A stretch of 6,858 nucleotides of DNA from Candidatus Iainarchaeum sp. (GCA_003559395.1 PWLL01000032.1:1-6858), one strand, 5' to 3'; counted from the stretch's first letter, positions 1-6,858 are shown. The notes: a model not told the origin generated them from the sequence alone. Translations and numbers: made by a program.

Positions 1-335
1 ATAGTTTCTTTAAATCGTCCAACAATTCGAACATCTTCTTCTTGAACATCTTTTCCTATAATCGTAATTGTTGGATTTACAAAGTCTATCTTTGATTTAT
101 TATCTACATAAAACCTTATTTCTTTTGTTAAGGAGTTAATACTAACGTTTTTTAAAAGAAATTCTGCATCCATACAATCTATAGCACTAGAAGTTCTTCT
201 AGTTTCTCTTTCTGCATCTCCTAAAAAATCTAAGGTTATTTCGCTTCCCCAACTAAGATAAATCCCCACCAATATAGATGCGACTAACACTAACAAAACA
301 ATTCCTATTATCGGCGATATTCCTTTTTTGCTCAT
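1..335 (-). CDS. Archaeal type IV pilin-like protein (class III signal peptide, Pilin_N/DUF1628-type N-terminus). The 5' end is complete and the 3' end runs off the window.
   Basis: This ORF is not in the supplied track because it is truncated by the window edge. My translation from the ATG at 335-333 (minus strand) is MSKKGISPIIGIVLLVLVASILVGIYLSWGSEITLDFLGDAERETRRTSSAIDCMDAEFLLKNVSINSLTKEIRFYVDNKSKIDFVNPTITIIGKDVQEEDVRIVGRFKET... It has 111 codons with no stop. A short basic leader (KKG) followed by ISPIIG and about 20 hydrophobic residues is the canonical archaeal prepilin/prearchaellin processing motif, with predicted cleavage after G5. There is no Glu at +5, so it is not bacterial type IVa or Flp-like. 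It lies 13 nt downstream of the DUF192 gene on the same strand. Confidence 0.8.
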   Translation of the reverse strand, partial: MSKKGISPIIGIVLLVLVASILVGIYLSWGSEITLDFLGDAERETRRTSSAIDCMDAEFLLKNVSINSLTKEIRFYVDNKSKIDFVNPTITIIGKDVQEEDVRIVGRFKET

Positions 336-348
336 ATTTCTTCTTATT

Positions 349-699
349 TTAAAACCACTCAATCACATCTTTTGTTTCTATAGAATCTATTTTTATTTTG
401 TTTGACAACTCAATAACATATCTTGCTTTTTTCTTTGGAGTATACATACAAAATGGTTTAAAGTTTTTTTTAATATCTACAATTTCTTTTTCTGCATTCA
501 AAAACAAAACATTTATTTTAATAAATACAAAAAACATATGTAGGGTTGCTCTTTCTTTACTTTCTGTTTTTAGATCAAATATCAACCCATAGTCAATATC
601 TTTAAACCTAAACATTAGTCCAAGTCCTCTTTTTAAAAAATTATCTGCTATTTTCTTTTTTTCAACAATAGTTTTGTTTTTAGTTTTATTAACAATCAT
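349..699 (-). CDS. DUF192 (COG1430) family protein of unknown function
   Basis: ATG at 699, TAA at 349-351, 116 aa. The sequence matches the DUF192 pattern by eye: KIADNFLKRGLGLMFR, then GLIF, then LHMFFVFIKINVLFLN(AEKEIVDI), then KPF, then ARYVIEL, then I(ETKDVIEW). This corresponds to the conserved A-x-t-x(3)-r-x-rGLM, hM-x-f-x(2)-piDvvFld, Pw, yvLEl and Gd-x-v blocks. No N-terminal signal peptide or TM segment is visible. Confidence 0.75.
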   Translation of the reverse strand: MIVNKTKNKTIVEKKKIADNFLKRGLGLMFRFKDIDYGLIFDLKTESKERATLHMFFVFIKINVLFLNAEKEIVDIKKNFKPFCMYTPKKKARYVIELSNKIKIDSIETKDVIEWF

Positions 700-702
700 A
701 TT

Positions 703-1827
703 TTATCTACTAATCCTATAATATATTATAAATTCTGTGTTTCTTTTTTCTATCTCAAAATCAAAAAAATGAATACTTTCTAAAATAATCGTATATTTTG
801 CACATTCTAGCCCACAAGCTTTTTCTTCTTCTTTTATAAAGTGGATCATCGTTGCGCCTGTTTCTTCCATAATCTCTCTAGAACTTATTGATTTTATTCC
901 AATTGTTCTTTCTATAGTTAGGGTTTGATCTTCAATATCTTTAAGATACGCTACTCCATCAACAAGTATTTCTGTGGCGTCTGGTTTTGGTGTAAAGGTT
1001 TGAAACAATATCACTGTTATTATGAAAAATATTGTTGCGTATTTAAAAAAATACAAGGGTTTTCTTTGTTTTATAACACACATAACAAATGATGTAAACA
1101 ACGACAACAACAAAGAGATATATAACAAAAAGTTATTAATAAACAGTCTTGTGATTGATTCTGCTGTATAGAACCACAAAAACTGTCTAGATATTATAAA
1201 GTCAATATACAATAACATAAAAACAAACACAAAATAAAAGATAATAGACAAAAGGAAAAGATTTTCAAAATATTTCTCTGTACTTTTTTCTGATTTAAAT
1301 ATGCTTGTATCTTTTGATAGGTTTATTAGTATTCTATCATATGAGACAGAGGTGTTTTTTAGGACATCTAACAAAGATAAACAATGATCAATAATCTTAC
1401 TTTGAATATTTTCGTTCATTGCTTTTAAAGAGTCTTCAAGGGTTTCTCCCCATGAGACTTTGTTGGCTAGTTTTTTTATGTCTCTGTTAATACTTCCATA
1501 AAAGTTTGATTCTGATAAATTTGTTAAAGCAACACCAATGTTGTTTGTTTTTTTATATTCTCTTCCAAGGTCTGCTAAAAAATAACTAAACTCACTTTCG
1601 ATTGTTTTTTTCTTATCATTCTTTATTAAGTATTCAATAATAAATCCAAGACTTCCAACAACTAAACCAAAGAAAAACAAAAAATAGTAAATATTGCTTT
1701 GATAAAACAAATTATTTGCTATAGCTATAATTAACAAACCAGATAGGATTCCTGAAAACTCAAGAATCTGATATTCGTTTTTGTAAAAAAACAAATCTAT
1801 TTTTTTATATGTTTTTTTTGGTTTCAT
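703..1827 (-). CDS. Type IV pilus platform membrane protein with a single T2SSF-like domain (TadC/FlaJ-half-like) and an extra ~96-aa C-terminal soluble domain
   Basis: ATG at 1827, TAA at 703-705, 374 aa. By eye it has two N-terminal TM segments (ILEFSGILSGLLIIAIANNLF and YYFLFFFGLVVGSLGFIIEYLI). A ~115-aa helical soluble block follows, whose pattern resembles the T2SSF/GspF repeat (IESEFSYFLADLGREYKKTNNIGVALTNLSE...INRDIKKLANKVSWGETLEDSLKAMNEN...). Three hydrophobic segments come next, then a non-hydrophobic C-terminal tail (nt 706..993) containing CGLEC. It sits directly after the other platform-like gene and the ATPase homolog. The family assignment rests on pattern and context only. Confidence 0.6.
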   Translation of the reverse strand: MKPKKTYKKIDLFFYKNEYQILEFSGILSGLLIIAIANNLFYQSNIYYFLFFFGLVVGSLGFIIEYLIKNDKKKTIESEFSYFLADLGREYKKTNNIGVALTNLSESNFYGSINRDIKKLANKVSWGETLEDSLKAMNENIQSKIIDHCLSLLDVLKNTSVSYDRILINLSKDTSIFKSEKSTEKYFENLFLLSIIFYFVFVFMLLYIDFIISRQFLWFYTAESITRLFINNFLLYISLLLSLFTSFVMCVIKQRKPLYFFKYATIFFIITVILFQTFTPKPDATEILVDGVAYLKDIEDQTLTIERTIGIKSISSREIMEETGATMIHFIKEEEKACGLECAKYTIILESIHFFDFEIEKRNTEFIIYYRISR

Positions 1828-1835
1828 ATTCGTTT

Positions 1836-2675
1836 CTATTTATTTAATATTATAATTAACAAAACTTCCAACACAGGAAACAAAACAGCAATCACCATTA
1901 AGATTTGCCCAATCAACACTCCTTCTGACGCTATAAAAAACAAGCCTGACAATAGAAAAAAAACTATTAAAAACAAGAACATATTTACTTGAAAAAGAAT
2001 GTTTGTTTTTGCTTTTCTTTGTTCTTTTTCTTCTCTTATTGTTTGTTCTATATTTTCTAAAAATTCATCTAATATTTTTTGTAGGCTTTCTTTTTTGTCT
2101 ATAACGTCTATTAGTTTTCTGAAAAACTCGTTTTCTATTTCTGAGTATGTGCTTTTCCTCACATAATCTAAAGTGCTTCTTAGATTCTTGTTAAGGTCTG
2201 CCATTGACAAAACTCTTTTTGATTCTTTTGTTAAAAGGTCGTTAAAATCAAATTTCTGTAAGATCAACAAAACATCTTTAACAGTCATGTTTGGATCTTT
2301 CAAAACTTGTAGATGTTTTATGCTTTTTTGTATTTCTTGTTCTATTTTTTTTCTTTTGGCTATTATTGCATAGGTTGGATATTTATAGAACATTAAAAAA
2401 AACAAAGTTGTAAAGGTTAAAGATATAAAGATAGTTACTAAGAAACTAATTAGATCAAAATATATATTTACAAAAATTAATAAGAAGATTATTAAAAACT
2501 CAAACATAACAAAGAAAATAAACGACATTAACAAAGAGTTGGATAGATATGTGACTACGTCTTGATTGATTCCTGAGTTTTTTATTGATCTTTTTAGTCC
2601 TGATAACTTTGGTTCAAATAGCTTTACTATATCTCTAAAGAAAAACAATGCTATTTTTGTAAATATTTTATTCAT
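1836..2675 (-). CDS. Type IV pilus platform membrane protein with a single T2SSF-like domain (TadB/FlaJ-half-like)
   Basis: ATG at 2675, TAG at 1836-1838, 279 aa. The N-terminus (LKRSIKNSGINQDVVTYLSNSLLMS) resembles the FlaJ/TadB N-terminal L-x(2)-AGI-x(4)-Y motif. It is followed by 2 TM segments, a ~120-aa charged helical block (AKRKKIEQEIQKSIKHLQVL...TLDYVRKST...FFRKLIDVIDKKESLQKILDEF) and 2 C-terminal TM segments. Its start codon overlaps the ATPase-homolog stop by 8 nt (ATGAATAA). Confidence 0.6.
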   Translation of the reverse strand: MNKIFTKIALFFFRDIVKLFEPKLSGLKRSIKNSGINQDVVTYLSNSLLMSFIFFVMFEFLIIFLLIFVNIYFDLISFLVTIFISLTFTTLFFLMFYKYPTYAIIAKRKKIEQEIQKSIKHLQVLKDPNMTVKDVLLILQKFDFNDLLTKESKRVLSMADLNKNLRSTLDYVRKSTYSEIENEFFRKLIDVIDKKESLQKILDEFLENIEQTIREEKEQRKAKTNILFQVNMFLFLIVFFLLSGLFFIASEGVLIGQILMVIAVLFPVLEVLLIIILNK

Positions 2676-5202
2676 TCTGATCTATGTTTAGTTTTTTAAG
2701 AAGTTTTTTAGGATCTTTTTGATAGTCATCTACTATGTTGTTAAAGTCTCTATAATCGTCTATGTCTGTTTTTTGCATCCAATAAAGAACTTCTTTTTTG
2801 TTTTTATAGTCTACTATGTCTATATTTGAGGATAGTAGATTTATTCTAAATCCTAGATTATCTTCGTTTAGTTTAAGGATATTATATTCTTTTCCTTTCA
2901 CATATTCGTTTATTTCTTCTATTTGTATTTGTTCTTGTTTTCCAAGATTTATTCTTTTTAGATTTATGACAATTGTTTTTTGTCCTATTAGTTTCATTTT
3001 TTCTATAATTGAGGAGAATATCTTCAAATCTGCTGTTAAAAGATTAATATTATACCATGTTGATTCAAAAAACTCTTCTATAAAGTTATCCACAATAATG
3101 TAGTCTGGTTTTTCTGCTATACTTTGATCAAGAATAGTTTTTAGTTCTATTTCACTTGTTCTATCTGATTTTCTTCTAATCCATTTTTTTTGTGGAAGTT
3201 TTAGGTTGTCGTGTGTTTGTATTGTTATTATTTCTTTATCTGGATATAATAAGGAAATTCCATTTAACATAATAGATTTGTCACAGTTTCCAGTTATGAT
3301 TATATGGTAGTCTTTTGCTATTGCTGACCAAATATAAGAGTAAATATCAATGGTACCTATTCCTAAGTTTACTAGAGAGATAGGACACAAAGGTTTATCT
3401 AAAAATTTCTTAATAACAAATGAAGAGCCTTTACTGCTTATATCTCCAACAGAATAAAGTCCTTCTAATTTATATCCATTAGGAAGGTATCCATCAATTA
3501 CTGGATGGTTTGAATTTATATAAAGCCCCATAGTTTTTGTTAAACCAAGCACAAACACATTTAACTTTGGCACATCTTCAAAAAACAAGTTTGTTTCTAT
3601 CATTCCGTATTTAATATGATATACGTTTATTGGTGTTCCTGCGCCCATACAGTTTACTTCTATTATGTTTTCATCTCTTAGTACGTTTGCTAAAAACCCA
3701 AGCCCAGTAAAGTCATTTTCTATAAACAAAAGATAGAGTTTTTTGTCTAGTGATGAGATTGGTGAAGAGATCTTATCTATTGATAGGTCATATATTTTAG
3801 AGATGTAGTTTTTAATTTCTTGCGAATCTCCTTTAAATGAGAAAAAGTTTTGATCAATGGAATCTAGAAAGATTTCTTTTATTTCTTGGTATATTTTGTC
3901 TTGTTCTGGTGTTAGTTTTGGTTGAACAATATTATAGAATAATCTATTTTCTTTATATGAGATTGTTACAAACGTAAAATCATTAATACTGTATTTATCA
4001 TAAACATTTGTTAGATCTTTTTTTCTCTTAGCCACATCGATAGTATAAACTAGATGTCCTATATCTTGTTGTTCTTTGTTTCTATCTGAGATAAAGGTTG
4101 TGGTTCTCATTGTTCTTGGTGTTTCTGTTTTGTTTTTTGTATTATCATCTATTGGTCTTACATATTCAAAAGTATCCTCTTTTGGTTCTTTTTCTTTTAC
4201 ATCTTTTATTTTTGGTTGTTCTTTTGGTTGTTCAACAACAATCGTTTTTTGTTCTATATTTCTTGGTTTTTCATCAATTTTTTTTATATTTTCTTTTACG
4301 TATGGATTAACATCCACTCCTTTTCCTGTATCTACCATAACTGGAATCGGTTCTTCTTTTTCTTCGGATTTTTGTTCTTGACTTAAAAAGTCTTCATCTT
4401 CATAGTTTATTAAGTTAGTATAATCTTTAAGAGAAATAATATCAGGCACATCAATTTCTTCAATAATTCCTAAGGTTTTTTTATTATCTAGTTTTTTAGT
4501 TTTATTATCTAGTTTTTTATTTTTATTTTCTTGTTTCTTATCATCTTTTGAAAAGGAATCTATTTTTGAGTAGAGGTTTTGTATTTTATAGTTTTTTAGT
4601 TTTATTCTTTTTACAGTTGGTTCATCTTCTAAAAAAGAAAAGGTTTCTATTGCTGGTTCTGTATCTTTGGATATTTGGTCTGTTCTTTCTGAAAGCTCGT
4701 CCAGCATATCGTCTATAGTGTTTAGTTTTGGTGATTTATTTTCTTCTGTTGTTGGTTTTAGAGTTTGTGTTTTTGGTTCTTTTTTTCTTAAACTTTCTGA
4801 AAGCTTTGGTTCTTTTTTCTTCAAAGTTTTTTTAAAAGATTTTTCGGTTTTTGGTTTTGTTTCAGGGTCTTTTTTTCTAAAACTTTCTGAAGGCTTTGGT
4901 TCTTTTTTCTTCAAAGTTTTTTTAAAAGATTTTTCGGTTTTTGGTTTTGTTTCAGGTTCTTTTTTTCTAAAACTTTCTGAAGGCTTTTTTTCTGAGTCTA
5001 TTTTTTTTAAAGGCTTTAACTTTTTTAAAGAATAGTTTTTTGGCACATATTTTTCTAATGGTTTTTCTTTATATTCAACATTTATTTTTTCTAGTCTTCT
5101 GTTCTTGTTTTTTGGCACATTGACATCTAAACTAGTCTCATGACTGTTTGATTCTTTTTTTTCTGAAAACTTTGTTAGTTTTTTTAGAACCATCTTTTTC
5201 AA
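2668..5202 (-). CDS. FlaI/PilB/GspE-family (T2SSE) secretion-ATPase homolog with degenerate catalytic motifs and a ~370-aa low-complexity repeat-bearing N-terminal extension. It is a probable pseudo-ATPase.
   Basis: 844-codon open frame in very AT-rich DNA, which is highly non-random. The track start at 5202 is a TTG (plus-strand caa at 5200-5202). The first ATG is 3 codons later at 5193 (MVLKKL...). Residues ~380-630 match the archaeal FlaI-type N-domain and linker well by eye: YNIVQPKLTPEQ (Y-x-V-EP-x-L), IIEVNCMGAGTPINVYHIKYGMIETNLFFED, LNVFVLGLTKTMGLYINSNHPVIDGYLPNGYKLEG, SSKGSSFVIKKF and PISLVNLGIGT. The C-terminal domain aligns to the ATPase core (IIITG..., KLPQKKWI, KPDYIIV...), but its motifs are degenerate (see findings). 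Stop TAA at 2668-2670. Confidence 0.85.
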   Translation of the reverse strand: MKKMVLKKLTKFSEKKESNSHETSLDVNVPKNKNRRLEKINVEYKEKPLEKYVPKNYSLKKLKPLKKIDSEKKPSESFRKKEPETKPKTEKSFKKTLKKKEPKPSESFRKKDPETKPKTEKSFKKTLKKKEPKLSESLRKKEPKTQTLKPTTEENKSPKLNTIDDMLDELSERTDQISKDTEPAIETFSFLEDEPTVKRIKLKNYKIQNLYSKIDSFSKDDKKQENKNKKLDNKTKKLDNKKTLGIIEEIDVPDIISLKDYTNLINYEDEDFLSQEQKSEEKEEPIPVMVDTGKGVDVNPYVKENIKKIDEKPRNIEQKTIVVEQPKEQPKIKDVKEKEPKEDTFEYVRPIDDNTKNKTETPRTMRTTTFISDRNKEQQDIGHLVYTIDVAKRKKDLTNVYDKYSINDFTFVTISYKENRLFYNIVQPKLTPEQDKIYQEIKEIFLDSIDQNFFSFKGDSQEIKNYISKIYDLSIDKISSPISSLDKKLYLLFIENDFTGLGFLANVLRDENIIEVNCMGAGTPINVYHIKYGMIETNLFFEDVPKLNVFVLGLTKTMGLYINSNHPVIDGYLPNGYKLEGLYSVGDISSKGSSFVIKKFLDKPLCPISLVNLGIGTIDIYSYIWSAIAKDYHIIITGNCDKSIMLNGISLLYPDKEIITIQTHDNLKLPQKKWIRRKSDRTSEIELKTILDQSIAEKPDYIIVDNFIEEFFESTWYNINLLTADLKIFSSIIEKMKLIGQKTIVINLKRINLGKQEQIQIEEINEYVKGKEYNILKLNEDNLGFRINLLSSNIDIVDYKNKKEVLYWMQKTDIDDYRDFNNIVDDYQKDPKKLLKKLNIDQNE
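4479..4527. repeat. Short tandem 21-bp repeat (~2.3 copies) in frame in the same N-terminal extension
   Basis: Positions 4479-4498 equal 4500-4519 at an offset of 21. There is a mismatch at 4499/4520, and the match then continues to about 4527. It encodes NKKLDNKTKKLDNKKT (a KKLDNK[TK] heptad). Confidence 0.8.
4775..4988. repeat. Tandem 90-bp direct repeat, ~2.4 copies, in frame inside the ATPase-homolog N-terminal extension
   Basis: Period 90 nt. The string aactttctga recurs at 4791, 4881 and 4971. Positions 4811-4860 are identical to 4901-4950 (50/50), and flanking positions differ by only a few substitutions. It encodes PSESFRKKEPETKPKTEKSFKKTLKKKEPK, then PSESFRKKDPETKPKTEKSFKKTLKKKEPK, then a partial LSESLRKKEPK. 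Confidence 0.95.
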
Positions 5203-5287
5203 ATTATATTTTACTATATATTACAAAAATATATTATAGTCTATAATAAAAATAAGTCCATTACATTTATAAATATATTTTATCTTG
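5203..5287 (-). promoter_or_regulatory. AT-rich spacer upstream of the ATPase-homolog operon. Probable promoter region with several TATA-like elements.
   Basis: Read on the minus strand, the spacer contains TTTATAAAT, TTATTATAG, CTATAATATAT and TAATATATAG. The last element (about 5212-5221) is centred roughly 25 nt upstream of the ATG at 5193, which is compatible with a leaderless or short-leader archaeal transcript. It cannot be told apart from background AT-richness by eye. Confidence 0.3.
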
Positions 5288-5301
5288 AAAAAACAAAAAA
5301 A
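5288..5301 (-). terminator. Oligo-T tract (T7-G-T6 on the minus strand) immediately after the peptidase stop codon. Candidate archaeal intrinsic terminator.
   Basis: The minus strand reads TAA-A-TTTTTTT-G-TTTTTT-C directly downstream of the stop at 5303-5305. Archaeal RNAP terminates at oligo-T runs. Such runs are common in this AT-rich DNA, so confidence is low. Confidence 0.35.
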
Positions 5302-5302
5302 T

Positions 5303-6037
5303 TTACAAAAAACTAACAATTCCATAGTTTGCTAGTATTCCAAAAAATAAAAACAAAGCAACAATTACATATGAAACAAACAAAGCAACAATAAAAGGAA
5401 TTAACGGAGAGGCCCATAGTTCAGAAATATTGTTTTTTCTAGCTAAAGATTTTATGTATCTTAGTTGTGCTTTTGGTGAACAGTTTGGTTCTAGTTGTAC
5501 TTCTTTGACTAATTTTTTGTTTTTGTATTTTAGTATTTCTAGAGGCGTATAAAAGTCAGTTATTTTTTCTAAAGGCATTTTGGTTCCTAAAAACATCATG
5601 ATTGTATTTTTTAAAAAACCATGTTCTGGTTTTTGTTTTTTAATAAGATTATATATAAAAAATGATAAAGGAATAATAAGCATAATAAACAAAGCTAGCA
5701 AGAACACAAGCTGGGAAAAAGCATACAAAAAACCACTAGTAAATGAGATTAACAAAACAACTAATAAATCTCCTTCTCCGATATACGCAAAAGAAGTCAT
5801 TTTTCCAAAAACATAAATGATTGTTAAAAAGATGATCGTGATTATTATTTGTGAAAAATATTGTGTCCACAAGAAACAATTGTTTCTAAACACAAACAAA
5901 TAAAGATAAACAACAGATAATAAACAAACAACAATTATTGGTATTATATTTATTTCTCTATATTTTATATCTTGATAAACATAATAAAAAACTAATATAA
6001 AACAAACAATAAACAATGGTAATACGCGCAATAACAT
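5303..6037 (-). CDS. Prepilin/preflagellin peptidase, aspartic peptidase family A24 (PibD/FlaK/EppA-like)
   Basis: The track ORF is 5303..6094, but its first codon is TTG (plus-strand caa at 6092-6094). The ATG at 6037 gives MLLRVLPLFIVCFILVFYYVYQDIKYREI..., the typical family architecture of a first TM helix followed by the first catalytic Asp (D at nt 5969-5971 in YQDIKYREI). The second catalytic Asp lies in a GxGD-type motif, IGEGDLLV (D at nt 5768-5770). The protein is polytopic, with a ~75-aa soluble insertion before the last TM segment. Stop TAA at 5303-5305. Start is either 6037 (preferred) or 6094. Confidence 0.8.
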   Translation of the reverse strand: MLLRVLPLFIVCFILVFYYVYQDIKYREINIIPIIVVCLLSVVYLYLFVFRNNCFLWTQYFSQIIITIIFLTIIYVFGKMTSFAYIGEGDLLVVLLISFTSGFLYAFSQLVFLLALFIMLIIPLSFFIYNLIKKQKPEHGFLKNTIMMFLGTKMPLEKITDFYTPLEILKYKNKKLVKEVQLEPNCSPKAQLRYIKSLARKNNISELWASPLIPFIVALFVSYVIVALFLFFGILANYGIVSFL

Positions 6038-6094
6038 GATTTTCTCTTTTTTATTTATAAAAAAACGATTTCTTATTAATTTATGATAAACCAA

Positions 6095-6178
6095 AGGTCT
6101 TTTATATATTTTCTTTTTAATATTATATAAGGTTATAATAGATTTAGTTTTTTAACAATTTATAAATAAAGAGAACAA
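6095..6178. promoter_or_regulatory. Divergent intergenic region between the peptidase (-) and uppS (+). Probable bidirectional promoter region.
   Basis: This is the only non-coding DNA between two divergent genes (141 nt if the peptidase starts at 6037). It contains TATA-like strings on the plus strand: ttatataa at about 6123-6130, ttataata at 6133-6140 and tttataaata at 6158-6167. No clear Shine-Dalgarno sequence precedes either start codon. Confidence 0.3.
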
Positions 6179-6858
6179 ATGGTAAAAATAACTTCAATTG
6201 GATTTATTCTTGATGGAAATAGAAGATATGGTGTTAAAAAAAAAATCACTTATAAAGAAGCTTATTCTTTAGGTGCAAAAAAAGCAAGAACAGTTATTGA
6301 ACACATATACAAGAAACACAAAAAAATAAAACAAATACATCTTTTTACTTTATCTAAAGAAAATCTAGAAAATAGAAGTAAATTAGAGTTAAATGAGTTA
6401 TTTAATTTATTTAAAGAAAATAAAAAATATTTAGATGGTCTTAGTAAAAATATAAGCATTAAGTTTATTGGTAATTTTTCTAAGTTGCCTAGTGATTTTA
6501 AAAAAGAAGTTATTAAAACTAATAACTCTTCTACTAAAAAAAGATTAACGATTTATTTTTGTTTAGGTTATGGTGGCCGACAAGAAATTGTTGATGCTGT
6601 AAACAAAATTAATAACAAAAATATTAAAACAAAGATAACAGAAAAAACTTTTAAAAAATATTTGTACGATAAAGACATCATTGATCCAGAGGTAATTGTT
6701 AGAACCTCAGGCACAAAAAGATTGTCTGGGTTTATGTTATATCACGCAGCTTATTCTGAGCTTTGTTTTTTAAATAAATTGTGGCCAGAGATAACTATTA
6801 AAGATGTTGATAAAATCATTTATGATTTTAAATATGTTAGTAAAAACTTTGGTGCTTA
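6179..6858 (+). CDS. uppS: Isoprenyl (undecaprenyl/dehydrodolichyl-type) diphosphate synthase, cis-prenyltransferase family. The 3' end runs off the window and is probably within a few codons of the stop.
   Basis: This ORF is not in the track because it has no stop in the window. My translation from the ATG at 6179 is MVKITSIGFILDGNRRYGVKKKITYKEAYSLGAKKARTVIEH...LFTLSKENLENRS...IYFCLGYGGRQEIVDAV...VIVRTSGTKRLSGFMLYHAAYSELCFLNKLWPEITIKD...YVSKNFGA. It matches the cis-IPTase signature blocks DGNRR[WY], [FL]S-x-EN-x-x-R, GYGGR-x-EI, [IV]RT[SG]G-x-x-R-x-S-x-F and Y-x-E-x-x-F-x(4)-WP. There is no in-frame stop over 226 codons. Confidence 0.9.
   Translation, partial: MVKITSIGFILDGNRRYGVKKKITYKEAYSLGAKKARTVIEHIYKKHKKIKQIHLFTLSKENLENRSKLELNELFNLFKENKKYLDGLSKNISIKFIGNFSKLPSDFKKEVIKTNNSSTKKRLTIYFCLGYGGRQEIVDAVNKINNKNIKTKITEKTFKKYLYDKDIIDPEVIVRTSGTKRLSGFMLYHAAYSELCFLNKLWPEITIKDVDKIIYDFKYVSKNFGA

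Follow-up and report, generated by a model that had tools for sequence, protein, structure and literature searches.

A type IV pilus-like operon with a conserved, degenerate motor homologue in Iainarchaeota

The window (the whole 6,858-nt stretch of Candidatus Iainarchaeum sp. DNA analysed here) contains a type IV pilus-like operon whose FlaI/GspE-like protein appears to be a conserved pseudo-ATPase that no longer hydrolyses ATP. The operon is characteristic of the Iainarchaeota (Diapherotrites, DPANN). A search of the literature found no published description of it, in line with the novelty proposed by an earlier, sequence-only reading of this DNA. That reading also regarded it as an archaeal type IV filament-like operon of small-genome archaea, and the named relatives are indeed DPANN.

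Gene content and layout

ORF calling in the window gives six minus-strand genes in the order FlaK/PibD-type peptidase, FlaI/GspE-like protein, T2SSF-1, T2SSF-2, DUF192, and pilin, the last being truncated at the window end (Table 1). The recomputed ORFs and profile matches agree with the sequence-only reading in gene order and positions, and the junctions from the FlaI-like gene to the pilin are again -8, 8, 3, and 13 nt, the start of platform protein 1 overlapping the pseudo-ATPase stop by 8 nt. The longest ORFs of the peptidase and the FlaI-like protein span 5303-6094 (with a TTG start at 6094) and 2668-5202, respectively. The likely starts, judged from sequence, are the ATG codons at 6037, which gives the peptidase the length of its homologues, and at 5193. 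The oligo-T tract and spacer noted earlier after the peptidase gene are present: the T-rich tract TTTTTTTGTTTTTT lies just 3′ of the peptidase stop, and the next gene is about 100-109 nt away. The spacer is a possible terminator and promoter region. FlaH, FlaF/G, FlaX, and secretin domains, already reported as missing, were absent from the window in Pfam and NCBIfam profile searches. The UPPS gene is a divergently transcribed neighbour outside the pilus system.

Table 1. Features of the window, with coordinates counted from its first nucleotide.
Feature	Position	Strand	Evidence
Modular type IV pilin, 5′ part	1..335	-	Class III signal peptide; extended on L001/L002
DUF192/UPF0127 protein, 116 aa	349..699	-	Pfam DUF192, NCBIfam PRK03760
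Platform protein 2 (divergent T2SSF domain), 374 aa	703..1827	-	Pfam T2SSF, FlaJ N-terminal region
Platform protein 1 (TadB/TadC/FlaJ-like, one T2SSF domain), 279 aa	1836..2675	-	Pfam T2SSF, NCBIfam FlaJ
FlaI/GspE-family putative pseudo-ATPase, 841 aa	2668..5193	-	phmmer, AF2/Foldseek, motif table
Walker B remnant IIVDN vs IIVGE, catalytic Glu replaced	3085..3099	-	Alignment, motif table
Walker A remnant G-N-C-D-K-S vs G-x-x-x-x-G-K-T/S	3274..3291	-	HMMER alignment to 2OAP and 4II7
K/E-rich N-terminal tail of pseudo-ATPase, ~376 aa	4066..5193	-	pLDDT, alignment
90-bp tandem repeat in tail, 2.6 copies, 93% match	4754..4987	-	Tandem Repeats Finder score 408
AT-rich spacer with oligo-T tract	5194..5302	-	Read from sequence
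FlaK/PibD-type (A24) prepilin peptidase, 244 aa	5303..6037	-	Pfam Arc_PepC_II, NCBIfam FlaK
Undecaprenyl-diphosphate (cis-prenyl) synthase (UPPS), cut by window end	6179..6858	+	Pfam Prenyltransf 2.5e-54

The putative FlaI/GspE-like pseudo-ATPase

The FlaI-like protein has no match in a Pfam profile search, T2SSE included, and its match to NCBIfam FlaI (3.7e-35) is nonetheless far under the family cutoff. A phmmer search of the PDB matches it to afGspE 2OAP (1.6e-37) and FlaI 4II7 (2.7e-25). Its C-terminal half was modelled with AF2 (pLDDT 87.4, pTM 0.84), and Foldseek matches the model to afGspE 2OAP (TM 0.79) and FlaI (TM up to 0.70). A neighbour-joining tree, built from sequences gathered in this analysis, puts the pseudo-ATPase nearer afGspE/FlaI than CpaF, while a second, intact ATPase of related genomes is TadA-like.

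The motor homologue had been described as degenerate, and this extends to every homologue found: Walker A, the Asp box, the catalytic Glu, and the His box are all lost in 16 of 16. The P-loop has a deletion of 2 residues in the window and of 2-3 across homologues, and the Walker A Lys is kept only in the window and L005 copies, being absent from the other 14 of 16. Q and aromatic residues stand in for the acids of the Asp box, Lys takes the place of the TIRKF Arg throughout (16/16), and the His box downstream of the Walker B remnant is deleted. The second Walker B residue is N, E, D, T, or Q, and such free variation is as expected of an unconstrained site. Thus, of the PilB/GspE/FlaI/TadA-family ATPase that marks a type IV filament (TFF) system, the fold is present and the Walker A, Asp-box, Walker B, and His-box motifs are not.

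The pseudo-ATPase is a full-length ORF in all 16 loci (788-1209 aa), and its alignment has >130 invariant columns among sequences that are 46-73% identical. This identity matches that of the neighbouring genes, and the protein is therefore under purifying selection. The N-terminal tail (~380 aa) is predicted to be disordered, with pLDDT <50 almost throughout residues 1-391. It comprises the conserved islands PF.E..SFL.D.P, NLY.KID, LIEEI.IPEI, NP..E..IK, and Y.LP.D, and the 90-bp repeat encodes repeated KPSESFRKK-EPETKPKTEKSFKKTLKKKEP units. Repeats are also described in a Forterrea 'secretion-related ATPase' (Probst and Banfield 2018), possibly a different gene from the pseudo-ATPase.

Peptidase, platform proteins, DUF192, and pilin

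The peptidase matches Pfam Arc_PepC_II (E=3.7e-8, 34.3 bits, above the cutoff of 29.9) and NCBIfam FlaK (3.5e-11), and orthologues are found in the same slot at 14 loci. The contexts of its predicted catalytic aspartates, QDIKYREI and GEGD, both align with the motifs of FlaK 3S0X, so by sequence it is an A24 peptidase with two catalytic aspartates, as in other TFF systems.

Platform protein 1 matches Pfam T2SSF (2.2e-8, 34.5 bits, cutoff 25.2) and NCBIfam FlaJ (8.8e-7), and its orthologues are 41-67% identical across loci. Platform protein 2 is more divergent, with a sub-threshold T2SSF match (0.013, 16 bits) and a match to the FlaJ N-terminal region (2.2e-6). Its L004 orthologue has a strong precomputed T2SSF match, and its orthologues show 46-68% full-length identity. 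Its topology, judged by eye, suggests an extra C-terminal domain of ~95 aa with a C-x3-C pair after the last hydrophobic segment. The operon thus contains the polytopic T2SSF platform protein of TFF systems and, as in Epd-like/Tad-like systems, has two separate single-domain platform genes beside the ATPase gene. The latter was previously taken as a distinguishing trait, which it is not. Makarova et al. 2016 (PMC4858521) describe 'two TadC components' for the Methanococci systems of clade 1 and two tadC-like genes for many euryarchaeal loci of clade 2, and in the closest intact relatives found here two T2SSF genes likewise come after the ATPase gene. Contig L034 has neither platform gene but retains those for the peptidase, the pseudo-ATPase, and DUF192.

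The DUF192 protein belongs to DUF192/UPF0127 (PF02643) both by profile threshold (Pfam 1.5e-12, 47.9 bits vs a cutoff of 27; NCBIfam PRK03760 4.1e-32) and by profile matches to the solved structures 3PJY (7.6e-6) and 3M7A (5e-4). It has neither a signal peptide nor a membrane segment and is of cytoplasmic type. Its gene occupies the same operon slot at 14 loci. It is therefore a fixed operon member, as the sequence-only reading supposed, but is not unique to this system. Among 23 well-flanked DUF192 loci surveyed, 7 have an intact pilus ATPase within 4 kb, 4 have the pseudo-ATPase operon, and 12 have no pilus gene nearby. In L027/L028, the genes immediately after DUF192 encode an intact ATPase and two T2SSF proteins, and in the bacteria Bulleidia extructa and Helcococcus ovis it is found at the 3′ end of Tad operons (PMC12786226, 2025). 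UPPS lies near DUF192 in many non-Iainarchaeota loci, and this widespread synteny means that part of the linkage of DUF192 to pilus genes may reflect inherited gene order, not function.

The last gene starts at 335 with MSKKG/ISPIIGIVLLVLVA, a predicted class III signal peptide (MSKKG/ISPIIG...), and its N-terminus, MSKKG/ISPIIGIVLLVLVASILV, gives weak Arch_flagellin and arch_flag_Nterm matches. By sequence, a pilin with a class III signal peptide is thus present, as in TFF systems. The gene had been read as a pilin. It does not encode a small one: on the identical contigs L001/L002 the protein reaches a length of at least 292 aa, and its pilin domain is followed by a LamG/ConA-like lectin domain (Pfam Laminin_G_3 1.5e-9, Arch_flagellin 3.4e-4). 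The L003 orthologue has 389 aa (Laminin_G_3 8e-17). Orthologous pilins lie 3′ of DUF192 in L003, L010, L012, and L016, and Forterrea and L012 carry pilins of 174-178 aa.

Conservation and the second, intact ATPase module

The operon order repeats at 16 independent loci from genomes or assemblies and on another 6-7 metagenome contigs, so the arrangement is not due to chance. Conservation of the neighbourhood in related genomes had been set beforehand as a test, and the operon passes it. All named carriers are Iainarchaeota/Diapherotrites (DPANN), namely Ca. Iainarchaeum, Diapherotrites, and Ca. Forterrea, and the complete Ca. Forterrea genome CP045477 has the operon. The flanks are conserved as well, with TrkH/TrkA, NMD3, beta-CASP, and UPPS upstream, and rpl10e, a methyltransferase, and NDK downstream. 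The conserved order and housekeeping neighbourhood suggest vertical inheritance.

The earlier reading implied a compact, self-sufficient system, which is not supported, as related genomes add an intact ferredoxin-fused ATPase (Fd-ATPase) and two platform genes. In L005, DUF192 is followed after a 67-bp gap by a 596-aa 4Fe-4S-fused TadA-like ATPase with intact motifs (GNTGSGKTT, GEIR, His box) and two T2SSF-like genes. The DUF192-to-Fd-ATPase junction recurs on the independent contig L035. In the Forterrea lineage, the contig or chromosome with the operon also carries the Fd-ATPase and two platform genes, ~10 kb downstream; L025, which overlaps the Forterrea locus end at 94.5% nucleotide identity, carries the Fd-ATPase module, and contig NPID01000316.1 bears both modules. 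The majority of loci have no Fd-ATPase in the 10 kb around the pseudo-ATPase operon. Proximity in two lineages may point to physical or functional coupling of the two modules. Elsewhere, ATPase/TadC modules act on pilins encoded in trans (Makarova 2016, PMC4858521). The Fd-ATPase module of NPIE01 has, 2 kb downstream, a 711-aa pilin-like protein that bears a class III signal peptide; this and the module's own platform pair indicate that it may be an independent system.

Fd-ATPase orthologues also occur in the assembly of the nearest homologue and in the sequencing run of the window's contig (SRR490129). For the window's own genome, the co-occurrence is at the level of the shared sample only.

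Proposed role and alternatives

Tentatively, with a probability of about 0.45, the window is read as the pilin-bearing module of a Tad/Epd-like filament system, in which the inactive motor is structural or regulatory and the Fd-ATPase module provides the power. The pseudo-ATPase would form a structural or regulatory ring below its own platform pair, and its disordered, motif-bearing tail may recruit partners. Energy for pilin extraction and polymerisation would come from the separate Fd-fused TadA-like ATPase and its two platform proteins. DUF192 could be an accessory factor of the ATPase/platform core; in the contiguous version it separates the two modules, and in other metagenomic archaeal loci it immediately precedes TadA-like ATPases. 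The product might be a short adhesive fibre or a surface display of lectin and Ig-domain pilins, for attachment.

The pseudo-ATPase module could instead be an autonomous membrane complex without motor function that serves as a static anchor, gate, or regulator (for instance a brake, or a localisation factor similar to FlaH, TadZ, or PilM), with the Fd-ATPase running a separate pilus. Each module owns a platform protein pair, the two are non-adjacent in most lineages, the pseudo-ATPase derives from the FlaI/afGspE-like clade and the intact ATPase is TadA-like, and the pilin-like protein of NPIE01 lies near the Fd-ATPase. However, the only prepilin peptidase and LamG pilins seen belong to the pseudo-ATPase operon, L005 has the two modules side by side and DUF192 in the middle, and pilins need energy-dependent membrane extraction, as is the case, to our knowledge, in all studied type IV filament systems. 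This separation of the modules is a rather unlikely reading. Somewhat less likely again is a bindosome-like display, with large class III signal-peptide proteins (LamG, Big_12, PKD) set at the surface and no long filament. The downstream proteins of this type are large and modular (LamG proteins of at least 292 and of 389 aa, a 486-aa protein with Big_12, and proteins of 358 to 502 aa in L010), and a small pilin after DUF192 is missing from some lineages. On the other hand, the short pilins of Forterrea and L012 could be major subunits, true pili also have modular lectin pilins, and sequence alone cannot tell display from filament.

Two further readings concern the FlaI-like protein itself. 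It is improbable that it is an active enzyme with a non-canonical nucleotide site in a self-sufficient, compact pilus operon. A Lys-Ser pair is left in the window's P-loop remnant, D-E occupies the Walker B position in some homologues, and the modelled fold appears intact, but the P-loop is 2-3 residues short and has lost its Lys in 14 of 16 homologues. In addition, the acids of the Asp box are substituted, there is no His box, the TIRKF Arg is Lys in all, and the second Walker B residue varies freely. A decaying relic heading for loss in reduced genomes would fit the reductive genomes of DPANN and the loss of both platform genes in L034. It is the least probable reading, being already contradicted by the full-length ORFs in all 16 loci, the invariant columns, and the conserved, tightly packed gene order.

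Comparison with known systems

Epd-like and Tad/Flp systems: Like archaeal Epd-like systems (M. maripaludis Epd; clade 1/clade 2) and bacterial Tad/Flp, the operon comprises a secretion ATPase homologue, two single-domain TadB/TadC-like genes, class III signal-peptide pilins, and an A24 peptidase, and has no secretin and no FlaH/FlaX. In contrast, its ATPase homologue is apparently inactive with a long disordered tail, DUF192 is a fixed part, its pilin is a LamG-lectin fusion, and related genomes add the intact Fd-fused TadA-like module. By sequence, the operon has no active motor of the TadA/CpaF or EpdL type, the TadA-like enzyme being located in the second module. The peptidase is of the 5-TM FlaK/PibD type with Arc_PepC_II, whereas the Epd peptidase is the 9-TM EppA. 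The Bulleidia extructa and Helcococcus ovis Tad operons share a short (112-120 aa) DUF192 protein, but are bacterial, have an intact TadA, and place DUF192 differently; PMC12786226 draws no archaeal link.

FlaI, GspE, and the archaellum: FlaI (4II7/4IHQ) and A. fulgidus GspE (2OAP) share the predicted two-domain fold over the C-terminal 465 aa of the pseudo-ATPase (Foldseek E 1e-29 to 4e-32). Sequence similarity spans the N-terminal domain and reaches halfway through the ATPase domain, the HMMER alignment ending at Walker B. Unlike them, the pseudo-ATPase lacks the GKT P-loop, Asp-box acids, catalytic Glu, and His box, and has no archaellum genes nearby. The archaellum set of FlaH, FlaF/FlaG, and FlaX or FlaC/D/E with FlaI and a two-domain FlaJ is not present: no archaellum accessory genes occur in the window or in the Pfam-annotated 22-kb loci L003 and L004, and the platform is split over two genes, unlike the two-domain FlaJ.

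Accessory proteins, modular pilins, and bindosomes: FlaH/ArlH (KaiC-like), TadZ/CpaE (MinD-like), and PilM and GspL (actin-like) are non-catalytic nucleotide-fold accessory proteins. By analogy, the pseudo-ATPase may be a degenerate NTPase-fold protein that scaffolds or regulates the machine from its cytoplasmic side, but these proteins belong to other superfamilies, whereas the pseudo-ATPase is a motor paralogue with its own platform pair. The type IV pili of Streptococcus sanguinis reportedly have modular lectin-bearing pilins. These likewise join a pilin N-terminus to a ConA/LamG-like lectin module, presumably adhesive; the likeness is one of domain layout, and the window pilin has an archaeal class III signal peptide. 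The Sulfolobus-type bindosome (Bas) uses an ATPase and a membrane protein to assemble class III signal-peptide solute-binding proteins at the surface. It would be a functional analogy only, as no solute-binding proteins were seen in the studied loci. Split platforms in archaeal Epd/Tad-like loci and DUF192 in bacterial Tad operons are already known, whereas the literature search found no account of a type IV pilus-like operon with a conserved, apparently dead motor.

Gene content of the operon

The gene list of the sequence-only reading is borne out by the ORF list, direct reading and profile scans, and its junctions of -8, 8, 3 and 13 nt equal the recomputed values. The second platform protein, T2SSF-2, carries an extra C-terminal domain beyond its last hydrophobic segment, which is unusual among platform proteins. 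The domain, in which a C-x3-C pair occurs, is shared by all orthologues and probably extracellular.

Coordinates of the operon features in the window and of related features at the compared loci (L numbers)
Feature	Sequence	Position	Strand	Basis or remark
Prepilin peptidase, FlaK/PibD-type	window	5303-6037	-	Arc_PepC_II above Pfam cutoff; alignment to FlaK 3S0X at both catalytic Asp motifs
Spacer, ~100 nt	window	after peptidase gene	-	direct reading; oligo-T tract at its start
FlaI/GspE-like protein, 841 aa	window	2668-5193	-	no Pfam T2SSE match
N-terminal ~380 residues of the same	window	4066-5193	-	K/E-rich
90-bp tandem repeat within it	window	4754-4987		
T2SSF-1, membrane protein with one T2SSF domain	window	1836-2675	-	profile scan
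T2SSF-2, membrane protein with one T2SSF domain	window	703-1827	-	profile scan
C-terminal ~95 aa of T2SSF-2	window	703-984	-	extra domain
DUF192 protein	window	349-699	-	no signal peptide; Pfam DUF192 and archaeal PRK03760 model; PDB 3PJY and 3M7A matched
Pilin, leader MSKKG/ISPIIG..., truncated by window end	window	starts 335	-	direct reading
Undecaprenyl-diphosphate synthase (UPPS)	window	6179 onward, to 6858	+	profile scan
Operon variant	L034	3617-7351		platform genes absent
DUF192-rpl10e spacer	L004	14750-15206		
DUF192-rpl10e spacer	L009	13771-14250		
Large surface proteins	L003	15893-22308		
Large surface proteins	L016	14502-16292		
Large surface proteins	L010	15238-18342		
Fd-ATPase module	L005	10080-13475		
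Fd-ATPase module	L024	6001-9303		
Fd-ATPase module	L025	5001-8231		
Fd-ATPase module	L022	1179-4491		
711-aa protein	L024 (NPIE01)	11336-13471		class III signal peptide

Conservation and distribution

The C-terminal half of the FlaI-like protein, used as a query, retrieved a tight family of ~12 proteins with 46-73% identity, none of which has a Pfam T2SSE match, followed by ordinary FlaI-like ATPases at 24-28% identity. Exact-sequence look-up of its 844- and 841-aa forms gave no match. Sixteen loci came from context look-ups and from scanning GTDB representative genomes, and tblastn mapping places the peptidase, FlaI-like, T2SSF-1, T2SSF-2, and DUF192 genes in the same order in all of them as far as the contigs reach. 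Records with names belong to Ca. Iainarchaeum, Ca. Diapherotrites, and Ca. Forterrea multitransposorum, the last being a complete genome (CP045477). The flanks consist of housekeeping genes in conserved order, with TrkH/TrkA, NMD3, a beta-CASP nuclease, and UPPS upstream and rpl10e, a methyltransferase, and NDK downstream, so the cluster is read as vertically inherited in this DPANN phylum. Metagenome contigs hold six or seven further copies. A variant on the metagenome contig ERZ795044 NODE-205 (L034) has the peptidase, FlaI-like, and DUF192 genes and lacks both platform genes; 72 nt separate the FlaI-like stop from the DUF192 start, and rpl10e follows as usual.

The FlaI-like pseudo-ATPase

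Type IV filament machines are thought to need a catalytically active hexameric ATPase. The motifs of 16 FlaI-like homologues were compared with those of intact relatives, and with Archaeoglobus fulgidus GspE (afGspE) and FlaI from the PDB. Walker A, G-x4-G-K-T/S in the intact enzymes, is 2-3 residues shorter in this family and has lost its Lys in 14 of the 16 (GNC--DKS in the window). The Asp box E-D/E-x-x-E is replaced by Q-[STA]-[YFH]-D, and the G-E of Walker B by D-[N/E/D/T/Q], which varies freely. The His box (T-G-H...T-x-H-A) is deleted, and the Arg of the TIRKF motif is Lys.

The fold is kept. The AF2 model of residues 377-841, on which all statements about the fold rest, has a pLDDT of 87.4 and a pTM of 0.84, and can be superposed from end to end on afGspE 2OAP (TM 0.79, E 4e-32). 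Against FlaI 4II7/4IHQ the TM reaches up to 0.70, and CpaF and PilB/PilT rank behind. A neighbour-joining tree groups the family as one clade on a long branch, with FlaI/afGspE-like and not TadA-like ATPases as its nearest intact relatives. Between loci, the conservation of the C-terminal half equals that of the adjacent genes, with more than 130 invariant columns. On this conservation a pseudogene or relic is rejected; as judged from its sequence, the protein is a pseudo-enzyme under selection.

The N-terminal tail is variable. Overall protein length ranges from 788 to 1209 aa between loci, and tail length differs by more than 400 aa between genomes, with five short conserved islands inside it. 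The tail is predicted to be disordered, and the full-length AF2 model (pLDDT 47) is taken as evidence for this disorder only. The Forterrea paper (Probst and Banfield 2018) mentions only repeats in a 'secretion-related ATPase', possibly the pseudo-ATPase.

A literature search for PilB homologues with degenerate Walker motifs gave nothing relevant. We know of no earlier natural pseudo-enzyme with a conserved role in the PilB/GspE/FlaI superfamily. If correct, a dead motor paralogue conserved across an archaeal phylum would imply a second, non-enzymatic job for the fold, for instance that of a scaffold, clamp, or regulator. Communication between the ATPase ring and the platform could then be studied with this paralogue as a natural 'separation of function' variant.

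Pilin and surface proteins

Two short contigs, JGI 3300000563 SL_3KL_010_SED and Logan SRR490129, carry an identical DUF192 gene and lengthen the window pilin to at least 292 aa, revealing a Laminin_G_3 (ConA-like lectin) domain. The window pilin is therefore modular and lectin-bearing rather than a small major subunit. Only one sub-lineage (window, L003, L010-L012, and L016) has pilin genes after DUF192. The large surface proteins 3' of the pilin genes include Big_12 and PKD proteins and a 1571-aa multi-domain protein. The 486-aa Big_12 protein of L003 has a hydrophobic N-terminal segment resembling a pilin-like leader, and did not pass the class III signal-peptide screen. To our knowledge, no appendage has been described so far in this DPANN lineage, and the lectin-bearing pilins, their peptidase, and their assembly genes are concrete DPANN candidates for host or surface attachment.

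Outside this sub-lineage, DUF192 is followed by a spacer of ~450 bp and then rpl10e. The L004 and L009 spacers have sequence in common and contain spurious minus-strand ORFs, both with RKEQGPV; neither a tRNA nor an Rfam match was found in them. They may be an unannotated RNA or regulatory region.

The intact Fd-ATPase module

At L005, a 67-bp gap separates DUF192 from the following gene for a 596-aa ATPase with an N-terminal 4Fe-4S dicluster (ferredoxin, Fd) domain, in which Walker A and B and the Asp and His boxes are fully intact; two small T2SSF-like genes come next. The independent contig L035 has the same DUF192 to Fd-ATPase junction. A second intact ATPase within 10 kb was found at L005 only among the 16 loci. 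The Fd-ATPase family is large, its named members being Iainarchaeum/Diapherotrites MAGs, and the same three-gene module occurs at L022, L024, and L025.

L025 and the Forterrea locus overlap by 2.8 kb at 94.5% nucleotide identity, the start of the former with the end of the latter, which places the intact module on the DUF192 strand and ~10 kb downstream of that gene. Contig NPID01000316.1 encodes both an Fd-ATPase orthologue (P0036) and the pseudo-ATPase operon (L042). Further orthologues occur in the assembly holding the nearest homologue of the window and in the sequencing run containing the window's own contig; they share 80% identity, in line with 70% for the corresponding pseudo-ATPases. 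From this co-occurrence, related genomes have a live TadA-like motor together with a platform pair of its own. The 'compact set' first proposed for the window probably makes up half of a larger system, or is one of two.

At L024, the gene for a 711-aa protein that bears a class III signal peptide (MVFMLKKS/VSPLIAIILL...) lies 2 kb downstream of the module, so the Fd-ATPase module may have a pilin-like substrate of its own. A redox-sensing pilus motor, if real, would be of interest in its own right.

DUF192

The window DUF192 protein lacks the signal peptide found in many bacterial members and in the secreted Haloferax HVO_0504. The gene of a homologue with 50% identity (P0144), from an unrelated archaeal MAG, immediately precedes those of an intact 493-aa ATPase and two T2SSF proteins. 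A metagenome scan found 80 DUF192 loci, 23 of them with at least 4 kb on either side. Among these 23, four have the pseudo-ATPase operon, seven have an intact T2SSE ATPase no more than 4 kb away, in most cases together with two T2SSF genes, and 12 have no pilus gene nearby. No pilus genes occur within 8 kb at the Woesearchaeota DUF192 locus L026, where the small neighbouring genes do not encode pilins. DUF192 therefore recurs, without being obligatory, beside archaeal pilus ATPase modules. The intact ATPases linked to it are TadA/CpaF-like and form two groups, one of which is sister to the Fd-fused enzymes.

UPPS lies divergently upstream of DUF192, with the pseudo-ATPase operon absent, at L036, L037, L041, L043, L046, L051, L063, L087, L097, L099, and L101. 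In Iainarchaeota, the peptidase/pseudo-ATPase/platform block lies between the two genes. The recurrence of divergent UPPS suggests that this block was inserted into an older order, which was likely UPPS, then on the opposite strand DUF192, a TadA-like ATPase, and two T2SSF genes. Part of the DUF192-ATPase adjacency could be inherited synteny.

The literature search found no paper tying DUF192 or COG1430 to archaeal pili. The orphan family gains its first reproducible archaeal genomic context, beside pilus ATPases, in agreement with the isolated bacterial observation of Tad operons that end in DUF192, made in Bulleidia and Helcococcus (PMC12786226, 2025).

Proposed mechanism and alternatives

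The gene content and its conservation, the loss of the catalytic motifs in a retained fold, and an intact second module in related genomes are established here. On genomic grounds we infer a model with a probability of roughly 0.45. The LamG pilin and other pilin-like proteins would be processed by the peptidase. The two platform proteins and the dead hexamer would form a membrane complex, in which the hexamer would be structural or regulatory and its disordered tail a docking arm. ATP-driven assembly would be supplied by the Fd-fused TadA-like ATPase, whose Fe-S domain possibly couples assembly to redox state. DUF192 would assist the ATPase/platform core, and the product would be an adhesive fibre or surface array. 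Makarova et al. 2016 (PMC4858521) provide a precedent, in which pilins are encoded in trans to the ATPase/TadC modules that act on them. A more specific proposal is tentative and rather doubtful: an Iainarchaeota two-module machine, in which a permanent non-enzymatic ring (dead paralogue, own platform pair, and recruiting tail) cooperates with the redox-sensing 4Fe-4S-fused TadA-like ATPase, and DUF192 is a hitherto unrecognised core accessory factor common to archaeal and bacterial Tad/Epd-like systems.

The operon could instead encode an autonomous non-motor complex, which is unlikely, though the foremost of the alternatives. A bindosome-like display at the cell surface is less probable again. 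That the FlaI-like protein is a cryptic active enzyme, with its Walker, Asp and His motifs degenerate or deleted, seems very improbable. The idea of a decaying relic is contradicted by the conservation of the pseudo-ATPase and is barely credible.

Comparison with known systems

The absence of FlaH, FlaF, FlaG, and FlaX rules out an archaellum. The initial observation of an unusual pilus-like gene set is confirmed, and its interpretation is supported in part only: two single-domain platform genes, proposed as novel, are normal in Epd/Tad-type systems (Makarova et al. 2016, PMC4858521) and in the closest intact relatives. That paper mentions neither DUF192 nor inactivated ATPases, and the literature searched on DPANN pili holds nothing on Iainarchaeota. 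Nowhere did we find described the combination of a phylum-wide conserved PilB/FlaI-family pseudo-ATPase with its own platform pair, a fixed DUF192, and a companion Fd-fused live motor. The cluster differs from a canonical type IV filament system in the loss of the defining ATPase motifs, and resembles the Epd/Tad-type minimal type IV filament systems in build and working.

What the first reader, a model, noticed from the sequence alone, without database searches (positions are those of the whole stretch)
3082..3297. The only secretion-ATPase homolog in the pilus operon has lost all four catalytic motifs (probable pseudo-ATPase)
Seen directly: no GK[ST] occurs anywhere in the 844-aa protein. 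The only GK dipeptides are GKG, GKE and GKQ.

Comparison with the usual archaeal T2SSE motifs:
- Walker A. Archaeal FlaI-type proteins have (I/L)xGETxSGKTT(L)LNA. This protein has IIITGNCDKSIMLNGI (nt 3274-3297). The loop is about 2 residues shorter and Asp replaces the Gly that precedes the Lys.
- Asp box. The I-E-D-x-x-E equivalent is ITIQTHDNL (nt 3202-3228).
- Walker B. The equivalent is KPDYIIVDNFIEE (nt 3082-3105) instead of PDYIIVGE(V/I)RG-x-E, so the catalytic Glu is replaced (GE to DN).
- His box. No histidine exists anywhere downstream of this point, so there is no His box.

The N-terminal FlaI-type domain and the inter-domain linker are well conserved, and the frame is intact. This argues for a maintained, non-catalytic paralog rather than a decaying pseudogene.

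Type IV filament assembly is normally driven by ATP hydrolysis in this hexameric protein. An operon whose sole motor homolog looks inactive therefore needs explaining. It may borrow an active ATPase encoded elsewhere, form hetero-hexamers, or use the protein as a scaffold or regulator.
Basis: partly seen in the sequence, partly recalled or inferred. Interest (0 to 1): 0.85.

Follow-up and report, generated by a model that had tools for sequence, protein, structure and literature searches.

The report
Conserved dead ATPase in archaeal pilus operon
The pilus-type gene cluster of this tiny DPANN archaeon (phylum Iainarchaeota/Diapherotrites) encodes a motor-protein look-alike that keeps the motor's fold but has lost every ATP-handling motif. 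Natural selection has preserved it in that state across the lineage, so it is most likely a non-catalytic part of the machine, and a normal ATPase encoded elsewhere in the genome could supply the energy.

Summary
The 844-aa protein (nt 2668-5202, minus strand) is a FlaI/GspE-type secretion-ATPase homologue by sequence (PDB 2OAP E=6e-37) and by predicted fold (Foldseek TM 0.71). It lacks Walker A, Asp box, Walker B, His box and the two conserved N-domain arginines.

It is neither a pseudogene nor an assembly error.
- About 32 orthologues (38-73% identical) from Iainarchaeota MAGs, including the complete Ca. Forterrea genome, share the same degenerate pattern.
- That pattern has its own invariant residues: G638, D641, Q662, D665, D705.
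- All 18 fetched genes are intact.
- dN/dS is 0.04-0.25, also across the former active site.

Synteny is conserved: A24 prepilin peptidase, pseudo-ATPase, two TadB/C-like platform proteins, DUF192, then pilin-like genes.

"Only ATPase homologue" holds for the operon but not for the genome. A canonical ferredoxin-fused TadA/CpaF-type ATPase with its own two platform genes lies 67 nt downstream of the locus in one MAG and about 12 kb downstream in Forterrea.

Best reading: a selectively maintained pseudo-ATPase that acts as a scaffold or adaptor, with energy supplied in trans. Loss of catalysis is inferred from sequence and was not assayed. I found no description of this in the literature searched. 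I class it as a new variant of a known kind, interest about 0.6.

The parts
2668..5202 (-). Pseudo-ATPase gene: 844 aa from the TTG listed by the ORF finder. The true start is probably the ATG at residue 4 (nt 5193), judged from the family consensus MVELKKL.
   Evidence: ORF list. NCBIfam FlaI NF058587 E=3.7e-35 but 121.7 bits against a cut-off of 550. No Pfam hit. PDB 2oap 6e-37 and 4ii7 5.5e-25. Family alignment.
4063..5202 (-). N-terminal extension (residues 1-380), rich in Lys, Glu and Pro (22% K) and mostly predicted disordered. It carries four short motifs conserved across the family: about 163-215 PFIExxSFLxDxPK...NLYSKID, 246-262 IEEIxIPxIxSLxDD, 290-310, and 345-352 FDYILPxD.
   Evidence: Composition. 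pLDDT below 50 for 1-160, 231-282 and 312-381. Conserved motifs in alignment A1.
4754..4987 (-). 90-nt tandem repeat, 2.6 copies at 93% identity, inside the N-terminal extension. It encodes the repeated KKEPKxSESFRKKxPETKPKTEKSFKKTLKK unit.
   Evidence: TRF. The Forterrea orthologue has a different repeat, 45 nt x 5.7 copies, in the same region.
3373..4062 (-). FlaI/GspE-type N-terminal domain (residues 381-610). It is well conserved: 15 of the 23 columns that are at least 90% conserved in canonical relatives are kept.
   Evidence: (pLDDT about 85-90).
3409..3471 (-). Positions of the two arginines invariant in canonical relatives (LPDGSR and FTIRKF). Here they are K578 (nt 3469-3471) and K598 (nt 3409-3411), and Lys is found in 94% of the family.
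2671..3372 (-). C-terminal RecA-like domain (residues 611-844). The fold is kept but shortened, and all catalytic motifs are lost.
   Evidence: pLDDT 82-95. Foldseek hit to 2oap over 482 columns, TM 0.71. Only 10 of the 37 columns conserved in canonical relatives are kept.
3274..3297 (-). Walker A remnant ITGNCDKS (residues 636-643). The loop is 2-3 residues shorter than the P-loop. G638 and D641 are conserved; the Lys is not.
3202..3228 (-). Asp-box remnant ITIQTHDNL (residues 659-667). Canonical SIEDTxE has become [ST][IV]Q[STP][HYF]D. Q662 and D665 are invariant in the family.
3085..3108 (-). Walker B remnant PDYIIVDN (residues 699-706). The canonical Gly is replaced by D705, which is invariant or nearly so. 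The catalytic Glu position is variable (N/E/K/D/T/Q/H/Y/V).
3028..3045 (-). Site where the His box (GHxxxxTxHA) of canonical relatives would lie. It is deleted or replaced (NLLTAD), and there is no His after H664.
5303..6094 (-). A24 (FlaK/PibD-type) prepilin peptidase with both catalytic aspartates present: D42, and D109 in the GEGD motif.
   Evidence: Pfam Arc_PepC_II 3.7e-8. NCBIfam FlaK 3.5e-11. Motifs. Syntenic in 15 or more loci.
1836..2675 (-). Platform protein a (279 aa, T2SSF/TadB-C/FlaJ-like). Its ATG overlaps the pseudo-ATPase stop codon by 8 nt.
   Evidence: Pfam T2SSF 2.2e-8. Gene junction sequence. Synteny.
703..1827 (-). Platform protein b (374 aa, weak T2SSF/FlaJ similarity).
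   Evidence: Pfam T2SSF 0.013 and NCBIfam ArlJ 2.2e-6. Its orthologue in L028 hits T2SSF. Synteny.
349..699 (-). DUF192 protein (116 aa), a constant member of the locus.
   Evidence: Pfam DUF192 1.5e-12. Synteny.
1..347 (-). 5' part of a pilin-like gene with a class III signal peptide (MSKKG/ISPIIGIVLLVLVASILVG...). It runs off the window.
   Evidence: Translation. Weak Arch_flagellin hit, 5.8e-4. The orthologue in L001 is a 389-aa pilin-like protein with a LamG domain.

Best explanation
The 844-aa protein belongs to a small family specific to one lineage, the DPANN phylum Iainarchaeota/Diapherotrites. The family descends from archaeal FlaI/GspE-type type IV filament ATPases.

It keeps the two-domain fold and the C-terminal helices. 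It has lost every element that binds or hydrolyses ATP: the P-loop, Asp box, Walker B Glu, His box and both N-domain arginines. In their place it has fixed a new, conserved set of residues (D641, Q662, D665, D705, K578, K598).

It therefore cannot be the motor. I think it most likely works as a non-catalytic cytoplasmic ring or adaptor. This would dock on the two co-translated TadB/C-like platform proteins of its operon, possibly through the conserved short motifs in its long disordered N-terminal extension. The energy for filament assembly would come from a separate canonical ATPase in the same genome. That ATPase is the ferredoxin-fused TadA/CpaF-type enzyme, which has its own two platform genes.

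Shown: homology, loss of motifs, purifying selection, retained fold (by prediction), conserved synteny, and co-occurrence with a canonical ATPase.

Inferred: lack of ATP binding or hydrolysis, ring formation, docking on the platform proteins, and energy supply in trans.
For: - Homology and fold: PDB 2oap 6e-37 and FlaI 5.5e-25. AF2 pLDDT about 85-93 for residues 381-844. Foldseek 2oap E=1.8e-30, TM 0.71 over 482 columns, followed by FlaI, CpaF, VirB11 and PilT.
- Motif loss across 32 family members against 19 canonical relatives.
- Discrete family: about 17 representatives at 50% clustering with E<1e-119, then a gap to E about 1e-49 among 1.84 billion representatives.
- Purifying selection: 18 of 18 ORFs intact. 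NG86 dN/dS is 0.04-0.25 overall and 0.0-0.22 for residues 611-720.
- Synteny of peptidase, pseudo-ATPase, two T2SSF genes, DUF192 and pilin in about 16 genomes. It also holds in a 29%-identical distant orthologue.
- An 8-nt overlap with the first platform gene.
- An apparently active peptidase.
- A canonical Fer4-T2SSE ATPase with GNTGSGKTT, VEEVREI, VIGEIRNKDE and TFHSQS lies 67 nt after DUF192 in L007.
- The same module lies about 12 kb downstream on the same strand in Ca. Forterrea.
- This canonical module is widespread in Iainarchaeota.
Against: - No biochemical data. Lack of ATP binding is inferred from motif loss only.
- The canonical ATPase has its own pair of platform genes, so it may serve a separate machine rather than this one.
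- Apart from L007, no canonical ATPase lay within +/-10 kb of the fetched loci. Forterrea's lies about 12 kb from the pseudo-ATPase gene, just beyond the fetched flank. Presence elsewhere could be checked only for Forterrea.
- One lineage (L002/L003/L010) keeps the peptidase, pseudo-ATPase and DUF192 but has lost both platform genes and the pilin at the locus. The protein's role therefore may not depend on its cis-encoded platform.
- Hexamer formation was not modelled.
Confidence: 0.6

Rival explanations
1. The pseudo-ATPase has been repurposed for a role that does not depend on its own operon's platform proteins or pilins. It might act as a regulator or brake of the canonical TadA-type machine. 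Or it might be a membrane-proximal hub whose Lys-rich disordered N-terminus binds nucleic acid, acidic lipids or partner proteins.
For: - The L002/L003/L010 lineage retains an intact pseudo-ATPase found on 24 contigs, with dN/dS 0.10 against L019. It nonetheless lost both T2SSF genes and the pilin at the locus.
- The N-terminal extension is long, variable in length (proteins range from about 760 to about 1230 aa) and repeat-bearing. It still carries conserved short motifs.
Against: - In about 14 other loci the gene is tightly packed with the platform genes, and in the window it overlaps the first of them.
- No nucleic-acid-binding or other domain was detected in the extension.
- The platform genes of the L002 lineage could simply lie elsewhere in the genome, which was not checked.
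Confidence: 0.2
2. The protein forms mixed hexamers with an active paralogue, acting as a non-catalytic spacer subunit in the motor ring.
For: The fold and many N-domain core residues are retained, and an active T2SSE-family ATPase is present in the same genomes.
Against: - The only co-resident canonical ATPase identified belongs to a different subfamily (TadA/CpaF-like with a ferredoxin domain). It is only about 21-25% identical over about 210 residues.
- No FlaI/GspE-type active paralogue was seen near any locus.
Confidence: 0.08
3. The protein still binds, and slowly hydrolyses, a nucleotide through a non-canonical site and is the real, if unusual, motor of the operon.
For: The RecA-like core strands and helices around the former site are predicted with high confidence. 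The region is under purifying selection.
Against: - All phosphate- and Mg-binding elements are missing. The P-loop is shortened by 2-3 residues and its Lys is not conserved.
- Two acidic residues (D641, D705) are fixed where the canonical relatives have the P-loop and the Walker B glycine.
- Both Arg are replaced and the His box is deleted.
Confidence: 0.07
4. It is a decaying pseudogene, or the degenerate motifs are sequencing or assembly errors.
For: The gene contains tandem repeats, which are known to cause local assembly errors. A 'secretion-related ATPase' with repeats was mis-assembled in the Forterrea drafts (PMC5905446).
Against: - The repeats lie in the N-terminal extension, not in the motif region.
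- The same motif state is seen in more than 30 independent assemblies.
- All ORFs are intact and dN/dS is far below 1.
Confidence: 0.01

Closest known systems
Archaeal secretion ATPase GspE of Archaeoglobus fulgidus (PDB 2OAP) and the archaellum ATPase FlaI/ArlI (PDB 4II7, 4IHQ)
   Same: - Best sequence matches (6e-37 and 5.5e-25) and best fold matches (TM 0.71 and about 0.6).
- Same two-domain layout and same C-terminal helices.
- Same gene neighbourhood type: polytopic T2SSF/FlaJ-like platform protein, A24 peptidase and class III signal-peptide proteins.
   Different: - No Walker A, Asp box, Walker B Glu or His box, and both conserved Arg are replaced.
- The C-domain is shorter.
- There is an added N-terminal extension of about 380 aa, mostly disordered.
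- It scores below the Pfam T2SSE and NCBIfam FlaI thresholds.
Ferredoxin-fused TadA/CpaF-type ATPase of Iainarchaeota (for example L007 10080-11870; P0303 of Ca. Forterrea)
   Same: Same superfamily (PF00437). It is encoded in the same genomes, next to or near the locus, and is also followed by two TadB/C-like genes.
   Different: - All catalytic motifs are intact.
- It has an N-terminal 4Fe-4S domain.
- It is only about 21-25% identical to the pseudo-ATPase over about 210 residues.
- It belongs to a different subfamily.
ArlH/FlaH of the archaellum (KaiC/RecA-like accessory protein). From my own knowledge, not tested here.
   Same: It is a precedent for an ATPase-fold protein in an archaeal type IV filament machine whose role is regulatory or structural rather than motor.
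   Different: - It belongs to a different family (KaiC-like).
- It retains Walker A and binds ATP.
- It accompanies an active FlaI in the same operon.
TadZ/CpaE of bacterial Tad pili (atypical ParA/MinD-like protein). From my own knowledge, not tested here.
   Same: It is a nucleotide-binding-fold protein with deviant motifs that acts as a localisation or scaffold factor for a pilus machine.
   Different: The fold subfamily is unrelated. It is not derived from the motor ATPase itself.
Other partly degenerate relatives seen here (P0100, P0114, P0074, P0127)
   Same: They are relatives from the same exhaustive search (27-32% identical to the window protein, E about 1e-31 to 1e-35) with altered motifs. 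Both Arg are lost in P0100 and P0114. The Asp box reads EKKRE or EKNHE, Walker B reads ITED or VGD, and the P-loop of P0074 reads GTGRTS.
   Different: P0100 and P0114 still have GK[ST]. None of the four shares the family's specific D641/Q662/D665/D705 pattern. Their gene neighbourhoods were not examined.

Membership tests
T2SSE / FlaI-GspE-PilB secretion ATPase family (Pfam PF00437; NCBIfam NF058587 FlaI) | Profile match above the curated threshold | tested here: not met
   No Pfam-A hit at E<=1. NCBIfam FlaI scores 121.7 bits against a cut-off of 550 and covers only model positions 3-357 of 527.
T2SSE / FlaI-GspE-PilB secretion ATPase family | Two-domain fold: N-terminal PAS-like domain plus C-terminal RecA-like domain | tested here: met
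   AF2 model pLDDT about 85-93 over residues 381-844. Foldseek 2oap E=1.8e-30, TM 0.71 over 482 aligned columns. The model is a prediction from a 21-sequence alignment.
T2SSE / FlaI-GspE-PilB secretion ATPase family | Walker A P-loop GxxGxGK[ST] | tested here: not met
   GNC--DKSI aligns to GETASGKTT. There is no GK[ST] in the protein. The motif is absent from all 32 family members, and the Lys is not conserved.
T2SSE / FlaI-GspE-PilB secretion ATPase family | Asp box (SIEDTxE) | tested here: not met
   IQTHDNL in the window. The family consensus is [ST][IV]Q[STP][HYF]D.
T2SSE / FlaI-GspE-PilB secretion ATPase family | Walker B with catalytic Glu (hhhhGE) | tested here: not met
   YIIVDN in the window. 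G is replaced by D705 in 97% of the family, and the Glu position is variable.
T2SSE / FlaI-GspE-PilB secretion ATPase family | His box (GHxxxxTxHA) | tested here: not met
   The segment is deleted or replaced, and there is no His after residue 664.
T2SSE / FlaI-GspE-PilB secretion ATPase family | ATP hydrolysis and hexamer formation | not testable with these tools
   Needs purified protein (ATPase assay, SEC-MALS or cryo-EM) or multimer modelling.
Archaeal type IV pilus-like (type IV filament) locus | A24-family prepilin peptidase with both catalytic Asp | tested here: met
   Pfam Arc_PepC_II and NCBIfam FlaK hits. D42 and G106-E-G-D109 are present.
Archaeal type IV pilus-like (type IV filament) locus | Polytopic T2SSF/FlaJ/TadB-C platform protein(s) | tested here: met
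   The 279-aa protein hits T2SSF at 2.2e-8, above the cut-off. The 374-aa protein hits weakly (0.013), but its L028 orthologue hits T2SSF.
Archaeal type IV pilus-like (type IV filament) locus | Substrate proteins with class III signal peptides | tested here: met
   Window nt 1-347 (minus strand) encodes MSKKGISPIIGIVLLVLVAS.... Orthologous pilin-like genes follow DUF192 in L001, L009, L016 and L017. The Pfam support is weak (Arch_flagellin 5.8e-4).
Archaeal type IV pilus-like (type IV filament) locus | An active assembly ATPase encoded in the locus | tested here: not met
   The only homologue in the locus is the pseudo-ATPase. A canonical ATPase is adjacent only in L007.

The most novel reading that the evidence does not exclude
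A type IV filament machine in which the motor-derived ring has become a permanently nucleotide-free structural part. The fixed acidic residues (D641, D705) and the Arg-to-Lys changes (K578, K598) may mimic a nucleotide-bound closed state. This dead ring would couple its own platform and pilin set to a physically separate Fer4-TadA motor. Alternatively, it would allow filament or adhesin display without any dedicated ATPase. Either case would be a new architectural principle for type IV filament systems and possibly an adaptation of host-dependent DPANN cells.
Probability: 0.2. Interest if true: 0.8.

Novelty: new variant of a known kind. Interest (0 to 1): 0.6.

Why it matters
As far as I know, type IV filament machines (pili, archaella, type II secretion) are taken to need an active hexameric ATPase on the platform protein. 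Here a whole archaeal lineage has kept, for a long evolutionary time, an operon whose ATPase homologue is dead yet under strong selection. That gives a natural experiment on what the ring does apart from hydrolysis, such as scaffolding, gating or partner recruitment.

It also bears on how ultra-small, host-dependent DPANN archaea build the surface structures thought to mediate contact with other cells.

There is a practical consequence. The protein gets no Pfam domain and is named 'hypothetical', 'FlaI' or 'VirB11' in databases. Genome surveys may therefore either miss the locus or wrongly count it as an active pilus motor.

Tried and rejected
- Pfam scan of the 844-aa protein gave no hit at all. 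Homology had to come from NCBIfam, PDB and fold search.
- Exact look-up of the window protein in the contig collection found nothing on record, so the wider context came from orthologues.
- Look-ups of the canonical ATPases P0181 and P0172, meant to match assemblies with pseudo-ATPase genomes, returned only unrelated short metagenome contigs. Co-occurrence was instead shown through L007 and the L026/L017 overlap.
- A search with the distant orthologue P0050 found no further members of its branch. It is a singleton, and the other hits are canonical ATPases.
- Among the top 150 relatives, other proteins lacking G..GK[ST] turned out to be fragments or intein-interrupted P-loops (GKC followed by an intein). 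These are not further pseudo-ATPases.
- Literature searches found no description of this family. The searches were: type IV pili + archaea + 'inactivated ATPase'; Diapherotrites + pili + ATPase; DPANN + type IV pil + Walker A; and pseudo-ATPase + pilus. Makarova et al. 2016 (PMC4858521) mentions neither DPANN nor inactive ATPases.
- There are no tRNA or Rfam hits in the window.
- Rejected: pseudogene or assembly artefact.
- Rejected: a mis-aligned hidden P-loop.
- Judged unlikely: hetero-hexamers with the Fer4-TadA ATPase, because the two are only about 21-25% identical and belong to different subfamilies.
- I could not inspect the model's coordinates, so the idea that D641/D705 pair with K578/K598 remains untested.


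Full report
**What is in the window.** The 6858-nt window is about 25% G+C. It carries a tightly packed set of genes, all on the minus strand:

| Position (nt) | Product |
|---|---|
| 5303-6094 | A24/FlaK-type prepilin peptidase |
| 2668-5202 | the 844-aa protein of the finding |
| 1836-2675 | 279-aa T2SSF protein |
| 703-1827 | 374-aa weakly T2SSF/FlaJ-like protein |
| 349-699 | DUF192 protein |
| 1-347 | start of a pilin-like protein, MSKKG/ISPIIGIVLLVLVAS... (class III signal peptide) |

- The peptidase has both catalytic aspartates, D42 and the D of GEGD.
- The stop codon of the 844-aa gene overlaps the ATG of the first platform gene by 8 nt.
- On the plus strand, from about nt 6179, a UPP synthase gene runs off the window.
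- "Pilus operon" is therefore a fair description.

**Checking the observation.**
- No GK[ST] occurs. The only GK tripeptides are GKG, GKQ and GKE, and the last histidine is H664.
  - GETASGKTT aligns to GNC--DKSI, two residues shorter.
  - IEDTREI aligns to IQTHDNL.
  - PDYIIVGE aligns to PDYIIVDN.
  - Detectable similarity ends right after Walker B.
- The coordinates are right to within a few codons.
- Pfam gives no hit at all. NCBIfam's FlaI model gives 121.7 bits against a cut-off of 550 and covers only the first two thirds of the model.

**It is a family, not an accident.**
- A word-indexed search found 24 relatives of about 800 aa, 45-73% identical, none with a Pfam domain.
- An exhaustive HMMER scan of 1.84 billion cluster representatives found about 17 family representatives (E<1e-119). 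There is then a sharp gap to canonical archaeal ATPases at E about 1e-49 and 29-33% identity. Most of those canonical hits match only up to Walker B.
- I aligned 32 family members with the 19 nearest canonical relatives:

| Element | 19 canonical relatives | 32 family members |
|---|---|---|
| Walker A | G[GA]TA[TS]GKT[TS] | TGx(x)Dx, 2-3 residues shorter |
| Asp box | SIEDTxE | [ST][IV]Q[STP][HYF]D |
| Walker B | RPDYxxVGE[VI]RGxEA | RPDYxI[LV]DxF |
| His box | GHxxxxTxHA | deleted |
| First conserved Arg | LPDGSR | Lys at 578 |
| Second conserved Arg | FTIRKF | Lys at 598 |

- The Lys of the window's 'DKS' is not conserved (K/T/M/S/A/N), so it is not a vestigial P-loop lysine.
- The family has its own conserved residues at the old site. 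G638, D641, Q662, D665 and D705 are invariant among the first 21 sequences. Q662 stays invariant, and D641 and D705 stay at 88-97%, across all 32.
- Of the columns at least 90% conserved in canonical relatives, 15 of 23 survive in the N-domain. Only 9 of 26 and 1 of 11 survive in the two halves of the C-domain.

**Maintained by selection.**
- All 18 genes recovered from independent assemblies are intact ORFs.
- Nei-Gojobori dN/dS for the closer pairs is 0.04-0.25 overall. For residues 611-720, the former active site, it is 0.0-0.22, no higher than in the N-domain.
- This rules out a decaying pseudogene and sequencing error.

**The fold is kept.**
- AlphaFold2 with the 21-sequence family alignment gives pLDDT of about 85-93 for residues 381-844. 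Most of residues 1-380 fall below 50.
- Foldseek against the PDB ranks 2OAP first (E=1.8e-30, TM 0.71 over 482 columns). FlaI, CpaF/TadA, VirB11 and PilT/PilB follow.
- The C-domain is a trimmed RecA-like core that has also lost a loop between the Asp box and Walker B and two segments after Walker B.
- The N-terminal 380 residues are Lys/Glu/Pro-rich and contain a 90-nt tandem repeat. They differ greatly in length among orthologues, whose total length runs from about 760 to about 1230 aa.
- Even so, the extension carries four short conserved motifs. That suggests partner-binding peptides within a flexible tether.

**Whose genome and what neighbourhood.**
- A scan of GTDB species representatives found 16 loci. 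All are in DPANN archaea labelled Ca. Iainarchaeum, Diapherotrites or 'archaeon', and they include the complete 839,632-bp genome of Ca. Forterrea multitransposorum.
- The order peptidase, pseudo-ATPase, T2SSF-a, T2SSF-b, DUF192 is conserved in nearly all. Pilin-like genes with class III signal peptides follow DUF192 in L001, L009, L016 and L017.
- A 29%-identical protein, P0050, is also degenerate (FKKDNRKCDELLNA, SIESKPEL, GFIVLDYLNKE). It sits in the same arrangement: UPP synthase, peptidase, the degenerate protein, then two T2SSF genes. The dead state is therefore probably old. P0050 has no close relatives in the database.
- One lineage (L002/L003/L010, including an 813-kb contig) keeps the peptidase, an intact pseudo-ATPase and DUF192. 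It has lost both platform genes and the pilin at the locus.

**Is it the only motor homologue?** In the operon it is; in the genome it is not.
- In L007 a 596-aa protein starts 67 nt after DUF192. It has an N-terminal 4Fe-4S domain and a canonical T2SSE domain with GNTGSGKTT, VEEVREI, VIGEIRNKDE and TFHSQS. Two TadB/C-like genes and a DedA-like gene follow it.
- This second module is widespread in Iainarchaeota and has a constant layout.
- For Forterrea, the JGI contig that carries the canonical ATPase (L026) overlaps the CP045477.1 segment that carries the pseudo-ATPase (L017) at 100% identity over 3834 bp. That places the canonical gene about 12 kb downstream on the same strand. The contig-length match of 839,632 bp agrees.
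- Apart from L007, no canonical ATPase lies within +/-10 kb of the fetched loci. Whole-genome content could not be checked for them.

**Mechanism.**
- With no P-loop, no Mg-coordinating or catalytic acidic residues in place, no His box and no arginines, the protein almost certainly neither binds nor hydrolyses ATP. This is inferred, not measured.
- It retains the fold. Its gene is packed against the platform genes in the syntenic loci and overlaps the first of them in the window. It has also gained a conserved-motif-bearing tether.
- I therefore think it most likely forms a static cytoplasmic ring or adaptor on the platform proteins, with the co-resident Fer4-TadA ATPase supplying the energy (confidence about 0.6 for the package; about 0.9 for 'dead but maintained').
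- The lineage that lost its cis platform genes yet keeps the protein leaves room for a repurposed role, either regulatory or as a hub (about 0.2).
- Mixed hexamers are unlikely, because the only active paralogue seen belongs to another subfamily (about 21-25% identity).
- The fixed Asp residues, together with the Arg-to-Lys changes, might mimic a nucleotide-bound state. I could not test this without the model's coordinates.

**Comparison with what is known.**
- The protein works like, and descends from, FlaI/GspE-type ATPases. It fails five of that family's defining features (profile threshold and four motifs), so I do not file it as a member in the functional sense.
- Non-motor ATPase-fold accessories exist in related machines, such as ArlH/FlaH and TadZ/CpaE. 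This is from my own knowledge; both come from other families.
- I found no description of a catalytically dead PilB/FlaI/GspE homologue conserved as the locus ATPase.
- Probst and Banfield 2018 (PMC5905446) mention a repeat-containing 'secretion-related ATPase' in Forterrea only as an assembly problem. The Forterrea orthologue does carry a 45-nt x 5.7 repeat, so it may be the same gene.

**Verdict.** I class it as a new variant of a known kind, of moderate to high interest (0.6). It is limited by the lack of any biochemical or cellular data for these uncultivated organisms.

Noticed in passing
window 4754-4987 (minus-strand gene); L017 9934-10191: The N-terminal extension of the pseudo-ATPase carries lineage-specific tandem repeats: 90 nt x 2.6 copies in the window and 45 nt x 5.7 copies in Ca. 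Forterrea. Its length varies widely among orthologues. The Forterrea paper (PMC5905446, Fig. 1F legend) reports repeats that caused scaffolding errors in a 'secretion-related ATPase', possibly this gene.
   Followed up: partly
L002/L003/L010 (for example L002 9190-12924): One lineage, including an 813-kb contig, has the peptidase, an intact pseudo-ATPase and DUF192. Both T2SSF platform genes and the pilin gene are cleanly missing, with only 72 nt between the pseudo-ATPase and DUF192. The pseudo-ATPase is still under purifying selection (dN/dS 0.10 against L019).
   Followed up: partly
window 349-699 (minus strand); all syntenic loci: A DUF192 (COG1430) protein of unknown function is a constant member of the locus. 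It stays next to the pseudo-ATPase even where the platform genes are lost, which suggests a functional link to this system.
   Followed up: no
L007 10080-14113; L020, L024, L026: A second conserved module is widespread in Iainarchaeota: a ferredoxin (4Fe-4S)-fused TadA/CpaF-type ATPase, two TadB/C-like proteins and a DedA/VTT-domain protein. The Fe-S domain on a pilus-type ATPase is itself unusual and hints at redox control.
   Followed up: partly
proteins P0100, P0114, P0074, P0127: Other archaeal FlaI/GspE-like proteins show partial motif decay. Both Arg are lost in P0100 and P0114. The Asp box reads EKKRE or EKNHE, Walker B reads ITED or VGD, and the P-loop of P0074 reads GTGRTS. Loss of catalytic motifs may therefore have happened more than once in this superfamily.
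   Followed up: no
proteins P0088, P0130, P0147, P0162, P0039: Several canonical relatives have an intein inserted right after the P-loop lysine (GKC...). On a simple motif scan this mimics a missing Walker A.
   Followed up: partly
window 6179-6858 (plus strand): A UPP synthase (cis-prenyltransferase) gene is divergently placed next to the peptidase. The same neighbour is present in L001 and in the distant L028 locus, so the adjacency is old.
   Followed up: partly
window 5193-5202: The ORF finder starts the pseudo-ATPase at a TTG (nt 5202). The family consensus N-terminus MVELKKL suggests that the ATG three codons downstream (nt 5193) is the real start.
   Followed up: no
L001 14723-22308: Downstream of DUF192 in the closest long relative are large surface-type proteins. 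The first two have pilin-like N-termini: a 389-aa protein with a LamG domain and a 486-aa protein with Big_12 repeats. A 1571-aa Big_12 protein follows. These are candidate adhesive tip or filament subunits.
   Followed up: partly
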